Assembly (NCBI GenBank): GCA_016235585.1
Contig: JACRJY010000098.1
Span: 8,810-72,809 of the forward strand
Length of the DNA stretch: 64,000 bases
Source: Verrucomicrobiota bacterium
GTDB lineage: Bacteria > Verrucomicrobiota > Verrucomicrobiia > Limisphaerales > JACRJY01
Reading direction: 5' to 3'
Of this stretch, positions 1-64,000 are shown piece after piece. How positions within the stretch are numbered: position 1 is the first letter of the stretch; every line of letters begins with the position of its first letter. The notes below the pieces were generated by a model, which was given only the letters and a program-made list of their open reading frames with translations, ran no database searches and had not been told where the DNA came from. Both the position numbers and the translations under genes were made by a program.

Positions 1-81
1 GGCGCGGGTAAAACGGGGGACGGATGAATGTCGCCTACGACCAAGCGAATGCCCTGTGGTTTGGTTGTTTCTTGCAGCGGG

Positions 82-756
82 TTAAGTGGTTTCATTGTCC
101 GGTATCATTGCGCCGCAGCCATCGTAGCGGATGCCAAGCTTGGCAGCTAAATCGCAAAACGCTCTGGTCTGGTCTTGGAGTTTCTCAAGTGACCAAGTCC
201 CCTTCTTGACCGCTGAAACTTCCCATTTTTTGAACATCCATAAAGTTCGAGTTCTGCAAATCTGAATCTGACTCATGCCAGCCTGACGCAAAGTATCTGC
301 TAACTTTTGGGCAGCAGTCTCGTCAGTAGTGTGAAAAAAGAAATCCACGGAAAGAGTCGTGTTTTCGGTGACGCCAGACTCCTGCCATTGCTGCCAAAGC
401 GATTCATCTTTCGCTAATTCGCCTTCAAGCGACGAGTCTACTCTGTATGCTTTCAGAATTGCGGCGTCGAACCGACTGGCAAGTGTGAGGAACTCGTCTC
501 CCCAGTCGCTGGGGACACTGACCCTTTGAATTGGGCCGCTCGCCAGAAATAGAGTCTCGATCTCCGTTCGATTCGGTAACTCACCACTCTCAATGCGTGA
601 GATAAGACTATCAATCTCACGAAATGCTGCTGTGGCGTCCTCCCAAGAAGCCAAAGAAAAGTTGTTTCCTGATCGCCCCAGCAACTTTCGCGCTTCGTGC
701 AAAACTTCAATAAGTCTGTGGTGCGTCGCTTTCACTTGCCACGCTCGAACACCCAT
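82..756 (-). CDS. hypothetical protein with C-terminal RraB-like (regulator of ribonuclease activity B family) domain
   Basis: ORF 82..882 trimmed to the Met at 756, because the upstream Arg/Ala-rich part overlaps the end of the neighbouring ligase gene. Visibly AT-richer than its flanks. The C-terminal half (VDFFFHTTDETAAQKLADTLRQAG ... IRYDGCGA) resembles the RraB-family pattern that ends in YDGWG. Confidence 0.45.
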   Translation of the reverse strand: MGVRAWQVKATHHRLIEVLHEARKLLGRSGNNFSLASWEDATAAFREIDSLISRIESGELPNRTEIETLFLASGPIQRVSVPSDWGDEFLTLASRFDAAILKAYRVDSSLEGELAKDESLWQQWQESGVTENTTLSVDFFFHTTDETAAQKLADTLRQAGMSQIQICRTRTLWMFKKWEVSAVKKGTWSLEKLQDQTRAFCDLAAKLGIRYDGCGAMIPDNETT

Positions 757-2042
757 CGCTTGGCCTTCGCCTCGAAGCGCGGCAGCGCGCCGGGCGGCGT
801 GGCGCTCACCGGCACGCGCAACGACAGCGCGGTGTGGAAGCGCCGTTCCAGCTTGGCGGCCAATGCGGGCGCGTCGGCGCAACCGGGCGTTGGCTCGATT
901 TCCACGCGCAGTTCCGTCATCGCGTTCGCGGTGGCGACGTGGACGCGGTATTCCGCCACGCCGCCGAGGTCGTGGATGATTTCATCCACGGCGCTGGGAT
1001 AGATGTTCATGCCGCGCACCACCACCATGTCGTCCACGCGGCCCAGGATGCCGCCTTCGAGCGCGAGAAATAGCTCGGCGTCGCGCGCGCCGAGCGTCGC
1101 GGGCCTGGCCCTCACCAAGTCGCCCGTGCGATAGCGGAGCAGAGGAGAGCCGGTGCGGCCGAGATTGGTGAGAACGAGTTCGCCGGGTTCGCCGGGCGCT
1201 ACGGGCTGGAGGGTCTGCGGATGGATGATTTCGGCGATGTAGGAACTCTCAATGACCCGCAGCGCACAGGGCCGCGCGGGGTCTTCGTAGCTCACGGGGC
1301 CGATTTCCGTCATGCCGTGGTGGTCGTGGACGCGTGCACCGGGCCAGAGCGCCTGGAGGCGTTCGCGCACGGCGGGAATGCAGCCGCCCGGCTCGCCCGC
1401 GACGCTCAAGAGGCGCACGGGGGATTTGCGCAAATCCATTTTTTCCTGCGCCGCGACTTCGGCGAGGTGAATGGCGTAAGTCGGCGTGCAGCAGAGCACG
1501 GTGGCCTGTTGCTCAAGGATGTTCCGCAGCCGCGCCGCGCTGGTCATGCCGCCGCCGGGCAGCACGAGCGCGCCGATGCGCACCGCCGACTCGAACGCCG
1601 TCCAGAATCCGAGAAACGGCCCGAACGAGAACGCAAAAAAAATCCGGTCGTCGTGCGTGACACCACCGGCGCGATGGACGCGCTCCCAATTGCCGAGCAT
1701 CCATTCCCAGCTCTCGTTGGTGTCGAGCCAGCGCAACGGCGTGCCACTCGTGCCGCTGGTCTGGTGGCAGCGCGTGTAGCGGGCAAGCGGGAAAGTGAGG
1801 TTCGTGCCGTAAGGCGGATTCGCCGTCTGGTCGGCGACGATTTCCGATTTGGTCGTAAGCGGATAGCGCGCGGAAAAGTCCGCGAGGCTCGTGATGTCGC
1901 CGGGCTTTAGTCCCGCCGCCGCGAGTTTGCGCGTGTAAAACGGGTTGGCCGGCACGAGCGCGGCGAGCAGCGTGCGCAGTTGGGTGAACTGGTGCGCGGC
2001 GAGGGCGGCGCGGTTGGGGAATGTGTCGGGCATTCTAATCAA
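732..2042 (-). CDS. phenylacetate-CoA ligase family protein (PaaK / coenzyme F390 synthetase-like adenylate-forming enzyme)
   Basis: 436-aa ORF with adenylation motifs TSGTSGTP, GMTE, RYRTGD and VVVRGMNIYP. Length and order of motifs match the PaaK family. Confidence 0.85.
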   Translation of the reverse strand: MIRMPDTFPNRAALAAHQFTQLRTLLAALVPANPFYTRKLAAAGLKPGDITSLADFSARYPLTTKSEIVADQTANPPYGTNLTFPLARYTRCHQTSGTSGTPLRWLDTNESWEWMLGNWERVHRAGGVTHDDRIFFAFSFGPFLGFWTAFESAVRIGALVLPGGGMTSAARLRNILEQQATVLCCTPTYAIHLAEVAAQEKMDLRKSPVRLLSVAGEPGGCIPAVRERLQALWPGARVHDHHGMTEIGPVSYEDPARPCALRVIESSYIAEIIHPQTLQPVAPGEPGELVLTNLGRTGSPLLRYRTGDLVRARPATLGARDAELFLALEGGILGRVDDMVVVRGMNIYPSAVDEIIHDLGGVAEYRVHVATANAMTELRVEIEPTPGCADAPALAAKLERRFHTALSLRVPVSATPPGALPRFEAKAKRWVFERGK

Positions 2043-2050
2043 TCAATTCA

Positions 2051-2115
2051 GCCGCAAAGAACGCAAGGAAACGCAAAGAGGGAAATTCTTTGCGTGACTT
2101 TGTGTTCTTTGCGGC
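2051..2115. repeat. REP-like nested hairpin (12-bp outer stem GCCGCAAAGAAC/GTTCTTTGCGGC, 8-bp inner stem ACGCAAAG/CTTTGCGT)
   Basis: Inverted repeats read directly from the sequence, in the gap between two minus-strand genes. No U-run follows, so it looks more like a REP than a terminator. Confidence 0.6.
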
Positions 2116-2144
2116 CATGAAAAATGTTTGGCCGAAGTTGCGGC

Positions 2145-2702
2145 CTACTTCCCCGGCGGATTCGCCGGGGCGGTCGGCGCGGCGGCAGGCTTTGCCGGCG
2201 CGGGCGGATTCGGTTTGTAGAGCGTGACGAGCGCGCCGCCGGTGAGGGCCAGCACGACGCCGAGGAAGAATTGCGGACGGATGCTGCCAAGTCCGCCGGC
2301 GGGCGGATGCAGCGCGATGGCGACGAGCGCGTTCACGACCGGCGCACCCGCGAAGACGATGGCCATGACCTCGGGCGGCTTGCCTTTCGCGCCGAAGGCC
2401 AGCAGCACGCCGAACGCGCCGATGGCCCCGACGATGCCCGCGATGAGCGACCACACCCAGCCGCTCGTGGTGTAGCCGCTGAAGGCCGCGCCCTTGCTCA
2501 TCAGCAGCGCGAGCGGCGCGAGCACGGCGGTGAGGAAGTAGGCGATGCCGACGAAGAGGAACGCCTTGTAGCGCCCGTTGACCGGGTCGCCCATCGAGGT
2601 CTGCCCGATGTGCAGGAAGATGCCATAGACGCCCCAGGAGACGACGGTGAGCAGCGAGAAGTAAAGCCAGGCGAGGCCGGGCGCGGTGGAATTTTCAGCC
2701 AT
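2145..2702 (-). CDS. small integral membrane protein, family unknown
   Basis: 185-aa ORF with about 5 hydrophobic helices (LAWLYFSLLTVVSWGVYGIFL, AFLFVGIAYFLTAVLAPLALL and others) and a Pro/Ala-rich C-terminal tail. High GC3. Confidence 0.6.
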   Translation of the reverse strand: MAENSTAPGLAWLYFSLLTVVSWGVYGIFLHIGQTSMGDPVNGRYKAFLFVGIAYFLTAVLAPLALLMSKGAAFSGYTTSGWVWSLIAGIVGAIGAFGVLLAFGAKGKPPEVMAIVFAGAPVVNALVAIALHPPAGGLGSIRPQFFLGVVLALTGGALVTLYKPNPPAPAKPAAAPTAPANPPGK

Positions 2703-2781
2703 AAGTTTGTCCGTTAATTTTTCGCATCATAGTCGGCGGAAAACTTTACTTCAAATGCTTTGTCGGCGTAGCTTTGCCGCG

Positions 2782-3219
2782 ATGAAGCACGCTATCGTCG
2801 GAATTGTTTTTCTCGCCGCGCTGCTGTTCGGCGGCTGCGCGACCTCCACCATCCAAAGCCGCCGGCTGGAGCGGCTCGCAGCTTACGACGCGCTGCCGCC
2901 GGAGACGCGGGCGTTTGTGGACCAGGGGCAAATCCGCGTGGGCATGAGCGCGGACGCGGTCTATATCGCGTGGGGAGCGCCGGCGCAAATCCTCCAGAGC
3001 GAGAGCGGCGCGGGCGTCACGACCACGTGGCTGTATCACGAGACGGTGTTGCGCGAGCGCACCCGCTGGCACTACCGCACAGTGACGCGCGGGCATCTCG
3101 TTTTTCTGGAGCGCTGCCCGGAGCGCGAGGCCGAGGCGGGCAGCTACGTGAGTGCGCAAATCACTTTTGTCAACGGCGCGGTGAGCACCTGGCAGACGCT
3201 GCCGCGGCCGGTGTATTGA
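2782..3219 (+). CDS. putative lipoprotein
   Basis: The internal Met at 2782 gives MKHAIVGIVFLAALLFGGC, a signal peptide with a lipobox-type Cys. The rest is soluble with no recognised family. Confidence 0.6.
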   Translation: MKHAIVGIVFLAALLFGGCATSTIQSRRLERLAAYDALPPETRAFVDQGQIRVGMSADAVYIAWGAPAQILQSESGAGVTTTWLYHETVLRERTRWHYRTVTRGHLVFLERCPEREAEAGSYVSAQITFVNGAVSTWQTLPRPVY

Positions 3220-3267
3220 TTTGAATTGCCCCACGGCCCACGACAGTCCAACGCGCACAGTCCAATT

Positions 3268-5859
3268 ATGCAAACACTCCTCCGTCCCGCGCTCTTTTCG
3301 CTCGCCTTGAGCATCGCCACTTGTTTTCAACTCGCCGCCGCGCCCGAGGCGTTTGAAATCGGGCCGGACAACAAGGATCAGCTCCCGCGCGGCAAGGAGG
3401 CCGACGGCATCATCGGCGACTTCGTGCTGCGGAACCGCCGCGTCGAGGCTGTCATCTCGGCGAATGTGCCGCTGCGCCGCGCGAACATGAGCACCTTCTA
3501 CGGCACCAACGGTGTCACGCCCGGCTGCCTCTATGACCTCACGCTGCGCGGCGCGAACAATGATCAGATCGTCGTCTTCACGCCGTCGGGCCAGCAGGGT
3601 TTTGTTTCCTACGTGCGCGTGGCGAAGGACGGGCGCGACGGCGAGGCGGTGATCGAGACGGTCATTTCCGCCGCGATGAACAACGGCGTCTACAAGCGGC
3701 ACGAATACCGTTTGCGCGACGACTGGCAGGGATTGCTCATCGTCACCACGATGCGGAACGACGGCAAGACCGCGCGCAAGGGCACGGTGGAGGATCGCTG
3801 GACGAAGTTCGCGACCAACGGCGTCGCGGGCGACATCACCTGGGCCGATGCCGAAGACCCGGCGGACAAATGCGGCTACGCCTACGCGTGGATCGAGCGC
3901 GACGGGATGAAAGCGCCGCCGAAGGAAATTGAAATCAAGCCGGGCGAGCAAATTTCCTTCGCACGGTTTCTTGCGGTCGGCACCTCGCCGGCGGAGGCGC
4001 TTGGTGTCGTCGCGGCGCAGCGGGGTGCGGTTGGATATGTTTCCGCAAAAATCACAAATCCGCAGCGCGAGCCCCTTCCGACTGTGCGGGTTTGGTTTTC
4101 CATCAGCGGAAAAAATATCGTCGCTTACCCCGACGCTCTGGGAAAATTCAAAATTCAGTTGCCGCCGGACAGTTATGAAGTGGAAGTAGAAGATTTTGGT
4201 GCCAAACTGCCGAAATTCATTCGCACGGTGAAGGTCGGCGAGGAAGAAAAAATCTCTGTCACAATGTTCTCCGCTCCGGCCATCTTTTTTGATATCCGCG
4301 ATGAGTTGGGCAAAAGCATCCCTTGCAAGGTTCAATTCAAAGGCATCGACGGCACACCTTCGCCGCAGCTCGGCCCGCAGAACCGTGCGCACGGCTGCGT
4401 GGATCAGTATCATTCCGAGCGCGGCGATTTCCGCGTAAATGTGCCGGAAGGCGAATACGAAGTCGTGGTTACGCACGGCATCGAGTTCAGCCACCTCAAG
4501 CAACGCGTGAGGGCGGGAAGACATATTGGTGCTTCTGTTAAAGGCACACTAATACGTCTCGTGGACACGCGCGGCTGGGTCAGCGCGGATTATCACAACC
4601 ACTCCACGCCCAGCGGCGACAACACCTGCGGCACCGACGACCGCATCATCAACCTCGCCGCCGAGCACATCGAGTTCGCGCCGACGACGGAGCACAACCG
4701 GCTCTACGACTGGCGTCCGCACATCGAGCGGCTCGGCCTTGCGCGCGAAATCCAGACCGTCAGCGGCATGGAACTCACCGGCGGCGGCGCGCACTTCAAT
4801 TCATTTCCGTTCACGCCGGAGCCGTTCACGCAGGACAACGGCGCGCCGGTGTGGAGCAAAGACCCGCGCATCACCGCTGTCACGCTGCGGAATCATCAGG
4901 GCGAAAATCCCGACCGCTGGATTCAGATCAACCATCCCGACATGGTGGAGAACTTCATTGACCGTGACGGCGACGGGCGCGAGGACGGCGGCTTTCTCGG
5001 TTTGCCGTCGTTGATTGACGGCGTGGAGACGCAGAACTACAGCACGGCGCAGATTCTCTCCAAAGCGCCGTTCACGATTACGCGCGACATTCGCACGGGC
5101 AAGGAGTCGGTGAACTATCTGCGTGAGTTCATCTGGCTGCAATTGCTCAATCGCGGCCATCGCTACTGGGGCATGGCGGTGTGCGACGCGCACACGGTCT
5201 ATGGCAACGGCGTCGGCGGCTGGCGGATGTATATGCCCAGTTCCACGGACGAACCGGCGCTGATTGACTGGAAGGAAAATTCCCGCAACGCGCGCGCGGG
5301 CCGGAGCATTCTCACCAGCGGGCCGTTCCTCGAAGTGAAGACCGAGGACGGCACGCTCGCTGGCGGACAGACGCGCGCCATCGGCGGCGGCGTGAAGCTG
5401 CGCGTGAAAGTGCAGTGCACGGACTGGCTGGACATTGACCGCGTGCAGGTGCTGGTGAACGGGCGGCAGCGCGCCGACTTGAATTTCACGCGCGCGTCGC
5501 ACCCGGAGTTTTTTCAGAATGGCGTGGTGAAGTTTGACCGCGAGATCACCGTGCCGTTGAGCCAGGACAGCCATCTCATCGTCGTCGCCATCGGCGAAAA
5601 CTCCGATCTCTCGATTGGTTACGGCACGAGCGGTCAGGCGAAGATCAAGCCGTGCGCCTACAACAATCCCATCTTCGTGGACGTGGACGGCGGCGGCTTC
5701 ACGCCGAACGGCGACACGCTCGGCTGGCCATTGCCGGTGAAAAAGCTGAACGTGGACGAGGTAAAGAAGCAGCTCGCCAACGCCGACGCCAAACCGGCGG
5801 CCCCCGCGTCCGCGCCGGAAATCAAGAAGAGCACGAAGGCTGGCAAGGCGAAGAAGTGA
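3268..5859 (+). CDS. secreted PHP-fold (CehA/McbA-like) metal-dependent hydrolase family protein
   Basis: The Met at 3268 gives the signal peptide MQTLLRPALFSLALSIATCFQLAAA. His/Asp clusters ADYHNHSTPSGDN, TTEHN, INHPD and CDAH are typical of PHP/CehA-McbA hydrolases. Lys-rich C-terminal tail. Confidence 0.6.
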   Translation: MQTLLRPALFSLALSIATCFQLAAAPEAFEIGPDNKDQLPRGKEADGIIGDFVLRNRRVEAVISANVPLRRANMSTFYGTNGVTPGCLYDLTLRGANNDQIVVFTPSGQQGFVSYVRVAKDGRDGEAVIETVISAAMNNGVYKRHEYRLRDDWQGLLIVTTMRNDGKTARKGTVEDRWTKFATNGVAGDITWADAEDPADKCGYAYAWIERDGMKAPPKEIEIKPGEQISFARFLAVGTSPAEALGVVAAQRGAVGYVSAKITNPQREPLPTVRVWFSISGKNIVAYPDALGKFKIQLPPDSYEVEVEDFGAKLPKFIRTVKVGEEEKISVTMFSAPAIFFDIRDELGKSIPCKVQFKGIDGTPSPQLGPQNRAHGCVDQYHSERGDFRVNVPEGEYEVVVTHGIEFSHLKQRVRAGRHIGASVKGTLIRLVDTRGWVSADYHNHSTPSGDNTCGTDDRIINLAAEHIEFAPTTEHNRLYDWRPHIERLGLAREIQTVSGMELTGGGAHFNSFPFTPEPFTQDNGAPVWSKDPRITAVTLRNHQGENPDRWIQINHPDMVENFIDRDGDGREDGGFLGLPSLIDGVETQNYSTAQILSKAPFTITRDIRTGKESVNYLREFIWLQLLNRGHRYWGMAVCDAHTVYGNGVGGWRMYMPSSTDEPALIDWKENSRNARAGRSILTSGPFLEVKTEDGTLAGGQTRAIGGGVKLRVKVQCTDWLDIDRVQVLVNGRQRADLNFTRASHPEFFQNGVVKFDREITVPLSQDSHLIVVAIGENSDLSIGYGTSGQAKIKPCAYNNPIFVDVDGGGFTPNGDTLGWPLPVKKLNVDEVKKQLANADAKPAAPASAPEIKKSTKAGKAKK

Positions 5860-6016
5860 GCGCGCGGCTGCCGCCGATGACGGCTTTCCCGGCGGGGAAT
5901 CTTTTCGGGCGCAACCCCTTCTGCGGCGCGCGGTTTGGCGGGCGGAAATCCCGGTATTTTTGCGGAATGAATAACTAGTTGATTCGCGGGACGTTTTACC
6001 TTACAAAAAGCCCCCT

Positions 6017-9000
6017 ATGAAGATTTCAAAATCGCTGTTGGCCATCATTTGCCTGAGCCTGTTGTGCTGCTGGAGTCCGATTGCGCTGCGCGGCGCGCGG
6101 GCCGCCACCACCGAGGACAAGGCCGCCAAGGCGGCGGCCAAGCAGGCCAAGGCCGAGGAGGAAGCCCGTAAAAAGGCTCTCGCCAAGGCCAAGGAAGAAG
6201 CCGAGGCCCGCGCCAAGGCCGAGGCCAAGCTGAAGGAGGAACTCCGCAAAAAGGCCGAGGCCGAGGCCAAAAAAATCGCCGACGCCAAAAAGGCCGCCGC
6301 CGCCAAGGCCGCCGCCGAAGCCGCCAAAAAGGCCAAAGCCGAGGCGGACGCCGCGAAAAATTCCGGAGCCAAGGCCAAGGAAGAAGCCGCCAAAAAAGCC
6401 AAAGCCGAGGCCGACGCCAAGCGCGCCGCCGAGTTGAAGGCCAAGGCGGAAGCCGACGCCAAGAAAAAGGCCGAAGCCGAAGCGAAGAAAAAAGCCGAGG
6501 CCAAGGCCAAGGCCGACGCGGAAGCCAAGAAGAAAGCCGAAGCCAAGGCGAAAGAGGAAGCCGCCAAAAAAGCCAAGGCCAGCACTCCGACGAAGACCAC
6601 GGCCACCACGCAAAAATCTTCCGGCAGCAAGCAGACCTCCACCAAGAGCGCGGCTTCCGCCCCGGCCCGCTCCTCCGGCCAGCCCGGCGCGGTTCTCGAC
6701 GAGGAGGCCGCCGCCAAGGCGCGCGCGCTCGCCCGCACGCGCGAAGAGGCGCTGATCGCCGCCGAGGCCGATGCCAAGGCCGAGTTGCTCGCGCGTGTTC
6801 GCGGCGCCGGTTCTGTTCGCAGCCGCGCCGACGCCCCGCGCCCCGCTGACACGAAGGCACCGGCCAAGACGACTTCCACCAAGAGCACCTCGCAGCCCTC
6901 CAAGTCCACGACCACCAAGCCGACGACCTCTGGCACTCCCTCCAAGTCCTCCATGGATGCCAAGGCCAAGGCTGACGCCGACGCGAAAAAGAAAGCCGAA
7001 GTCAAGGCCAAGGAAGACGCCGCCAAGAAAGCCAAGCTGGAGGCCGAAGCCAAACGGAAGGCGGAAGCCGACGCGAAAAAGAAAGCCGAGGCCAAGGCCA
7101 AGGCCGACGCCGAGGCGCTGAAAAAGGCCGAGGCCAAGGCCAAGATGGATGCGGAAGTCCAGAAACGCATGGCGGCCAAGGCGGCGGCGCAGCCTTCCAC
7201 CACACCGCCCTCCGCTCCCGCCAAGCCGGCGGCTCCTTACACGCCGCCGCCGACCTTCACTCCGTCCGTTCCGCCCACGGCTGGCAAGTCCGCCGCCGTT
7301 CTTTCTGCGGAAGAAAAAGGCCGCGCCGCCGCCGCCGCGAAAGTCGAACAGGCGAACCGCGAGGCTCGCGCCATGCAGGAATACAAGAGCACCAAGGCCG
7401 CCGAGGACGCCCGCAAGCAGGCCGAGTCAAAGGCCAAGGTGGACGAATACAAGAAGGCCATCGCCGAGCGCGACGCGCGTCTCGCCGCCGAGCGCGCGGC
7501 CTATCAGCAGGCCCTCGATGAGGCCCGTGCCGCGCGCGATCCGAAATTCAAGGCCGAACTTGAAGCCAAAAACGCCCGCGCCGCCGCTCAAAAAGCCAAG
7601 GCCGAGGAAGCCGCCCGCAAGAAGATGGCTGAAGAAATCCAGCGTCAGGCCCAGAAGGAAGCCGCCGAGCGCCTGAAGGCCGAAGCCAAGGCCCGCGAAG
7701 CCGCCACCGCCCAGATGAAGGCCGAGGAGGCGGCGCGCAAAAAAGCCGCTGACGAAGCCGCCAAGAAAGCCAGGGCGGATGCCAAAGCTTCCGCCACCAA
7801 AGCCCCTGTCGTCAAAGCCCCCGCTGCCAAAGCCCCTTCAAAACCGTCAGCCACCACCACCTTGCCGCCGTCCAAGCCCGCGACTCCGAAATCCGTGGCG
7901 ATGACCGTTGAGCAGCGCAAGGCCGAAGAAGCCGCGCGTCAGGAAGCCGCCAAGCGTGCCAAAGCCGAAGCCAAAGCCCGTGAAGCCGCCGCCGCCCAAA
8001 TGAAGGCCGAGGAGGCGGCGCGCAAAAAGGCCGCCGAAGCCGCCGCCAAGAAAGCCAAAGCCGATGCCGCGATGACTCCCAGCCAGAAGGCCAAGGCGCA
8101 GGAGGCCGCGCGCAAACAGGCCGAAGACGAAGCCAGAAAAGCGGCCGAGGCCCGCGAAAAGGCCGCCAAGGCCGAAGCCAAGGCCCGCGAGGAAGCAGCC
8201 AAGAAAGTCATGGCGCAGCAAAAAGCCGCCGCCGCCGCGCCCTCCGCCGAAGCCAAGGCCCGCGAGAAGGCCCGCCTCGAAGCCGAGAAACGCGCCAAGG
8301 CCGAGGAGGCCGACCGCGCCAAGGCCGCCGAAGCCGCGATTATCAAAGCCAAGGCCGACGAAGCCGCCCGCTCCAAGGCCCGCATGGTTGCGCTCGAAGA
8401 AGACACCCGCCGCCGCCGGGTGGAGGCCGACTTCCACAAGTCCACCGACACCCAGATGCGATCCGCCACCGAGCAGACCCTCACCCGCAACCGCGTGGAC
8501 GACGACGAGGCGGCCATGCAGCGCAAGGCCGACGAGATCAACCGCCTCTTTCTCCGCAAGGAGTCCGAGGCCGCTGCGCGCGCCGCCGCCGAGCCCACCT
8601 TCATCACCCCGCGCTCCCGCGACCGGGAAACCATGGACGCCCGCAGCCAGCTTGAGCTTGGCAAGGCGGCGGCCAAGGCCCGCGCCGACGCCGACCGTCA
8701 GTCCAAGGCCGAGATGGACGCGCGCAAAGCCGCCGAGCTGGCCCGCGCCCGCGCCGAGGCCAAAGTCCGCGAAGACGCCACCCAGAGTGAATCCCGAATG
8801 CGTGCCGAGGCCGCCCGCAAGGCCAAGGCCGAAATTGACGCCCGCAAGGCCGCCGAGGAAAAAGCGCGGGCGATGGCCAGACAACAGGAAGAGCAGCGCA
8901 AAGACGCCGCCGCCGAGGCGAAGAAAAAAGCCGACCAGATGAAGAAGGCCGAGATGGAAGCCAAGGCCAAGGCCGAGACGGACGCGAAGAAACGCGCCGA

Positions 9001-10264
9001 GGCCGAAGCCAGTGCCCGCGCCGAAGCCGCCAAGAAGGCCGAGGCCGAAGCCAGGAAACAGGCCGAAATCCGCCAGAAAGCCGAAGCCGAGGCCCGCGCC
9101 AAGGCCGAGGTTGAGGCGAAAAAGCAGGCCGAACTTCAAAAGAAGGCCGCAATCGAAGCCAAGGCCAAGGCCGAGCTCGACGCCCGGAAAAAAGCCGAGG
9201 CGGAAGTCAGCGCCCGCAGTGACGCCGCCCGGAAAGCCGGGGCCGAAGCCAGCCGGCTCGCCGACGCGCAGAAGAAAGCCGAAGCCGAAGCCAGGGCCCG
9301 CGGAGACGCCGCCAAAAAGGCCGAGGCCGAGGCCCGCAAACAAACGGATCCCAAGAAGCGGGCCGAATCAGTGGCCCGGGTTCAGGCCGCGCTGGACGCG
9401 AAGAACAAGGCCGAAGCCGAGGCCAAAGCCGCCGCCGCCGCCGCCAAAAAGGCCGAGGGCGAAGCCCGGCAGCTCGCCGACCTTCAGAAGAAAGCCGAGG
9501 CCGAGGCCAAGGTTCGCGCCGCCGCCGCCCAAAAAGCCGAGGCCGAAGCCCGGAGGCAGGAAGAGGGCAAACGGGCGGCGGAAGCGGAAGCCAAAAAAAT
9601 GGCGGAGAAACAGCAGAAGGCCGCGGCGGAAGCCCGCGCCGAAGCCGCCAAGAAGGCGGAAGCCGAAACCATGAAGCGCGAGGCGGCCAGGCGGAACGCG
9701 GAAGCCGAAGCCAAAAAGCTGGCGGAGAAACAAGCGAGGATCGCCGCCGAGGCCCGTGCCAAGGCGGAAGCCGACGCGAAGAAAAAAGCCGAGGCGGAAG
9801 CCAAGGCCCGCGCCGAAGCCGCCCGCAAGAGCGCGCCCGCCGTGGATGCCACCCGCGCCAAGGCCCAGGCCGAAGCCGCCAAGAAGGCGGAAGCCGAGGC
9901 CAAGAAGCGCGACGAGCTTCAGAAGAAAGCCGAGGCCGACGCCAGGCGCATGGCGGACGAGAAGCGCGCCGCCGAGGAAAAGGCCCGGGAGAAGGCCCGC
10001 CGCGACGCCGAGAAGAAGGCCAAGGCCGAGGAGGCCCGCGCCAAGGAAATGCAGAAGAAGGCCGGTGCCACCACGGCGAAGCCCGCCCCCGTGAAGCCGG
10101 CGGTTTCTGCTCCGGCCCCCAAGAGCACGTCCAAGCCGGCGGCCCCCGCCGTGGCGAAGAGCAAGCAGCAGCGGCTGGAGGATCTGCTCAACCTCTACAA
10201 GGCCGACAAGATTTCGGCGAAGGAATACCACGCGCAGCGCGCCAAGATTCTGGCCGAGCCTTGA
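6017..10264 (+). CDS. giant secreted Ala/Lys/Glu-rich low-complexity (TolA-central-domain-like) protein with SHOCT-like C-terminus
   Basis: 1415-aa ORF. Signal peptide MKISKSLLAIICLSLLCCWSPIALRGARA. More than 1000 aa of KAEAEAKKKAEA-type repeats are interrupted by Pro/Thr/Ser linkers. The last 35 aa (QQRLEDLLNLYKADKISAKEYHAQRAKILAE) match the SHOCT pattern. All other frames across it are open only because of the low complexity. Confidence 0.7.
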   Translation: MKISKSLLAIICLSLLCCWSPIALRGARAATTEDKAAKAAAKQAKAEEEARKKALAKAKEEAEARAKAEAKLKEELRKKAEAEAKKIADAKKAAAAKAAAEAAKKAKAEADAAKNSGAKAKEEAAKKAKAEADAKRAAELKAKAEADAKKKAEAEAKKKAEAKAKADAEAKKKAEAKAKEEAAKKAKASTPTKTTATTQKSSGSKQTSTKSAASAPARSSGQPGAVLDEEAAAKARALARTREEALIAAEADAKAELLARVRGAGSVRSRADAPRPADTKAPAKTTSTKSTSQPSKSTTTKPTTSGTPSKSSMDAKAKADADAKKKAEVKAKEDAAKKAKLEAEAKRKAEADAKKKAEAKAKADAEALKKAEAKAKMDAEVQKRMAAKAAAQPSTTPPSAPAKPAAPYTPPPTFTPSVPPTAGKSAAVLSAEEKGRAAAAAKVEQANREARAMQEYKSTKAAEDARKQAESKAKVDEYKKAIAERDARLAAERAAYQQALDEARAARDPKFKAELEAKNARAAAQKAKAEEAARKKMAEEIQRQAQKEAAERLKAEAKAREAATAQMKAEEAARKKAADEAAKKARADAKASATKAPVVKAPAAKAPSKPSATTTLPPSKPATPKSVAMTVEQRKAEEAARQEAAKRAKAEAKAREAAAAQMKAEEAARKKAAEAAAKKAKADAAMTPSQKAKAQEAARKQAEDEARKAAEAREKAAKAEAKAREEAAKKVMAQQKAAAAAPSAEAKAREKARLEAEKRAKAEEADRAKAAEAAIIKAKADEAARSKARMVALEEDTRRRRVEADFHKSTDTQMRSATEQTLTRNRVDDDEAAMQRKADEINRLFLRKESEAAARAAAEPTFITPRSRDRETMDARSQLELGKAAAKARADADRQSKAEMDARKAAELARARAEAKVREDATQSESRMRAEAARKAKAEIDARKAAEEKARAMARQQEEQRKDAAAEAKKKADQMKKAEMEAKAKAETDAKKRAEAEASARAEAAKKAEAEARKQAEIRQKAEAEARAKAEVEAKKQAELQKKAAIEAKAKAELDARKKAEAEVSARSDAARKAGAEASRLADAQKKAEAEARARGDAAKKAEAEARKQTDPKKRAESVARVQAALDAKNKAEAEAKAAAAAAKKAEGEARQLADLQKKAEAEAKVRAAAAQKAEAEARRQEEGKRAAEAEAKKMAEKQQKAAAEARAEAAKKAEAETMKREAARRNAEAEAKKLAEKQARIAAEARAKAEADAKKKAEAEAKARAEAARKSAPAVDATRAKAQAEAAKKAEAEAKKRDELQKKAEADARRMADEKRAAEEKAREKARRDAEKKAKAEEARAKEMQKKAGATTAKPAPVKPAVSAPAPKSTSKPAAPAVAKSKQQRLEDLLNLYKADKISAKEYHAQRAKILAEP

Positions 10265-10286
10265 GGCATTCCTCCAATTCGATCAC

Positions 10287-10322
10287 ATGAAGCGCAGGCC
10301 GGTGCCTGCGCTTCATTTTTTT
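10287..10322. terminator. bidirectional intrinsic terminator between convergent genes
   Basis: Perfect 13-bp stem ATGAAGCGCAGGC/GCCTGCGCTTCAT with a 4-nt loop, followed by T7 on the plus strand. The stem overlaps the stop codon of the minus-strand ubiE-like gene. Confidence 0.65.
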
Positions 10323-11056
10323 GGCAGAGCGGTTTTCACCCCGCACTGGATGCTCATCACGCCGCCGAGCAGGCTGACGACATGCGTCTCGGCGCAACCC
10401 GCCGCGCCCAGCGCCGCCGCGATTTCGCGCGGGGCGGGATACGATTGCAGCGATTCCAAAATGTAGGCGTGTGTCGCGCGGTCGCCGCAAAAAAGTTTCC
10501 CGAACACCGGAACCACGCCGCGGAGATAGGCGAAGTAGCACGCCCGCCACGCGCGGTTGTCGGGCTTGCCGAAATCCAGCACGAGCAGCCGCCCACCGGG
10601 TTTGGCCACGCGCACCATCTCGCGCAGGCCGGCCTCCACGCTGGCGAGGTTCCGCAGCCCGTAGCTGATGGTGACGATGTCGAAGGAGTTCTCCGCAAAC
10701 GGCAGGTTCAATGCGTCGCCTTGGATGAAACGCACCCGCTCCGGTTCACTTTTTCCCTTTTCCTTTTTCCGTTTGCCTTCCGCGACGGCGAGCATCGGCG
10801 CGCTGAAGTCCACACCCGTCGTGTCCGCGCCGGCGCGGGCCAGCGCGAAGGCCACGTCGCCGGTGCCGCAGCACAGGTCGAGCGCGCGCAGGCCGGGCGC
10901 GGGGCGGGCGAGTTGCAGCAGCCGGCGCTTCCACCAGCGGTGCAGGCCGAAGCTCTGGAGGTCGTTGATGAGGTCGTAGCGCGGCGCGATGGCGGCGAAG
11001 AGATCGCCCACCCGTTCGGCGCGCTGCGCGCCCGGCGCGTAAAATTTGTTGGGCAT
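10313..11056 (-). CDS. ubiE: demethylmenaquinone / ubiquinone biosynthesis C-methyltransferase (UbiE/MenG family)
   Basis: Met at 11056. N-terminal VGDLFAAIAPRYDLINDLQSFGLHRWWKR, SAM motif LDLCCGTGD, ISYGLRN and PGGRLLVLDF are collinear with UbiE/MenG. Confidence 0.85.
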   Translation of the reverse strand: MPNKFYAPGAQRAERVGDLFAAIAPRYDLINDLQSFGLHRWWKRRLLQLARPAPGLRALDLCCGTGDVAFALARAGADTTGVDFSAPMLAVAEGKRKKEKGKSEPERVRFIQGDALNLPFAENSFDIVTISYGLRNLASVEAGLREMVRVAKPGGRLLVLDFGKPDNRAWRACYFAYLRGVVPVFGKLFCGDRATHAYILESLQSYPAPREIAAALGAAGCAETHVVSLLGGVMSIQCGVKTALPKK

Positions 11057-11117
11057 GGGCGGGGTGAAGTTCCGGCAAATCAGCGCGGGTGAAAATAATC
11101 GCAGTGCACCGGCGGCC

Positions 11118-11444
11118 TCACGGGGCGGGCGGCGGGCGGTTCGTCGCGGCCTCCTGAAAACGGATGACCGTCTCGCCGGGCCGGGCGTAGCCGAGGCGCT
11201 CGCGCGCGAGGCGCTCGACGGTCTTCGGATCATTGCGGAGCGCGTCCACGGCGGTCTTCAACTGCCGCGACCTGGCCTCCTCAAGCGAAACCTGCTCCTT
11301 GAGCCGGAGAATTTCCTCGCGCATCCGCTGGTTCTGCCGGAGCAGCGGGGCATACGCGCCGGCCACGGCGACGAGGATGGACGCGATGAGCAGAAACGCG
11401 ATGACCTTGGTGAGCTTGTCCCAGATGCCGAGGTCCACTTTCAT
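11118..11444 (-). CDS. ftsB: septum formation initiator family protein (FtsB/DivIC)
   Basis: Met at 11444. One N-terminal TM helix, then a coiled coil and the conserved tail DPKTVERLARERLGYARPGE. Confidence 0.7.
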   Translation of the reverse strand: MKVDLGIWDKLTKVIAFLLIASILVAVAGAYAPLLRQNQRMREEILRLKEQVSLEEARSRQLKTAVDALRNDPKTVERLARERLGYARPGETVIRFQEAATNRPPPAP

Positions 11445-11551
11445 GGCGCAAATAAAACCACAAGCCCCCGTGAACGGAAGCAAGAAAGCGCCCGCCCGAT
11501 TTTTTGCCGCCCGCGCGGCGCGGTTGTGGTAAAATCACCCGCGTGAACTGG

Positions 11552-12871
11552 ATGACTCGAACCGCGCTGGCGGCCGCCCTGTTTGCCGTGGTCAGCGCGG
11601 CCCCGGCGGCGGCCTCCTACAGCGCCACGCGCCTGGCGAACGGGAAGTTTGATCTGGAATTTAGCGGCCTCGGCGCGGCGCAATACGTCATCCAGGCCAC
11701 GACCAACTTCACCGCGTGGACGGATCTCGGCTTCATCCAGCCGACGAACGGCGCGCTGCGGTTCGTGGACAATGGCGCGACCAACCTGCCGCTGCGCTTC
11801 TACCGCGTCGTGAGCAACCTCGACTTGCTGACGCTCTCCGGCACGGTGCGCGACTTTTATACGTCCGCGCCGGTGACGAACGCCGCCGTCAGCACCACGC
11901 TGGATCCGCGCACGGCCGTCTCGGACGGCAACGGGCTGTTCTCCATCGTCACCACCATTCCGGCGACGAACAGCAGTTTCACCTACACCATCAACGTCTC
12001 GGCCGGCGGCTACAACTCCGCGAGCCTCTCCGGCCCGTGGCCCGTTCACCTGCAAAACCTCGACGTGCGCCTCGTGCCGCCGCCGAACAACGACCATTTC
12101 GCCAACCGCATCCCGCTCACCGGCACGGCGACGAACACGAGCGCGTCGAGCCTGGGCGCGAGCAAGGAAGCCAACGAGCCGGATCATGCGGGCAACACGG
12201 GTGGCAAATCCGTCTGGTGGAGATGGACGGCACCCGCAGCCGGCGAGGTCACGATTGACACCGTGGGCAGCGACTTCGACACGGTGCTGGCGGTCTATCA
12301 AGGCACCGCCCTTTCCAACTTGAGCACGAACGAGGTGGCCAGCAGCGACGACACCCTGACGAACAACGCGAGCGCAGTCACCTTCACCACCGTCGCCGGG
12401 CACGTGTATCAGATTGCCGTGGATGGCCTCTTCGGCGCGGCGGGCACGGTGCAGTTGAACCTGATCTTCCACGGGCCGCCCGCGAACGATAAGTTCATCA
12501 ACCGCATCCTGCTCACGGGGACGAATGTTTCCGTGACGGGGGAAAATTTCGTCGCCACCAAGGACACGGGCGAGCCGGCCCATTGGGGGGCTGAATCGGG
12601 CGGCAAATCCGTCTGGTGGTCGTGGACAGCACCCGCCTCCGGGCCGGTGACGATCAGCACGGTGGGCAGCGATTTTGACACGGTGCTCGCGGTCTACACT
12701 GGCACGGCGGTGGGCAGCCTCACGCTGAAGGCCAACGATGACAGCACGGGCGACGGAGGCACGGGAGAAGTCACCTTCAACGCAGAGGAGAGCAGGACAT
12801 ACCAGATCGCCGTGGACGGTTTCAGCGCCACGGACGCCGGGAACATCGTGCTGACGATCACCCAGCCGTGA
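11552..12871 (+). CDS. secreted repeat protein (N-terminal RFYR beta-sandwich module, carboxypeptidase-regulatory-like domain, two tandem ~125-aa repeats)
   Basis: The Met at 11552 gives the signal MTRTALAAALFAVVSAAPAAA. Two copies of ND-x-F-x-NRI-x-LTG ... EP-x-H ... GGKSVWW-x-WTAP ... GSDFDTVLAVY-x-GT ... YQIAVDG. Confidence 0.65.
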   Translation: MTRTALAAALFAVVSAAPAAASYSATRLANGKFDLEFSGLGAAQYVIQATTNFTAWTDLGFIQPTNGALRFVDNGATNLPLRFYRVVSNLDLLTLSGTVRDFYTSAPVTNAAVSTTLDPRTAVSDGNGLFSIVTTIPATNSSFTYTINVSAGGYNSASLSGPWPVHLQNLDVRLVPPPNNDHFANRIPLTGTATNTSASSLGASKEANEPDHAGNTGGKSVWWRWTAPAAGEVTIDTVGSDFDTVLAVYQGTALSNLSTNEVASSDDTLTNNASAVTFTTVAGHVYQIAVDGLFGAAGTVQLNLIFHGPPANDKFINRILLTGTNVSVTGENFVATKDTGEPAHWGAESGGKSVWWSWTAPASGPVTISTVGSDFDTVLAVYTGTAVGSLTLKANDDSTGDGGTGEVTFNAEESRTYQIAVDGFSATDAGNIVLTITQP

Positions 12872-12911
12872 CAAGGCGGTGCGGTCTCGCTTTTCCCAGC
12901 CACCGCAAGCA

Positions 12912-13205
12912 TTACTCCATGGCCGGTTCCCTCCACGCGTGGCCGCAAGATTTGCAGCGCCACTGCCTGGTTGAAAGCGCGGCCATGTTGTTCATGAAGC
13001 GAATGACCAACGCCACGGCGCAGACGGCAACCAGGACGGCACCCGCCGCCATGATCAACAGGACTCCCTTGATGCTGTTCAGTGCCAGCCCCGCCAGCAC
13101 GGCAATGGCCGTCAGCCAGAAAAACATCGTCGCAATGCGGTCGGTCATCCGAACCTGCTGAATTTTCATCCCGCCACATTTGGGGCAGGACGAGTGCCCC
13201 GGCAT
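12912..13205 (-). CDS. small membrane protein with a split zinc ribbon (CxxC - 2 TM helices - CxxC, LITAF-like topology)
   Basis: CPKCG and CKSCG knuckles flank about 55 hydrophobic residues. Start is either 13226 or 13205. The gene sits between a secreted-protein gene and dapL. Confidence 0.45.
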   Translation of the reverse strand: MPGHSSCPKCGGMKIQQVRMTDRIATMFFWLTAIAVLAGLALNSIKGVLLIMAAGAVLVAVCAVALVIRFMNNMAALSTRQWRCKSCGHAWREPAME

Positions 13206-13239
13206 TTGTGGCTGACTGGCACGCATGCTTTTTGCCGCG

Positions 13240-14478
13240 TCACCACTTCAACTCCTGCAGCCGCCGCGCTACTTCCTCCGCGTTGGCGCGGCTGTTGAAG
13301 GCGCTGATGCGGAAGTAGCCCTCGCCCTTCGCGCCGAAGCCGCTGCCCGGCGTGATGACCACGCTGGCGTCGCCGAGAATTTTGTCGAACGCCTGCCAGC
13401 TCGTGACGCCCTTCGGCGTCCGCACCCAGAGGTAGGGCGCGTTCTGCCCGCCGAAAACTTTCAAGCCCGCCTTCTTCGCGCCCGCGCGCAGCACGATGGC
13501 GTTGCCCATGTAATGGTCAATGAGCGCGCGCACCTGCTGCTTTCCTTCCGGCGAGTAGAGCGCCTCGGCGGCGCGCTGCACGATGTAGGAGACGCCGTTG
13601 AACTTGGTGCACATCCGGCGGTTCCAGAGCGGATGGAGCGGCTTCATCTCGCCGGTCTTCGTCGCCGCGAGCAGCGTCTTGGGCACGACGGTGAAGCCGC
13701 AGCGCACGCCGGTGAAGCCGCCGTGCTTGGAATAGCTGCGGAACTCGATGGCACATTCACGCGCGCCGGAAATCTCGTAAATGGAATGCGGCAGCGCCGG
13801 GTCGCTGATGTAGGCCTCGTAGGCCGCGTCGAAGAGAATCACGGACTTGTGTTCCAGCGCGTATTTCACCCAAGCCTCAAGCTGTGGGCGGTTGGCCGCC
13901 GCGCCGGTCGGGTTGTTCGGTGAACAGAGATAAATCACGTCCACGTGCTTCTTCGGCGGTTCGGGGATGAAGCCGCTGCTCGGTTTGCACGGCAGATAAA
14001 CCAGTTTGCCGTAGGCGCCCGCTTCGTTCGCCGGGCCGGTGTGGCCGGCCATCACGTTCGTGTCCACATAGACGGGATACACCGGGTCGCTGATGGCGAT
14101 TTTGTTTTTCGCGCCGAGGATGTCGAGGATGCTGCCGGTGTCGCACTTGGTGCCGTCGCTGACGAAAATTTCATCGTCGGCCACGTCGAGGCCGCGGCCG
14201 CGGAATTCATTTTGCGCGATGGCGGCGCGCAGCCACTCGTAGCCCTGCTCCGGGCCGTAGCCGTGAAAAGTTTCGCGCGCACCCATGTCATCCACGGCCT
14301 TGTGCAGTGCGGCGATGACGGCGGGCGGCAGCGGCTCGGTCACGTCGCCGATGCCGCAGCGGATGAGGCGCTGGGCCGCGTCGGGGTTGGCTTCGCAAAA
14401 GGCCTTCACGCGCCGGCCGATTTCAGGGAAGAGGTAGCCGGCTTTGAGTTTGAGGTAATTGTCGTTGAGCAGGGCCAT
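13240..14478 (-). CDS. dapL: LL-diaminopimelate aminotransferase
   Basis: Met at 14478. N-terminus [24 protein letters not shown], and the PLP-lysine motif [14 protein letters not shown]. About 412 aa, collinear with DapL. Confidence 0.9.
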
Positions 14479-14611
14479 AATTTCAGAGTTCAGCTTGCAA
14501 AGCGCGGACGGTAGCGCAGCCGGTTTGGCGATGCAATAGCCCGCAAGCTGGCGCCATGTCCGCTGCGGAATGGCTGGTTTTGAGAAAATGGCAGGCTTAT
14601 GCTCCGGCGTC

Positions 14612-15472
14612 ATGGTTCACCTCGGCAAGCGCAACATACTCCCCATCGTGAGGGCTTCCGCCCCCGGTCTTTATCTCGACGGCGGCGAGCTGGGCGAAAT
14701 CCTTCTGCCCGGACGCTATATCCCGCCGGACATCGCGCCCAAGGACAAGCTGGACGTGTTCGTCTATCGCGACTCCGAGGATCGGCTCGTGGCCACCACC
14801 GAGACGCCGCACGCGATGGTCGGCGAGTTTGCGTATTTGAAGGTGGTCAGCATAAACCGCCAGATCGGGGCGTTCCTCGACTGGGGGCTTGCCAAGGATC
14901 TGCTGCTGCCGTTTCGCGAGCAGAACATTCCGGTCCGCGTCGGGCAGCGCGTGATTGTGGGCGTGTTCCTCGATCCACAAACGAACCGCATCGTGGCCTC
15001 CACGCGGCTGAACCGGCACTTGAGCCGGGAAGCGCCGGCCTACTGGGAAGGGCAGCCGGTCAATTTCCTCATCACGAGCCGGACGCCGTTGGGCTACAAC
15101 GCCGTCGTGGAAAACGCCCATCGCGGCCTGCTCTACCACAACAACCTCGCCGCCCCGCTCGAAATCGGCCAGAAGCTCAAGGGTTTCGTCCGCACCGTCC
15201 GGGCCGACGGGAAGATTGACTTGAGCCTCGACGCCGCCGGCTACCGGCGCGTGGCTCTGCTGACGGATTTGATCGCCCAGGCGCTGGCGCGCAACGGCGG
15301 ACGCCTGGACTTTGACGATGACAGTTCGCCCGGGGCGATTCGCGAAACCTTTGGGGTGAGCAAGAAGGCTTTCAAGCAGGCGCTCGGCAAGCTCTACAAA
15401 CAACGGCGCATCCGTTTCCTCAATCCGGGAATTCAACTGCTGGAAAACTCCTCCTGGCGGCCCGGGGGCTGA
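14612..15472 (+). CDS. S1 RNA-binding domain protein (CvfB/YitL family)
   Basis: The Met at 14612 gives [13 protein letters not shown]...[15 protein letters not shown]. Repeated S1-like modules and a C-terminal winged-helix-like [17 protein letters not shown]. Starts at 14570 or 14588 are also possible. Confidence 0.72.
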
Positions 15473-15498
15473 TGACCGGGATCCGTCGCATCGCCTGG
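15462..15498 (+). repeat. 37-bp direct repeat, copy 1 (partner at 23667..23703)
   Basis: CCGGGGGCTGATGACCGGGATCCGTCGCATCGCCTGG differs from copy 2 at 3 positions; the 24-bp core is identical. It overlaps the stop codon of the S1-domain gene. Confidence 0.7.
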
Positions 15499-15584
15499 TT
15501 GTCCTGCGTGGCTTTCAACAAGTGGCGCGGCGGCCGGAGAGGCCGAAGCCGGCGGCGGTGGTGAGGCAGATGGAAGTCAGTTGA

Positions 15585-16664
15585 TTACATCACTTCGCGG
15601 AGCGTCACTTCGCGGCCGAGTTCCAGCGAGCGCTTCGCGGCTTCGAGGGCGGCGATGACCTCCACCTCCTCCTCGACGGGCACGCTTTCCTTGCCGGTGA
15701 TCACGAGGTCAAGGAACGCCTCCAGCAGGTAGGCGTAGAGGTTTTTCAAGTCAGGCGTGACGCTGCGCCAGCCTTTCTCGCCGTAGAGGTTGATCTGGTA
15801 GCCGGCGCGCATCTTCTCCCTGTCGGCAACCATGAGCACGACATCGCGATCCCTGCCGAAACGAATCCGCGCGACGTTGCTGCCGGGCTGGCCGACGTTG
15901 ATCGCACTCACGGCTCCTTTGCCGAGCACGGCATAGATCATCGAGAGCGCATGGATGCCGTAATAGACGAGTTCATTGCCGCACACGGCGGTCGCGAGAT
16001 GCACGGCACCGAGCTGCGGCAGTTCGCTGCGCAGCTTGATGATGTCGGGCACGAAGCGCAGGCTGCTGGCGGACATGAAGCGCGTCTTGGTTTCGCGCAC
16101 GAGCTTGGCCACGGCGGCGGCCTCGCGCGCGGTCATCGCGAGCGGCTTGTCGCAGAACGTCGGCACGCCCTTGCGCAGGGGATGCAGCGCGTATTTCCAC
16201 TGCGCGCCGCTGCCGTCGTCAATGATGAGCACGGCGTCCACGCCCTCGCTGCACTGCTCGGGCGTGTCGGTCACGGTCTCGATGCCGCAGGCGTCGGCCA
16301 GCGCACGGGCGGCGGCCTTGTCGGGATCCCAAAGTTTCACCACGCGCGCGCCTTCGAGCTTGCGGCCTGACTTGACAAAGGTGCCCTTGAACAGTTTGGC
16401 CTTCGCCTCATCCCAGCCGTTGAAAGTGGTGGCAAACGCGGTGCCGTGATTCGAGCCGGGCGTGCGCGGCTGTCCGGCAAGCCCGTAGGTGGCGGCGGAA
16501 ATGAGCGCGAGCTTGAGCGGTGCTCGTGCAGCCTGACCGCGCCCGATGGCCGGGAGTCCGGCAACGGAGGCGGCGGCGAGGGCGCCGGCGGAGCGAATGA
16601 CAAAGGCGCGGCGGTCAATCTGTGGACGGGGCTGGTTGTTCATGGTGAGTTGGTTTGAATCCAC
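15585..16664 (-). CDS. Tat-exported Gfo/Idh/MocA-like oxidoreductase family protein
   Basis: Twin-arginine signal QIDRRAFVIRSAGALAAASVAG. The central and C-terminal regions are Gfo/Idh/MocA-like (CDKPLAMT), but no classical GxGxxG is obvious. Confidence 0.6.
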   Translation of the reverse strand: MDSNQLTMNNQPRPQIDRRAFVIRSAGALAAASVAGLPAIGRGQAARAPLKLALISAATYGLAGQPRTPGSNHGTAFATTFNGWDEAKAKLFKGTFVKSGRKLEGARVVKLWDPDKAAARALADACGIETVTDTPEQCSEGVDAVLIIDDGSGAQWKYALHPLRKGVPTFCDKPLAMTAREAAAVAKLVRETKTRFMSASSLRFVPDIIKLRSELPQLGAVHLATAVCGNELVYYGIHALSMIYAVLGKGAVSAINVGQPGSNVARIRFGRDRDVVLMVADREKMRAGYQINLYGEKGWRSVTPDLKNLYAYLLEAFLDLVITGKESVPVEEEVEVIAALEAAKRSLELGREVTLREVM

Positions 16665-16708
16665 TGAATCTTGATGTAAGTCACAATCATGATTTTGTCT
16701 CCCTCATT

Positions 16709-17707
16709 TCACATCTTCACCACCAAGCCGCTTGCCGCCGACTGCTCGGCGGCGAGACACGCGCGCACGGCTTCGCGGGATTCTTCAGCCGTGATGACGG
16801 TGGGTTTCCCGCCTGTGGCGACGCAGTTCGCAAAGTAGGCGAGTTCGTCGCGCAACGCGCCGCGCAATTGGCCGTGGATCATCGGCCAGTAGGTCGTGTC
16901 CGGGCAGCGCGCGCCGGACTTGTCCACGATCATGAGGTTCGGGTGCGTGTCGTGGATGGAGATCGAACCTTCGGTGCCGACAACTTCGAGGCGCTCATCA
17001 ATCTGGAAGGGCGTGGTGTCCGGCAGGCACCACACGGACTCCAAAATGCACGATGCGCCGCTCTCCAGCCGATACATCACCTGGCCGAGGTCGGGATTCG
17101 CGTGGGCGCGGAACTTCACCGTCTGCGCGTAGGCCGACACCGCGCGCGAACCGCTGAACCAGAACATCAGATCCGTGTCATGCACGCAGTCGCCGATGAT
17201 GGGGCCGATCTTGTCGAGCACCGTGGCACCGACCCACGCGGGCAGGTTGCGGCGTGCATACATGGAAATGATCTTGCCAATCTTGCCCGCCGCGATCTCC
17301 TGCTTCGCGGCGGCATAGCGGGGATTGAAGCGGCAGATGTGCCCGACCATGAAGAAACCCCTGGCCGCGTTGGCCGCGTTCACGATGGCGTCGCAGTCGG
17401 CGAGGGTCGAGGCCATCGGCTTTTCGAGGAAGACGTGCTTGCCGGCTTGCAGCGCGGCGATGGCGGGCGCGGCGTGCTGATCCCACATCGTCGTGATGCT
17501 CACCGACTCCAGATCGGGATCGGCAAGCATCACATGATAGTCGGTGAAGGTCTTCTTCGCGCCGAACTTCTGCGCCACTTCGGCCAGCCGCCCGGAGTTG
17601 CGCGTGCAGACCGCGTGAAGCTCCACGTTGGGAATCGCCGCGAGCGCCTCGCAATGTTTCTCACCGAACCAGCCGAGACCGAGGACAGCGTGTTTAACTT
17701 TTTTCAT
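16709..17707 (-). CDS. Gfo/Idh/MocA family NAD(P)-dependent oxidoreductase
   Basis: VLGLGWFGEKH Rossmann motif, the EKP motif (VFLEKPMA), and a typical 332-aa length. Confidence 0.85.
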   Translation of the reverse strand: MKKVKHAVLGLGWFGEKHCEALAAIPNVELHAVCTRNSGRLAEVAQKFGAKKTFTDYHVMLADPDLESVSITTMWDQHAAPAIAALQAGKHVFLEKPMASTLADCDAIVNAANAARGFFMVGHICRFNPRYAAAKQEIAAGKIGKIISMYARRNLPAWVGATVLDKIGPIIGDCVHDTDLMFWFSGSRAVSAYAQTVKFRAHANPDLGQVMYRLESGASCILESVWCLPDTTPFQIDERLEVVGTEGSISIHDTHPNLMIVDKSGARCPDTTYWPMIHGQLRGALRDELAYFANCVATGGKPTVITAEESREAVRACLAAEQSAASGLVVKM

Positions 17708-17731
17708 AGGGGTGGTTTCTTGAAGTGCTGT

Positions 17732-18853
17732 TCAGATGGTGCGGATCGGGCCGTCGCACTTGGAGAGTTCGGTCAGCGCCGTGGCACCGGCCAGGGCGCG
17801 GATTTTCAGTTGATAGTTTCGCGTCTCGCCCGGCTCCAGAAACTGCTGCGCGAGCCGGTGCTTGTCGCGCGCGCTGCCGAGCAACGAGCCGGAGAAGGGC
17901 TCCAGTGCGCTGACATAGCAGCCGCGCGGGCCGAAGTGCTGCCAGTTCGCCATGCGCGGCAGCGCCTTCTTCGGGTAGCTGATTTCGAGGCCAAGCTGGA
18001 GCTTGTCGTTGATGAGACCGATGCGACACCAGCCATCGCGTTCCGCTTCGGCTTCCAAGATGAGACCTCGTTCGCCGTTGCCTGCGTGCTGCGGCAGGCC
18101 AGCGGGCACGCGCTTGAGTTTGTTCATCGCGGCGGCGGCGAGCGGCTGCACGATGTCCTGTCCCGGCGGTGGCGGCATGATCCAATGCTCCGCCTTGCCG
18201 CGATAAATGAAGCGCGCGCCACGGTCGAGCAGCGGCCAGCCGAGGTTGCAGTGGTAAAGCCAGTGATGCGCCGCGCGCGCGTCTCCGCGATTCGTCACGG
18301 CGTCAGCGATGCGAATCTCCGGCACCCCAAGCGTGCAGCGGAGGGTGCGGCGGATTTCAAAAATCGGCCCGAACGCGCGCGAGTCACGCACGATGAGGCC
18401 GAGTTCCATTTGTTGACGGCCATTGTGCGGGTCGGGATTGCGAAGCGTTTCGATCTGCGCGCACTGGCCGGAGTAGCGGCCGTGCAGCGAGGTTTTCACC
18501 CCGTCCTCCTCACGCGGGCCGCCCAAGTATTCCGGGCCGCAAGTCGTCACCAGCCCGCCCGCCCAGCCGCGCAGCCATTCCGCGCCCGCGTGATACGCCG
18601 CGCTCGGCGGCACGAGGCCATTGGGCGTGAGGTAGGCGAGCGAGAACTGGTTAAAGCTCGCATCCACGATGTCGCCCCCGCGGTCGAGTGCGACGGTGAA
18701 ACGCAATCCCGCGCCCGTGTCGAACAGCGCCACACGCGTCGCGCACCCGCCACCCGCGCCCGGCGAATCCAGCGTGCCGGTGCGGATGCCGCCGAGTTGG
18801 AGGGCATTTTCAAACTTGGCGAGGTCGGGTTTCATCATTGCTTGCGGCTTCAT
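17732..18853 (-). CDS. aldose 1-epimerase-like (DUF4432-type mutarotase-fold) protein
   Basis: The start at 18853 overlaps the upstream stop by ATGA. All-beta composition, an LHGR motif and His-rich WLYHCNLGWP are typical of mutarotase-like proteins. Confidence 0.5.
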   Translation of the reverse strand: MKPQAMMKPDLAKFENALQLGGIRTGTLDSPGAGGGCATRVALFDTGAGLRFTVALDRGGDIVDASFNQFSLAYLTPNGLVPPSAAYHAGAEWLRGWAGGLVTTCGPEYLGGPREEDGVKTSLHGRYSGQCAQIETLRNPDPHNGRQQMELGLIVRDSRAFGPIFEIRRTLRCTLGVPEIRIADAVTNRGDARAAHHWLYHCNLGWPLLDRGARFIYRGKAEHWIMPPPPGQDIVQPLAAAAMNKLKRVPAGLPQHAGNGERGLILEAEAERDGWCRIGLINDKLQLGLEISYPKKALPRMANWQHFGPRGCYVSALEPFSGSLLGSARDKHRLAQQFLEPGETRNYQLKIRALAGATALTELSKCDGPIRTI

Positions 18854-19962
18854 TCTCCGTGTGAACGTATTTCGGCGTAGAGCGTGACGATCTCCTGGAA
18901 GGGCGCGGCGTAATACCCGCGGTAGTCCTCGCCCCGCTTGAGGCATTCATAGAAGGACTTCGCCCGGCCATCGTGCGGCGCGGAGCGCGAGTTTTCGTGA
19001 AGGATGTAGAGGTCGCTGCTGAAGCCTGCCAGTAGCCGGAGCTTCGCCGTGTCGCGCATGATTCGCATGGCCGCACGATTCCTCCCGGCGGGGAGCGGCA
19101 TATTTTTCTCCGCGTCATCATAGCCGGGGTAGCCGCCGCGCGGGGTGGAGTTGTAGTCCCAGGCGACGGTCACCAGATTCCACGCCACGGGCCGGGAGCC
19201 TGGATTGCGGGCCTTCACCCATTGCCGCAACGTGTCTGCGCCGAAGCCGGGTTGCAGCCAGTCCTCGGTGTTGCGCCGACCATGACAAAGGGCGCTCCAA
19301 GTGTCCGCCACGGCGGCGGTGAACGGGGCATCGAGCGCTTCGCCGGGCTGGAGTCCGAGCCGGATCAAGCCTGCCGGAAACAGGCGATCAAGAATAGGCG
19401 CGGCGGTGCCAAGATCGCGCTGCGCGGCGATGTCGTAGATCGCCAGGTGGTGCGCGTTGATCGTGTCACGGAAGAACTCCGCGACCGAAGCAAGTTCATC
19501 GGCAGCGAAGACCGGCGTCCTGGCGCGATCATACATCCGCAGCACCAGGGCCGGGACGATTTCCACCGACTGCGGACAGGCTTTGCGCCACCAGCGAAAC
19601 AGCGTGCGCGCCTCCTCGACCGGCACCTCGCGATGATAAATAAGGTAGAGCCGGTTGGCCGCATACGTCGTGGTGAGCAGGCGGGCCGCACGCTCCACCT
19701 GCGTCTGCCATGGCATGACCGTAGCGGGGAAGTCAGGCCCGAAGTAGTTCCGCTGTGTCATCAGCCCCAGCGAAGCGTGAACCCAGAACGACCGCTCCAA
19801 TGGCGATGCTTGCCCGGCATCCTTCACGATGGGCTTTGCCGGCTGCCCGGGCAACGCGACGCCAGCACTGAAGATCATCACGCTGATGAGCACGAGCAGC
19901 TTCCGCCCACCGTGCTTCGTCGTGGCGGCGAACTTTCCAGTGTGAATTAGTGCTGCGCGCAT
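18850..19962 (-). CDS. hypothetical secreted protein
   Basis: The Met at 19962 gives a basic N-terminus plus a hydrophobic signal (KLLVLISVMIFSAGVALPG). 370 aa, no motif recognised. The upstream part of the track ORF overlaps the SDR gene and is rejected. Confidence 0.5.
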   Translation of the reverse strand: MRAALIHTGKFAATTKHGGRKLLVLISVMIFSAGVALPGQPAKPIVKDAGQASPLERSFWVHASLGLMTQRNYFGPDFPATVMPWQTQVERAARLLTTTYAANRLYLIYHREVPVEEARTLFRWWRKACPQSVEIVPALVLRMYDRARTPVFAADELASVAEFFRDTINAHHLAIYDIAAQRDLGTAAPILDRLFPAGLIRLGLQPGEALDAPFTAAVADTWSALCHGRRNTEDWLQPGFGADTLRQWVKARNPGSRPVAWNLVTVAWDYNSTPRGGYPGYDDAEKNMPLPAGRNRAAMRIMRDTAKLRLLAGFSSDLYILHENSRSAPHDGRAKSFYECLKRGEDYRGYYAAPFQEIVTLYAEIRSHGE

Positions 19963-19997
19963 TTTCGGATTTCGAGTTCCGAGTTTCCGTGCAGAGG

Positions 19998-20774
19998 CTA
20001 CCACGGCGGCAGCGCCATCGTGCCGCCGTCGAGCACGATGGAGGTGCCGTTGATGTAGCCCGCGTCGTCGCTGAGGAGGAACGCGGCGGTTTGCGCGATG
20101 TCGCCGGGCTGGCCGAGCCGACGCACGGGGATGCGGCGCGCGACTTCGGCGTAAAGTTCGGCGACCGGTTTGTCCCAGCCCTCGCAACTCGCCGCGAGCA
20201 TCGGGGTGTCAATCGTGCCGGGGCAGATGCCGACGACGCGCACCTTGCCGGCGTGGTCGGTGGCGAGGCAGCGGATCATGGATTCGAGCGCGGCCTTCGA
20301 GGCGCAGTAGAGCGCGTGCGCCGGGAAGCCGATGAACGCCGCCACCGACGTCGTGATGAGAAAGACGCCCTTGCCTTGCCGCTCCATCACGGGCACGACG
20401 TGCTTCGCGGTCCAGAACACGCTCTTCACATTCACGCCCATGATTTTTTCCCACGCGGCGTCGTTGAACTCGGTGACCTTGCCCTTGCCCCACACGCCCG
20501 CGTTGCAATGCACGCCGTCAATGCGCCCGTAAAGCTCCACCGCGCGCGCGACCATCGCCTTCACGCTGTCCTCGCGCGACACGTCGGCGAACACGAAGCG
20601 CGCGTCGCAGCCCGCCGCGCGCAGTTCCTTTTCGAGCGCCGCGCCGCGGTCGTCCTGGTTCGACGCGATGACCACGCGCGCGCCGAGCGCCGCGAAATGC
20701 CGGCTGCACGCCTCGCCAATGCCCGACGTGCCGCCGGTGACGAGGAGGACTTTGTCATGGAGGGAGGTGCTCAT
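19998..20774 (-). CDS. SDR family oxidoreductase
   Basis: Met at 20774. TGGTSGIG cofactor motif, NAG, and catalytic Y-x-x-x-K (YCASK). Confidence 0.85.
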   Translation of the reverse strand: MSTSLHDKVLLVTGGTSGIGEACSRHFAALGARVVIASNQDDRGAALEKELRAAGCDARFVFADVSREDSVKAMVARAVELYGRIDGVHCNAGVWGKGKVTEFNDAAWEKIMGVNVKSVFWTAKHVVPVMERQGKGVFLITTSVAAFIGFPAHALYCASKAALESMIRCLATDHAGKVRVVGICPGTIDTPMLAASCEGWDKPVAELYAEVARRIPVRRLGQPGDIAQTAAFLLSDDAGYINGTSIVLDGGTMALPPW

Positions 20775-20794
20775 AGTATCAATCCGGCGCGGCA

Positions 20795-21313
20795 TTAAGA
20801 GCTCGTCTCGTCCTTTCCAGCGTAAAGACGAAGCATTGCTAACATCATTGGCATGTTCTGATACCCGAAAGGAACCATTTTCCGAGGAACCTCACCCGTA
20901 TCAATCATCAATCCAGTTGTCGTGATTGTGACCTTCTTAATGTCGCGCATCGCAACAACCTCGCGGTGATTGCCGAAACAGATTTCAAGAGAGCTCCGCG
21001 TGACTACAACTGCACATTGGGCATAAAACCAAACGTAGAAAATGCCAATGAGAATCAGAATGACGCCGAAGCAGAACTGTATCATAGGTCTTCGACTCGC
21101 CGAAAGGCCGGCGAGGACCCAAACTCCAACCCCTATCAGCAAGAGCATCGCCCAATATGAGGTTGGCGATGTTCGGAACTTGGTGTCAGGAAATTCGGTG
21201 CTGCGGAACTTTTGCGCTCGTGCTTCACAAGTGAACGCTTGAATGAGGTTGGCGACGACACGAACTGCTGGCGTGAGAATCAATATTAGAATTGTCCCGC
21301 TGAATTCAGACAT
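20795..21313 (-). CDS. AT-rich orphan membrane protein (possible bacterial PH-like domain)
   Basis: 172-aa ORF in a clearly AT-richer ~520-bp patch. Three hydrophobic helices, then a soluble tail (VVVTRSSLEICFGNHREVVAMRDIKKVTITTTGLMID). Confidence 0.45.
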   Translation of the reverse strand: MSEFSGTILILILTPAVRVVANLIQAFTCEARAQKFRSTEFPDTKFRTSPTSYWAMLLLIGVGVWVLAGLSASRRPMIQFCFGVILILIGIFYVWFYAQCAVVVTRSSLEICFGNHREVVAMRDIKKVTITTTGLMIDTGEVPRKMVPFGYQNMPMMLAMLRLYAGKDETSS

Positions 21314-21334
21314 CGTCGTTCTTCCGTTCGTATT

Positions 21335-21673
21335 TTACCTCCACGGCAAATCGCTGTCGTTCTCGAACTTCATGAACTCGATCACCGCGCCGTCCTTCAG
21401 CACGAAGGCGACGGTGAAGTTCGGCGACGGGTTGAACGGCTCGATGAGCACGTTCTCGCCGCGCAACGCCGCGTCGAGGTCGTCCACGCGGTAGGCCACG
21501 TGCGGCAGGTCGCGCACGGGGCCGCGCACCGGGCTGTCCTTCTCGAAGCGCAGATACTCGACACGATACGGGTGCTTGCGCGGGTCGGTCACCCAGACCT
21601 TGGTGTCTTCCACGTAGTATTCGCCGGAATGACTCTCGTCCGTCGGCAGGCCGATGTGATGGAATGTTTTCAT
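21335..21673 (-). CDS. VOC (glyoxalase/bleomycin-resistance fold) family protein
   Basis: The 112-aa ORF begins MKTFHHIGLPT, the typical first beta-strand and metal-binding His of VOC proteins. Confidence 0.55.
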   Translation of the reverse strand: MKTFHHIGLPTDESHSGEYYVEDTKVWVTDPRKHPYRVEYLRFEKDSPVRGPVRDLPHVAYRVDDLDAALRGENVLIEPFNPSPNFTVAFVLKDGAVIEFMKFENDSDLPWR

Positions 21674-21742
21674 GATGCTTCAGCAGCCATGGCAGAAAAA
21701 TTTGGGCAGAAAAATCAAAATTAAGTTCTCCATGTTCCTGCC

Positions 21743-22711
21743 CTAATTTTTCTGCCTCCCAAGTTCCTGTCTCGCCGCGATGGCGCGGTCGGCCATGCGG
21801 AAAAAATCATTCTCCGGCGCATAGCCGAGCACGGTGCGCGCGCGGGCGATGTTGATTTCAAACGGGTGATATTTCGGCGACGGAATCTCTACCGTCGGCA
21901 CGCCGAGCTTCTTCGACAGATATTCCGCTGCGACGCGATAATCGAATGCCGCCGGCCCGGCGATGTTGAACGTCTGCCCGAGCGCGGCCGGATTGCCAAG
22001 CATCCGGTCGAACGCCTGCATCACGTCGTCCACGTGGACGATGTGCCGGCGGAGCGGCGTGCCGCGCGCGTCGATGAGGATGGGGATGCGTTCCTGCTTC
22101 GCGCGCACGAGGGCGAGCACGTCGGGGCTGACTTCGCCGAAACCGTGGCCCGGCTCGGCGGGGTTCACATTGCGGAGCAGCGAGAAGTGGTTGAGCAAAT
22201 CGTCGCGCTCGAACACCCACGACGAGCGCAGCACGGTGACGGGCACGCCGTATTGGATGGCGTATTGCCCGGCCATCGTTTCCTCCATGACCTTCGAGAA
22301 CGCGTAGTAGCCGGGATACGCCGTGCGCGCGTGGCCCTCGTCGATCGGGACGGGCTGCGGATAAAACCAGATTCCGAGCGCCGCGTCGCCGCCGAAGAGG
22401 ATGAACTGCTTCACGCCGTGGCGCCGGCAGGCTTCGAGGATGTTGAACGTGCCGCGGATGCTCACATCGAAAAACGTGTCCGCGTCCTCCTTCGTGGTGG
22501 CCAGTTGCACGACGATGTCCGCGCCGCGCACGGTTTCATCCACCGCCTTCGCGTCGGCGATGCTGCCAGAAATGGAGGTGACGTTTTTGCCCGCGACCGG
22601 CGTGCGATGAATCAACGCCCGCACGGCGAGGCCGCGTCGCACGAGCACGGGCAAGGCGTGGCGTCCGAGTTTCCCGCTGGCTCCGAAGATGGCGACGGTT
22701 TTGCCGGTCAT
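21743..22711 (-). CDS. NAD-dependent epimerase/dehydratase family protein
   Basis: Met at 22711. VAIFGASGKLG Rossmann motif, Y-x-x-x-K (YAFSK), and an extended-SDR length of 322 aa. Confidence 0.8.
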   Translation of the reverse strand: MTGKTVAIFGASGKLGRHALPVLVRRGLAVRALIHRTPVAGKNVTSISGSIADAKAVDETVRGADIVVQLATTKEDADTFFDVSIRGTFNILEACRRHGVKQFILFGGDAALGIWFYPQPVPIDEGHARTAYPGYYAFSKVMEETMAGQYAIQYGVPVTVLRSSWVFERDDLLNHFSLLRNVNPAEPGHGFGEVSPDVLALVRAKQERIPILIDARGTPLRRHIVHVDDVMQAFDRMLGNPAALGQTFNIAGPAAFDYRVAAEYLSKKLGVPTVEIPSPKYHPFEINIARARTVLGYAPENDFFRMADRAIAARQELGRQKN

Positions 22712-22805
22712 GGTGTCGTGAAGGCTATCTATTGACGCAGAGCATATCGCCATTCGCGGGAAAAAGGCATTGGTTTGAAACGTCAACTTTTGGTATTTTC
22801 CGGCC

Positions 22806-23612
22806 ATGACACCGCAGCTGCAGGCCCAACGGTTTCAGCAGGCATTCATTGATCGCATGGGCGACGGCCTCCAGCTCTCCGCGCTGTTTGGCACGCTGCC
22901 GATGATCGCCTTTCTGGCCAAGGACAAGGAAAGCCGCTTCGTCTGCGCCAACGCCCGCACGCTGAAAATTTTCAACCTTGAACATGAGTGGCAGATGCTC
23001 GGCAAGAGGGATCGCGACTTCTTCCCGCGTGAACTGGCCGCAAGCTTCGTGGATGAAGACCGGCGCGTCATGCGCACGGGGAAGACGCGCACCTATTACT
23101 CGCAGATGGTGCCCGACATCAACGGCCCGCTGAACTGGTATGTCGTCTCGGTGGCCCCGCTGCGCGATGCGCGCGGACGCACCTGTGGCGTGGCCATCGT
23201 GCTCTACGACATGCACGAGGTCGGCGGCGTGACACACCATTTCCAGCAGCTTGAGCCCGCGCTGCGCGATCTGCATGCCCGCTTCCGCGAGCCCATCGAG
23301 ACACGGCAGCTCGCCGCGCTGACGCACCTTTCAGAGCGGCAGTTCACGCGGCTTTTCAGCAAGCTGACGGGCGAGACGCCCATGCGCTACCTCATCCGCC
23401 AGCGCATCCGCGCCGCCTGCCAGGACCTCATCGCCACTGATCACACCGCCGGTGCCATCGCCCTCGACTGCGGCTTCTACGATCAAAGTGCCTTCACCCG
23501 CGCCTTTCGCGCGCAGACGGGGCAAACGCCGTCCGCGTATCGGCGGCGGCATCTCGTGGGGTTGGGAGTGCGAGGAGTTGGCGCGGTGCGGGCGGAGCGG
23601 CGGCGGCCATGA
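22806..23612 (+). CDS. AraC family transcriptional regulator with N-terminal PAS-like sensor domain
   Basis: Divergent from the sugar/oxidoreductase cluster. C-terminal HTH_AraC (LSERQFTRLFSKLTGETPMRYLIRQRI ... GFYDQSAFTRAFRAQTGQTPSAYRR). Confidence 0.8.
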   Translation: MTPQLQAQRFQQAFIDRMGDGLQLSALFGTLPMIAFLAKDKESRFVCANARTLKIFNLEHEWQMLGKRDRDFFPRELAASFVDEDRRVMRTGKTRTYYSQMVPDINGPLNWYVVSVAPLRDARGRTCGVAIVLYDMHEVGGVTHHFQQLEPALRDLHARFREPIETRQLAALTHLSERQFTRLFSKLTGETPMRYLIRQRIRAACQDLIATDHTAGAIALDCGFYDQSAFTRAFRAQTGQTPSAYRRRHLVGLGVRGVGAVRAERRRP

Positions 23613-23666
23613 GGGATCCGCCGTTGAAGAAGCGCCGCCCGGACAGCCTTGCAGACATGCTTGAGT

Positions 23667-23703
23667 CCGGGGTCTGCTGACCGGGATCCGTCGCATCGCC
23701 TTG
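23667..23703 (+). repeat. 37-bp direct repeat, copy 2 (partner at 15462..15498)
   Basis: CCGGGGTCTGCTGACCGGGATCCGTCGCATCGCCTTG, 55 bp after the AraC stop and 69 bp before the tRNA-Arg. Confidence 0.7.
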
Positions 23704-23771
23704 ACCCCGCCGGGCGCGGCGGTTATAGAAGGCTCGTTCCGCCGGTGGATGGTGAAGCCGCGCGGCGTTTG

Positions 23772-23847
23772 GCCCTCATAGCTCAAATGGATAGAGCGGC
23801 GGTTTCCTAAACCGTTGATCCCTGTTCAATTCAGGGTGAGGGCACCA
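23772..23847 (+). tRNA. tRNA-Arg (anticodon CCT), CCA encoded
   Basis: Cloverleaf folded by hand: acceptor GCCCTCA/TGAGGGC, D arm GCTC-AAATGGATA-GAGC, anticodon arm GCGGT-TTCCTAA-ACCGT, T arm CCCTG-TTCAATT-CAGGG, discriminator A, then CCA. Confidence 0.85.
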
Positions 23848-23873
23848 GCAGTTTGGTTGTCACGACATCACGC

Positions 23874-24533
23874 ATGGGCAAGTTCTCTCTTCGGTTGGTC
23901 TGGCTGGCGCTGCTTGGCGGCGTCAGCGCGGGCTTGGCCAATGACGCCGTCATCGAGGGCACGGTCAGGCTGAACAAGCCGCCCGTCGCCGCGCCGCCCT
24001 CGGCGCAGCGTTATCAGGCGGGCAGCGTGCAGCCCGCGCCGCCGCCGCCGTCGCCGATGGCGGTGGTGTATCTCGAAGGAACTTTCCCCGCGCCCGCCAC
24101 GAACCCGCCGACCGTCCGGCTCGGCCAGATGAAGCTCCAGTTCGAGACGGCGCTGCTGCCGGTGCAGAAGGGCACGCTCGTCGAGTTCCCGAACACGGAC
24201 GACGTGTATCACAACGTCTTTTCCTACTCGAAGACCAAGCGCTTCGACTTGGGCCGCTACCTCAAGGATGAAAAGCCCGCCGCGCAGCGTTTCGACCAGC
24301 CGGGCGTGGTGAACCTTTACTGCGAAATCCATGAGCATATGCGCGGCGTCATTCTCGTGCTCGACACGCCGTATTTCACCAAGACCGACACCAACGGCGT
24401 CTTCCGGCTAGAGAACCTGCCCGCCGGGAAATTCACGCTCAAGGCGTGGTTGAACGAAAAGACGCCGCCTTACTCGCTGCCTGTCGAACTCGCGCCCGGC
24501 GCGAAGCTGCGCGTGGATTTGCCCGGCCAATGA
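23874..24533 (+). CDS. secreted cupredoxin-like (type-1 copper, amicyanin-type ligand spacing) protein
   Basis: The Met at 23874 gives the signal MGKFSLRLVWLALLGGVSAGLA. Candidate ligand set: His in DVYHNVFS, then C-E-I-H-E-H-M (C-x2-H-x2-M). Flanked by carboxypeptidase-regulatory-like strands. Confidence 0.6.
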   Translation: MGKFSLRLVWLALLGGVSAGLANDAVIEGTVRLNKPPVAAPPSAQRYQAGSVQPAPPPPSPMAVVYLEGTFPAPATNPPTVRLGQMKLQFETALLPVQKGTLVEFPNTDDVYHNVFSYSKTKRFDLGRYLKDEKPAAQRFDQPGVVNLYCEIHEHMRGVILVLDTPYFTKTDTNGVFRLENLPAGKFTLKAWLNEKTPPYSLPVELAPGAKLRVDLPGQ

Positions 24534-24555
24534 ATCCTTCTCCCGGCGGTGAACC

Positions 24556-26421
24556 ATGCTGGCGTTGAGCTTCCGCACCAAACTGCTCTGGAGCATGATG
24601 CTCGCGGTGGCCTGTGTCGCCGGGGCCACGCTGGTCGTCACCCAGCGCAAGGTTCACGCCGAATACGAGAAGCTTTTCAACGAGCGGCTTGACGACCTCA
24701 TCACTTATCTGCCCAAGGAGCAGGAGGCGCGCTTGAGCGCGGTGAAGGAGAAGTGCCGCGATCTCGTCCGCAACGTGCGCTTCCTTTCCGCCATCCGCGC
24801 CGGGGACGAGGAAATTCCCTATCTGCTGGCCCGTGACCAGTTGCTGATTGCCACGGGGATCGAGCGGACTCCCGCCGGCGACGATCCGGCCGCAAATGAA
24901 AGTGGCCCCGTGCGCGGCCAGCGGCAGGAGCGCCGCATCAGCGCCGCTTCGTCTTCAGGAAAAATGAGGCTTGGTTCCTTGGCGCGCCGGGTTCGCCAGG
25001 CCACTTCCATCGCGTTCGTGAACGCCGAGGGCAAACTGATCGAAGACCCGATGTGGAAACAGGCCGCCGCCTCGGTGCGCGAGCGCGTGCATCAGCAGAT
25101 GGTCAAACTCGCCCCCATGCTCGGCTCGCTCGACAAGCAGGAGGTCGGTTATCTCGCCATGGACACGGCGAACGGCGCGGCAACGCTGATCGAAATCATT
25201 GTCACGCCCATCCGTGATTCCGTGACCGGGCTGACGGACGGTGCGATGGTGCTGGGTTTTCCGTTCCAGGACAATGGCGAGGAGGCCATCAGCGACGTGA
25301 GCGACGTGGACAACGGCGTGTGGGTGGGCGGGCGGCTCTTTTCACGGACGATTCCCGCCGCCACCGTCGCGGAATTGAACCAGCGCCTCCCCGGCGAAAT
25401 CTCGCAGTTCAAGATGCCGCGCGAGCAGTTCCTCGTCACCGTCACGAACATCCCGCACCGCGTCTATTACACACCGCTCAACGCCGAGTCCAAGCTGCCC
25501 GTCGCCTACAAGGTCGGCCTCTACTCGTGGGAGGGCGCGCTCAAGGCGCAGCGCGAACTGCGCTGGCAGATTCTCGGCTTCAGCGGCCTCGCGCTGGTGG
25601 GCGCGCTGGGGTTGAGTTTGTTTCTCGCGCACAACCTCTCCGAGCCGCTCAACGCCCTCACCGCCGGCACGGCGGAGATTCAGCGCGGCAATTTCTCCGT
25701 GAAAATCCCCGTGCGCTCCCGCGACGAGATCGGGCGTCTCACCACGTCCTTCAACGAAATGGCCGAGGGCCTCGCGCTCAAGGATCGCTATCACAACCTG
25801 CTCCACATGGTCACGGACAAGGATGTGGCGCAGGAATTGATCAGCGGCAAATTCGCGCTGGGCGGCGAGCTGCGCGAGGCCAGCGTGATTTTCTGCGACA
25901 TCCGCGGCTTCACCCCGCTCACCCAGGGCATGGATCCCGCCGAGGTCATCCAGATGCTCAACGAGCACATGACCGCGCTCGCCAGCGTCGTCAACGAGCA
26001 CCACGGCATCGTGGACAAGTTCATCGGCGACTGCGTGATGGCCGTCTTCGGCGCGCCCAAGAGCTACGGCGACGACGCCGGGAACGCCGCGCTCTGCGCG
26101 CTGAAAATGATCCGCGAGCGCCAGCGGCTCAACGCATCCTCGCGCTACCAGATTGACATCGGCATCGGCGTCGCCACCGGCCAGCTCGTCGCCGGCAACA
26201 TGGGTTCGCAGAACCGCCTCAACTACACCGTGCTCGGCGAGAACGTGAACCTCGCCGCGCGCCTCTGCAGCGTCGCGGGCCGCATGGAGGTCGTCATCAG
26301 CGCGGCCACGCTCGCGCAGCTCGGCGGCCGCGCGGAGGTGACGGCGCTGCCGGATTTGAAACTCAAGGGCTTTACCGGCGGCGTGTCCGCTGCCAAGCTC
26401 CTCGCCGTGAAACCGGCCTGA
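24556..26421 (+). CDS. membrane adenylate/guanylate cyclase with periplasmic sensor region and HAMP domain
   Basis: TM1, a ~300-aa extracytoplasmic region, TM2, HAMP (EIGRLTTSFNEMAEGL), then a class III cyclase core (VIFCDIRGFTPL, FIGDCVMAVFGAP, NYTVLGENVNLAARL). Confidence 0.87.
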   Translation: MLALSFRTKLLWSMMLAVACVAGATLVVTQRKVHAEYEKLFNERLDDLITYLPKEQEARLSAVKEKCRDLVRNVRFLSAIRAGDEEIPYLLARDQLLIATGIERTPAGDDPAANESGPVRGQRQERRISAASSSGKMRLGSLARRVRQATSIAFVNAEGKLIEDPMWKQAAASVRERVHQQMVKLAPMLGSLDKQEVGYLAMDTANGAATLIEIIVTPIRDSVTGLTDGAMVLGFPFQDNGEEAISDVSDVDNGVWVGGRLFSRTIPAATVAELNQRLPGEISQFKMPREQFLVTVTNIPHRVYYTPLNAESKLPVAYKVGLYSWEGALKAQRELRWQILGFSGLALVGALGLSLFLAHNLSEPLNALTAGTAEIQRGNFSVKIPVRSRDEIGRLTTSFNEMAEGLALKDRYHNLLHMVTDKDVAQELISGKFALGGELREASVIFCDIRGFTPLTQGMDPAEVIQMLNEHMTALASVVNEHHGIVDKFIGDCVMAVFGAPKSYGDDAGNAALCALKMIRERQRLNASSRYQIDIGIGVATGQLVAGNMGSQNRLNYTVLGENVNLAARLCSVAGRMEVVISAATLAQLGGRAEVTALPDLKLKGFTGGVSAAKLLAVKPA

Positions 26422-26427
26422 CGAAGC

Positions 26428-27861
26428 ATGAAATCCACACTCCAGTGTAGCGCAGGATGGCATCCTGCTGTGTCGCCGACTGGCAGTCGGCGAACGGGCG
26501 AACCCGCAGCGGAGCGCCCGGCCGGTTGCCAACCGGCGACACAGCAGGTTGGCAACCTGCGCTACCAGGGAAGCGCCCGCCGCCCTGCCTTTTGGAAAGC
26601 CCGCCTTGAACGGGAAGTTCGGGGCGGCAGTTTTTTCGCGCTTCTCGTCACCGTGCTGTCGTTGTTTCCCGCCGCGCCCGCACCCGCCGCCGATCTTTAT
26701 TCGCTGCACGCCCATCTCGAAAACAAGCTCCACTACCAGTCGCCCAGCGGCTGGTTCCGCACGAAGCTCGGCGGCCTGCTCGACCTCGAGGGCTACACCA
26801 TTGACCAGCGCCCGCCGGGGCTGCTGTTCAGCCGGCACGATTTTCTTTTCAACCCCCGCCTCTCGCTCTTTCTCGACACGCAGTTCGGCTCCCACTTCTA
26901 CAGCCTCGTGCAGGTGCGCTTCGACCGCGGCTTCGACCCCGGCGTGATGCCCGATGGCGACATCCGTTTCGATGAATACCTCCTCCGCTGGACGCCGTTC
27001 GATGACGCACGGCTGAACGTGCAGGTGGGCAAGTTCGCCACCGTCTTCGGCAACTGGGTGCCGCGCCACGACTCCTGGCAGAACCCGCTCATCACCGCGC
27101 CGCTCGCCTACGAGAACGTGACCACCATCTCCGACGGCGCGGCCCCGGCCTCGCCCGCCGCGTTTCTCGCCCGCCGGTCCACGCCCGACGCGAAGGGCGC
27201 GTGGCTGCCGGTTCTATGGGGGCCGGTGTATGCCAGCGGCGGCTCCGTCTTCGGCTCGGTGGAGAAGTTCGACTACGCCTTCGACTTCAAGAACGCCTCC
27301 CTCTCCTCGCACCCGTTCGTGTGGGACGCCACCGACCTCGGCTGGGAAAATCCCGTCGTCAGCGGGCGCGTCGGGCACCGGCCCAATGCCGCGTGGAACG
27401 TCGGCGCGTCCTTCAGCTACGGCGCGTATCTGCTGCCCTCGGCGGCGGCCACGCTGCCCGCCGGCAAAGGGCGGGGGGACTACCGGCAGATCACCGTCGG
27501 GCAGGATGTGAGCTTCGCGTGGCACCACTGGCAGGTCTGGGCCGAGGCCATCGCCTCGCGCTTCGAGGTGCCGAACGTGGGCGACGCCGACACGCTCACC
27601 TACTTCATCGAGGCGCGCTACAAGATCGCGCCGAACCTCTTCGCCGCCGCGCGCTGGAACCAGCAGTTCTTCGACAAGGTGCCGGACGGCGCGGGCGGGC
27701 GGCAGCGCTGGGATCAGGACCTCTGGCGGATGGATCTCGCGCTCGGCTACCGCTTCAACCGCCATGTGCAGGTCAAGGTGCAATACAGCTACAGCCACCA
27801 GCACGGCCCGCTGCAACAGGGCGAACAGCTCCTCGCCACGCAGGTGACGCTGAAATTCTAG
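26428..27861 (+). CDS. putative outer-membrane beta-barrel (porin-like) protein; start uncertain
   Basis: Alternating beta-strand pattern ending in the aromatic C-terminus QVTLKF, typical of OM barrels. The first ~50 codons from ATG 26428 are a REP-like element. The signal-like stretch FFALLVTVLSLFPAAPAPAA has no canonical start codon immediately before it. Confidence 0.55.
   Translation: MKSTLQCSAGWHPAVSPTGSRRTGEPAAERPAGCQPATQQVGNLRYQGSARRPAFWKARLEREVRGGSFFALLVTVLSLFPAAPAPAADLYSLHAHLENKLHYQSPSGWFRTKLGGLLDLEGYTIDQRPPGLLFSRHDFLFNPRLSLFLDTQFGSHFYSLVQVRFDRGFDPGVMPDGDIRFDEYLLRWTPFDDARLNVQVGKFATVFGNWVPRHDSWQNPLITAPLAYENVTTISDGAAPASPAAFLARRSTPDAKGAWLPVLWGPVYASGGSVFGSVEKFDYAFDFKNASLSSHPFVWDATDLGWENPVVSGRVGHRPNAAWNVGASFSYGAYLLPSAAATLPAGKGRGDYRQITVGQDVSFAWHHWQVWAEAIASRFEVPNVGDADTLTYFIEARYKIAPNLFAAARWNQQFFDKVPDGAGGRQRWDQDLWRMDLALGYRFNRHVQVKVQYSYSHQHGPLQQGEQLLATQVTLKF
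26447..26565. repeat. REP-like palindromic element, family A (GTAGCGCAGG ... CCTGCGCTAC), copy 1
   Basis: Two inverted ~45-bp modules, each with small hairpins (GCAGGATGGCATCCTGC, CGCCGACTGGCAGTCGGCG, CCGGTTGCCAACCGG). A near-identical architecture occurs at 53953..54085. Confidence 0.75.
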
Positions 27862-27870
27862 GATTTTCCT

Positions 27871-28216
27871 CCCGAAGCCCCGTTTCGGTTCCTCGCTGTT
27901 TTCGGCGGAGTCCAGAGCCGTCAGCAAACCCGGAGGGGATTCCCTCTCCCCTTCGGAAGGGGAGAGGGTGAGGGTGAGGGGATGCGCGCCGCGCAAGACA
28001 AAAGGCAAAAGGAACAAGATAAAACCACAGCGGACGGGGTTCCCCACTTTGACCTTTGGCCTTTCCACTTTTACCTTGCGCGCCGCGCCACCCCCTCACC
28101 CCGGCCTGTTCCCCCATCGGATGGGGGAGAGGGAGTTCACCGCTCTGGCTTGCTTCGCACTCTGGCGAATTCCATCGAAAACAGCGAGGAAGCCGCGTTT
28201 TTGGGTCGAAACGGCC
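27871..28216. repeat. composite ~350-bp imperfect palindrome (MITE-like pair of inverted REP modules)
   Basis: Perfect 16-bp inverted repeat TTCCTCGCTGTTTTCG (27889-27904) / CGAAAACAGCGAGGAA (28176-28191). Internal hairpins CCCTCTCCCC-TTCGGAA-GGGGAGAGGG (27942-27968) and TCCCCC-ATCGGAT-GGGGGA (28110-28128). Confidence 0.6.
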
Positions 28217-28260
28217 CGCCGGAAGCCTTCCGTGGTCAATTTTAGCCATTTCGGGCCACG

Positions 28261-28512
28261 CCGGAACGGCTGCGGGATGTCCCGGAATGACCGGGGGGCA
28301 TCCCGGAACGGCTGCGGGATGTCCCGGAATGACTGGGGGATACCCCGGAACGATTGCGGGATGTCCCGGAATGGCCGGGGGACATCCCGGAATGCCTGCG
28401 GGATATCCCGGAACGACCGGGGGATGCGCCCCGATGATTCCGGCACGCCCCGGAATGACCGGGGGATGCGCCGGAATGACCGGGACGGGCGGTGGAATGG
28501 TTCCGGCGGGGC
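28261..28512. repeat. tandem array of ~12 units of a 21-bp repeat with a two-subtype (42-bp) higher-order period
   Basis: The units read CCGGAACGGCTGCGGGATGTC, then CCGGAATGACCGGGGGGCATC, and so on. The first seven are exactly 21 bp (28261, 28282, 28303, 28324, 28345, 28366, 28387); later units are degenerate. Each B-type unit is itself a small palindrome (ATCCCGG-AATGA-CCGGGGAT). Confidence 0.8.
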
Positions 28513-28842
28513 ACGGCAGGGCGGGGGGGAAAGCGGCGGAGGGCCGCCGCACTCCACGACGCTCGCGCGTGCGCCCCGGCGGTGGAACAGCGCGAAGCGT
28601 CTTGGACTGCGCCAGCCCGCCGGCGCTTTGGGCGGGCGGAACCTGAATGCGCCCATGCCCGTTTGAACCGCCCGGTGGCACAGGACGAAAGGCCAAGCGC
28701 GCCCGCTCGCTGCCGAATCGCTCCTTGACCACCAAGCAGGCTGGAAATAGCCTCACCCAATGCCCACCGTGAACGACTACAACGTGTCTACGAACTTCTG
28801 GTTGGCAGCGTCTGCATCAAAAAACAATCGAAAGATACCAGT

Positions 28843-29157
28843 ATGATTATTTTCAGTGGCCTCGGATTCCTACCCATCGTCTTTGTGGCAGTATTTGGTT
28901 TTTTCTTTTATGACTCTGACCCGAAGGCGTGGAGAGCAACAGACAAGCTATTTGCCTACACTTTGCTTCTCACGGGAGTTGTCTCTGGTCTTCTCGGTTA
29001 CTGGCTTCGACGCCGTCCCGAACGCACGCTCGTAGATAAGGCGACAGGGCAAGAGGTGAAGTTCAGGCCTTCGCATTCGCTTTTTTTTATCCCTATGGTT
29101 TACTGGGGACCGATTTTCATCGCTTGGGCGTTGTTTCTTCTCATCCGAGGACGATGA
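28843..29157 (+). CDS. AT-rich orphan small membrane protein
   Basis: 104-aa ORF with three hydrophobic helices, in a ~470-bp AT-richer patch (28757-29226) between the repeat desert and the ClC gene. Confidence 0.4.
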   Translation: MIIFSGLGFLPIVFVAVFGFFFYDSDPKAWRATDKLFAYTLLLTGVVSGLLGYWLRRRPERTLVDKATGQEVKFRPSHSLFFIPMVYWGPIFIAWALFLLIRGR

Positions 29158-29226
29158 CATTTGAATAAGACAATGCGGCCTAACTGAAGTGCCGAGCCCT
29201 CCGCCCATTTCCCTCCGCCCTCCGCC

Positions 29227-31053
29227 CTAAATCTTCATCAGCGTGCTCTGGTCAATGGCCTCGGACACCAGGCCGAGCGCCTCGGCGCGCACCACCGCGC
29301 CCACCAGCCGCCGGTCGCCCGCGTCGTTCACCACCGGGATGTTCCGCAGTTCGCTCGCCAGCAGCACCGGCAGCGCGTCCAGCAGCGACTGTCCCGGCGT
29401 GAGCACGGGCGGCGGCGGGCGCATCACGTCCAGCGCGATGACGCTGTTGAGCTCCGCGCCGGCGTTGAGGTGTTCCTTCAAATCCTGCAACGCCACGACG
29501 CCGACGAGCCGCCCCCCTGCGTCCACCACGGGCAGGAAGTTGTAGGTGCTGGCGAGGAAGCGCGCGGCGATGTCCGGCAGCGGCGCGTGGTCGCGCACCG
29601 GCGGCACGGGCGGCTGCATCAGGTCGCCGACGGTCTGCTGCGTGGCCGCGCCGAGGCGCGTGCTTTCCGGCGCGGCTTCGAGGCCCTTCGCGCGCAGCGG
29701 CTCGGTGTAGATGGTGTCGGGATGAAGCTGCTTCGCGAACAGGCTCGCCACGGCGCACGCGAGCATCAGCGCGGGCATGAGCGAGTAGTTGAGGGAGATT
29801 TCAAAGACGAGAATCATCGCCAGCAGCGGCGAGTGCGTGGTGGCCGCCAGCACGCTGCCCATGCCGACGAGCGCGAATGCGCCGGTCGGCAGCGTCACCG
29901 CCCAGCCCGCGCTGTGGAGCAGCAGGCCGAACGCGCTGCCCAGCGCCGCGCCGAGAAAGAGCGTGGGCGTGAACACGCCGCCCACCGTGCCTGCGCCGAC
30001 GGTGGCGCTGGTGGCGATCAGCTTGGCGAGGAAGAGGCCGACGATGAACTGCAGCGCGTGCGGGCCGAGCGTCTCGTGCAGGATCCTGTTCGTCGCGCCG
30101 TAGCCGTTGCCCCACACCTCGGGAAACTCGACGGCGATTCCGCCGACAATCAGCCCGGCGAGCGCGAGCCGCAGATACAGCGGCACGGGCAGGCGGTTGA
30201 AGAGGGTTTCGCTGCGCCGCAGCATTTTCAGGAACAGCACGCCGAGCGCGCCGGACAAAACGCCGAGCAGCACGAACCACGGCAGTTGCGTGAGCCGCGT
30301 GAAGTCAAACGCCGGCACGGAATACCACGGCGCGATGCCGAAGAAGCTGCGCGACATCACCGCCGCGACAACGGACGCGAAGATGAGCGGTGCGAAGAGG
30401 TTCATGGCGAAGTTGCCGAGGACGATCTGCGCCGCGAACACCGCGCCGGCGATGGGCGCGTTGTAGGCCGCCGCGATGCCCGCCGACGCGCCGCACGCCA
30501 CGAGCAGCCGCAGCCGGTAGGGCGGCCACTTCGCGAGCTGGCCCCACTTCGACGCGACCGTGGCGGTCAACTGCGTGATCGCGCCCTCGCGCCCGATGCT
30601 CGCGCCGGTGCCGATGCTCAAGAGCGACGACACGGCCTTCACGACGGCGGAGCGGAACCGCAGGCGTCCGTCCCCGGCGACGACGACTTCGAGGAGATTG
30701 GTGGAGCCGGTCTGTTTCACCAGCCGGAATCCCCAGTAGAGCACCAGCCCCGCCGCCAGCCCGCCGCCGGTGGGGATCAGAATCCGCAGCCACCAGTCAA
30801 GCATCCGCGCCGCCTCGCCCAAGTCGCCGTGGTGGTGCAGTGCGAAGGATTTCACCGCGTCAATGCAGAGATAGAACGCGAAGTTGACCAGGCCGCCCGC
30901 CACGCCGACCACGCCCGCCATGGCGAGATGGAACGCCTCCTCGCTCAAGAGCAGATGCTCGCGCACGCGCAGGGCGCGCCGCCAGTTGCGCCGGAGAACG
31001 GCGCGGATGAATTCCAGAAGCCGCGGCATGGAGTTGGCTGACTTCACGGGCAC
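29227..31053 (-). CDS. ClC family voltage-gated chloride channel/antiporter with C-terminal CBS pair
   Basis: ClC selectivity motifs GASIGREGA, GIAAAYNAPIAG and GGVFTPTLFLGA. Two CBS-like repeats in the last ~140 aa. An alternative start lies at 31029. Confidence 0.9.
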   Translation of the reverse strand: MPVKSANSMPRLLEFIRAVLRRNWRRALRVREHLLLSEEAFHLAMAGVVGVAGGLVNFAFYLCIDAVKSFALHHHGDLGEAARMLDWWLRILIPTGGGLAAGLVLYWGFRLVKQTGSTNLLEVVVAGDGRLRFRSAVVKAVSSLLSIGTGASIGREGAITQLTATVASKWGQLAKWPPYRLRLLVACGASAGIAAAYNAPIAGAVFAAQIVLGNFAMNLFAPLIFASVVAAVMSRSFFGIAPWYSVPAFDFTRLTQLPWFVLLGVLSGALGVLFLKMLRRSETLFNRLPVPLYLRLALAGLIVGGIAVEFPEVWGNGYGATNRILHETLGPHALQFIVGLFLAKLIATSATVGAGTVGGVFTPTLFLGAALGSAFGLLLHSAGWAVTLPTGAFALVGMGSVLAATTHSPLLAMILVFEISLNYSLMPALMLACAVASLFAKQLHPDTIYTEPLRAKGLEAAPESTRLGAATQQTVGDLMQPPVPPVRDHAPLPDIAARFLASTYNFLPVVDAGGRLVGVVALQDLKEHLNAGAELNSVIALDVMRPPPPVLTPGQSLLDALPVLLASELRNIPVVNDAGDRRLVGAVVRAEALGLVSEAIDQSTLMKI

Positions 31054-31122
31054 AAGCCTACCGCGAAACGCCGGACGGTGACGAGTGCTGATTCCAGAAT
31101 GCGCGGCGTGGCGTGGCTGGCT

Positions 31123-31497
31123 TCACCCGCCCTGCTTCATCGGCCAGTTGGCCGCGACGAGGCCCTTGTAGCCGCCGATGAGCGAGGCGACGTTGCGGTA
31201 GCCCATCTGCTGCGCGGCGTCGCACGTCAGCGCGGAGCGGAAGCCGCCGCCGCAATACATGATGACCTCGGTGTCGGGGTCGGGCACCGTCATCTCCAGG
31301 TCGCGCTCCAAAATGCCCTTGCCGAGGTGGACGGCCTGCGTGGCGTGGCCGGCCTGCCATTCGCCGTCCTCGCGCACGTCGAGCAGCACGGCCCTGGGGT
31401 TGGCCGCCAGCCGCGCGCGGGCCTCCTCGATGGTGATTTCCTTCACGCGCGTGCGCGCGTCGTTGACGAGTTTCAAAAAACCGGGTGCATGTGCCAT
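31123..31497 (-). CDS. rhodanese-like domain protein (sulfurtransferase)
   Basis: 124 aa. Active-site loop YCGGGFRS (C-x4-R) in the typical position, preceded by LLDVREDGEW. Confidence 0.8.
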   Translation of the reverse strand: MAHAPGFLKLVNDARTRVKEITIEEARARLAANPRAVLLDVREDGEWQAGHATQAVHLGKGILERDLEMTVPDPDTEVIMYCGGGFRSALTCDAAQQMGYRNVASLIGGYKGLVAANWPMKQGG

Positions 31498-31571
31498 GCG
31501 GGGAAGTTAGCGCGGGCGGCCCGGCGGTCAACGCGATTTCCAGTGCCTTGGTGCATTGTCCAGTTTTCTTT

Positions 31572-31640
31572 GCCCGCGAATCACGCCAACGACGCGAAAC
31601 ACGGATTCGGTTTTGGCGTGATTCGCGTGGTTCGCGGGCC
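31572..31640. repeat. REP-like hairpin (CGCGAATCACGCC ... GGCGTGATTCGCG)
   Basis: 13-bp perfect inverted repeat, plus an alternative partner TTCGCGGGC for GCCCGCGAA. Lies in the divergent intergenic region. Confidence 0.6.
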
Positions 31641-31743
31641 GATTCCCCGCTGAACAGGCTCGTGGAAGTGATTGGTGCCCGCCGCCGCGTGGCGCGGTGA
31701 TTTTCGCCGTTTCATTCCTTGGCCGGGCTGTTAGCTTCCGCTC

Positions 31744-32646
31744 ATGCAAAAAACTTTTCCCACCGCCGCGCTTGCGGTGTTGCTCGTCGTCCCGGCCTTC
31801 GCCGGAGAAGTCCAGAGTTTCAAAATCTGGCCCGGCCCGCCGCCCGGCGACGAAAACCTCAAGCTCCCGCCCGAAGGTGACACCACCAAGGCCGACGGGA
31901 GGTTGGTCGGCGGCAAGTCTGTCATCCGCCTGGGCAATGTCGCGACGCCCATGCTCGAAGTCTTCCCCGCGCCGAAGGACAAGGCCACCGGCGCGGCGTG
32001 CGTCGTCTGCCCCGGCGGCGGCTTCAGCATCCTCGCCTACGACCTCGAAGGCACCGAGGTCGCCGAGTGGCTCAATTCAATTGGTGTCACGGCGTTCGTG
32101 CTCAAGTATCGCGTGCCCGCGCGCGACAAGGACAAGCGCTGGCTCGCCGCCGTGCAGGACGCGCAGCGGGCGATGAGCCTTGTCCGCCGCCGCGCGGCGG
32201 AATGGGCGGTTGATCCGAAGCGCATCGGTATTTGCGGCTTCTCGGCGGGCGGCGCGTCGGCGGGGCTGACCGCGCTGCTCTTCGACCAGCGGCAATACGC
32301 GCCGCTTGACGACGCGGACAAAGTTTCCAGCCGCCCCGATTTCGCGATGCTGATTTACGCCGCCTACTTCGTGGATCGCGGCAGCACGACGTTGCGCGAC
32401 GACATCAAGGTGCCGAAGAACGCGCCGCCGATGTTCTTTGCGCACGCCTTCGACGACGGCGTGCCGGTGTTCAATCCGCTGCTGCTCGCGGCGGAGATGA
32501 AGAAGGTGGGCGTGCCGGCGGAAGTCCATGTCTATCCCGCCGGCGGCCACGGCTACGGCCTGCGCCGGACGGAAATGCCCGTCACCACCTGGCCCGACCG
32601 CGCGGCGGACTGGCTGCGGGTGAGCGGGTGGCTAAAGAAGCTATGA
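31744..32646 (+). CDS. secreted alpha/beta hydrolase (esterase/lipase-type)
   Basis: Signal peptide MQKTFPTAALAVLLVVPAFAG, oxyanion-type CPGGGF, nucleophile elbow GFSAGG, and C-terminal D...H (AHAFDD, GGHGY). Confidence 0.75.
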   Translation: MQKTFPTAALAVLLVVPAFAGEVQSFKIWPGPPPGDENLKLPPEGDTTKADGRLVGGKSVIRLGNVATPMLEVFPAPKDKATGAACVVCPGGGFSILAYDLEGTEVAEWLNSIGVTAFVLKYRVPARDKDKRWLAAVQDAQRAMSLVRRRAAEWAVDPKRIGICGFSAGGASAGLTALLFDQRQYAPLDDADKVSSRPDFAMLIYAAYFVDRGSTTLRDDIKVPKNAPPMFFAHAFDDGVPVFNPLLLAAEMKKVGVPAEVHVYPAGGHGYGLRRTEMPVTTWPDRAADWLRVSGWLKKL

Positions 32647-32661
32647 GTCGGGCCTTCGCCC

Positions 32662-33231
32662 ATGGCGCATCTTTTGAAAATTGATTTTCTGATGAACCCA
32701 CCTGAGTCATTTCACACGGCTCGATTGCTTCTCCGCAAGCCGCGCCCCGAGGATGCGCCGCTGATCTTTGCAGCCTACGCTCAGGATGCAGAGGTCACAC
32801 GCTATCTGACATGGCCCCCGCACAAAACGGTGGGCGTCACGCAAGCCGTGGTGGAGCGTCTGCTTGCCGCCTGGCAGTCAGGAGCCGAGTTCTCTTGGTT
32901 GCTTTTCTCACGCGCTGGCGACGAGCTTGTTGGTGCCATCTCTGCCCGCCCCGACGGCCACCGCATTGATCTTGGTTACGTCCTGGCGCGCTGCCATTGG
33001 ACTCAGGGCTTGATGACGGAAGCTGTGCTGGCGGTAGTTCAGTGGGCATTGACCGAGCCGTCTGTCTTTCGAGTCTGGGCGGTCTGCGACACGGAGAATC
33101 CCGCTTCTGGTCGCGTCCTTGAGAAGGCTGGCTTGAAGCGAGAGGGCATCCTCCGGCAGTGGGCGCTTCACCCCAACATTTCCGCTACTCCTCGTGATTG
33201 CTTCTCCTATGCCAAGACCCGCAACGCCTAA
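32662..33231 (+). CDS. GNAT family N-acetyltransferase (RimJ/RimL-like)
   Basis: TARLLLRKPRPEDA N-terminus, VWAVCDTENPASGRVLEKAGLKREG acetyl-CoA-binding region. Somewhat AT-richer than the flanks. Alternative start at 32692. Confidence 0.75.
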   Translation: MAHLLKIDFLMNPPESFHTARLLLRKPRPEDAPLIFAAYAQDAEVTRYLTWPPHKTVGVTQAVVERLLAAWQSGAEFSWLLFSRAGDELVGAISARPDGHRIDLGYVLARCHWTQGLMTEAVLAVVQWALTEPSVFRVWAVCDTENPASGRVLEKAGLKREGILRQWALHPNISATPRDCFSYAKTRNA

Positions 33232-33358
33232 CACGCAGACAGGCTGTAAATCTGCCGGTCGAACGTAGAACCTCCGGCTCCATCCTCTCCACCGTCGGCC
33301 ACAGGAGGAAGGTTGATTCAATTCTTTTGATGCACTTCCGGCACCGTGCTGAATCCGC

Positions 33359-34837
33359 TCACACGTTCACCGTCCTACTGGCATTCCACGAATAAACCAC
33401 GGTGCCATTCACATTCCGGTGTTCAAACAGGATGCGGCTCTGCTTGCCCTCGCGCTTGAGCGTGACGGCGAGGAAGCCGCCTTTCACACGATGAAACTTG
33501 TGAATCTTCGGATTCTCGCCCGGCGTGCCGCCCGCGTGTTCGTCGCTCGCCGCGCCCACGCTGAACTCGTGCAGCCCCGTGTAGGGATGCACCGAGTGGT
33601 ATTGCCAGTGGCGGTCGCCGCAGAGGACGAAGAAATTGTCCGGCACATTTTCTTTGAGCCAGTCGCGCAGTTCCTTGCCCTCGTGCTTGAAGCCGAAGTT
33701 CGAGTGGTTGTCGTTTTTGTTCCCGCGATCCGGGCCGACCAGCGGCGTGGGCGAGACGAGCACCTTCCACGTCGCGTCGCTCTCCTTCACCGTGCGCTTG
33801 AACCACGCCTTCTGCTCCGCGCCCCAGATCGTCTTGTCCGGGCCGTCGGGCATTTTGTTGTTGGAGCGGAAATCGCGACCGTCGGTGAACCAGACTTGCA
33901 GGTCGCGTCCCCAGCGGAAGGTGCGGTAGCTCGGCCCGTCGTGCATCGGCGCCTGCTGGCGGAAAATCTTCTGCCCCTCGGCGAAGGTGAACTCGCACAT
34001 CTTCGCGCCCGGCCACGAATCGTTGTTCAACGTGTCATGGTCGTCCTTGAGCCAGTAGCAGCCGATGTTGCGATTGAACTCCACCAGTCGCGGCAGGCTG
34101 AACATCCGCTCCCAATGATACCGCGCCAGCCGCGCCGTCACCGCGCGCGGCTCGTCGTTGTCGTAATAGACGAGGTCGCCCGTGAGACAGGTGAACTGCG
34201 GCTTGAGCGCGAGCATCGCGGGGTAAATGTGGTGCCCGTCGGGATGGCCGCGGTCGGGATAGCCCTGGCAGGTCATCACGCAGAAGCGCAGGTTGCCCGG
34301 CGCGTCCGCGGCGGGCGCGGTCTCGAACTTCCCGCGCACCATGGTTTCCTTCGGCGTGCCGGCGGGCGTCGGAAGCTCGCTCACGTAATGATAAACCGTT
34401 CCCGGCTTCAACCCCGTGAGCTTGAACTGGGTGATGAAATCGTTCTCCTCCGACGCCACGACGCACTCCGTCACCTGCGCGTCGCGCAAATCCTCGCGCG
34501 TGCCGTAGCGCACCTGCACGCGGCCCGCCGCGCCGGGACACGCGCCTTCGAGCTGCTCGACGGGCACGGTGACTTTGGCGGCTTCCTTCCCGGCTTTCTG
34601 CTTGTCATTCACCCGTCCGGGAATGACCACGCCGCTGTTGTTGCGCGTCGCGTGCTGCGTGAGCCGTGTCCACACGATGGCCGTGGTGTCCGTGACTTCG
34701 CCGACGCGCGTGCCCATCGCCTGAAACGGCCCCGGCGCGGCGGCGGCGCGGACGGAGCCAAGCCCCACGGCGACGAAGGCCAGTGAAGAATCGGCGACAA
34801 AACGGCGGCGTGAAAGCTGGCGGGCGCTGGATTTCAT
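33359..34837 (-). CDS. phoD: Tat-exported alkaline phosphatase D family protein
   Basis: The Met at 34837 gives the twin-arginine signal LSRRRFVADSSLAFVAVGLG. Metallophosphatase motifs GDLVYYDN, LKDDHD and CGDRHWQY. Confidence 0.85.
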   Translation of the reverse strand: MKSSARQLSRRRFVADSSLAFVAVGLGSVRAAAAPGPFQAMGTRVGEVTDTTAIVWTRLTQHATRNNSGVVIPGRVNDKQKAGKEAAKVTVPVEQLEGACPGAAGRVQVRYGTREDLRDAQVTECVVASEENDFITQFKLTGLKPGTVYHYVSELPTPAGTPKETMVRGKFETAPAADAPGNLRFCVMTCQGYPDRGHPDGHHIYPAMLALKPQFTCLTGDLVYYDNDEPRAVTARLARYHWERMFSLPRLVEFNRNIGCYWLKDDHDTLNNDSWPGAKMCEFTFAEGQKIFRQQAPMHDGPSYRTFRWGRDLQVWFTDGRDFRSNNKMPDGPDKTIWGAEQKAWFKRTVKESDATWKVLVSPTPLVGPDRGNKNDNHSNFGFKHEGKELRDWLKENVPDNFFVLCGDRHWQYHSVHPYTGLHEFSVGAASDEHAGGTPGENPKIHKFHRVKGGFLAVTLKREGKQSRILFEHRNVNGTVVYSWNASRTVNV

Positions 34838-34931
34838 GGCTTCATTGAACGCAATCTTCCTCGCGGGGAAAAGTTTTTTCGCGGCGAGACTCCGGCAAAT
34901 TGGATTGAGTTTGCGCCGGCCCGCGCCTTGA

Positions 34932-37900
34932 ATGGCTTCAATGAAAGCCCGCAAGCACCGCTTCCGTGGTCTGTTAAGCCGTTCACTCTGGCTGGCCGCC
35001 GTCCTATCCGCCGCCGCCTGCGCCGCCGCGGCGCAGTTGGAGTTGAAGCCCAACGACGTCGTCGCGCTGGCGGGCGGTGCGAACCTGGAACGCACGCGGT
35101 TCAACGGCCATCTGCACGCGCGCATCGTCGCGGCGAAGCTGGAATTGAAAGTGCGCGTGCGGAATTTCGCCTGGGAGGGCGACACCGTCTTTGAGCAATG
35201 GCGCGACGACAGCAAGGATCAGTGGCGGCGCTCGCGCGACTGGCGGCAGCAGCTCGACGGCGTGGGCGCGACGGTCGTCGTCGCGCAGTTCGGTCAGATG
35301 GAATCGCTGCAGGGCGCGGCGAAGCTCGGCGAATTCGTCGCGGCCTACGAAAAGCTGCTCGATGAATTCTCGGCGGGCGGGCGGCGGCTGGTGCTGCTCT
35401 CGCCGGTGCCGTTTGAAAAACCGGCGTCCGCCACGCTGCCGGATTTGTCGGCGCGCAACAGTGACGTTCAAAAATATACCGACGCCATCCGCGCGCTGGC
35501 GGCGCGGCGCGGCGCGGGCTTCGTGAACCTGTTCACGCCGTTTTCGCGCCCGCCCTTTCTCGGTCCGCCGCTGACGGACAACGGCTATCAATTGAGCGAG
35601 CGCGGCCACGCCGCCGTCGCGCTCGAAGTCGCCCGTCAGCTTGGTTGGAACACCAAACCCGCCGCCGAACTCGCGCTCGTGCGCGAGGCCGTCGTCGAGC
35701 TGGAGCGGAACTGGTTCGATTACTGGCGGCCCCGCAACTGGGCCTTCCTCGAAGGCGACCGCACGCACGTCCCGTTCAGCCGCGACTGGCGCAACCAGGA
35801 CGTGCGTCTCTTCCCGGAGGAGATGAAGGAGTTCGCCGTGATTCTCCGTGAGGCCGAAGACAACGTCGCCCTTGCGCTGGTGAACGAAACAGGAAAGGAG
35901 ATTTCCCCGCGTTCGCAAATCCCCGTCGAGCCGCCGCCCACGCCGCCGCAGACGCCGGAGGAAGAACTGGCGTCGCTGACAATACATTCCGACTATCAGG
36001 TGAACCTTTTCGCGTCGGAGAAGGACGGCGTGGTGAAGCCGGTGCAGATGCGCTGGGACGAGCGCGGGCGCTTGTGGGTCGCGTGCCTGGGAAGTTATCC
36101 ACAGGTGAAGCCCGGCGAGAAGGCGAACGACCGCATCATGATCTGCGAGGATACCGATGGCGACGGCCGTGCGGACAAGTTCACCGTGTTCGCCGACGGA
36201 TTGTTCATGCCCACGGGCCTCGAGCTTGGCGATGGCGGCGTGTATGTCTCGCAAGGCACGGAGCTGTGGCACCTGCGCGACACCGACGGCGACGGGCGCG
36301 CGGATCAGCGGCGGCTCGTGCTCGGCGGCTTCGGCACCGGCGACTCGCACCAGATGATCAACAGTTTGAGCTGGGGCTTCGGCGGCGAGCTGTGGTTCAC
36401 GCAGGGCCATCACATCTGGTCGCGCGTGGAGACGCCGTTCGGCGTCGAGCATTTGAACCGCTCCGGCGTGTGGCGGCTGCGTCCGCGCACGCTGCGGCTG
36501 GATTCATTTTTCCAGATGTCCTCCGCCGGCGCGAACTGCTGGGGCGTGATGACGGACGACTACGGCCAGGTCTTCCACAAGACCGGCGCGGACAACGGCG
36601 GCTTTTACTCCGTGCCCGGTTTGATTCGCACCGACCTCGCGCTGCCGTCGGAAATCATGCGGCTCTTCCAGGCGCGCGTGAAGACCGTCGGCTTCGATTT
36701 CGTGAACACACGCCACTTTCCCGACGAACTGCAAGGCACCGTGGTCGTCGGCGGCTTTTACGACAACACGCTGCAACTCCACCGGCTCGAATACAAAAAC
36801 GCCGAGTTCACCTCGCGCCAGTTGCCGAACCTCATCGAGACGACGAACAAGGTTTTCCGCCCCGTGGACGTGCGTGTCGGCCCGGACGGCGCGATTTATT
36901 TTGCCGACTGGTATAACCCGATCATCGGCCACTATCAGGCGTCGTATCGCCATCCCGACCGCGACAAATCGCACGGCCGCATCTGGCGCGTGAGCCGCAA
37001 AGACCGCCCGCCGGTGAAGCCCGTGCAGCTCGCGGGTGCCAGCGTGAACGCGCTGCTCGCGCAACTCGACTCGCCCGAACGCTGGGCGAAATACCAGGCC
37101 AAGCGCCTTCTCTTCGAACGCGACACGCGGGAAATCACGACGGCACTCGACGCGTTCCTCAAGCCGCTCAAGCCCGGTGATTCACGGGATGAATATCTGC
37201 GCCTGCAGGCGTTGAGCGTCTTCGAGGCGCACGAACAACTGCGGCCTGACTTGCTCAAATCACTTCTCCGCTCGCCGGATTTCCGCGTGCGCGCCTACGC
37301 CACGCGCGTGCTCGGCAACTGGCGCGAGCGCGTCCCCGGCGCGCTGGCATTGCTCCAGACGCAGGCCGACGACGCGGAGCCGCGCGTGCGCCTCGAAGCC
37401 GTCGTTGCGGCCAGCTATTTCTCCGAACCGGCGGCGGTGGCCGTCGCCACGCGCGTGCTTGATCTGCCGATGGACAAGTATCTCGATTACGCGCTCACCA
37501 AAACCATCCACGCACTGCGCCCGAAGTGGGAAGCCCTGCTGGCTGGCGCAAAAATTCCTTTCGCGAAAGAGGAGCACCTGCTTCATGTGATCAAGAGCAG
37601 CCAGGTGGACAACGGCGCGGCGCTCATCCGCGAGCGGGTGGCGGCGTTCGGCAACGACACCGCGCGGTCGCGCCTGTGGCTTGCGGCCCTCGCCGCCGTC
37701 GGCAGCACGAACGATCTCCGGCTCGTGCTGAATCGCGGCGCGACCGATGTCGTGCTGCTCGATGCCCTCGCCGCTGATGCGTCCGCGCGAAAGCTCGTTC
37801 CCGCCGGGAACATCAATCCTGACTTGCTCCGAATGTTCGACCAGCCGGACGAGGCATTGCGCCTGCGCGCCATCCGGCTGGCCGGTTTGTGGAAGGCGGG

Positions 37901-38807
37901 CGGGATGGCCAGCCGAGTTGAGTCGCTGGTCACGGACAGCACCGCGTCGCTGGTGCTTCGCTCGGAAGCCTTGGCGGCGCTGATCGGAGTGCGCGGGCGT
38001 TCTGCGCTACCGGTGCTGGTGCGGGTCGCGGAGAGTCCCGACGATTCCGCGCTGGCGCTCGCGGCGCTGGAGGCGCTGGCGCAGGTGAGCATCCCCGACG
38101 CGGCACGGGTGATTGTGAAGCGCCTGGCGAACTGCGCGAACCCGACCGAGGCCGGGCGCTGGCTCCGGCCACTGGCCCGCCGCGTGGGGGCGGCGGGGCC
38201 GCTGGCGAAGGCGCTCGCCGCGCAGCCGTTGTCCGGCCCGCAGGCGCGCCACGCCTTGAGCGCGTTGAGCAGCGCGAGCCGGTATGAAAAACCGCTGATC
38301 GAGAAGCTCACCGCGCAGGCCGGCTTCTCGGCGGAGCTGCCCGTGTTCAGCCCGGAGTTCATCCGCGAAGTCGTCGAGCAGGCGCGCAGCGTGGGCAACG
38401 CCGCCGAGGGAAAGAAACATTACGACGCGCTGGGCTGCGCCACGTGCCACACCATCAACGGCGCGGGCGGCAAGGCCGGCCCCGACCTCTCGGCGCTCGG
38501 TCGCGGCCTGCCGGTGGACATGATCGTGACCGAAGTCATCTGGCCGCAGTTGAACGTGAAGGAAGGCTTCGAGGCCACGAGCGTCACGACCCGCGACGGG
38601 CAGATCATCGAAGGCATCAAGCACAGCGAAACTGCCGGGGAAATCGCCATCCGCGACACGCTCACCGGCGAAGTGACGCGCGTGCGCCGCGCCCAGGTGG
38701 ACAAGATCAAACCCACCGGCTCCATCATGCCCGAAGGCCTGATCGCGCCGCTCACGCGCCCGCAGCTCGCCGACTTGATCCGTTACCTGTCAGAGTTGGG
38801 GAAATAG
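34932..38807 (+). CDS. multidomain protein: SGNH/GDSL-like hydrolase + PVC-type membrane-bound dehydrogenase (beta-propeller) domain + HEAT repeats + C-terminal c-type heme-binding domain
   Basis: 1291 aa with a signal/anchor. DTDGDGRAD x2 propeller region, HEAT-like PDFRVRAYATRVLG and EPRVRLEAVVAA, and a CATCH heme motif with GAGGKAGPDLS (Pirellula/Verrucomicrobium-type heme-binding domain). Confidence 0.8.
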   Translation: MASMKARKHRFRGLLSRSLWLAAVLSAAACAAAAQLELKPNDVVALAGGANLERTRFNGHLHARIVAAKLELKVRVRNFAWEGDTVFEQWRDDSKDQWRRSRDWRQQLDGVGATVVVAQFGQMESLQGAAKLGEFVAAYEKLLDEFSAGGRRLVLLSPVPFEKPASATLPDLSARNSDVQKYTDAIRALAARRGAGFVNLFTPFSRPPFLGPPLTDNGYQLSERGHAAVALEVARQLGWNTKPAAELALVREAVVELERNWFDYWRPRNWAFLEGDRTHVPFSRDWRNQDVRLFPEEMKEFAVILREAEDNVALALVNETGKEISPRSQIPVEPPPTPPQTPEEELASLTIHSDYQVNLFASEKDGVVKPVQMRWDERGRLWVACLGSYPQVKPGEKANDRIMICEDTDGDGRADKFTVFADGLFMPTGLELGDGGVYVSQGTELWHLRDTDGDGRADQRRLVLGGFGTGDSHQMINSLSWGFGGELWFTQGHHIWSRVETPFGVEHLNRSGVWRLRPRTLRLDSFFQMSSAGANCWGVMTDDYGQVFHKTGADNGGFYSVPGLIRTDLALPSEIMRLFQARVKTVGFDFVNTRHFPDELQGTVVVGGFYDNTLQLHRLEYKNAEFTSRQLPNLIETTNKVFRPVDVRVGPDGAIYFADWYNPIIGHYQASYRHPDRDKSHGRIWRVSRKDRPPVKPVQLAGASVNALLAQLDSPERWAKYQAKRLLFERDTREITTALDAFLKPLKPGDSRDEYLRLQALSVFEAHEQLRPDLLKSLLRSPDFRVRAYATRVLGNWRERVPGALALLQTQADDAEPRVRLEAVVAASYFSEPAAVAVATRVLDLPMDKYLDYALTKTIHALRPKWEALLAGAKIPFAKEEHLLHVIKSSQVDNGAALIRERVAAFGNDTARSRLWLAALAAVGSTNDLRLVLNRGATDVVLLDALAADASARKLVPAGNINPDLLRMFDQPDEALRLRAIRLAGLWKAGGMASRVESLVTDSTASLVLRSEALAALIGVRGRSALPVLVRVAESPDDSALALAALEALAQVSIPDAARVIVKRLANCANPTEAGRWLRPLARRVGAAGPLAKALAAQPLSGPQARHALSALSSASRYEKPLIEKLTAQAGFSAELPVFSPEFIREVVEQARSVGNAAEGKKHYDALGCATCHTINGAGGKAGPDLSALGRGLPVDMIVTEVIWPQLNVKEGFEATSVTTRDGQIIEGIKHSETAGEIAIRDTLTGEVTRVRRAQVDKIKPTGSIMPEGLIAPLTRPQLADLIRYLSELGK

Positions 38808-38863
38808 TTTTCGGAGGAAGAAAAGCGCTTCCCGAAAATCATCGGCGAAATTACCTTGCCGCC

Positions 38864-41506
38864 ATGTCCAAATCCGCCAGCAAGCTTACCCGCCGCCGCT
38901 TCCTTTCCCGTTCCGCCGCGCTCGCCGCTGGTTCGACCGTGGCGGCGGAATTTTTCTCCGCGACCAGAACTCTGTCCGCCGCCGAGGTTGCCAATGAGTT
39001 TCGCAGCGCGTGGGACCAATGCCCCGACCGCGTGTGGGCCGGGCCGGAGTTTTGGACGAACCCGATGCAGGACTGGCGCATTGCCGGCGGGCGGCTCGAA
39101 TGCATCAACGCCGCCGCCGACCGCAATGTTCACGTGCTCACGCGGCAGTTGGCAGATCGCAAAGGCACGTTGCAGATGAGCGTGCGCGTGGGGCGCGTCG
39201 GCGGCGGGAGGCTGGCGGGGAAAGGTTCGTTTGGTTTCCGCCTCGGGATTCTCGGCACGCTGAAGGATTACCCGGAGCATCACGATTACCGGAACAACCT
39301 TTGGCCCGCACCGGGCGCCGGCTTCAACGCGGGTGTGACAGCCGACGGCGGCCTGTTTGTGGACCGGCTCGCGTCAGCCAGCAACGCGAAGCTCGATTTG
39401 AACATTGAGTCGGTCGAGTTGCGTTTGAACGCCGAGCCGAAGGGCGACGCCTACGAGGTCACGCTCACGGCCTTTGATGCCGCGAGCGGAAAGCAACTTG
39501 GCCAAAGCTCGATGGGATCGGTCAGCGGAACTCGTTTGGTGGGCAACGTCGCGCTCGTGAGCAACTTCCCGGCGGGCAGCGAGGTGAACGCCAAGGGCAA
39601 GGGCAAGGCCAAGGCCAAAGCGAAGAATGCCGACAGCGGCCCAAATCCCGGCCTCGGTCAGTTCTGGTTCAGCGACTGGCGCATCAGCGGCACGAAGTTC
39701 ACGGCGAACGACGCGCAAGCCTTCGGGCCGATTCTGTGGTCGCAATACACCGTGAGCGGCGGCGTGCTGAAGATGAGCGCGCAGATGCCGCCGCTGGGCG
39801 CGGAGGATTCCGACAGCGTGCGGTTGCAGACACAGCAAGGTGGCGCGTGGAAAACCATCGGCGAGGAGAAGATTCATCCGCAGGCGCGCACGGCCACGTT
39901 TCGCATCGCGAAATGGGACGACACAAAGGATGCGCCGTATCGCCTCGCCTACACGCTCAAGTCGAAGTCCGGCAGCACCGAGCATTTCTGGAACGGAACC
40001 GTGCGGCGCGACCCGGTGGACAGGCCGGTGCTCACCGTGGGCGACGTGTCGTGCAACATCCACAGCGTTTTCCCGAACGTCCCGCTGGTGCGGAACATGG
40101 CGAAGCTGAACCCCGACCTGCTCGCGTTCACCGGCGACCAGTTTTACGAGAGCACCGGCGGCTACAACGTGCAGCGCGCGCCGCTGGAGCCGGCGATCAT
40201 TGATTATCTCCGCAAGTGGTATTTCCACGGCTGGACGTGGCGCGAGTTGATGCGCGACCGGCCCAGCGTTTCGATCCCCGACGATCACGATGTTTATCAG
40301 GGCAATCTCTGGGGCGAGGCGGGCGACGGCAAGAAGACCACGCAGGAGGCGGGCGGCTACGATTTGCCCGCCGAGTGGGTGAACGTGGTGCATCGCACGC
40401 AGACCTCGCACCATCCCGATGCCTACGACGCGCGGCCGTGCAAGCGCGGCACCACGAATTACTACGGGCCGCTGACCTGGGGCCGCGTGAGCTTCGCGAT
40501 CCTCGCCGACCGCCAATACAAATCCGGCCCCGAAGGCAAGGTGCCGCCCACGGGTTCACCGCGCGGGGATCATGTGATGAATCCGGATTTCGATCCGAAG
40601 ACCGCTGATCTTCCAGGCCTGCAATTGCTCGGTGAAACGCAGATGAAATTTCTCCGCGAGTGGGCCGCCGACTGGCGCGGCGCGGAAATGAAGGCGGTCA
40701 TTTCGCAGACAATCTTCACCGCGATGGCCACGACGCACGGCGGCGCGGCGGGCGTGTTGCAGGCGGATTACGACGCGAACGGCTGGCCGCAGTCGCCACG
40801 CCACGCCGCGTTGCGCGAGCTGCGCCGGGCGTTCGCGTTCCACCTCGCGGGCGACCAGCACCTGCCGGCGGTGGTGCATTACGGCATTGACGGACATCGC
40901 GACGCGGGCGCGGCCTTCGCCGGCCCGGCGGTGAATGTCGGTTACCGGCGCTGGTGGGAGCCGGCGCGCACGCAGCGGAACAAAAAGTCCGGCAACGCGA
41001 AACTCACCGGCGATTTTCTCGATCACTTCGGCAACCCGGTCACGGTGCTCGCGGTGAAGAACGGCCCCGCGCAATTGCGCCCCGCCGTGCTCGACAACGT
41101 GACCGACAAGACGAGCGGCCTCGGCGTGGTGCGCTTCGACAAGCGCCGCCGCGTGGTGACAGTCGAGTGCTGGCCCTACGACGCCGACCCGACGAAGGGC
41201 GGCACGCAGTTCGAGGGCTGGCCCGTGACCGTGAGCCAATTGGACAACTACGCGCGCAAAGCCGCCGCGCATCTGCCGACGCTGAATATCAGTGGTGTGA
41301 AGAATCCCGTGGTGCAGGTGTTCGAGGAGAAGAGTGGCGAACTGCTCTACGCGTTGCGCGTGGAGGGAAACAAGTTCCGCCCGCACGTCTTCGCCCCCGG
41401 CAAATACACCGTCAAAGTTGGCGAGCCGGAGACCGGGAAGTTGAAGGAACTCACCGGCCTCGAAGCCGGCGCGGACAACAAAACCTCGCTCGAAGTGAAG
41501 GTGTAG
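38864..41506 (+). CDS. Tat-exported PhoD-like metallophosphatase family protein (large form)
   Basis: The Met at 38864 gives the signal LTRRRFLSRSAALAAGSTVAA. Motifs GDQFYE, PDDHDVYQGNLWGE and HLAGDQHL. The track ORF's 140-aa N-terminal extension overlaps the preceding gene and is rejected. Confidence 0.7.
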   Translation: MSKSASKLTRRRFLSRSAALAAGSTVAAEFFSATRTLSAAEVANEFRSAWDQCPDRVWAGPEFWTNPMQDWRIAGGRLECINAAADRNVHVLTRQLADRKGTLQMSVRVGRVGGGRLAGKGSFGFRLGILGTLKDYPEHHDYRNNLWPAPGAGFNAGVTADGGLFVDRLASASNAKLDLNIESVELRLNAEPKGDAYEVTLTAFDAASGKQLGQSSMGSVSGTRLVGNVALVSNFPAGSEVNAKGKGKAKAKAKNADSGPNPGLGQFWFSDWRISGTKFTANDAQAFGPILWSQYTVSGGVLKMSAQMPPLGAEDSDSVRLQTQQGGAWKTIGEEKIHPQARTATFRIAKWDDTKDAPYRLAYTLKSKSGSTEHFWNGTVRRDPVDRPVLTVGDVSCNIHSVFPNVPLVRNMAKLNPDLLAFTGDQFYESTGGYNVQRAPLEPAIIDYLRKWYFHGWTWRELMRDRPSVSIPDDHDVYQGNLWGEAGDGKKTTQEAGGYDLPAEWVNVVHRTQTSHHPDAYDARPCKRGTTNYYGPLTWGRVSFAILADRQYKSGPEGKVPPTGSPRGDHVMNPDFDPKTADLPGLQLLGETQMKFLREWAADWRGAEMKAVISQTIFTAMATTHGGAAGVLQADYDANGWPQSPRHAALRELRRAFAFHLAGDQHLPAVVHYGIDGHRDAGAAFAGPAVNVGYRRWWEPARTQRNKKSGNAKLTGDFLDHFGNPVTVLAVKNGPAQLRPAVLDNVTDKTSGLGVVRFDKRRRVVTVECWPYDADPTKGGTQFEGWPVTVSQLDNYARKAAAHLPTLNISGVKNPVVQVFEEKSGELLYALRVEGNKFRPHVFAPGKYTVKVGEPETGKLKELTGLEAGADNKTSLEVKV

Positions 41507-41507
41507 C

Positions 41508-42476
41508 ATGATTCGCCATTGCCTTTTGCTTTTTGCAATTGCTTGGTCTGCGTGGAGCGCGCTTCCCGCCCAAGCCCAGCTCCGCCCCGGCGCGCTGCCC
41601 GGCAAGGGCAAGGGCGCGGGCCGCCCGCAAATCGTCCGCGAGTTTCCGAACGTCACCCTCACGACGAACTGGGTGAAAAATCCCACGACCGGCGCGGAGA
41701 TTTTCACGCTCGTGCTCACGCCAAAAAACAAGAGCGGCGAGAAACTCCCCGCGCTCGTCCTGTGCCCCGGCGGCAACGGCCACAGCATTCTGTTCTTGAG
41801 CGGCCAGGGCATGGCGCAGCAGCTCGCGGAGATGGGCTTCGCCGCCGTGGTGTTCGATCCTGAAGGCCGCGGGCAGAGCCAGGGCGTCGAGGATTACTGC
41901 GGCTTCAAGCATCAGGACGGGCTGGCGGCGATGGTGCGCTGGGTGGCGCGGCAGCCGGGCATTGACTCGGAGCGCATCGGCCTTTGCTCGAATTCCTACG
42001 GCGTGACGATGGCCACGGGCGCGCTCGCGCGGCACCCCGATTTGCCGGCGCGGTTCCTGATTGATTGGGAAGGCCCGATGGATCGCAACGACACCGGCGG
42101 CTGCGACCCGGCCAAGCCGGGCATGGGCGGCCATTTGAAAAGCGTGGCGAAGTGCGACGATGAAAATTTCTGGCGCGAACGCGAGGCGGTGAAGTTCGTC
42201 GGCCGGCTGCGCGTGCCGTATCAGCGCATCCAGTCGGAGAAGGATCACGTGCAGCGCGACAACCATCACGCCGTCGCGATGGTCAATGCCGCGCTGGCCG
42301 GCGGCGTGCCGGAAGTGTGGCTCAACGAGGAGTTCGTGAAGCAGCCGCTCGACCTGAAGAACCCGCCCAAGTGGCTGCCCGACGCCGACGCGGATCGCCG
42401 CAACGCCGATTACTACGCCCGCTACGCCAAGGAGATGTTCAAGTATTCGCCGAAGCCGAAGGCAAAGACTTTTTAG
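41508..42476 (+). CDS. secreted alpha/beta hydrolase fold protein
   Basis: Starts 1 nt after the preceding stop. Signal MIRHCLLLFAIAWSAWSALPAQA. LCPGGNGH and the nucleophile-elbow-like CSNSYG. Confidence 0.6.
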   Translation: MIRHCLLLFAIAWSAWSALPAQAQLRPGALPGKGKGAGRPQIVREFPNVTLTTNWVKNPTTGAEIFTLVLTPKNKSGEKLPALVLCPGGNGHSILFLSGQGMAQQLAEMGFAAVVFDPEGRGQSQGVEDYCGFKHQDGLAAMVRWVARQPGIDSERIGLCSNSYGVTMATGALARHPDLPARFLIDWEGPMDRNDTGGCDPAKPGMGGHLKSVAKCDDENFWREREAVKFVGRLRVPYQRIQSEKDHVQRDNHHAVAMVNAALAGGVPEVWLNEEFVKQPLDLKNPPKWLPDADADRRNADYYARYAKEMFKYSPKPKAKTF

Positions 42477-42530
42477 CCACGGATGAAACACGGACGCGGG
42501 GCGAGCCGCCGGCTTGAACTTCTACCGTCT

Positions 42531-43562
42531 TCATTTGGCCTTCTTCCTCCGCGTTCCCGGTGTTTCCGGGCGAGTTCCTTCCAACCGCTTGATCTCCCGG
42601 TCGAAGTCCGAAACGTATTCCGCGTCCTGCCGCTGGCGATAGACCTCGAATTCCCCCTCGGCCTTGAGCTTCGCCTCCAATGCGCTCACCTTGCCCTTGT
42701 CCTGGAGAATCGGATAGTTCGACAGCTCAAGAAAGCTGTGCAGGAATTTCACCCAGTCCGCCATCTTCATCAGGATGCCGCGCTCGGCCCGGTTCTCCGC
42801 GAGGTCAAGATAGGCGGAAACGATGCGGTTCAACTCCTTCACATGAGCCTCGCTCAAGTAGTTCTTCGCCACCGTCACGTCCGACTTCAAAATCTTCCCG
42901 CCCGGCGCGTGCTTCCACGTCGTCAGCCCCATGTAAACCTTCGTCGCATCGGCGGCGGCGTAGATCAGTTCCGCCGCCGTCTGGCCCGTGATCGCCCAGT
43001 GCAGCTTGTTCTGCACCGTGGCGAAGAACTCTTTTGTCATTGGCGCGTCCGCGTTGTAATCCAGCGACAGGGCGTAGATGTCCGTGATCTTCTGGTAAAA
43101 GCGCCGCTCGCTGGCCCGGATTTCCCGGATGCGCTCCAGCAGTTCGTCGAAGTAATCCTTGCCGAAGACCTGCTTGCCCTGCTTCAGCCGCTCGTCATCC
43201 AGCACGAAGCCCTTGATGATGAACTCGCGCAATGTCTTCGTGGCCCAGATGCGGAACTGCGTGGCCTGAAAGCTGTTCACCCGGTAGCCGACGGCGATGA
43301 TGGCGTCGAGGTTGTAGTATTTGGCGGAGTAAGTTTTCCCGTCCCCGGCAGTATGTTCCAAAATGGAACATACTGAATCTTCCGCCAGTTCCCCGGTGGA
43401 GAAGATGTTCAACAAGTGCTTCGTGATGGCTGGGCGCTGAACGCCGAACAACTCCGCCAACGCCTTTTGCGTCAGCCAGACCGTCTCGTCCTTGAAAAAC
43501 ACGTCCACCTTCACCGCCCCGTCCGGCGCGGTGTAGAGCAGGAATTGGTTTTGGGCGCTCAT
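42531..43562 (-). CDS. rhuM: RhuM family virulence/defence-island protein
   Basis: Near-textbook RhuM N-terminus (VWLTQKALAELFGVQRPAITKHLLNIFSTGEL ... KYYNLDAIIAVGYRVNSFQATQFRIWATKTLREFIIKGFVLDDERLK). Confidence 0.85.
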   Translation of the reverse strand: MSAQNQFLLYTAPDGAVKVDVFFKDETVWLTQKALAELFGVQRPAITKHLLNIFSTGELAEDSVCSILEHTAGDGKTYSAKYYNLDAIIAVGYRVNSFQATQFRIWATKTLREFIIKGFVLDDERLKQGKQVFGKDYFDELLERIREIRASERRFYQKITDIYALSLDYNADAPMTKEFFATVQNKLHWAITGQTAAELIYAAADATKVYMGLTTWKHAPGGKILKSDVTVAKNYLSEAHVKELNRIVSAYLDLAENRAERGILMKMADWVKFLHSFLELSNYPILQDKGKVSALEAKLKAEGEFEVYRQRQDAEYVSDFDREIKRLEGTRPETPGTRRKKAK

Positions 43563-43672
43563 GGGGTTTGAACTTCCACCTGCTTCATTCTGCCTTCTTC
43601 GTTTTGCGAGTGGCCGTCATGCCGCAGGATGTTGCAAAGTGCCGGAGATTTTGGACGAGGGCGTGTGATTAC

Positions 43673-44776
43673 TCACGTTTTACCTCCATTCAAGCCGGTG
43701 ACATGAAGCAACGTGCCGTCTGCGAAAAGACTGTTTATCTCGGTCTCCGACTCGGTCAACTTCGTCGCTAGTGGCTGTGCAACTGCCTCGAACCTGACAC
43801 CTGCCTCCAACGCCTGCCGCTGCACGCCAAAGAACACTTTGATTTTCGACACCGCACTTTCAGATGAGCGGCCAAGGAACTCGGAATCATGATAGCGGTG
43901 AGTTTCGAGAGCATTCGGTTGAGATTCCTCAACGAACTCTGCTCGCAGCTCTTCTTGAAGGCCCTCGATGCGACGAGTTCTAGCGACAGAAGCTGCACCA
44001 GCATCATCAATGCGATGCTTCTCCCGTAGCCGCTGTGACAACGTGGACACATAGTCCTTCGCGGTCTGCGGAAGACCGGCAAATTGAAGCACCTTCTCGA
44101 AGTGAAGAAGCCGGGATGTTTCTGCATCCGCCTTCACTTCTTCAGGTAGCGCGGGCGGATCGACGACAAAAGAAGTGCTTGGAAAAAACCGCTCGTCCGC
44201 GCTCAGGTAGGAGACGATAGCAATCTTCGCCTCGGCAGTTTCAGGGTAACTTTTTACCTGGCTCAGGGCTTTCGACATCGTCTTTTCGACCGTCTGCATT
44301 TTCGTCGTTCCTTTTGCCTCAAACAGGTATCGCTGGCTTGTGGCCGTGTAGCCTTGGAAGTCAGGTCGCTTCTTGCTGAGTTTCGAGTTTTGAGGAATCT
44401 GGCTGACCGATTTCCAACTCAAGCCAAATACTTCGACCATGAAGAAAGCCGCGAGGGCAACGCCGAGGTCTTCTGATAGCCTTCGGCGCGAATCTGAATT
44501 TGCCCCGGCTGGGACGTTGATGCCGCCAACAGCATCCGCACGTTCAAAGAATGTTCGGACCGTCGAGAGATAGAGCGTCAAGTCACTGACAAATCGTTGC
44601 GGTTGCTCACCGAGGAGAAGATAGGCGTGCGTAAACACTGCCGGATTTATCGCCACGAACCGGACATTCTCTGGGAGCTGTGACGAATTGAGGAGGCGAC
44701 TGGCTCCCGCTGCGCTCGCTGCGCGTGCGAGTGTTGGCGCATCAATGCGGTATGGGTGATGGAAAGGCGTGTTCAT
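43673..44776 (-). CDS. uncharacterised protein with PD-(D/E)xK nuclease-like core and unknown helical C-terminal domain
   Basis: 367 aa, AT-richer. E102-D-L-G ... P138-D-F ... F-E153-A-K155-G-T, followed by a beta-strand (IAIVSY). The last ~190 aa carry no motif I recognise. Confidence 0.6.
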   Translation of the reverse strand: MNTPFHHPYRIDAPTLARAASAAGASRLLNSSQLPENVRFVAINPAVFTHAYLLLGEQPQRFVSDLTLYLSTVRTFFERADAVGGINVPAGANSDSRRRLSEDLGVALAAFFMVEVFGLSWKSVSQIPQNSKLSKKRPDFQGYTATSQRYLFEAKGTTKMQTVEKTMSKALSQVKSYPETAEAKIAIVSYLSADERFFPSTSFVVDPPALPEEVKADAETSRLLHFEKVLQFAGLPQTAKDYVSTLSQRLREKHRIDDAGAASVARTRRIEGLQEELRAEFVEESQPNALETHRYHDSEFLGRSSESAVSKIKVFFGVQRQALEAGVRFEAVAQPLATKLTESETEINSLFADGTLLHVTGLNGGKT

Positions 44777-45276
44777 GGTAGGTTAAAAAGGATGCTGACA
44801 AGCTGCTCCAAACTCTGTTTTTTTGATTCGGCATCCCTGATTCTGATGCTCCGATACCCCTCTCGCGGAACTTTCACGCCTTTCTTCTTTTTCGTGGCCT
44901 GCGGGAACAGCGTGAGGTCTCGCATCGGCGCGATGCCGCGTCCACCCATCAAATGGTAGTGCGTGGGTTTGAGCGTTTCGCGGTCGTAGCAAATCCAGAC
45001 GACGCAGCCACCGACGATGCCGCTCAACGACTCTGCGACTGAATAGGAGTTGTTCGTCGTAGCCTTTGCCAGAGTCTTCATCTGGATTTGGCGTGTCACG
45101 GTTCGGAACGTCATCACAAGGTCGACCCCGGCATCGTCCACTTCCGACCGCAACACCGTCACCAACTCCGGCTCTCGGCGAAGCAGGAGAAAGCGCGAGA
45201 CATCGTAGATGAAGCGATGCCGCATCAAGTTCTCGATGTAGGACGAGTTTTCAGCGAGGAAGTCGGAGGAAATCAT
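44773..45276 (-). CDS. uncharacterised DUF4365-like PD-(D/E)xK protein
   Basis: The Met at 45276 overlaps the hsdS-remnant stop by ATGA, and the gene's own stop overlaps the next ATG by ATGA. Motifs: E15, D47-D-A-G-V-D52, Q65-M-K67. Confidence 0.55.
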   Translation of the reverse strand: MISSDFLAENSSYIENLMRHRFIYDVSRFLLLRREPELVTVLRSEVDDAGVDLVMTFRTVTRQIQMKTLAKATTNNSYSVAESLSGIVGGCVVWICYDRETLKPTHYHLMGGRGIAPMRDLTLFPQATKKKKGVKVPREGYRSIRIRDAESKKQSLEQLVSILFNLP

Positions 45277-45473
45277 GATGTGAGTTCTCTGGTGAAGGCT
45301 TTTTGGAAGATGGACTGGCGGAAGCGGGTGGCGCGCTGGAGGTTGGTGGACACCACCGCTTCCAACTCCACCACCACGCTCAACCGTCGCTCCACTTCCG
45401 CCACGATCCGCGCCGGCCCGGCGGAAATGTCCACGGTGGCGGCGGGGCGCAGTTGGGGCGAGGTGCAGGCCAT
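45273..45473 (-). pseudogene. hsdS: truncated Type I restriction-modification specificity subunit (HsdS) C-terminal remnant
   Basis: RIVAEVERRLSVVVELEAVVSTNLQRATRFRQSIFQKAFTRELTS matches the conserved HsdS C-terminal coiled coil (EQ-x-IV-x-x-(L/V)-(D/E) ... L ... A ... LRQSIL-x-x-AF-x-G-x-L). No target-recognition domain is left, and there is a stop 17 codons upstream of the Met. Confidence 0.55.
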
Positions 45474-45577
45474 GGTGATCGCGGAGCATGGGCGAAACCG
45501 GCTGCCGCGTCAATTCGCGTTCGGCGGCAAAACCAGAATTCACAACGGCTGTTCCCGGTGTCTCCGTGGCTTGGTGG

Positions 45578-45608
45578 TTCAAACAGGACAGGCTCGACAT
45601 CCGTCCTG
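45578..45608 (-). terminator. weak candidate terminator after leuA
   Basis: Minus strand: CAGGAC-13 nt-GTCCTG, then TTTGAA, starting 3 nt after the leuA stop. The stem is short, so confidence is low. Confidence 0.3.
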
Positions 45609-45610
45609 CG

Positions 45611-47290
45611 TCATGCCCGGTTCAGCGCGCCCAACACCGCCTTGATGGAGGCCAGCTCGATGTTCGTGTCCACCGCCGCGCCCCAGCGGGTCTTGCCGTC
45701 GGCAAGTTTGATTTGGATGTAGGAAATCGCGCTCGCCTCCTCGCCCGCGCTCAAGGCGTGCTCGCGATAGTTGCTCACCTCGAACTTCGGCGCGCCGCCG
45801 GTTTGCAGCGCGTGGACGAACGCCGCGATGGGGCCGTTGCCCTTGCCGGTGAGCTTCAATTCCTGGCCGTCGCGTTTCACCGAGGCGCGGCACTGGAAAA
45901 CGCCATCCGCGCCGTCCGCGTGGAAATGGATGAGCGACCACGGCGTCGCGCGCTCGATGTATTCCTTCCAGAACATCGCCTTCAATTCCTGACCGCTGAC
46001 CTCGCGGCCCAGCGCGTCCACGAGGTCGTTGGCGATGGGGCCAAACTCGCGCTGCATATCCTTCGGCAGCTCGATGCCGAACTCGCTTTCGAGCAGATAG
46101 GCCACGCCGCCCTTGCCGGACTGGCTGTTCACGCGGATGACCTCGCGGTATTCGCGGCCCAAGTCGCGCGGGTCAATGGTGAGGTAGGGCACGTCCCAAT
46201 GAGCGTTGAGGGTTGAGGGTTGAGGGTTGAGCGTCTTCTGCTCCCACTCGGCCAGACCCTTCTTGATGGCGTCCTGGTGCGAGCCGCTGAACGCGGTGAA
46301 GACGAGTTCGCCCGCGTAAGGCTGGCGCGGCGGAACGGTCATGCCGGTGCAGCGCTCGTAAATTTCGCGGATGCCATTGAGGTCGGAGAAGTCGAGGCGC
46401 GGGTCAATGCCGTGCATGTAGAGGTTCAGCGCGACGGTGACGATGTCGAGGTTGCCGGTGCGCTCGCCGTTGCCGAAGAGCGTGCCCTCGACGCGATCCG
46501 CACCGGCGAGCAGGCCCAGCTCGGTGGCGGCGGTGCCGGTGTTGCGGTCGTTGTGCGTGTGGAGCGACACGATGAGCGAGTCGCGGCTCTTGATGTTGGT
46601 GCAAATCCACTCAATTTGGTCGGCATAGACATTCGGCATCGCGACCTCGACCGTGTCGGGCAGGTTCAGAATCATCTTCCGCTGCGGGGTGGGCTGCCAC
46701 ACGTCCATGACGGCCTCGGAGACTTCCTTGGCGTATTCCACTTCCGTCGCGGAAAAGCTCTCGGGCGAATACTGGAGCGTCACGTCCGTGCCCTTGAGCC
46801 GGTGGAGGCGTTCTTGAATCCACTTCGCGCCGTGGACGGCGATGGCCTTGATCTCGTCCTTCGACTTGCCGAACACCACGCGACGCTGCGCGGGCGAGGT
46901 CGAGTTATACATGTGGATGACGACCCGCTTCGCGCCGACGAGCGACTGGAAGGTTTTCTCGATCAAGTCCTCGCGCGCCTGCACGAGCACCTGGATGGTC
47001 ACGTCGTCGGGAATGCGGTTCTCCTCGATGAGCCGGCGGTTGAAGGCGAACTCGGTGTTCGACGCGGACGGGAAGCCAACCTCGATTTCCTTGAAGCCGC
47101 ACTTCACGAGCGCATCGAACAGTTCGAGTTTCTGCGAGACGTTCATGGGCACGGCGAGCGCCTGGTTGCCATCGCGCAGGTCCACGCTGCACCAGAGCGG
47201 CGCGCGGGTGAGCGTGCGGGTGGGCCACTGGCGGTTCGGGAGGTGGACGCCGGGGAAGGGGCGGTATTTGGCGACGGTGTCTTTCAGCAT
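45611..47290 (-). CDS. leuA: 2-isopropylmalate synthase (long, LeuA type 2 form)
   Basis: 559 aa. WCSVDLRDGNQ, HTHNDRNTGTA and GERTGN motifs, plus the C-terminal LeuA regulatory domain. Confidence 0.92.
   Translation of the reverse strand: MLKDTVAKYRPFPGVHLPNRQWPTRTLTRAPLWCSVDLRDGNQALAVPMNVSQKLELFDALVKCGFKEIEVGFPSASNTEFAFNRRLIEENRIPDDVTIQVLVQAREDLIEKTFQSLVGAKRVVIHMYNSTSPAQRRVVFGKSKDEIKAIAVHGAKWIQERLHRLKGTDVTLQYSPESFSATEVEYAKEVSEAVMDVWQPTPQRKMILNLPDTVEVAMPNVYADQIEWICTNIKSRDSLIVSLHTHNDRNTGTAATELGLLAGADRVEGTLFGNGERTGNLDIVTVALNLYMHGIDPRLDFSDLNGIREIYERCTGMTVPPRQPYAGELVFTAFSGSHQDAIKKGLAEWEQKTLNPQPSTLNAHWDVPYLTIDPRDLGREYREVIRVNSQSGKGGVAYLLESEFGIELPKDMQREFGPIANDLVDALGREVSGQELKAMFWKEYIERATPWSLIHFHADGADGVFQCRASVKRDGQELKLTGKGNGPIAAFVHALQTGGAPKFEVSNYREHALSAGEEASAISYIQIKLADGKTRWGAAVDTNIELASIKAVLGALNRA
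46205..46232. repeat. heptanucleotide microsatellite (GTTGAGG x3 + GTTGAGC) inside leuA
   Basis: Read directly from the sequence. On the coding strand it encodes LNPQPSTLN in the variable loop between the catalytic and linker regions. Confidence 0.8.
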
Positions 47291-47311
47291 GGGCGTGAGG
47301 TGCTAGGTTTT

Positions 47312-47459
47312 GCCACAGATGGACACAGATGAAACACAGATGGGGCGGAATCAGGAAGGCAGGAAAACAGGAGCGGGATGAATGCTGCGCGCATCCCTGT
47401 CTTCCTATGTTTCCGCGTTGTTGATGCAAATCTGTGTTTCATCTGTGTCCATCTGTGGC
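47312..47459. repeat. perfect 30-bp inverted repeat separated by 88 nt (REP-like, CACAGATG family) in the leuA 5' region
   Basis: GCCACAGATGGACACAGATGAAACACAGAT (47312-47341) and its exact reverse complement (47430-47459). A related half-site, GCCACGGATGAAACACGGAC, lies at 42476-42495. Confidence 0.85.
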
Positions 47460-47460
47460 T

Positions 47461-47496
47461 AAAAACAAAAACCCCACCGCCGGGCTGGCAGTGGGG
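47461..47496 (-). terminator. intrinsic terminator in the leuA leader (candidate attenuator)
   Basis: Minus strand: CCCCACTGCC-AGCCC-GGCGGTGGGG (10-bp stem including one G-U), followed by TTTTTGTTTTT. It lies between the Leu-run leader ORF and leuA. Confidence 0.55.
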
Positions 47497-47518
47497 CTTT
47501 GAAATCCGTAAAATCGAA

Positions 47519-47632
47519 TTACAACCCGACCGCCGCGCCGCCCGGAGGCAGCGCGCGGATAAGCAGCAGGTTGTTCAAATTACGATTCACGGATGAATGA
47601 ATAACCGCCGGGCGGACGCCGGTCAAATTCAT
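47519..47632 (-). CDS. candidate leucine leader peptide (37 codons)
   Basis: ATG at 47632, TAA at 47519-47521. MNLTGVRPAVIHSSVNRNLNNLLLIRALPPGGAAVGL has 7 Leu, including the run CTG-CTG-CTT. Its last codons contain GGCGGTCGGG, which can pair with the terminator 5' arm. Confidence 0.35.
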   Translation of the reverse strand: MNLTGVRPAVIHSSVNRNLNNLLLIRALPPGGAAVGL

Positions 47633-47734
47633 TTTTGCCCGGCGGACAAGCAAAGCCACGCTGGCAATCACGGTCGCTTCAAATATTGCCGGCGGATTGC
47701 GGACGGACAAATTCCGCTTCAATGAGCAAAAAGA

Positions 47735-50398
47735 TTGGATTCGGAAGAGGAAATCGGCAACAATCAAAACCCAATGGGCCTGGAACATCTTGAATCTGCG
47801 GAAATGTCCGACGCTGGCAAGCAGCGGGAAAAAAACGGGGACGCCTGCCTGCTGCTGCCGGACAAAGGCGTTTTTTGTGTTGCGGACGGGAAGGGCGGGG
47901 TGGTGGGCCACGGTTTTTCCAGCGAGGCGGTCACCAGCAATTTGCAGGAAGTCTTCGCGAAGGCCGCGCCCGAAGCGACGAACGGTTTGTCAGCGGGCAT
48001 TGCCCAGGTGCGGAAGGCGGCAAGCCAGGCGAGCAAGGCGCTGCGGAATTTTGCGGACGAAAAGGGCACCGGGCAGGTGATCTCCACCTTCGCGGGGATC
48101 GTCTTCAGCCCGCGCAATCCCACCCGGGCGGCGGTTCTGCACGCCGGCGACAGCCGGGTCTACCGGCTGCGGGCCAACCGGCTGGAGCCATTGACCGTGG
48201 ATCATACCACCGCCGCGCTCCTCGCCCGGGACACCGGCCAGGATCCGGCGGACTTGCCGCCCGAATTTCAAGAGGAGCTGGTGCAGGCCGTCGGGGCGAA
48301 GGCGGAGGTCGAACTGGAAAAAACCGTCGTGGACGTGGCCGGCCGGGATGTCTTCCTGATCTGTTCCGACGGGCTGACCAAGATGATGTCCGACGAGTCC
48401 ATCGGCCGGCTTCTGATCAAGTGCGGCAGCCTCTCCCTCAAGGACGCGGCAAAAAAGCTGGTGGAGGCGGCCAATCGCGCCGGCGGAAACGACAACGTGA
48501 CCGTCGTGCTGGTGAAGGTCGGCGACATCAGCAAGGTGTCGTATGAAAAAGGCGCGGATGACGACGAGCCGTTGACCGCCATCAAAGCGTCTCCCGCGAA
48601 AACACCCGCCCCGGCTCCTGACCGTGGCGAGCGCCCCAAAGCCGCGCCCGCCTTCGACGAGTCCCCGGATGCGGATCGCGCGGAAACCCCGGCCTCCCGC
48701 CCGGCGCAAACGCCAGAGCCGGCCGGCGCGCCCCGCAGCGGCGGCATGCCGGTCAAGGCCATCGTGATTGCCGTCGTCGCCCTGGTGGCGGTGGTCGGCG
48801 GCATTTTCATGTTCAAGGGGCGCGGTTCCAAAACATCCGCACCAACTTCCGCGCCGACTGTCGAGTCCACGCCGGAAACAAATTCAACGCCCACGCCCGC
48901 TCCGTCCGTGGCGGCCAAGCCGCCGCCTGAACCTCCGCCGCCGGTTGCGCCGCCGCCGGTTGCGCCACCCGCCGCCGTGCCGGCGGCCAGTGCGACGGGC
49001 CATCTCCGCCTTCAGAGCGAGCCGGCGGGGGTGGCGGTGTTCCGCTTGGGCGAGCGGGTGGGGGAAACCCCGTATGAAGCGCAACAAGTCGCGCCGGGGA
49101 AACTGGCCTTCACGCTCGGCTCGCTCACCCACACGGGTGCCGTCGAGTTCACCCTCGCCGCCGGGGCAACCTACACGACCAACGTGCCCCTGATTCCACG
49201 ACTGGGTTCGATCAGCTTGAGCAGCGATCCCGCCGGAGCCACCGTCTGGAACGGCGGCAAAGCGCTCGGCAAAACGCCGGTGGATTTGAAGCTGCCGGCC
49301 GGCCCGCAGGAATTCACCTTGAAATTCCCCGGCCTCCCCGACGCCTCGTTGAAGGCCAAGATCGAGCCGGATTTGATAGTGAAGGCCAGCGTGCCGTTCG
49401 CCTACGGGGGTGTCGTCATCACCAGCGAGCCGGCGGGGGCGGCGGTGAAATGGAACGACAAGGTTGTCGGCAAAACGCCCTACACGAATTCCCCGCTGCC
49501 CGTCGGGCGCGCGACGTGGCGGCTGGAGGCGGAACATTTCGAGCCGACCAACGTGGTCACGCAAATCCTCGACCACCAAACCGCCCGGCTGCGCGTCGTT
49601 CTCCCGCGCGCGCACGGCACGCTGGATTTGCAGGGCAACCGGGCGGGCATCCAGGCCCGCGTGGACGACGGGCCGCCCGTCGCCGTGCCCGCCAAGGTCA
49701 GCGTCACCGCCGGTCTGTCCCACACGGTCGTGGCGGAATACAAGGGCCAGCGCCGCACCAACGGCCCGGTGCAGGTGGATCGGAGCGAACGTCAGACCTT
49801 GAGCTTTAATTTTGAGGAGCCAAAGACCACGCCGCCTCCGGCTCCGTCCCCGGCTCCACCGCCGCCGCCCGCCAATCCCGCCGCCAAAAACGAATTGAAA
49901 AAATGGATCAGCCCGCTGGGAATCGAATTCATCCGGCCGGCGGGCCAGGATTTCTGGATCACCACCGCGCGCATCACGCCAAAGCAATACGAGCAAATCA
50001 CCGGCAGCACCCTGGAGGATGACGAGAAGGGCGAAGACAACGGCCAGCCGTGCGTAATCAATACTTCCTACGGCGACGCCCGCGCCTTTGCGGAAAAAAT
50101 GTCCGGGCTGGGGGCGCGCAGCGGCCGGCCGGCGGGATACGAAACCGCGCACTACGCGCTGCCCACCCCGGAGCAGTGGAAAATCCTGCTCGACGCCTCG
50201 GACGCGCTCGGCCTCCCCGTCAAGGCGCAGACGAAATTTTCCGAATGGTGCCTGGTCATCACGAGCCGGGGAGCCGTGGCGCATCAGGCCGGTTCCAACC
50301 GGGGGAAAATGGAAGTTTATGAAAGACTGCCCGCGCCCGCCGCCTCCGAGCGCGATCCCTACCTGACCTTCCGTCTGGTCATCGTGAAATCGAAGTAG
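47735..50398 (+). CDS. membrane protein: cytoplasmic PP2C Ser/Thr phosphatase + TM + PEGA repeats + C-terminal FGE/SUMF1-like domain
   Basis: PP2C motifs (REKNGDACLL, FCVADGKGG, LICSDGL, GGNDNVTVVLV). TM helix VKAIVIAVVALVAVVGGIFMF. At least 4 PEGA-like units (S-x-P-x-GA-x-V ... G-x-TP). The tail has FGE-like YALPTPEQWK and FRLV. Starts at 47774 or 47804 are possible. Confidence 0.8.
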   Translation: MDSEEEIGNNQNPMGLEHLESAEMSDAGKQREKNGDACLLLPDKGVFCVADGKGGVVGHGFSSEAVTSNLQEVFAKAAPEATNGLSAGIAQVRKAASQASKALRNFADEKGTGQVISTFAGIVFSPRNPTRAAVLHAGDSRVYRLRANRLEPLTVDHTTAALLARDTGQDPADLPPEFQEELVQAVGAKAEVELEKTVVDVAGRDVFLICSDGLTKMMSDESIGRLLIKCGSLSLKDAAKKLVEAANRAGGNDNVTVVLVKVGDISKVSYEKGADDDEPLTAIKASPAKTPAPAPDRGERPKAAPAFDESPDADRAETPASRPAQTPEPAGAPRSGGMPVKAIVIAVVALVAVVGGIFMFKGRGSKTSAPTSAPTVESTPETNSTPTPAPSVAAKPPPEPPPPVAPPPVAPPAAVPAASATGHLRLQSEPAGVAVFRLGERVGETPYEAQQVAPGKLAFTLGSLTHTGAVEFTLAAGATYTTNVPLIPRLGSISLSSDPAGATVWNGGKALGKTPVDLKLPAGPQEFTLKFPGLPDASLKAKIEPDLIVKASVPFAYGGVVITSEPAGAAVKWNDKVVGKTPYTNSPLPVGRATWRLEAEHFEPTNVVTQILDHQTARLRVVLPRAHGTLDLQGNRAGIQARVDDGPPVAVPAKVSVTAGLSHTVVAEYKGQRRTNGPVQVDRSERQTLSFNFEEPKTTPPPAPSPAPPPPPANPAAKNELKKWISPLGIEFIRPAGQDFWITTARITPKQYEQITGSTLEDDEKGEDNGQPCVINTSYGDARAFAEKMSGLGARSGRPAGYETAHYALPTPEQWKILLDASDALGLPVKAQTKFSEWCLVITSRGAVAHQAGSNRGKMEVYERLPAPAASERDPYLTFRLVIVKSK

Positions 50399-50404
50399 CC
50401 GAAA

Positions 50405-50508
50405 CCTCGGCAAAACGTAGTGGGACAGGCATCTTGCCTGTGGGTGTTTGCGAGCCAACTGGATAGAACTGGAAGCCTGTCCCACTCCTTGCGGCATTTT
50501 TGCCGAGG
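50405..50508. repeat. REP-like nested hairpin between convergent genes
   Basis: Outer stem CCTCGGCAAAA/TTTTGCCGAGG. Inner stem AGTGGGACAGGC/GCCTGTCCCACT. Alternative local hairpin ACAGGC-ATCTT-GCCTGT. Confidence 0.65.
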
Positions 50509-50557
50509 TCTCAAACCGTGTTTATTGATGGCTGCTCCCGCCGACGTGTCTCCGGCT

Positions 50558-51880
50558 TCACTGGTTTCGTCCGCCCGCCAAATCCACGCCCGCCAATCGC
50601 GCCTTGTCGCGCGCGTAAAACATCCCGTCCGCCAGCGCGGGATACGCGCGCACCCCGCTGCCGAGAATCTGCGCGTGGCCCGTCTCCTGAAACTTTTCCG
50701 GCGCGGCGCGGGCACGAATCAACTCGCCCTTCTCCGTCAGCACGAGCAGTTGGTCGCCCGCGAGCATGACGTTTGCCCCGTGAAAACCCGGCCGGCTCCA
50801 GCGCACCTTGCTGGTGTTGAACTCCACGCAGCGCAGCTCCGTGCCGCTGGCTGAATCATGCCGCCCGTGCAGGCCGTAGAGGAAGCCGTCGCGATGCACG
50901 GCGGTGGAGTATTGCAGCGAGAGCTGCTCGTCGCCGGCCCAGATTTTCTCCGGCGGGCCGTGCTTGATCCGGAACAGCGCCGCGCCGAGATCGTAGGCGG
51001 CGGAGATGAAAACCTGATCGCCGACCACCAGCGGCGTCGCGCCCGTGACGGAGGCCTGCACGGACGGACGGAACGGCAGTTGGAAATGCGCCCTGCCGTC
51101 CGCCGGATCAAGGCCGGCGAACTGGCCGCGCGTCAGCACGAAAACCATGCGCTGGCCGCCGACGGTGGCCGCCGACGGCGAGGAATAACCCGGCTCGTCG
51201 TCCAGCACTTTCCAGCGCACCTTGCCCGTGCCCTGATCGAAGGCGACGACGCTTGATCCATTTTTGCCGCCGACGTTCACGATGACCGTCCCGCCCTCCA
51301 CCAGCGGCGAGCACGCCCGGCCAAAGAAACCTTTCGGCGCGGCGAAATCCTTCTTGCCGTCCACGCTCCAGAGTATTTTGCCGGTGGCGAAGTCGAGCGC
51401 GTGCAGCGCGCCGTCCGCGCCGTAGGTGAAAACTTTTCCGTCGGCGATGGTCGGCGTGGCGCGCGGGCCGGGGTCGAAGCCGAAGTCGTCCTGATACGCC
51501 GTCGGGTAATCGAACTTCCAGCGCGGTTCGCCGGATTTGGCGTCGAGGCATTCAACCGTCTCCGTGTCGCCGAGGCGGTGAAAGAGAATCAGTTTGCCGT
51601 CCGCGACCACCGGCCCGGCAAAGCCCGCGCCGATTTTTTTCTGCCAGACAACGGGCGGGCCGGCCTTGGGCCAGGCGGTGGCGAGGTTGGTTTCGGGGGA
51701 AATGCCGTTGCGATCCGGGCCGAGAAGCTGCGGCCAGTCGGCGGCGGTGGCATTCAACAAAAAGCAAAACGCGCCAGCCGCCCAGGCAAGGCAATTCCTC
51801 ACCCGGATGCCGAAGCCGGCGGCGGCATTCTTGTGGAGGGCGCCGGCACTTGTTGCTGCGTTGACAGCTTCCTTTTTCAT
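50558..51880 (-). CDS. PQQ-like beta-propeller repeat protein (BamB-family fold), secreted
   Basis: Met at 51880. Signal-like hydrophobic segment, DWPQLLGPDRNG, and repeated A-x-D-x-x-(S/T)-G-x-x-x-W propeller blades. Confidence 0.72.
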   Translation of the reverse strand: MKKEAVNAATSAGALHKNAAAGFGIRVRNCLAWAAGAFCFLLNATAADWPQLLGPDRNGISPETNLATAWPKAGPPVVWQKKIGAGFAGPVVADGKLILFHRLGDTETVECLDAKSGEPRWKFDYPTAYQDDFGFDPGPRATPTIADGKVFTYGADGALHALDFATGKILWSVDGKKDFAAPKGFFGRACSPLVEGGTVIVNVGGKNGSSVVAFDQGTGKVRWKVLDDEPGYSSPSAATVGGQRMVFVLTRGQFAGLDPADGRAHFQLPFRPSVQASVTGATPLVVGDQVFISAAYDLGAALFRIKHGPPEKIWAGDEQLSLQYSTAVHRDGFLYGLHGRHDSASGTELRCVEFNTSKVRWSRPGFHGANVMLAGDQLLVLTEKGELIRARAAPEKFQETGHAQILGSGVRAYPALADGMFYARDKARLAGVDLAGGRNQ

Positions 51881-52146
51881 CGCCGGAACCACGTCCAGAA
51901 AAAGCCGATGATGAGCGCGACGGCCACGAGCCACCAGAACCAGTGGATGCCGCGCGGCACGGCTTTCTTCGGGCCGAACTCGCGCTGGACAAACTCGTCG
52001 TAGTCGAAGTGGTCATCGGGCAGGCCGAGGTTGTCGGCGTGGGTTTGCTCCGACCAGCCGGTGCGCTCGTCCGCGCCGCATTCGGGACAGGCCTTGGCCT
52101 TGCGCGGCACGTCCGCGCCGCAGTTAGGACAAACCTCGGGAGCCAT
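51877..52146 (-). CDS. zinc-ribbon protein with C-terminal TM anchor
   Basis: CPNCG ... CPECG knuckles at the N-terminus and a C-terminal helix WFWWLVAVALIIGFFWTWF. Its stop overlaps the next ATG (ATGA). Confidence 0.55.
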   Translation of the reverse strand: MAPEVCPNCGADVPRKAKACPECGADERTGWSEQTHADNLGLPDDHFDYDEFVQREFGPKKAVPRGIHWFWWLVAVALIIGFFWTWFRR

Positions 52147-52156
52147 TACAAGTTTG

Positions 52157-52405
52157 TTAAGGCACGTCGGTTAAATCTAACCAAAAGCCACCGTAAGCAT
52201 TCAATGGCTCTTTCAATGGCGTGTTTTTGTAAAGCCAAACAACTGGATAATAAACAGCGTCAACGATTGGTTGAGAGGAAGGTATTTTATGAACGAGAAC
52301 CAGCGCCGGACCAACACTCAAAACGTAAAGAACTAACGCCGTCGAAATTCCCCAAGCAAAGCCTGCACCTTTGCTTTTCCTGCGGCTGTTCTCCACTTCG
52401 CCCAT
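52157..52405 (-). CDS. small membrane protein (orphan)
   Basis: The start at 52405 lies 1 nt after the upstream GNAT stop (TGAtATG). One or two hydrophobic helices. AT-richer than the flanks. Confidence 0.4.
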   Translation of the reverse strand: MGEVENSRRKSKGAGFAWGISTALVLYVLSVGPALVLVHKIPSSQPIVDAVYYPVVWLYKNTPLKEPLNAYGGFWLDLTDVP

Positions 52406-52406
52406 A

Positions 52407-52988
52407 TCAGCCCATCCCGGCGTATTCCTCATCCGTCACGAGGTCGAGGCCCATGAGCACGTAGTCGTGAGTGACGGCCTGCATGTCCTTGACGTAGTCC
52501 GGCAGCTTCACGAGCTGCGAGAAGCCGATCAGGCTGAACATCTTGAGCGCGCCGAGCTGTTTGCCGATGAATTCCGCCTCGAGTTTCTCCAGGCCGCAAG
52601 CACGGGAGATTTCCACCAGCTCGTTCACCAGCCGCCGGGCCAGGCCGCGCCCGCGGTGCTGCGGATGCACGTGGACGCTCACGCGCCCGATGTGCCGCCG
52701 CCAGCCGCCGAGCTGCTGGTGCAGCGTGGCGACGCCGATGATTTTGCCGTCGCGCACGGCGAGCAGCGGAAGGTTGTGCCCGTGGTCAATGTTCTCGCAC
52801 CACTCGGTGACGACCGGCAGCTCGGTGACGCGGTGCTTGATATACATCAGCTCCGGCGCGGGCATGGCGAGGAAGAACTCGTGAAAGGCCTTCGCGTCGT
52901 GCGGCTCCAGCGGGCGCAGCGCGCAGGCAAAGCCGTCCTTGAAAACAATTTCCTTGGGAAACTCGTCGAGTGCGGATTCGAGTGACAT
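52407..52988 (-). CDS. GNAT family N-acetyltransferase
   Basis: Met at 52988. The VHPQHRGRGLARRLV motif (Q/R-x-x-G-x-G/A) is typical of the GNAT acetyl-CoA site. Confidence 0.75.
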   Translation of the reverse strand: MSLESALDEFPKEIVFKDGFACALRPLEPHDAKAFHEFFLAMPAPELMYIKHRVTELPVVTEWCENIDHGHNLPLLAVRDGKIIGVATLHQQLGGWRRHIGRVSVHVHPQHRGRGLARRLVNELVEISRACGLEKLEAEFIGKQLGALKMFSLIGFSQLVKLPDYVKDMQAVTHDYVLMGLDLVTDEEYAGMG

Positions 52989-53055
52989 AAGTTTTTGGCT
53001 CTCGTTTTGTTGGCTGGCAGCGTGAGTCAAAGCCCGGCCCGGCTCAAGCTTCAAT

Positions 53056-53865
53056 TCACAGTTCCGCCGCCGAATCCCCGGCGATGCCGAAGTCCGACCG
53101 CGTGAACCGCTCGTCCAGCATCGTTGGATCGAGGCTCCAGCGCGCGGCGAGCAGCGGCACGCGCTCGGCGTTCCACGCGCCGGCCTCGTGTTCGAGATAG
53201 TTCCCGCCGGCACCTTCGCCGTAGTCGGCGCAGCGCAGGCCGAGCGAAACTTCGGCGGCGGTTTTCGGCCCCTGATGCCAGAGCGTCTGCCCCGCCCACG
53301 CGTAGGCGCGCAACACGCGGCCCGCCTCCAGCCGCGCCCACGCGTGATGCCCCAGCACGCGACTGGCGGAAAAGAACTGCACGTGGCCGAGCTTGCGGCT
53401 CATGGCGCAGAGGAAACGAAAACACGCATCCACGTCCTCCGCCGGATCGGGCAGGCGCGCGCCAAGCACGAGCACCCAGCCGTCCACGGGCGGCGAGATG
53501 AAAAGGCGGCTTTCGCGCGCCTCCTGCACGCCGTTCTCCCACGAGCAGGGGGCGGCGTTGTGCAGGCGCAGCGCCGTGCGGACGGCGTGGGGGTTGGTGG
53601 TCTGCACCGCGAGCCAGCGGTCGGGCGGCTCCAGGAAGGCCGGGCGGAACCGCGCCTCCTCCCACGGGCGTTCGGCGGGCCGCAGTTCCGCGAGCCAGCG
53701 CTGCCGCCGCGCGTGATAGCTGACCATCCAGATGAACACGACGCTGATGAGGAAGACGAACAGGAGCAGCCCCAGCAGCACCAGCGCCGCCACGTCCACG
53801 CTCTGCACCGCGGCGGGCGGGCCGTCGAAATTTCCAAGCAGGGCCAGTTGCAGGAATCTGTTCAT
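53056..53865 (-). CDS. hypothetical membrane-anchored protein
   Basis: Met at 53865. One TM helix (VAALVLLGLLLFVFLISVVFIWMV), then a ~200-aa soluble domain with no motif recognised. First gene of a tightly packed 5-gene minus-strand operon. Confidence 0.5.
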   Translation of the reverse strand: MNRFLQLALLGNFDGPPAAVQSVDVAALVLLGLLLFVFLISVVFIWMVSYHARRQRWLAELRPAERPWEEARFRPAFLEPPDRWLAVQTTNPHAVRTALRLHNAAPCSWENGVQEARESRLFISPPVDGWVLVLGARLPDPAEDVDACFRFLCAMSRKLGHVQFFSASRVLGHHAWARLEAGRVLRAYAWAGQTLWHQGPKTAAEVSLGLRCADYGEGAGGNYLEHEAGAWNAERVPLLAARWSLDPTMLDERFTRSDFGIAGDSAAEL

Positions 53866-53952
53866 GGGCGACGGCGGAAAAAATAACCGCCGCGCCGAAT
53901 CGCGCAATCCAAAACACGACAGTGCGTTTTCAAAATGAGCGGCACCAGCGGC

Positions 53953-54085
53953 GTGGCGCAGATTGGCAATCTGCTGTTTCGCCGACTGGCAGTCGGCGCG
54001 GTGCCGGATCAGCGGGAGGCCTTCAGATTTTCACGGTAAGGCCGGTTGCCAACCGGCGAAACAGCAGGATGCCATCCTGCGCTAC
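53953..54085. repeat. REP-like palindromic element, family A, copy 2
   Basis: Same module order as 26447..26565: GCGCAG-ATTGGCAAT-CTGCTGTTTCGCCG-ACTGGCAGT-CGGCG ... GCCGG-TTGCCAA-CCGGCGAAACAGCAGG-ATGCCAT-CCTGCGCTAC. Confidence 0.75.
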
Positions 54086-54120
54086 GAGGAAGGCGAACGC
54101 CCCCGCCCGGTTGCAAGCCG

Positions 54121-57100
54121 TTATTCCGCGAGCACGGCCCGGTAAAAGCGCTGGCTGAAGCCCGTCGCCTGCCGGTCGGTGAACTGCACCGCGCCGTTGG
54201 TGACGGCCAGGGTCGCCAGCGCCACCCAGCTCTGGAGGTCTTCGGAGACTTCGATGTGATACTGGCTGCCGGTCAGGCCCGTCAGTTCCATGCGCAACCC
54301 GGTCTTCATCGGCTGAAGGTTCGAGGAGTCAAGCCGGACGCCCGTGCCGTAGAGCGCCACGGCGGTGAAACTGTTCGTTGCGCTCAAGGCCGGCGCGCCG
54401 CTGTCGGTGACGACGACGCGGAACACGTTGGTGATCGCGCTTTCCGTCGGGCCGGGCAGCCACGTCACCACGCCGCTGCCGGCGTTGATGACCGCGCCGG
54501 TGGGCGCGCTGGCGAGGCTGAACGTCAGCAACTGGCCGGGCAGATCCACGTCGGCGGCGAGGTTGGTGATGACGAGAGGGTTGGTCGCCCAGAAGGTGAC
54601 GTTGGACATCGCCGCCAGCACCGGCGCGTCGTTCACGGGATTGAGATTGATCGTGATGTTTGTGCCCGCGCTCAAGCCGCCGAGATGCGCCACGGTGTGA
54701 TCCTGCAAGAAGAGAATGTCGTTCGAGGACAGCACCGTCTTGAACAGCGCGACCTCGTCCAGCGAGCCGTTGAACCAGCGATCCGTCGAGTTGGTGCCGT
54801 TGTGTCCGCCGAAGATGAGGTTCGTCTGCGCGATGTTGATCGTGACGCCGTTGGACGAGCCAGCCAGCGCGCCGTTGAAGTAGAGGCGGAAGTTGCCCTT
54901 GTTCGAGTTGGTGCGGTCGTAGGTCAGCGCGACGTGGTGCCACTCGCCGGTCAGCGCGGTTGTCGGGCCGTTGAGCTCCATGTCAATGCCGTTGGTCACG
55001 TTGTAGAGGCGCACGCGCACGCGGTTGCCGCTGCCGCTCGGCAGATAAAGCTGCAGCTCCTCGTCGCTGCTGCCGCCGCCGTCCACCGGGCCGTCGTAAA
55101 AAAGATAATCATCATTCGTCGTCGCGTCGCGGCGGAACCAGCACGCGAACGTCCAGTCGGCGTTGTTCAAACTGTATTCGCTCGTGAGCATCCGGCGGTA
55201 GAGCCGCGCGGAGTTGCTCGCGCCATTCTCGGTGAGCAGCAGCGAGACGAGGCTGAAGGGCGCGAGCGACGGCGGCACGTCGTTTGTCACGTAGGCGAAC
55301 GCGCCCGTGCCGTCCGCGTCGAGCGTGCCGGTGCGGACGTTGCCGGAGCGGTCGGAGGAGGCGCTGTCGCTCGTGGTGTCCGTCGGCTCGAAGTCATAGT
55401 AGAGCAGCAGCGCCGGGTGAAAACCCTTGTCCCGCGCGGTGAAGGTGAACGAGGCCGCGCCGTTGTAGTTTGTCGTGGGCGTGAACCGCACCGTGCGGTT
55501 GGTCAGGAGTGTGACCGTGCCGTTGCTCGCGCCGGTGACGGCGAACAGGACGTTGCTGTCCGCGGTGCCGGACGGGCTGGCGTCGCTCGTGCGCGCCCAC
55601 AAGTCCACGGTCAGCGTCACGTCCTCGTTCCCCGTGTTGGTCGCGGTGGTGAGCGTGGGCGGCGGCTGGACGTTCAATGTGAACGTGTTCGTCAGCGTCG
55701 CACCGTCGGTGTCGGTGGTGAGCAGCTGGTTCGTGACGGTGCCGAAGCCGGTGGCGACCGGGCGCAGCGTGAGCAGACGATTCGTGCCGCTGATGGAAAA
55801 AGTGAACCCGCTGTCGGGGATGATGTTGGTGTTGCCGCTGACGAAATCGAGCGTGAGGTTCGTGTGCGCCGTCTCCCAGTCGAACACCCAGAAAACCATG
55901 GGCGTATTCGTCGTGCCCATGTTCATCGTGCGGGTCACGAAGCCGCCGACAAGCGGGATGCCGCCGGCGAAGTTGATGTTGTTCGTGCCCGGCCCGACGA
56001 CGATGGGGTTGGCGAAATTTCCCCGGATAAACGAGTGGCTTTCCTGAAACGCGCTCACGCTGTAGCTGCCCGCCTTCAGCCCGACGAGCTGGTAAATGCC
56101 GTCGCTGTCCGTGTAGGTGAAGTTCGTCGCGTCGGTATAGACGCGCACGCCCGTCTGCGGCACGCCGTGCAGCAGCGCCTGCCCGCTGATGGCATAGACC
56201 GTCGGGCTGCCGATGCGGACGATGATGGACTTGCGCGCCACGCCGCCTTTCATGTCGCTGACCGTGCATTGCACGAGATACTCGCCGGAGGAACTCCACG
56301 AGTGCGAGACGTTCGGACTGTTCGACGTGCTGTAATCGCCGTCGTTGTAATCCCACGAGTAGGCCAGCGTGTCGCCGTCCGCATCATCCGCCGTCGCGGT
56401 GAAGCTCAACGACACGCCGGTGGAGGCGTTCGTGTCGGGCGCGGACACGCTCACGGTGGGAACGGTGTTGCCCGCGAATGGCCCGTAGCGCACCACCACG
56501 TCAATCCACGACGGCGGCCCGGAGCCTTTGCCGACGGGCGTGATGTGGATGTTGTAGCCGGGGTCGGTGAACGTGCGGCCGATGACCAGCGGCGAATCAT
56601 CCTTGTCGTTGCCCGAGTCCGGGTCGGAATTCGGCGTGGTGTCGAGCAGCTCCGGTTTTTCGTTGCCGCTGCCGGCCCAGTTCACCACCACGCCGTTGTC
56701 GAGCGCCTTGTTCGACTTCGTGGTGCGATACTCCAGCCAGTAATACTCCTTGTCGTTGTTCAGCGCCGTGTCGCGCGTCACGCGGATGCCCTTCAAAAAC
56801 CCCGGCTCCTGCAGTTCATCGTGCGCGTAGAGCCGGTTCGTCGTCGTGCCGCTGCTCACGGCCACCCACTCGTTGCCGTCCACGCCGTTGGTGATCCAGC
56901 CGAGATATTTTTTCTGCGACGCGCCGAAGGCGTTCGCCGTCGAGGCGGCTCCCATCGAGTCCCACGGATTGCCATATTCGTCGTTTGATCCGCCCGTGGC
57001 GATGACGGTGCCGAACGGGGCGGCGTAAAAATTCGCATGGTTCAATCCGAAGTTGTGGCCGAACTCGTGCGAGCCGATGTTCGCCGTGGAGCTTTCGCCC

Positions 57101-58386
57101 GTCGTGTGCAGCCACGCGCCGCGCGCGCCCACGTAGGCCAGCCCGCCGTAGCCCCAGCCGCTCGCCCCGCCGCCGAAGCACACCGCGTCGAGGTCGTAGG
57201 CGTTGAGGTCGTAGCCATCGGCAGTGGCGGCGGCACGCGCGTCGGTGCGGAGCTGGCCGTCGTCGCCGTTGTATTCCGCGTTGCTCATTGGCATCCGATA
57301 GACGGGCGTGTAATCGCTCCCGGCCCCGACCAGCGGCACCGTCATCCGCCCGCCGGACCAGTTCGAGAAGGCCACGGCCAGCCGCACGATGATGTTCGTC
57401 CCCTCTGTATCGGTGAACGGGTCGGTCGTGTAGTCCGAAAAATCCACACGAATTAGGAGAATCTTGCGGTTGCCCGTGTGCGCGTAATCCGCCGGGCCAC
57501 CCGGCGCGGCGGCCCCCGGCGGCAACGCATCTTCGGCGGCGGCCAGCGACGCGGCGAGCCGGGCCGCGTGATCCGCACTGCACAGAAATTTTGCCTCCCC
57601 GCCGACATTGAGCGCGACCTCGTCGTTGTTGGCCGTCGAGGCGAGGCCGGAGATGGAGCAGATCGGATCGGACGGCAGCGCGGCCTTCGCGGCGGCGGCC
57701 TCGGCGGCTTCCAGCACGCGCACGGGCGACTCGGCGAAGGCCGCGTTGCCATCAATCGCGATGCCGTGCAGCGGAATGTTCCAGCGCGTCGGATGGCCGA
57801 GCCGGCGGCCATAAACGAAGGCGGGGTAAGTTTTGCCGCCGATGTTTGCATAGCGCGAATTCGCCGGGCGCGTCAGGAGTCTGCCCGGCTCCGGCATCGC
57901 CGCCATCAACGTCAAGTCCCCGCGCCCGCGCACCGGCTCCTCCAGCAGTGCCGCCACCTCGGCGGGCAGCGCGCGGCGCAGTGCATCAGGCGCGGCCAGT
58001 TCAATCGCCAGTTGCGGATCGCCTTGTATCAGCTTCGCCAGTTCCACGCGCCGCCGTGCGGCCAGGCGAACGCCTTCCGCCACCAAGTCGGGAGTTGGCG
58101 CAGCCTGGTATCGCTGCGCCCATTCCGAAAACAGATCAAACGCCGGCGGCGGCGCGAGGCGCGGCCCCGGTGTTGCACTGGCGGGCGCACCGCCGGACGT
58201 CACGCGGGCCACCGCCAGCGGCACGGGAGAATTGTTCTTCTTCGCCGGCACCGGTGGCTTTACGACCGGTGAATGCGGCACGGGAGCGGACTGAACGCCG
58301 GGAGCCGGACGCCGATCCGTCCGGGAGTTGAGGAAAAACAAAGCCGCGCCGGCCAGAACGGCAACAAGCAACAGGCGTGACTTCAT
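54121..58386 (-). CDS. giant secreted metzincin-type zinc metalloprotease with PKD, Ig/cadherin-like, LamG and C-terminal RFYR modules
   Basis: The Met at 58386 gives the signal MKSRLLLVAVLAGAALFFL. Zinc motif HEFGHNFGLNH, PKD (DADGDTLAYSWDYNDGD), LamG (WFNGSLDEVALFKTVLSSNDI). C-terminus ends QRFYRAVLAE. Confidence 0.8.
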   Translation of the reverse strand: MKSRLLLVAVLAGAALFFLNSRTDRRPAPGVQSAPVPHSPVVKPPVPAKKNNSPVPLAVARVTSGGAPASATPGPRLAPPPAFDLFSEWAQRYQAAPTPDLVAEGVRLAARRRVELAKLIQGDPQLAIELAAPDALRRALPAEVAALLEEPVRGRGDLTLMAAMPEPGRLLTRPANSRYANIGGKTYPAFVYGRRLGHPTRWNIPLHGIAIDGNAAFAESPVRVLEAAEAAAAKAALPSDPICSISGLASTANNDEVALNVGGEAKFLCSADHAARLAASLAAAEDALPPGAAAPGGPADYAHTGNRKILLIRVDFSDYTTDPFTDTEGTNIIVRLAVAFSNWSGGRMTVPLVGAGSDYTPVYRMPMSNAEYNGDDGQLRTDARAAATADGYDLNAYDLDAVCFGGGASGWGYGGLAYVGARGAWLHTTGESSTANIGSHEFGHNFGLNHANFYAAPFGTVIATGGSNDEYGNPWDSMGAASTANAFGASQKKYLGWITNGVDGNEWVAVSSGTTTNRLYAHDELQEPGFLKGIRVTRDTALNNDKEYYWLEYRTTKSNKALDNGVVVNWAGSGNEKPELLDTTPNSDPDSGNDKDDSPLVIGRTFTDPGYNIHITPVGKGSGPPSWIDVVVRYGPFAGNTVPTVSVSAPDTNASTGVSLSFTATADDADGDTLAYSWDYNDGDYSTSNSPNVSHSWSSSGEYLVQCTVSDMKGGVARKSIIVRIGSPTVYAISGQALLHGVPQTGVRVYTDATNFTYTDSDGIYQLVGLKAGSYSVSAFQESHSFIRGNFANPIVVGPGTNNINFAGGIPLVGGFVTRTMNMGTTNTPMVFWVFDWETAHTNLTLDFVSGNTNIIPDSGFTFSISGTNRLLTLRPVATGFGTVTNQLLTTDTDGATLTNTFTLNVQPPPTLTTATNTGNEDVTLTVDLWARTSDASPSGTADSNVLFAVTGASNGTVTLLTNRTVRFTPTTNYNGAASFTFTARDKGFHPALLLYYDFEPTDTTSDSASSDRSGNVRTGTLDADGTGAFAYVTNDVPPSLAPFSLVSLLLTENGASNSARLYRRMLTSEYSLNNADWTFACWFRRDATTNDDYLFYDGPVDGGGSSDEELQLYLPSGSGNRVRVRLYNVTNGIDMELNGPTTALTGEWHHVALTYDRTNSNKGNFRLYFNGALAGSSNGVTINIAQTNLIFGGHNGTNSTDRWFNGSLDEVALFKTVLSSNDILFLQDHTVAHLGGLSAGTNITINLNPVNDAPVLAAMSNVTFWATNPLVITNLAADVDLPGQLLTFSLASAPTGAVINAGSGVVTWLPGPTESAITNVFRVVVTDSGAPALSATNSFTAVALYGTGVRLDSSNLQPMKTGLRMELTGLTGSQYHIEVSEDLQSWVALATLAVTNGAVQFTDRQATGFSQRFYRAVLAE

Positions 58387-58586
58387 GTTTGAGCATTGTC
58401 CCCCCATCGTCGTTCCGCGCAAGAAACCGCGTGGGAATCCGCTCAAGGGCTGACGCCGTGAAGCTAGCCTTCATCGGGGCGCACGACAATCGCTAAAGCG
58501 GCGTCTGCAGACACGACGAGAGGAGCATCGAGGTTTGGCCGTGGAATGGGGAGGCATGGCGTTTCGCTGAAAACTTCCGCTTGCCA

Positions 58587-58669
58587 AACGGACGCACCGC
58601 CGGGGATGCGGTGGAGTGCTCCAAACCCGTCGGCGGGACGCCGACGGGTGCGACCGGGGCGTCCGCGTT
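58587..58669. repeat. REP-like element with perfect 10-bp hairpin CCCGTCGGCG-GGA-CGCCGACGGG
   Basis: Inner hairpin at 58626-58648. The outer arms, AACGGACGC ... GCGTCCGCGTT, pair partially. Lies in the divergent region between the protease gene and proB. Confidence 0.55.
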
Positions 58670-58731
58670 CCCCGCTTCAGTTACATCGTTCCGGCCAAAG
58701 CCCGGAGCCAATGAGGGCGCAAGAAAGTGAG

Positions 58732-59910
58732 ATGCGCCTCAAACACGCTCTCGATGTTCCCAAGCAAGTTCCCGGCGTTCGTCACAACCGCCTCGACACT
58801 CGCGGTGCCGTTTGCTACCAACTCCGCGTGCATCGCGCGTCGCTTTCCAGCGCCACCCGCCTCGTCGTCAAGCTCGGCACCGGCGTCCTCACCGACAGCC
58901 GGAAGCAGCCGGACTTGGCGCAGATGGGGCAGCTCGTGGCGCAGGTCGCCGCCCAGCACCGCGCGGGACGCGAAATCGTCCTCGTCACCTCCGGCGCGGT
59001 CGGCGCGGGCATGGGCGTGCTTGGCTTCGAGAAGCGTCCGGCGGAACTCGCCGAACTTCAGGCGTGCGCCGCCGTCGGCCAGTCGCGGCTGATGGCGACC
59101 TACGAGAAGCTGTTCGCCAAGTTCGACCTCCACGTCGCCCAGGTGCTGCTCACGCACGACGACCTCGAACATCACGAGCGTCATCTCAACGCCCGCAACA
59201 CCCTCATCGCGCTGCTCAACCGCCGCGTCGTGCCCATCATCAACGAGAACGACGCCGTGTCGTTCACCGAGTTGCGCTTCGGCGACAACGACAAGCTCTC
59301 GGCGCTCGTGGCGTCGCTGCTGCCGGCGGATTTGCTCGTCATCCTCACCACCGTGGACGGCGTGATGGAAAACTTCGGCAAGGCCGGCGCGAAAATCCTC
59401 CGCACCATCGAGCACATTGACGGCGCGGTGGAGAAGCTCGCCGGCGGCACCGACAGCGCGACGGCGGTCGGCGGCATGGCCTCGAAAATCGCGGCGGCGA
59501 AAATCGCCGTGCGCTCCGGCGTCCCGCTCGTCATCGCGCCGGGCCGCCGGAAGACCGTGCTGGCGGACATCCTCGGCGGCGCGGAGGAGGGGACGCTCTT
59601 TGTGCCGAACGCGGCGAAGCTCAAGGGCCGCAAGCGCTGGATTGCCTTCTTCCATCATCCCAAGGGCACGCTGTTCGTGGACGACGGCGCGCGCAAGGCG
59701 GTTGGCGAAAAGGGCAAGAGCCTGCTGCCGCCTGGCGTGGCGCGGTGCGAGGGCGACTTCGCCGCCGGCGACGTGGTGCGGATTTGCGACCTGAACGGCA
59801 CGGAGTTCGCGCGCGGCCTCTGCGATTTCTCCCCGGCGCAGATTGCGGCCAAGGCATCAGCATCACCCCGCGTTGAAGTCGTTCACCGGGACAATCTGGT
59901 CATCCTGTAG
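58732..59910 (+). CDS. proB: glutamate 5-kinase
   Basis: VVKLGTGVLT, TSGAVGAG and INENDAV motifs plus a C-terminal PUA domain. ATG 58732 gives a ~30-aa N-terminal extension. GTG 58828, just before RLVVKLG, is an equally plausible start. Confidence 0.88.
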   Translation: MRLKHALDVPKQVPGVRHNRLDTRGAVCYQLRVHRASLSSATRLVVKLGTGVLTDSRKQPDLAQMGQLVAQVAAQHRAGREIVLVTSGAVGAGMGVLGFEKRPAELAELQACAAVGQSRLMATYEKLFAKFDLHVAQVLLTHDDLEHHERHLNARNTLIALLNRRVVPIINENDAVSFTELRFGDNDKLSALVASLLPADLLVILTTVDGVMENFGKAGAKILRTIEHIDGAVEKLAGGTDSATAVGGMASKIAAAKIAVRSGVPLVIAPGRRKTVLADILGGAEEGTLFVPNAAKLKGRKRWIAFFHHPKGTLFVDDGARKAVGEKGKSLLPPGVARCEGDFAAGDVVRICDLNGTEFARGLCDFSPAQIAAKASASPRVEVVHRDNLVIL

Positions 59911-59952
59911 CCGGAATGCTGTCGTTGGCAGCCCGTCCGGCGCGCCGCCGGA

Positions 59953-60079
59953 CTCACCCGCCCCGATTGGCCCGCCAGAGCAGCACCGCGCCGACGGCCT
60001 GGAAGAGGAAGTTCGGAATCCACACGAGCAGGTGCGGGTGCCATTCGGCGCGCGTGTCGAGCGACTGGCCGAGGATGAT
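59953..60079 (-). pseudogene. orphan duplicate of the last 41 codons plus stop of lptF/G
   Basis: 127 bp, about 95 percent identical (6 mismatches by eye) to 62053..62179, exactly 2100 bp away. It encodes [41 protein letters not shown] followed by a stop. Confidence 0.7.
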
Positions 60080-60090
60080 GTGGTTAAAAG

Positions 60091-62049
60091 TCAGAGTGGA
60101 GGGACACGCCTGGACAGATAACTTTGCAACTCCTTTTCCACCTGATATGCCAGTTCGGTCTGTTTTGCGGAGCGAGCGAGTTCCAGCGCCCTTTGCGCGA
60201 GCTTGACCGCTTCCGGCCAGCGGTCGGATTGCGCGCTGGCTCGAGCCAACGCTTGGAAGAAAATTGCCTGCCGATGGGAGCCGAAATCATCCGGTGCGAA
60301 TTGCAGGGCGCGGCTGAAGTCGGCCAGGGCCGGCTCCACCTGGCCGAGCCGGGCCAGGGCCAGGCTACGGTTCATCAGTGCGCCGGCGTGGTTGGGCCGT
60401 GCGGACAGTTCTGCTGAAAATTGATCAGCCGCCTCCCGGAGCTTTCCCTGTTGTGCCAGGATGATGCCGATCAGGTTGTGGGTGTTTTCCATCTGCGGGG
60501 CTAGTTGGAGCACTGCGGTGGCATGCGGCAGGGCTTCGCTCCATTGGCCGAGGTTCATCAGGCCGCAGGCAAGGTGGTATCGCACTAACGGGCTGTCCGG
60601 GCGCAGGCTTGAAGCCTGCTGCAACCTAGCCACTCCTCCGGAAAAATTCCCTTGGTCGAGGTGGTATTTGCCAAGCCGGTATTGCAGGTCGGCGCGATAG
60701 GGATCCTTACCCAACCTGCGGATGGTGTATTCGAAAAGTGTGACGCTGTTTTCCCAAACGCGTGTCTGCTGGAAGCTCATCGTGCCAAAGAGCAATGCCA
60801 GCGCGCCTGCGCCCGCCAGCCCAATGGCGCGAAAGCGGGGCCATACCCACAGCCGCCAGAGTCCTGCTGCCAGCAGGACAGCCCAGCCCACGCTGGCGGC
60901 GAGGTTGTAGCGATCGCCTGGATAGTGCGGATGCTCGGTCAACCCCAGCATCGGCACGAGCAGGGCCAGATGAGCGATCCACAGTGCCAGGCCACCGGGC
61001 CAGTGCTGGCGGAAATAAACCAGCGCCGCTGTGATTCCAATAATTCCCGCCGTGCTGGCGACAAACGGCAGCGAGATTGGATCGAACTGGACAAGCTGCG
61101 TGTAGACGGGGGAGAGTCCTACAGGCAACAACGATTTCCAGAGGTAATATGTCCAGAGATAAAATGCCTGCATCAAGCGCGGCAGCCACCCGAACTCGTC
61201 GAGCGAGACCGGACGGCTCCAGGTGTCAACGGTGTGTGTGCGACTGTAAATGCTGATGGAGAAAGCCAGCAGCGTGAAAAAGAGGAAGGGCATTTTCTGC
61301 CAAACCGCCCGACGGGCAGCGGGATTCCACCATTGTCCATCGCTGAATTGAATTTTCCTCAACGGATAAAAATCCAGTGCGACAAGCGCTGGCAACAATC
61401 CCAGTGCAACGGGAAACGAAAACAGCGATGCGGCGAAGCAGAACACCGCCAGCCAGTAAATCCCCGGCCATCTGCCGTTGGATTTGTCACGGTGGGCCGC
61501 TTTCAGATAGCACAACAGTGAAACCAACAGAAACAGCATGGCTTGACACCAAGGCAGTTCGACGGCCCATGCGACATTTTCCACGCGTAGAGGATGCACA
61601 GCCCAAATCGCGGCTCCCAGGCCGGCACCCGCCAGCAGGGCATTGGACGCGGGTGCGGTCGGCGAACCGGCGGTGAGCAGCAGCAGTTTGCGGATCAACA
61701 GAAAGACCAGCCCGGCGTTCAATCCGTGCAACAGCAGGTTTCCAAGATGATAGCCGAATGGATTCAGGCCGAAGAACAGATGGATCACCGACCACGTCAG
61801 CCAACCGAAGGGTTGGTAGCGCCAAAAATACTGAGCATCCGTGAACATCCAGACAATACGCTCGATAGTCGGCGGGCCGAGGTGAGGGTTGCGATAAATG
61901 TTGCTGTCGTCGTCCCACTGAACGAAGTCCGCTTGGAGTGCGCGGCCAAACACAACGAACACCGTGAGAAACAAACCGAGGCAGATCAACAGTTCCCGAC
62001 CATGGCGGTGTAGAAAGGGAGTGGGCGGCTGATGATTCGCGGCTTTCAC
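60091..62049 (-). CDS. TMTC-like membrane glycosyltransferase (PMT/GT-C-type N-terminal region) with C-terminal TPR repeats
   Basis: 652 aa. About 11 hydrophobic helices, with a DD motif in the first loop ([10 protein letters not shown]). Five or more TPR units in the last ~250 aa. Confidence 0.72.
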
Positions 62050-62052
62050 AAA

Positions 62053-63288
62053 TCACCCGCCCCGGTTGGCCCGCCAGAGCAGCATTGCGCCGACGGCTTG
62101 GAAGAGGAAGTTCGGAATCCACACGAGCAGGTGCGGGTGCCATTCGGCCCGCGTATCGAGCGACTGGCCGAGGATGATGAAGCTGTAATAGACCAGCACC
62201 AGCAGCAAGGCGATGCCGATGCCCGCCGTCGTCTCGCGCCGGTGCGCGCGGATGCCCAGCGGGATGCCGATGAGCGTGAAGCCCAGGCACGCGAAGGAGA
62301 ACGACACTTGCCGGTGCATCTGCACCAGCACGGGCGTGTCGGGGATTTTGTGGCGGCGCAATTCGCGCAGCTCCTCCTGCAACTGGAAGAAGGTCATCTC
62401 GCTGATCTTCGGCTTCAACTCCTTCGGCGCGGCGTTCTTGAGGTCAATGACCGTGGAGTATTCCTCGCCATAGACGGTCTGCCATTCGACCTCGGCGGGC
62501 ACGGCCGGTGTCGTGGTAGGGATGCGGTGCTCCGCGTCCCCGCCCTGGACGCGCGGCAGCGCGTCCCTACCTGTTGAAGGTTCCATTTTCGCGGGCGCAG
62601 CGTTGGTGGGCGTGGCCTCATATGCCGCGCTTTTTTTGCGGACGCGGTTGACGACTTGCGCGCCCTGAAGGTTGACGACGAGCTGCTGGTTGGCGGGGTC
62701 GTGGGTGACTTTGCCGCCGCGCGCGCGGATGCTCAAGGTGAGTTCGTTGTCCTCATACTGGTTGATGAGGACGTTGTGCAAAAGTTCGCCGTCCTTCTTG
62801 CTGATGTAGATGGCGAAGCCGGGGTATTCGGTGATCCAGCGTTTCTCGGTGAGATAGGACGTGGGCCGTTCCATGCCGAGGCGGTAGAGAAGCTCCTTGT
62901 AGGCGACGCGGCTGCGCGGGGCGATCTCCATGTTGATGACGGCGGAAAGCACGCACAGGGCCGCGCCCAGCAGCAGCAGCGGCGCGATGAGCGCGAGCAG
63001 GCTGATGCCGCCCGCGCGCGCGGCGGTGTATTCCTGATCCGCGCTGAAGCGACCAAAGACGAGCAGTGTGGCGGTGAGCAGCCCCATCGGCAGCGAGAAG
63101 ACGAGCACGTAGGGGATGAGCAGGGCGAAGGCCTGCACCACGCCGCCGAGCGTGGCCTGGCGGTTCACGAGCAGTGCGAGGACTTCGCGCAGCACGTTGC
63201 CGAGCAGCAGCACGAAGGTGAACACCGCCACGGTCATCAGCAGCGCGCCGAGCACCTGCCGCGTGAGGTAGAGGTGCAGCGTCTTCAT
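62053..63288 (-). CDS. LptF/LptG family LPS export permease
   Basis: The Met at 63288 gives [19 protein letters not shown], the typical YjgP/YjgQ start. Three TM helices, a periplasmic beta-jellyroll region, then three TM helices. Contains a 57-nt REP-like insertion in the periplasmic region. Confidence 0.8.
62515..62571. repeat. REP-like element, family B (GGTAGGGA - two hairpins - TCCCTACC), located inside the lptF/G coding sequence
   Basis: GGTAGGGATGCGGTGCTCCGCGTCCCCGCCCTGGACGCGCGGCAGCGCGTCCCTACC is 57 nt, i.e. 19 codons in frame. It encodes [19 protein letters not shown]. Confidence 0.65.
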
Positions 63289-63383
63289 GCGGCGGGCCGC
63301 GAGCTTCTGCGGGAAGACATCTGTCCGTTGAAACGCATCGCGGCGAGAGTAAGGGAACACCGGGCGGGTGTCACGCTCTCCAT

Positions 63384-63448
63384 CGGTAGGGCCGCGCTGC
63401 CGCGCGGCCCAAACTATTATGAGGACGAGCAGCAGCTCGTCCCTACCG
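63384..63448. repeat. REP-like element, family B, intergenic copy
   Basis: CGGTAGGG-[GCCGCGC-TGC-CGCGCGGC]-...-[GACGAGC-AGCA-GCTCGTC]-CCCTACCG, between the lptF/G and serS starts. Confidence 0.6.
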
Positions 63449-63497
63449 GGGCGCGCAATCCCCTTGCCGCATGGAAGGCCGTTTCTATAATGCGCCG

Positions 63498-64000
63498 GTG
63501 ATTGACATTAAGCTGATTCGCGAAAAGACCGAGTTCATCAAGCAACGCCTCGCCTCGCGTCACGGTGGCGACGAGAGCCGCATTGATGAAATCCTCGCGC
63601 TGGACGAGCAGCGGCGCAAGGGACTCGCCCGCGCCGAGGCGCTCAAGGCCGAGCGCAACCGTGCCTCGAAGGAAATCGGCGCACTGATGGCGAAGAAAGA
63701 CCTCGCCGCCGCCGAGCAGAAGAAAACCGAGGTCGCGAAAATCGGGCCGGAAATCAAAGCGCTCGAAGAGGAGATTGCCCGCATCGAGGCCGCGCGTGAA
63801 AGCCTCATGCTCTTTCTGCCCAACTTGCCGCAGGAGAGCGTTCCCGTCGGCAAGAGCGCCGAGGACAATCCCGTTGTGCGCGTCCACGGCGGCCAGCCGG
63901 AGTTTGCCTTCAAGCCGAAGAACCACATCGAACTGTGCGAGAGCCTCAAGCTCGTGGACTTCGCGCGCGGGGCGAAGCTTTCCGGCAGCGGCTTTCTGCT
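63498..64000 (+). CDS. serS: seryl-tRNA synthetase (5' partial, runs off the window)
   Basis: Not in the ORF track: it has a GTG start at 63498 and no stop within the window. Hand translation [18 protein letters not shown]...[27 protein letters not shown]...[17 protein letters not shown] is the canonical SerS N-terminal coiled-coil arm. Confidence 0.85.

What the first reader, a model, noticed from the sequence alone, without database searches (positions are those of the whole stretch)
43673..45276. Translationally coupled pair of uncharacterised PD-(D/E)xK-like genes nested in a decayed Type I R-M / RhuM island: candidate undescribed defence module
Two minus-strand ORFs (167 aa, 44773-45276; 367 aa, 43673-44776) overlap each other by ATGA. 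The first also overlaps, by ATGA, the stop of a truncated hsdS remnant, so the pair was once co-translated behind a Type I specificity gene. A RhuM-family gene follows. Both genes are visibly AT-richer than the flanking core genes. The 167-aa protein shows E15 ... D47-D-A-G-V-D52 ... Q65-M-K67, a DUF4365-like restriction-endonuclease core. The 367-aa protein shows E102-D-L-G ... P138-D-F ... F-E153-A-K155-G-T, then a ~190-aa helical region I cannot assign. No ATPase/helicase, methylase, TIR, Sir2, or kinase partner is present. I cannot map the pair onto any named two-gene system I know, such as Hachiman, Shedu, Gabija or Kiwa. Cargo inserted between hsdS and rhuM or hsdR is a classic defence-island context.
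Basis: partly seen in the sequence, partly recalled or inferred. Interest (0 to 1): 0.78.

Follow-up and report, generated by a model that had tools for sequence, protein, structure and literature searches.

The report
Nuclease genes in dead restriction operon
Two intact, uncharacterised nuclease-like genes sit in the wreck of a Type I restriction-modification operon, but they are two separate accessory genes that happen to be neighbours here, not a co-evolved two-gene defence system.

Summary
On the minus strand lie a 66-aa hsdS tail, gene A (167 aa, 44773-45276), gene B (367 aa, 43673-44776) and rhuM. The first three are joined by ATGA overlaps. GC content is lower than in the flanking genes.

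The 1.8-kb block is collinear with hsdR-hsdS-A-B-hsdM operons in metagenomes, so it is a relic of such an operon.

A and B are not an obligate pair. Close relatives of A always overlap the hsdS stop. They are followed by B, a B remnant, CBASS, other cargo, or hsdM directly. B occurs without A in about 15 of 18 distinct contexts: 9 are Type I-embedded, 3 are other defence islands, and the rest are mobile elements, Nostoc/cyanobacterial or unassigned contexts.

A is a small PD-(D/E)xK endonuclease of the PDDEXK_5 (I-Ssp6803I-like) kind, not DUF4365. B is a rare family with no Pfam, PADLOC, PDB or BFVD match. It has an invariant E..PD..ExK core in the canonical predicted topology.

Both genes are best read as new "embedded" defence candidates of a known kind (guilt-by-embedding). 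Function is untested. Interest is moderate.

The parts
45427..45466 (-). Possible 40-60-nt relic of an internal hsdR segment, fused to the hsdS tail (deletion scar). Weak evidence.
   Evidence: blastn matches to internal hsdR of L012 (45407-45466, 81.7%, E 2e-9) and of L013/L026 (45427-45466, E 2e-3).
45273..45473 (-). Truncated hsdS remnant ORF of 66 aa. True hsdS homology covers 45279..45423, which is the last ~45-48 codons of a ~455-500-aa specificity subunit.
   Evidence: PADLOC Specificity_I E 3e-9. Local hsdS HMM positions 437-481 of 483. 87% nt identity to hsdS 3' ends of L001, L025 and L028, starting at 45423.
44773..45276 (-). Gene A, 167 aa: a small PD-(D/E)xK (PDDEXK_5-like) endonuclease-fold protein. 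Its start overlaps the hsdS-remnant stop (ATGA).
   Evidence: ORF and sequence. 47 homologue clusters. Invariant E15, E45, D47, G50, D52, R62, K67, plus Q65 in wider relatives. AF2 pLDDT 91. Foldseek top hits are all PD-(D/E)xK nucleases. Pfam PDDEXK_5 in 27 of 36 wider relatives, best E 9.7e-6. dN/dS 0.06-0.26.
43673..44776 (-). Gene B, 367 aa: a rare multi-domain protein. It has an N-terminal domain (1-78), a PD-(D/E)xK-like core (~94-205; E102, D139, E153-x-K155), three long helices (218-284) and a C-terminal beta domain (291-360). Its start overlaps the A stop (ATGA).
   Evidence: ORF and sequence. 66 homologue clusters. 207 representatives among 1.84e9 proteins. Invariant motif. AF2 pLDDT 84, pTM 0.86, with alpha-beta-beta-beta-alpha-beta around the motif. 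Only sub-threshold Pfam hits, all to PD-(D/E)xK families. No PDB or BFVD fold match. dN/dS 0.06-0.23.
43612..43676 (-). Degenerate, frameshifted 5' stub of hsdM. A GTG start overlaps the B stop, and the reading frame closes after 19 codons.
   Evidence: Collinear with L001 9101-9167 and with hsdM starts of L004, L012, L013 and L017. Homology ends at 43612. Alignment A5 shows the indels.
42531..43562 (-). rhuM (343 aa), a further embedded-type cargo gene. No hsdM follows it.
   Evidence: Pfam Virulence_RhuM E 2e-110. PADLOC PDC-S05 E 6e-149. No hsdM or hsdR HMM hit anywhere in the 64-kb window.
45611..47290 (-). Upstream core gene, read as 2-isopropylmalate synthase from its translation. It marks the edge of the relic and is the likely source of read-through transcription.
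   Evidence: ORF and translation. GC3 0.89 against 0.58-0.73 for B and A. No sigma-70-like promoter or terminator between it and A. The leuA assignment was not tested against a family library.

Best explanation
What is shown. The window carries a 1.8-kb relic (43612-45423) of a Type I R-M operon of the form hsdR-hsdS-A-B-hsdM. hsdR, about 90% of hsdS, and hsdM have been deleted. Two intact accessory genes and rhuM survive between core genes. A and B are independent elements, not a two-component system.

Gene A. A is a small PDDEXK_5-type (I-Ssp6803I-like) PD-(D/E)xK endonuclease-fold protein. In one lineage of Type I operons, seen in Verrucomicrobia-type metagenome contigs, it is fixed directly behind hsdS and translationally coupled to it.

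Gene B. B is a separate single-gene cargo. It occupies the variable slot between hsdS(/A) and hsdM, and it also turns up in other defence islands and mobile elements.

What is inferred. B is a stand-alone Mg-dependent DNA endonuclease that serves as a defence effector. E102, D139, E153 and K155 would form the active site, and the N- and C-terminal domains would give target recognition or autoinhibition. It would act without A and without the R-M enzyme. A would be a second, independently acting sequence-, structure- or modification-specific endonuclease co-expressed with HsdS.

How the slot turns over (inferred). Cargo appears to be exchanged by homologous recombination at the highly conserved hsdM 5' head and hsdS 3' tail. 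That would explain why stubs of exactly those segments flank A-B in this window.
For: Relic structure:
- blastn collinearity of 43612-45423 with L001 7354-9167 at 83.5%.
- Junction mapping and the hsdM-head alignment.
- No hsdR or hsdM HMM hit elsewhere in the window.

Independence of A and B:
- B lies in Type I operons without A in L004, L005/L018, L009-11, L016, L017 and L020.
- B lies outside Type I systems next to DISARM-like, Druantia/HerA, HNH, ParE, relaxase or Schlafen genes, or alone in Nostoc.
- A directly follows hsdS with a 4-nt overlap and is followed by CBASS (L012), by hsdM (L013/L026), by a 45-aa B remnant plus other cargo (L028), or by other cargo (L029).
- GC3 differs between A and B (0.73 against 0.58), and window-to-L001 dS differs about two-fold (0.43 against 0.95).
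- hhalign finds no A-B homology.

Nuclease folds:
- A: AF2 pLDDT 91. Every leading Foldseek hit is a PD-(D/E)xK nuclease: SPARDA DREN, Hjc, HincII, EcoRV, I-Ssp6803I and DpnI, with prob up to 0.98 and E 2e-3 to 5e-2. PDDEXK_5 matches 27 of 36 wider relatives, best E 9.7e-6.
- B: E..PD..ExK is invariant in 51 close homologues, and D, ExK and DP stay invariant in 59 distant ones. The predicted helix-strand-strand-strand-helix-strand places the motif canonically. The recurrent sub-threshold Pfam matches (two or more members), apart from ComX (4/51), are to PD-(D/E)xK families: PDDEXK_9 6/51, HSDR_N 4/51 (best 0.0019), SduA_C 2/51. D and ExK align in register with Mrr_cat domains (hhalign P 0.005).

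Selection and precedent:
- Both genes are under purifying selection across loci (dN/dS 0.06-0.26).
- Repeated hsdM 5' fragments follow each cargo cassette in L024/L025.
- Embedding in Type I R-M is a published predictor of defence function (bioRxiv 10.1101/2024.01.29.577857; TgvAB, PMC11411939).
Against: - No functional data exist for either family.
- B's fold has no significant match in PDB or BFVD (best E 0.2 and 0.12). Its Pfam hits are all below threshold. The nuclease assignment therefore rests on motif, predicted topology and weak profile matches.
- Foldseek E-values for A are only 2e-3 to 5e-2.
- In the window the genes lack their operon promoter and no promoter-like site was found. Expression here is not shown.
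- The context survey is small (~18 distinct B contexts, ~8 for close A relatives). It is drawn largely from short metagenome contigs.
- Type I genes were detected with home-made HMMs that could miss divergent systems.
- All three A+B loci keep the ATGA coupling, so a facultative interaction in this lineage is not excluded.
Confidence: 0.6

Rival explanations
1. First reader's model. A and B form one obligate, translationally coupled two-gene defence system, with two nuclease-like subunits working together.
For: The ATGA coupling of A and B is conserved in all three loci where both occur: the window, L001-3 and L024/25. Both genes are under purifying selection. Two-gene systems embedded in Type I operons exist, for example TgvAB.
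Against: B occurs without A in about 15 of 18 distinct contexts. Close A relatives occur without B in L012, L013/14/26 and L029, and in L028 with only a 45-aa B remnant. The distribution of A tracks hsdS, not B. GC3 and dS differ between the two genes.
Confidence: 0.1
2. PrrC-like guard model. B, and possibly A, is a latent toxic nuclease held inactive by the Type I R-M complex. It is released when a phage anti-restriction protein disables the enzyme, and the result is abortive infection.
For: Half of the distinct B contexts lie inside Type I operons. B is often translationally coupled to hsdM or hsdR/hsdS: 4-nt overlaps in L001, and immediately adjacent genes in L005 and L017. PrrC is almost exclusively Type I-embedded (bioRxiv 10.1101/2024.01.29.577857). 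The EcoprrI masking mechanism itself is cited from the literature on my own knowledge.
Against: B persists intact and under purifying selection where the R-M is gone: the window, and L016 where it abuts a truncated hsdR. It also occurs in islands with no Type I genes within 8-10 kb (L006, L008, L022, L023, L076, L077). An unguarded toxin should be counter-selected. B has no ATPase or sensor domain comparable to that of PrrC.
Confidence: 0.15
3. A is a selfish, free-standing homing-type endonuclease. It targets the conserved hsdS-3'/hsdM-5' junction of A-less operons. Repair of the break copies A and neighbouring cargo into the recipient, which makes this junction a cassette hotspot. B is a passenger.
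For: A belongs to the Pfam family typified by the homing endonuclease I-Ssp6803I: PDDEXK_5 in 27 of 36 relatives, and PDB 2ost among sequence and fold hits. Its insertion point is invariant, overlapping the hsdS stop, while downstream content varies. Duplicated hsdM 5' heads flank cassettes in L024/25 and in the window. Distant relatives are sporadic stand-alone genes on plasmids and other mobile DNA.
Against: No target site or cleavage has been shown. Family-level similarity is weak for the window protein itself (no Pfam hit at E<=1). Many PD-(D/E)xK folds look alike. Translational coupling to hsdS and strong purifying selection fit a host-beneficial role equally well.
Confidence: 0.12
4. In this genome the block is inert debris. 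The ORFs are still open because the deletion is recent, but they are unexpressed and functionless. The families themselves could serve a non-defence role such as repair or recombination.
For: hsdR, hsdS and hsdM are destroyed. No promoter-like element was found. Pairwise dN/dS mostly reflects history before the deletion. One third of B contexts show no obvious defence neighbours.
Against: Both ORFs are full length with every family-invariant residue intact, while the flanking hsdS and hsdM stubs carry deletions and frameshifts. A second independent decayed locus (L016) also kept B intact. Read-through from leuA is possible, since no terminator lies between them.
Confidence: 0.2

Closest known systems
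Genes embedded in Type I R-M operons ('guilt-by-embedding' PDC/HEC candidates, Payne et al. 2024; TgvAB of V. cholerae VPI-2; PrrC in EcoprrI)
   Same: A and B sit between hsdS and hsdM of Type I operons, co-oriented and often translationally coupled. Other cargo such as RhuM (PDC-S05), CBASS, SocA/Panacea and PIN occupies the same slot.
   Different: Neither A nor B matches any PADLOC v2 model, including all PDC and HEC models, at E<=1. They are not GmrSD-like as TgvAB is, and they lack the ABC-ATPase of PrrC. No phenotype is known.
PDDEXK_5 / I-Ssp6803I-type small PD-(D/E)xK endonucleases (Pfam PF11645; PDB 2ost)
   Same: A is ~150-170 aa with a helix-E ... D ... QxK core. 27 of 36 wider A relatives match PF11645, best E 9.7e-6. 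2ost appears in both sequence and fold searches.
   Different: The window protein itself scores below reporting level. A has an extra basic beta-rich C-terminal half (residues ~100-167). It is not intron-encoded; it is coupled to hsdS.
DUF4365 / DREN nuclease domain of SPARDA
   Same: The top Foldseek hits for A are SPARDA DREN-APAZ chains (9vx6_X E 2.3e-3, prob 0.94). They share the PD-(D/E)xK core.
   Different: No Pfam DUF4365 hit for A or for any relative. TM-scores are only ~0.37. There is no APAZ or Argonaute partner.
Mrr-type (Type IV) restriction endonucleases and Shedu (SduA)
   Same: These are single-polypeptide PD-(D/E)xK defence nucleases with extra sensing domains. Distant ~480-aa B relatives carry a C-terminal Mrr_cat domain. 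Sub-threshold SduA_C and HSDR_N hits fall on B's core.
   Different: In the ~480-aa proteins Mrr_cat is an additional domain (aa ~360-475). It is not the B-homologous part. B itself passes no Mrr_cat or SduA_C threshold. PADLOC Shedu models do not hit it. The overall fold is unmatched in PDB.

Membership tests
Obligate two-gene defence module (A+B) | The two genes co-occur and are adjacent across homologues. | tested here: not met
   A+B are together in 3 of ~18 distinct B contexts. Close A relatives lack B in L012, L013/14/26 and L029, and L028 keeps only a B remnant.
PD-(D/E)xK nuclease superfamily (gene A) | alpha-beta-beta-beta-alpha-beta core fold with conserved acidic residues and a lysine (E ... 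D ... (D/E/Q)xK). | tested here: met
   AF2 pLDDT 91. All leading Foldseek hits are PD-(D/E)xK nucleases, with weak E of 2e-3 to 5e-2. E15, D47, D52, Q65 and K67 are conserved. PDDEXK_5 matches 27 of 36 relatives.
Pfam PDDEXK_5 (PF11645) (gene A) | Score above the Pfam gathering threshold. | tested here: inconclusive
   The window protein has no hit at E<=1. Relatives match with best E 9.7e-6, and 27 of 36 match at E<=0.1. Gathering-score status was not listed in the aggregate output.
DUF4365 (PF14280) (gene A) | Match to the Pfam DUF4365 profile. | tested here: not met
   No DUF4365 hit for A, for 34 close relatives or for 36 wider relatives. Only a weak structural resemblance to SPARDA DREN was found.
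PD-(D/E)xK nuclease superfamily (gene B) | Core fold plus a catalytic E/D ... D ... ExK motif. | tested here: inconclusive
   The motif is invariant and placed canonically in the AF2 model. There are sub-threshold hits to PDDEXK_9, HSDR_N and SduA_C and an in-register hhalign to Mrr_cat at P 0.005. No significant Foldseek or Pfam match was found.
Shedu (SduA) | DUF4263/SduA_C nuclease domain detected by Pfam or PADLOC. | tested here: not met
   SduA_C matches only 2 of 51 members at E>=0.028. No PADLOC Shedu hit.
Functional Type I R-M system in the window | Intact hsdR, hsdM and hsdS. | tested here: not met
   Only the last ~45 codons of hsdS and a ~65-nt frameshifted hsdM head remain. No hsdR or hsdM HMM hit occurs in the 64 kb.
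PrrC/RloC-type R-M-guarded anticodon nuclease | ABC-ATPase N-domain plus a C-terminal anticodon nuclease domain, and dependence on the R-M complex. | tested here: not met
   No ATPase domain or PrrC model hit in Pfam or PADLOC. B occurs without any R-M. Dependence itself cannot be tested with these tools.
RhuM / PADLOC PDC-S05 (neighbouring gene) | Pfam Virulence_RhuM domain. | tested here: met
   PF13310 at 368 bits against a cut-off of 33.7. PDC-S05 E 6e-149.
Any named PADLOC v2.0.0 defence system (A or B) | HMM hit to a system component. | tested here: not met
   0 families at E<=1 for both proteins. Newer DefenseFinder models could not be run.

The most novel reading that the evidence does not exclude
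Gene A is a free-standing homing-type endonuclease (I-Ssp6803I family). It would target the conserved hsdS-3'/hsdM-5' junction of Type I operons. By provoking recombinational repair, it would create and maintain the cargo hotspot in which B, CBASS, RhuM and other defence genes are swapped. That would be a nuclease-driven mechanism for defence-cassette turnover inside R-M operons.
Probability: 0.12. Interest if true: 0.75.

Novelty: new member of a known kind. Interest (0 to 1): 0.45.

Why it matters
Genes embedded in Type I R-M operons are an established, productive source of new anti-phage systems. A and B are two such families that no current catalogue (Pfam, PADLOC v2, PDB, BFVD) describes. 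B in particular is rare: about 200 representatives among 1.8 billion protein clusters. It is strongly tied to defence loci, predicted with good confidence, and has an overall fold with no solved or viral match. That makes it a reasonable candidate for a new single-gene nuclease defence.

The locus family also shows how the hsdS-hsdM slot turns over, with duplicated hsdM heads flanking each cassette. This bears on how defence islands are assembled.

The specific instance in this window is a decayed relic, so its value is as a pointer to the families and not as a working system.

Tried and rejected
- Foldseek of the B model against PDB and BFVD gave nothing significant (best E 0.2 and 0.12). Weak AdnAB and ACE1/Cas4 hits are not usable.
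- PDB sequence-profile searches for A and B gave no significant hit. 2ost scored E 0.39 for A.
- A transitive link 'B core = Mrr_cat' was considered after 14 of 59 distant relatives hit Mrr_cat. It was rejected because Mrr_cat lies at aa ~360-475, outside the B-homologous region.
- hhalign of A against B, and of both against HsdR N-terminal domains, showed no relationship.
- The idea that the L004 161-aa or L009/L020 304-aa genes upstream of B are A analogues got no support: no tblastn or HMM similarity to A and no Pfam hit.
- The promoter/terminator scan of 42300-45900 was uninformative, with 0 promoter-like sites.
- B was not found on any PLSDB plasmid. The phage collection was not searched.
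- Neighbours of distant A relatives showed no recurrent partner: 141 Pfam families among 144 neighbour ORFs, with a maximum count of 3.
- The first repeat finder failed because it was given a minus-strand region. It was replaced by blastn and HMM mapping.
Full report
OBSERVATION

The minus strand of 42.5-47.3 kb reads as follows: a core gene read as 2-isopropylmalate synthase (45611-47290), a 66-aa ORF (45273-45473), gene A (167 aa, 44773-45276), gene B (367 aa, 43673-44776), a ~110-nt gap, and rhuM (42531-43562).

The 66-aa ORF matches only the extreme C-terminus of Type I specificity subunits (PADLOC Specificity_I, E 3e-9, profile positions ~375-418 of 459; local hsdS HMM positions 437-481 of 483). 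RhuM is unambiguous (Pfam 2e-110; PADLOC PDC-S05).

GC drops from ~0.65 to 0.53-0.56 across the block. GC3 is 0.58 for B and 0.73 for A, against 0.89 for leuA and 0.84 for rhuM.

WHAT THE BLOCK IS

Homologues of B (66 clusters, 33-90% identity) and of A (47 clusters) exist only as unnamed hypothetical proteins without Pfam domains.

The closest B homologue on long contigs (87% identity; L001-L003) lies in a co-oriented operon in which adjacent genes overlap by 4 nt: hsdR (EcoEI_R_C type), hsdS, A, B, hsdM. Window 43612-45423 is collinear with L001 7354-9167 at 83.5% nt identity.

On the upstream side, homology starts 150 nt before the end of hsdS. On the downstream side, it runs ~65 nt into hsdM. 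The hsdM head in the window starts with a GTG that overlaps B's stop. It carries indels relative to eight intact hsdM starts and closes after 19 codons.

Just upstream of the hsdS tail, 40-60 nt weakly resemble an internal part of hsdR (E 2e-9 to L012). This suggests a deletion that joined hsdR directly to the hsdS tail. No hsdR or hsdM HMM hit occurs anywhere else in the 64-kb window.

The block is therefore a relic of an hsdR-hsdS-A-B-hsdM operon in which only the two accessory genes stayed intact, followed by rhuM.

ARE A AND B A PAIR?

No. I combined contig look-ups, a scan of GTDB genomes with the B profile, a metagenome scan with the A profile, tblastn of both families against all loci, and a local HMM map of hsdR, hsdS, hsdM, A and B over 72 loci.

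Context of B. There are about 18 distinct contexts.
- Nine are inside Type I operons. B follows A in only three of them (the window, L001-3, L024/25).
- Elsewhere in Type I operons B follows hsdR directly (L005/L018, Planctomycetota), follows hsdS directly (L017), follows unrelated 161-aa or 304-aa genes (L004, L009-11, L020 Polaromonas), or abuts a truncated hsdR (L016, a Verrucomicrobia subdivision 3 MAG).
- Three contexts are other defence islands: a large Eco57I-like methylase with DEAD/MZB and UvrD helicases (L006/7), Druantia DruA with a HerA-like protein and an HNH protein (L077), and HATPase_c_3, HNH and ParE (L076).
- The rest are mobile-element, Nostoc/cyanobacterial or unassigned contexts: relaxase with Schlafen genes (L021), XisA-type integrase and Uma2 (L008, L022, L023, L078), and L019 (an Abditibacteriia MAG with a TPR-protein neighbour).

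Context of A. Close relatives (>=75% identity) always begin 4 nt before the hsdS stop. What follows them varies:
- B;
- a 45-aa B remnant followed by two further ORFs (201 and 471 aa, not assigned to a family) (L028);
- a CD-NTase/Cap15 CBASS (L012);
- other cargo (L029);
- hsdM directly (L013/L014/L026).

Other signs of separate histories. The GC3 of A and B differs, and their synonymous divergence between the same two loci differs about two-fold. Their profiles are unrelated.

A is therefore an hsdS-linked gene, and B is one of many interchangeable cargo genes in the slot between hsdS(/A) and hsdM.

In L024/L025 each cargo cassette is followed by its own copy of the first ~65 codons of hsdM. 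The same stub follows B in the window. This points to cassette exchange by recombination at the conserved hsdM head. That step is an inference.

WHAT THE PROTEINS ARE

Gene A. The AF2 model is confident (pLDDT 91, pTM 0.86). Every leading Foldseek/PDB hit is a PD-(D/E)xK nuclease: the SPARDA DREN domain, archaeal Hjc, HincII, EcoRV, I-Ssp6803I and DpnI. E-values are modest (2e-3 to 5e-2) and probabilities reach 0.98.

E15, E45, D47, G50, D52, R62 and K67 are invariant among 34 homologues. D47, G50, D52, R62, Q65 and K67 remain invariant when 35 distant relatives from metagenomes and plasmids are added. Of those 36 sequences, 27 match Pfam PDDEXK_5 (best E 9.7e-6) and none matches DUF4365.

The family is not. 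From my own knowledge, PF11645 is the family of the homing endonuclease I-Ssp6803I, which is PDB 2ost.

Distant A relatives are stand-alone genes with no recurrent neighbour. They occur on 43 PLSDB plasmids, for example next to parAB and a relaxase in pSWIT02, and next to a Bil-like ubiquitin system in pMARC5.

Gene B. The AF2 model is good (pLDDT 84, pTM 0.86). It shows four parts:
- an N-terminal alpha/beta domain (1-78);
- a long helix carrying E102-D103, then strands carrying D139 and E153-x-K155, then a helix with Q173/K175 and two more strands, which is the canonical PD-(D/E)xK order;
- three long helices (218-284);
- a beta-rich C-terminal domain (291-360).

E102, D103, P138, D139, F140, E153, K155 and G156 are invariant in 51 homologues. 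The D, ExK-G and a downstream DP remain invariant in 59 much more distant relatives.

Sub-threshold Pfam matches across the family mostly fall on PD-(D/E)xK families: PDDEXK_9, HSDR_N and SduA_C. ComX (4 of 51) and scattered single-member hits are the exceptions. The core aligns in register (D with D, ExK with ExK) to bona fide Mrr_cat domains at P 0.005.

Against this, no Pfam, PADLOC, NCBIfam or PHROG model reaches significance. The whole model also has no significant structural neighbour in PDB or BFVD.

The family is rare: 207 representatives at E<=1e-3 among 1.84 billion 50%-clusters. A distant subgroup of ~480 aa adds a C-terminal Mrr_cat nuclease to a complete B-like module. I first took this as transitive evidence that the B core is Mrr-like and then rejected that reading, because the Mrr_cat domain lies outside the B-homologous region.

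Both genes evolve under purifying selection between loci (dN/dS 0.06-0.26).

MECHANISM

Shown:
- the relic structure;
- the independence of A and B;
- the nuclease-type fold of A;
- the invariant nuclease-type motif of B;
- the defence-rich neighbourhoods.

Inferred:
- B is a self-contained DNA endonuclease effector. Its flanking domains would confer target choice or autoinhibition. It works without A or the R-M enzyme, because it persists intact where the R-M is absent or destroyed.
- A is a second, independently acting specific endonuclease made in step with HsdS.

A stand-alone nuclease without a methylase must spare host DNA. Modification-dependent (Type IV-like), sequence- or structure-specific, or infection-triggered activity are therefore the realistic options. 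The Type I plus Type IV pairing has precedent in TgvAB (PMC11411939).

Rivals:
- an obligate A+B module (0.10);
- a PrrC-like nuclease guarded by the R-M complex (0.15);
- A as a homing-type selfish endonuclease that drives cassette turnover (0.12);
- inert debris in this particular genome (0.20, not exclusive of the others).

COMPARISON WITH WHAT IS KNOWN, AND NOVELTY

That multi-gene defence systems, Type I R-M among them, carry embedded defence genes is published. It has been turned into the PADLOC PDC/HEC models (bioRxiv 10.1101/2024.01.29.577857). RhuM in this window is one of those candidates (PDC-S05).

A and B match none of them. They fit that paper's remark that more than half of embedded genes remain unassigned and probably include rare systems.

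The finding is therefore a new member (two new families) of a known kind, not a new kind of system. The instance in the window is a decayed one.

LIMITS

- Contexts come mostly from short metagenome contigs.
- Type I genes were recognised with HMMs built from four to six sequences.
- DefenseFinder could not be run.
- There is no expression or phenotype evidence.

VERDICT

Interest is 0.45. B is a credible and rare new single-gene nuclease defence candidate with an unmatched overall fold. A is an intriguing hsdS-coupled PDDEXK_5-type endonuclease. The proposed 'translationally coupled pair as a module' does not hold.

Noticed in passing
L024:1605-1879, 3616-3849, 4973-5215 (same in L025); window 43612-43676: Each cargo cassette downstream of hsdS-A is followed by its own copy of the first ~65 codons of hsdM. 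The inner copies are frameshifted. This suggests cassettes are inserted or exchanged by recombination at the conserved hsdM 5' head.
   Followed up: partly
L001:9464-9466 (also L002, L003): The hsdM of the closest A-B operon has an in-frame stop codon (...DKEQWS*LSADVKGDAYEGLLQ...) that splits HsdM_N from the N6_Mtase domain. It is seen in contigs from several samples. It could be a pseudogene or a read-through site; this is unresolved.
   Followed up: partly
L016:9131-11104 (Verrucomicrobia subdivision 3 MAG CALBZA010000072.1): This is a second, independently decayed operon. The first ~230-260 codons of hsdR run without a stop into an intact B gene (87% identical to the window's). hsdS and A are absent, and two further ORFs (238 and 284 aa, the latter resembling the 284-aa ORF of L024) and an hsdM head lie downstream.
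   Followed up: partly
L012:8501-10050 and 12161-13626: A CBASS pair (CD-NTase plus a Cap15-type effector) occupies the slot directly after gene A in a Type I operon. The hsdM of that operon is broken into at least six frame-shifted pieces.
   Followed up: no
P0180-P0243 group (about 27 proteins of 454-506 aa): Distant B relatives carry a complete B-like module, with D, ExK and DP conserved, plus an extra C-terminal Mrr_cat restriction-endonuclease domain (aa ~360-475). These are proteins with two nuclease-like domains and unknown context.
   Followed up: partly
L009:7036-9926 and L020:1489-4432: In proteobacterial Type I operons B is flanked by a conserved ~304-aa protein with no Pfam match upstream and a DUF4357 protein downstream. 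This may be an alternative local gene set around B.
   Followed up: no
L073-L075 (plasmids pSWIT02, pB1902, pMARC5) and 40 other PLSDB plasmids: Stand-alone A-like genes (~30-35% identity) occur on Burkholderia, Sphingobium, Ralstonia and Paracoccus plasmids, many of them conjugative. In pMARC5 the gene lies a few genes from a ubiquitin-like (E2/ThiF/multiubiquitin) cluster, an ImmA/IrrE peptidase and a DUF4433/macro pair.
   Followed up: partly
window 44773-45600 (-): The A reading frame stays open for 108 codons upstream of its ATG, giving a 275-aa ORF that runs through the hsdS tail in another frame. The same artefactual extension is seen in L025 and L028. It is a high-GC open frame and not a longer A protein.
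   Followed up: yes

Follow-up and report, generated by a model that had tools for sequence, protein, structure and literature searches.

The window analyzed here (the whole stretch of 64,000 nucleotides) carries on its minus strand a leuA gene whose product is a true 2-isopropylmalate synthase, with scores above the cut-offs of NF002991 (821 vs. 455 bits) and TIGR00970 (733 vs. 697 bits). The gene starts at the ATG at 47290, it has no adjacent leu genes here, and the gene upstream of its leader region is divergent. In that region, the first-pass annotation described a minus-strand ORF of 37 codons, running from an ATG at 47632, 342 nt upstream of the leuA ATG, to a TAA at 47521-47519. This ORF is present as stated, and its peptide, MNLTGVRPAVIHSSVNRNLNNLLLIRALPPGGAAVGL, has 7 Leu codons, including the run CTG CTG CTT at 47569-47561. 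Equally present is the intrinsic terminator described in the same annotation, which starts 22 nt past the leader stop and spans 47496-47461. It consists of a 5′ arm CCCCACUGCC (47496-47487), a loop AGCCC, a 3′ arm GGCGGUGGGG (47481-47472), and a U-tract UUUUUGUUUUU (47471-47461); the stem has 13-14 bp (a scan extends it to 14). The features of the locus are collected in Table 1.

Table 1. Features of the leuA leader region, in window coordinates and in the order of the minus strand.
Feature	Position	Strand	Basis
UP-element-like A-tract just before the -35 box, ending in the A of ATG 47632-47630	47632..47636	-	
-35 box TTGACC	47621..47626	-	conserved in relatives
Probable -10 box TATTCA, 17 nt past the -35 box and 7 nt before GTG	47598..47603	-	inferred from conservation
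Conserved leader ORF, GTG start, 23 codons, M/V-NRNLNNLLLIRALPPGGAAVGL, stop TAA 47521-47519	47519..47590	-	123 relatives
Segment 1 ACAACCUGCUGC, partner of segment 2, predicted to block the antiterminator	47563..47574	-	RNAalifold consensus helix
Leu run CUG CUG CUU, codons 8-10, proposed stalling site	47561..47569	-	LLL in 104/123 leaders
Apical GC hairpin, CGCGCUGCC (47555-47547) / GGCGGCGCG (47542-47534)	47534..47555	-	folding
Segment 2 GGCGGUCGGGUUGU, nearly repeats the terminator 3′ arm; runs from the last five sense codons into the stop	47521..47534	-	
Segment 3 AAGCCCCACUGCC, serves as terminator 5′ arm and as antiterminator 3′ strand	47487..47499	-	
Segment 4 GGCGGUGGGG and U-tract UUUUUGUUUUU, terminator 3′ arm and tail	47461..47481	-	
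Inverted-repeat element, 156 bp, between terminator and leuA; 34-nt arms of CACAGATG units	47308..47463	.	
leuA, 2-isopropylmalate synthase, 559 aa, the gene under the proposed control	45611..47290	-	NF002991 and TIGR00970 above cut-offs

This arrangement is not particular to one genome. We find a family of at least 123 distinct leuA leaders in Verrucomicrobiota genomes. The arrangement as a whole, whose co-conservation had been suggested as a check, recurs in 123 distinct relatives, with LLL in 104 of them. Limisphaera sp. VF-2 (L072/L087), which can be cultured, is one carrier of the element. Scanning 185,579 species genomes for the exact pattern produced 119 matches, nearly all on contigs labelled as Verrucomicrobiota, the others being apparently mislabelled. 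Of these matches, 114 allowed an evaluation, and each of the 114 is found 20-342 nt upstream of leuA and on its strand; the association with leuA is exclusive. A covariance model built from 38 relatives, with the window left out (R1), matches the minus strand of the window at 47462-47590 with 109.2 bits and an E-value of 2.5e-29, with all 126 model positions covered (1-126). In a specificity control of 724 kb of other DNA, all that R1 picks up is a leuA locus already known and a single ilvB leader.

The conserved reading frame is shorter than the one originally proposed. The first-pass annotation had the leader begin at ATG 47632; the ORF that is conserved has 23 codons and begins at GTG 47590, and the upstream extension is not conserved. 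These 23 codons include 6 Leu codons, the run of three and those at 47578-47576, 47551-47549, and 47524-47522. Among the 123 relatives, the start codon is GTG in 107 and ATG in 16, and the stop is TGA in 94, TAG in 23, and TAA in 6, with all three stop codons found at one position. The length of the ORF is 20-25 codons in all but two leaders, and two relatives have in-frame inserts of 10-11 codons. If one takes the first ATG or GTG past the -10 box regardless of frame, it shares the frame of the stop in 93 of 95 leaders (p = 8.5e-42). Leu makes up 31.5% of the leader codons in the family vs. 8.7% in LeuA, and at the fixed Leu positions 3-4 synonymous codons are in use across relatives. Such evolutionary signatures (the frame, the synonymous Leu codons, the three stops) favor translation of the leader ORF. 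Two observations count against it as a regulatory leader: its Leu codons are mostly CUG and not the rarest Leu codons, and in the window the second Leu run has decayed to L-P-P. The Salmonella leu leader has rare CUA codons, as opposed to the mostly CUG codons of the Verrucomicrobiota leader. The 23-aa and 37-aa peptides, as well as the peptide of one relative, had no match at E-values up to 10 when compared to Pfam and NCBIfam.

The sequence in front of GTG 47590 has the geometry of a promoter. Of the 123 relatives, 93 have a TAnnnT motif at the -10 position, with 5-8 nt between it and the start codon, and in 91 of those 93 it is accompanied by a -35 box with at least 5/6 matches to TTGACA at a spacing of 16-18 nt. 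Nearly all relatives have an A-rich run before TTGAC. The closest clade (the L001 group) has TACAAC as its -10 box, with identical 17 and 7 nt spacings. The -10 box of the window, TATTCA, does not have the usually conserved final T, which counts against it. The two boxes would form a sigma-70-type promoter with a transcript starting at or within 1-2 bases of GTG 47590. Since the window has AAAATGAATTTGACC where the relatives have AAAATCAATTTGACC, the ATG at 47632 looks like a chance single-base variant. And because this ATG lies inside the conserved promoter and TATTCA is 7 nt before GTG, the predicted product is probably a 23-codon leader on a leaderless transcript, that is, one with no Shine-Dalgarno leader.

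The terminator has a competitor inside the leader ORF. The first-pass annotation had pointed out that GGCGGUCGGG, at 47534-47525, nearly repeats the 3′ arm of the terminator and can pair 9/10 with the 5′ arm and act as an antiterminator, and this pairing holds in the family. In the window, the antiterminator helix joins segment 2 (47534-47523) to segment 3 (47498-47487) and is incompatible with the terminator. For 120 sequences, 96.8% of the cells pair in the antiterminator (shifted controls, 27-58%), and 99.2% pair in the terminator. A third helix, 1:2, in which the Leu-run region pairs with segment 2, has 95.2% of its cells paired in 38 sequences (shifted controls, 30-55%), and in the window it is present in the lowest-energy fold. 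Over the helices, the shifted-pairing controls range from 27% to 64%. The corresponding energies in the window are -18.6 kcal/mol for 1:2, -17.7 kcal/mol for 2:3, and -24.8 kcal/mol for 3:4.

Compensatory changes, which had been put forward as a further check, are found in part. The terminator has 26 double-change cells, and where a variable position of segment 3 is C (14 sequences), segment 2 has G in 14/14 (Fisher p = 9e-5). But the double changes in the antiterminator come from one pair only: with segments that hardly vary, there is little covariation to see, and shared ancestry among the sequences could make the shuffle statistics look too strong. In 118 of 123 leaders the Val codon within segment 2 reads GTC or GTT, and in just one it reads GTG, which leaves the antiterminator with one mismatch that the terminator lacks.

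The hairpin that the first-pass annotation had called 1:2, formed by CGCGCUGCC and GGCGGCGCG, does pair as described, but its role is a different one. Folding predicts this apical GC hairpin both in the free RNA and with a ribosome stalled at Leu8 or Leu9, and for that reason we do not regard it as the helix that switches; once Leu10 occupies the A site, it is reduced to 3 bp. The conserved 1:2 helix joins 47574-47563 and segment 2.

Evaluating the alternative folds 1:2, 2:3, and 3:4, as the first-pass annotation had recommended, gives the expected switch once a ribosome is included. A 191-nt region folds at -93.2 kcal/mol vs. -65.3 ± 4.3 kcal/mol for shuffled sequences (z = -6.5, with 0 of 200 shuffles as good). 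Of 38 leader RNAs folded in full, 37 have the terminator in their lowest-energy structure. With a 28-nt ribosome mask placed on the first Leu run (LL or longer), at least 6/9 core pairs of the antiterminator form in 35 of 37 leaders with a run of this kind, and with the mask placed on the stop codon the antiterminator forms in none of the masked leaders. In these in-silico folds the window shows the same switch as its relatives. When the nascent RNA is folded free of ribosomes, 2:3 rather than 1:2 is the lowest-energy helix in about 25 of 38 relatives, and so the classic termination in the absence of translation is not guaranteed. The lowest-energy fold of the window also pairs 47589-47575 with 47517-47500. 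For a putative helix P0, in which the 5′ end would pair with the post-stop spacer, a leader's own two strands pair only slightly better than strands taken from different leaders (-7.0 vs. -6.4 kcal/mol, p = 0.01), which makes this helix possible, not established.

A sister element exists in the same Verrucomicrobiota lineage, where at least 50 ilvB loci have the same design with Val runs; ilvB is absent from the window. As in the leuA leader, there is a TTGAC promoter near the start codon (L284, L318-L397), followed by an ORF of 22-31 codons with its stop and, after a spacer of 12-19 nt, by a conserved terminator, whose arm, ACCCACGGCYGG, is related in sequence to that of the leuA leader. The covariance model for the leuA leader matches an ilvB leader weakly (39.5 bits). 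The two elements differ in the regulatory codons, in the target, which for ilvB is acetolactate synthase, and in the start, an ATG about 9 nt past the -10 box. In 32 ilvB leader peptides, Val accounts for 28% and Leu for 10% of the residues. Side by side, the Val-run leaders of ilvB provide a natural codon swap control for the Leu-run leader of leuA.

The reading we prefer, with a probability of roughly 0.78, is that the element acts as a leucine-responsive, ribosome-mediated transcription attenuator of leuA. This is also what the first-pass annotation had proposed, and its four-segment logic gains strong support from the conservation, both helices, the coding signatures, the masked folding, and the Val runs of ilvB. 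A transcript from TTGACC-17 nt-TATTCA would begin at about GTG 47590, and its 23-codon leader would be translated with no Shine-Dalgarno sequence. When leucine is scarce, the ribosome would stall on CUG CUG CUU (47569-47561) and would keep segment 1 (47574-47563) off segment 2 (47534-47521). The freed segment 2 could then pair with segment 3 (47499-47487) as it emerges from the polymerase, and with 2:3 formed there would be no terminator and RNA polymerase would continue into leuA. When leucine is plentiful, the ribosome would reach the last codons and the stop, covering segment 2, so that segment 3 would pair with segment 4 (47481-47469) and transcription would end at the U-tract. The sequences themselves show the anatomy of the element, its conservation, both alternative helices, the coding signature, the promoter geometry, and the tie to leuA; the start of the transcript, the translation of the leader, the stalling at Leu codons, the termination at the U-tract, and the response to leucine are inferred.

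As for RNA, the data for three relatives (L151, L087, and L040) are assembled metatranscriptome contigs, low-depth fragments with unusable 5′ and 3′ ends. The one RNA species that these contigs show is read-through, in L151 (5822-5979), which goes from segment 2 across the terminator into leuA. The sequence of the window itself turns up in DNA runs only, namely those of metagenomes from groundwater and other environments.

Other readings of the same locus have to be weighed. If the 37-codon ORF from ATG 47632 were the leader, the promoter would have to be further upstream and the GC-rich hairpin at 47558-47533 would be 1:2. The ATG frame is open in the window, and the imperfect -10 box leaves room for an upstream start, but this ATG falls within the A-tract/-35 region of a promoter that is conserved in about 120 relatives. 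Moreover, only 26 of the 123 relatives have any in-frame ATG upstream, in 45 of the 123 a stop closes the frame 4 codons ahead of the conserved start, and the GC hairpin, which persists at the Leu8/Leu9 stall, is not the conserved partner of segment 2. All this makes a 37-codon leader quite improbable. It is almost as hard to sustain, and in our judgment improbable, that the switch is real but is set by a leucine-responsive RNA-binding protein, by uncharged tRNA-Leu (as in a T-box), or by a ligand, and that the ORF is a by-product of constraints on the RNA. The conservation of the peptide does overlap paired RNA, with AAVGF encoded by the terminator-arm copy and NLNL within segment 1, and a protein-binding role has been proposed for actinobacterial leuA leaders, in which mutations of the Leu codons had little effect (PMC1262725). 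Against that, frame, start, and stop are kept despite length variation, the fixed Leu positions vary synonymously, three different stops are used, and the codons switch to Val in the ilvB element. Nor is there a riboswitch-type conserved unpaired core, and a search of 46500-48500 for a T-box or a riboswitch gave no match at E-values up to 10.

We give almost no credence to the idea that the hairpin and U-tract play no part in controlling leuA, that they serve as a constitutive terminator or as a small RNA's 3′ end, and that the Leu-rich ORF is there by coincidence. What likeness there is to known terminator-containing sRNA models is weak: the Rfam matches (anti-hemB, with 22 bits vs. a threshold of 49.5, rnk_pseudo, and NsiR1) are all below threshold and driven by the terminator. 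Since the upstream gene is divergent, there is nothing upstream to terminate, and the element, always upstream of leuA and co-oriented with it, includes a conserved antiterminator. The metatranscriptome contig of the relative, which runs from the leader into leuA, argues against a constitutive terminator as well.

The attenuator that we favor resembles the enterobacterial leu leader (leuL; RF00512) and the trp attenuator in having a short ORF with a run of codons for the amino acid of the pathway, four segments giving 1:2, a 2:3 antiterminator, and a 3:4 terminator, and a ribosome terminating at the stop that would block the antiterminator. In contrast with enterobacterial leuL, it is probably leaderless with a GUG start, its segment 2 is inside the ORF and ends at the stop, and there is no sequence or model similarity. 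The enterobacterial leader controls leuABCD, whereas the one in the window would control leuA with no adjacent leu genes. RF00512 has no match at E-values up to 10 in 46500-48500, and at the Rfam gathering scores neither RF00512 nor a T-box is found in the whole window or in 15 relatives of three leader types.

There are parallels in Actinobacteria as well. In Streptomyces lividans, leuL1 before leuA and leuL2 before leuS encode the leaderless Leu leader peptides MRFGLLLLSCRGEGL and MRAVRLLLSEPR (PMC8079986). Both systems place short Leu-run peptides before leucine-related genes; that the transcripts are leaderless was measured in Streptomyces and is predicted here. For leuL2, a hairpin and a U-stretch follow the peptide (PMC8079986), comparable to the terminator of the window. 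This is however a different phylum with unrelated sequence, and the Streptomyces leuA leader has no typical intrinsic terminator, whereas the window has a strong conserved one together with an antiterminator copy. The actinobacterial LEU element (PMC1262725) also precedes a long-form, TIGR00970-type leuA and has an upstream ORF with a run of Leu codons. In that element, the Leu run pairs with leuA's Shine-Dalgarno box, there is a pseudoknot with this pairing at its base and no terminator, and its authors considered classical attenuation unlikely (PMC1262725). In the window, the Leu run pairs with segment 2, there is a terminator/antiterminator switch, and the leader ends at least 170 nt before leuA.

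Attenuation by leader peptides is known mainly from Proteobacteria, Actinobacteria, and some Firmicutes, and gene regulation in Verrucomicrobiota is almost unexplored. A 2010 survey knew of no such system outside Proteobacteria and Actinobacteria (PMC2965389). Our search of the literature on attenuation, leader peptides, and leaderless transcripts in Verrucomicrobia found no description of one, and together with the Rfam searches this fits the novelty that the first-pass annotation had suggested for such genomes. The mechanism itself is not new; what is new is a Verrucomicrobiota family absent from Rfam, Pfam, and NCBIfam. It adds a widely conserved family (123 leuA leaders) and a sister ilvB family in a poorly studied phylum. 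For annotation, it provides a model for a recurrent intergenic element, a small ORF to be called from GTG, and a flag for leuA and ilvB as putatively attenuated genes in metagenome-assembled genomes. The GUG start, predicted to be leaderless, is also a simple test case for leaderless translation in Verrucomicrobiota.

One could go further, to a proposal that we consider doubtful: subdivision-3 Verrucomicrobiota may have a small regulon of leaderless attenuators (leuA with Leu, ilvB with Val), in which 70S ribosomes would load on a 5′-terminal GUG/AUG and the 5′ end would later be sequestered by the post-stop spacer. With the 5′ end sequestered, only the first ribosome would decide the outcome, in a single round. 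If true, this would be a variant of attenuation, and evidence of routine GUG-initiated leaderless translation in the phylum.

Two minor observations concern the surroundings of the leader. Before other genes of the window there are no extra copies of segment 2 or 4 beyond the two expected, and the remaining matches are at chance level. The inverted repeat at 47308-47463 was considered as a part of the regulator and discarded: its arm motif is multi-copy in many genomes of many phyla, and most relatives have no insert there. It does account for the unusual length of the gap between leader and leuA. Counted from segment 2, leuA starts after about 114 nt in most relatives and after about 245 nt in the window, where the U-tract is 170 nt from the leuA start because the 156-bp element is inserted after the terminator.

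The first-pass annotation, made from sequence alone, proposed a ribosome-mediated leucine attenuator upstream of leuA, and the elements that it named are there on the minus strand. The 37-codon ORF (ATG 47632 to TAA 47519) has 7 Leu codons, exactly as stated, with the run CTG CTG CTT at 47569-47561; the hairpin CCCCACUGCC-AGCCC-GGCGGUGGGG (47496-47472) is directly followed by UUUUUGUUUUU (47471-47461), and the near copy of a terminator arm, GGCGGUCGGG, lies at 47534-47525. The downstream gene, with its start at 47290, encodes a genuine long-type 2-isopropylmalate synthase (821 bits vs NF002991 and 733 bits vs TIGR00970, both above the cut-offs). The upstream neighbor (47804-50398, plus strand, start ATG 47804) encodes an 864-aa product with an N-terminal PP2C/SpoIIE phosphatase domain and PEGA domains. 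It is divergent, and therefore the terminator serves no upstream gene; its start is ~170 nt from the leader's -35 box. Downstream of leuA, in 42531-45600 (minus strand), come two ORFs (275 and 367 aa) without a Pfam or NCBIfam match and, beyond them, a RhuM-family gene, so leuA here appears not to be part of a leu operon. The annotation also suggested folding the leader region, and the 191-nt fold is far better than that of shuffled versions (z = -6.5).

We collected 80 Verrucomicrobiota leuA loci using the protein as query. In about half of them the terminator recurs (CCCCACUGCC ... GGCGGUGGGG ... U-run); ahead of it come an ORF with ..AAVGF/L/V at its end, a stop codon, and 20-27 nt of spacer. 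The alignment of leuA upstream regions, another check suggested earlier, finds ORF and terminator conserved together in relatives. An exact-pattern scan of a collection of species-representative genomes gives at least 119 matches. Among the matches listed, almost all come from contigs with a Verrucomicrobiota label (Limisphaerales, Pedosphaera, "subdivision 3"), and the remaining ones appear to be mislabelled MAGs; leuA lies 20-342 nt downstream on the same strand in 114, and 5 sit at locus edges, outside this distance count. A covariance model built from 38 relatives, with the window left out, matches 47462-47590 (minus strand) over its full length with 109.2 bits, while in a specificity control of 724 kb of other DNA (mostly Verrucomicrobiota) its only matches are a known leuA locus and an ilvB leader. 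Neither the leader element nor its peptide has a match among Rfam, Pfam, or NCBIfam models. The leuA leader is a real, conserved, and previously uncatalogued family.

Several public MAG records (L003, L009, L011, L019, L021, L042, L056, and others) hold clearly Verrucomicrobiota-type leuA loci under labels such as Klebsiella pneumoniae, Bifidobacteriaceae, Akkermansia muciniphila, and Candidatus Acidoferrum, which suggests taxonomy mislabelling in the source records. In one relative (L013), an Acido-Lenti-1 RNA is matched at 2616-2661 (42 bits, threshold 37), ~95 nt ahead of the leuA leader ORF.

Features of the leuA leader region in the window
Feature	Position	Strand	Remarks
-35 box TTGACC	47626-47621	-	17 nt before -10 box
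Probable -10 box TATTCA	47603-47598	-	7 nt before GTG
Leader ORF start GTG	47590-47588	-	peptide (M)NRNLNNLLLIRALPPGGAAVGL
Helix 1:2	47574-47563 with 47533-47521	-	-18.6 kcal/mol
Helix 2:3, antiterminator	47534-47523 with 47498-47487	-	-17.7 kcal/mol
Helix 3:4, terminator	47499-47487 with 47481-47469	-	-24.8 kcal/mol
Inverted-repeat element, 156 bp	47308-47463		directly after attenuator U-tract, ending 18 nt before leuA ATG

What did not hold is the start of the leader. The conserved start is the GTG, not ATG 47632, and the upstream extension is not conserved in relatives. Across 123 distinct leaders the start codon is GTG in 107 and ATG in 16, and the length is 20-25 codons in all but two, which have in-frame inserts. 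The ATG of the annotation falls in AAAATGAATTTGACC, where relatives have AAAATCAATTTGACC; any in-frame upstream ATG is found in only 26/123 leaders, and in 45/123 an in-frame stop lies 4 codons ahead of the conserved start, a stop that coincides with TAG or TAA in the -10 box where that box is 6 nt from the start. Immediately 5′ of the ORF, relatives have a conserved sigma-70-type promoter: an A-tract, TTGAC[C/G], a 16-18 nt spacer, a TAnnnT box, and 5-8 nt (mostly 6) to the start codon. The TAnnnT box is present in 93/123 leaders, 91 of those 93 with at least 5/6 matches to TTGACA, and the window's nearest clade has identical promoter spacings with TACAAC as -10 box. Because the promoter adjoins the start codon, we infer that the transcript begins at or beside it, which would make the leader leaderless, a reading we favor with some reserve.

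The ORF carries strong signatures of coding. Leu makes up 31.5% of leader codons vs 8.7% in the adjacent LeuA, with 5-9 Leu per peptide and LLL in 104/123, and several synonymous Leu codons are used at fixed positions (at position 5, TTG 51, CTG 38, TTA 14, CTA 5). The stop codon varies (TGA 94, TAG 23, TAA 6) at a constant position. Taking as start the first ATG/GTG 4-9 nt after a recognizable -10 box, regardless of frame, start and stop are in frame in 93/95 leaders despite length variation (p = 8.5e-42 vs one third). In 38 loci CTG is 64% of leader Leu codons and CTC only 4/253, CTC being the most frequent Leu codon (38%) in the adjoining leuA genes; the CTG bias may come from CUGCUG pairing with segment 2, or from reliance on one tRNA-Leu isoacceptor. 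The same hairpin-capable 33-nt in-frame insert (TCC ACC CTC CGC AGT RYT GCT ACG GAG GAC GGG) interrupts the first Leu run of two leuA leaders that belong to different sub-lineages (L113 1561-1721, L148 7084-7238).

Three conserved pairings among the leader's segments 1-4 are backed by RNAalifold and pair counts. The terminator has 99.2% of cells paired in 120 sequences, with 26 double-change cells (shifted controls 34-64%); the antiterminator, 96.8% in 120 sequences (controls 27-58%); and helix 1:2, 95.2% in 38 sequences (controls 30-55%). Where segment 3 has C at its variable position (14 sequences), the segment 2 partner is always G rather than A (Fisher p = 9e-5). The antiterminator retains one C-C mismatch or bulge. 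The Val codon causing the mismatch is GTC/GTT in 118/123 leaders and GTG once, all three encoding Val, which points to RNA-level selection that keeps the antiterminator weaker than the terminator. The GC-rich hairpin around 47555-47534, previously read as the switching 1:2 helix, does exist, but as an apical hairpin (47555-47547 with 47542-47534) predicted even with the ribosome stalled at Leu8 or Leu9 (codons counted from the GTG).

We masked 28 nt as the ribosome and folded the nascent RNA as far as the terminator loop. Placed on a leader's first Leu run (LL or longer), the mask lets at least 6/9 core antiterminator pairs form in 35/37 leaders with a run of this kind. Placed on the stop codon, it allows none in any leader, because segment 2 is covered. 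Folding of the full RNA gives the terminator in 37/38. The window folds alike with the A site at Leu8, Leu9, Leu10, or Leu14. In ribosome-free folds, about two thirds of relatives have 2:3 and not 1:2 as the structure of lowest energy, so that termination without translation would hinge on folding kinetics.

Could the leader sense something other than translation? The covariance model weakly matched (39.5 bits) a site that precedes ilvB (acetolactate synthase large subunit), not leuA: this leader (L284, 1949-2070, minus strand) encodes MLKNNSQVVTLVVVVVSDAVGAC, followed by a related terminator. Among 80 Verrucomicrobiota ilvB loci collected (L318-L397), at least 50 are built alike, with a TTGAC promoter, an ATG start, 22-31 codons that include Val runs, a stop, and, after 12-19 nt, a conserved terminator. 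An example of the peptide is MLKNVTQAVILVVVVVGDAVGAC; the promoter of these leaders lies close to the ATG, and their conserved terminator is ACCCACGGCYGG...CGGYYGTGGGT. The leader lies ~70-220 nt upstream of ilvB, its terminator 73-120 nt before the gene, and in 32 peptides Val accounts for 28% of residues and Leu for 10%. The window itself has no ilvB. The Val-rich leader looks like a candidate second uncatalogued attenuator family. Judged from these sequences, codon identity follows the pathway (Leu at leuA, Val at ilvB), a natural control that is expected of ribosome sensing and not of a purely RNA- or protein-sensing mechanism.

The conserved helices, the coding signature, and the Val swap at ilvB all support the original reading of a ribosome-mediated attenuator at leuA, to which we assign a probability of about 0.78. 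The predicted mechanism is like that of classical leu/trp-type attenuators, but the leader is not a member of Rfam Leu_leader, of the T-boxes, or of the actinobacterial LEU element, in which the Leu run pairs with the leuA Shine-Dalgarno box and there is no terminator (PMC1262725). For a leaderless Leu leader, as predicted here, the closest precedents are leuL1 and leuL2 of Streptomyces lividans (PMC8079986). A 2010 survey knew leader-peptide attenuation only in Proteobacteria and Actinobacteria (PMC2965389). In agreement with the annotation's claim of novelty, our literature search found no description of leader-peptide attenuation or leaderless leaders in Verrucomicrobia.

Transcript evidence is weak. 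The window occurs in DNA runs only, and transcript data for relatives are assembled metatranscriptome contigs. One 158-nt contig (run X12) exactly matches the relative's locus L151 (5822-5979), extending from segment 2 through the terminator into leuA; upstream of the predicted promoter, L151 has no coverage. The contig fits read-through from that promoter, with its 5′ end not fixed and no terminated RNA resolved; other runs were uninformative on the leader transcript.

From segment 2 to the leuA start there are ~114 nt in most relatives and ~245 nt in the window, because of the 156-bp element inserted after the U-tract. Its 34-nt arms are near-perfect inverted repeats made up of three CACAGATG-type units. 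Many Verrucomicrobiota genomes carry the arm motif in multiple copies (more than 118 exact-pattern matches, several per genome), often as inverted pairs 80-560 nt apart, and it also occurs in contigs labelled Planctomycetota, Abditibacteriota, and Treponema; we thus rejected the repeat as part of the switch. It looks like a putative MITE-like mobile repeat and, as RNA, would put a long hairpin into the leuA 5′ UTR. The closest relative (L001, about 2884-3000) has a related element of CACGAATG units in the same position. Both there and upstream of leuA in L035, related elements start 1-3 nt after the terminator U-tract, their units differing in concert (CACGAATG instead of CACAGATG), which suggests either that the spot behind the terminator is favored for insertion or that one element was replaced by a sister.

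Other leuA leaders also occur. Verrucomicrobiaceae/Prosthecobacter-type genomes (L023, L026, L027, L031, L037, L038, L042, L043, L048, L051, L054, L055, L058, L059, L061) have MTTTATALLLLSLRLTQG, with four Leu in succession, followed 3′ by a conserved GCGGCCCGCGUUUCCUCGUCAUGC box and a weaker hairpin; an Rfam scan of three of them (L037, L038, L055) matched no family. Chthoniobacterales-type leaders (L006-L008, L012, L014, L016, L032, L033, L044) share a CGACUUACGC box (Arg-Leu, CGA CUU) within a long hairpin, have no obvious terminator, and may use a different mechanism. The CGACUU motif is also found in the other leuA leader types (..LRL..).
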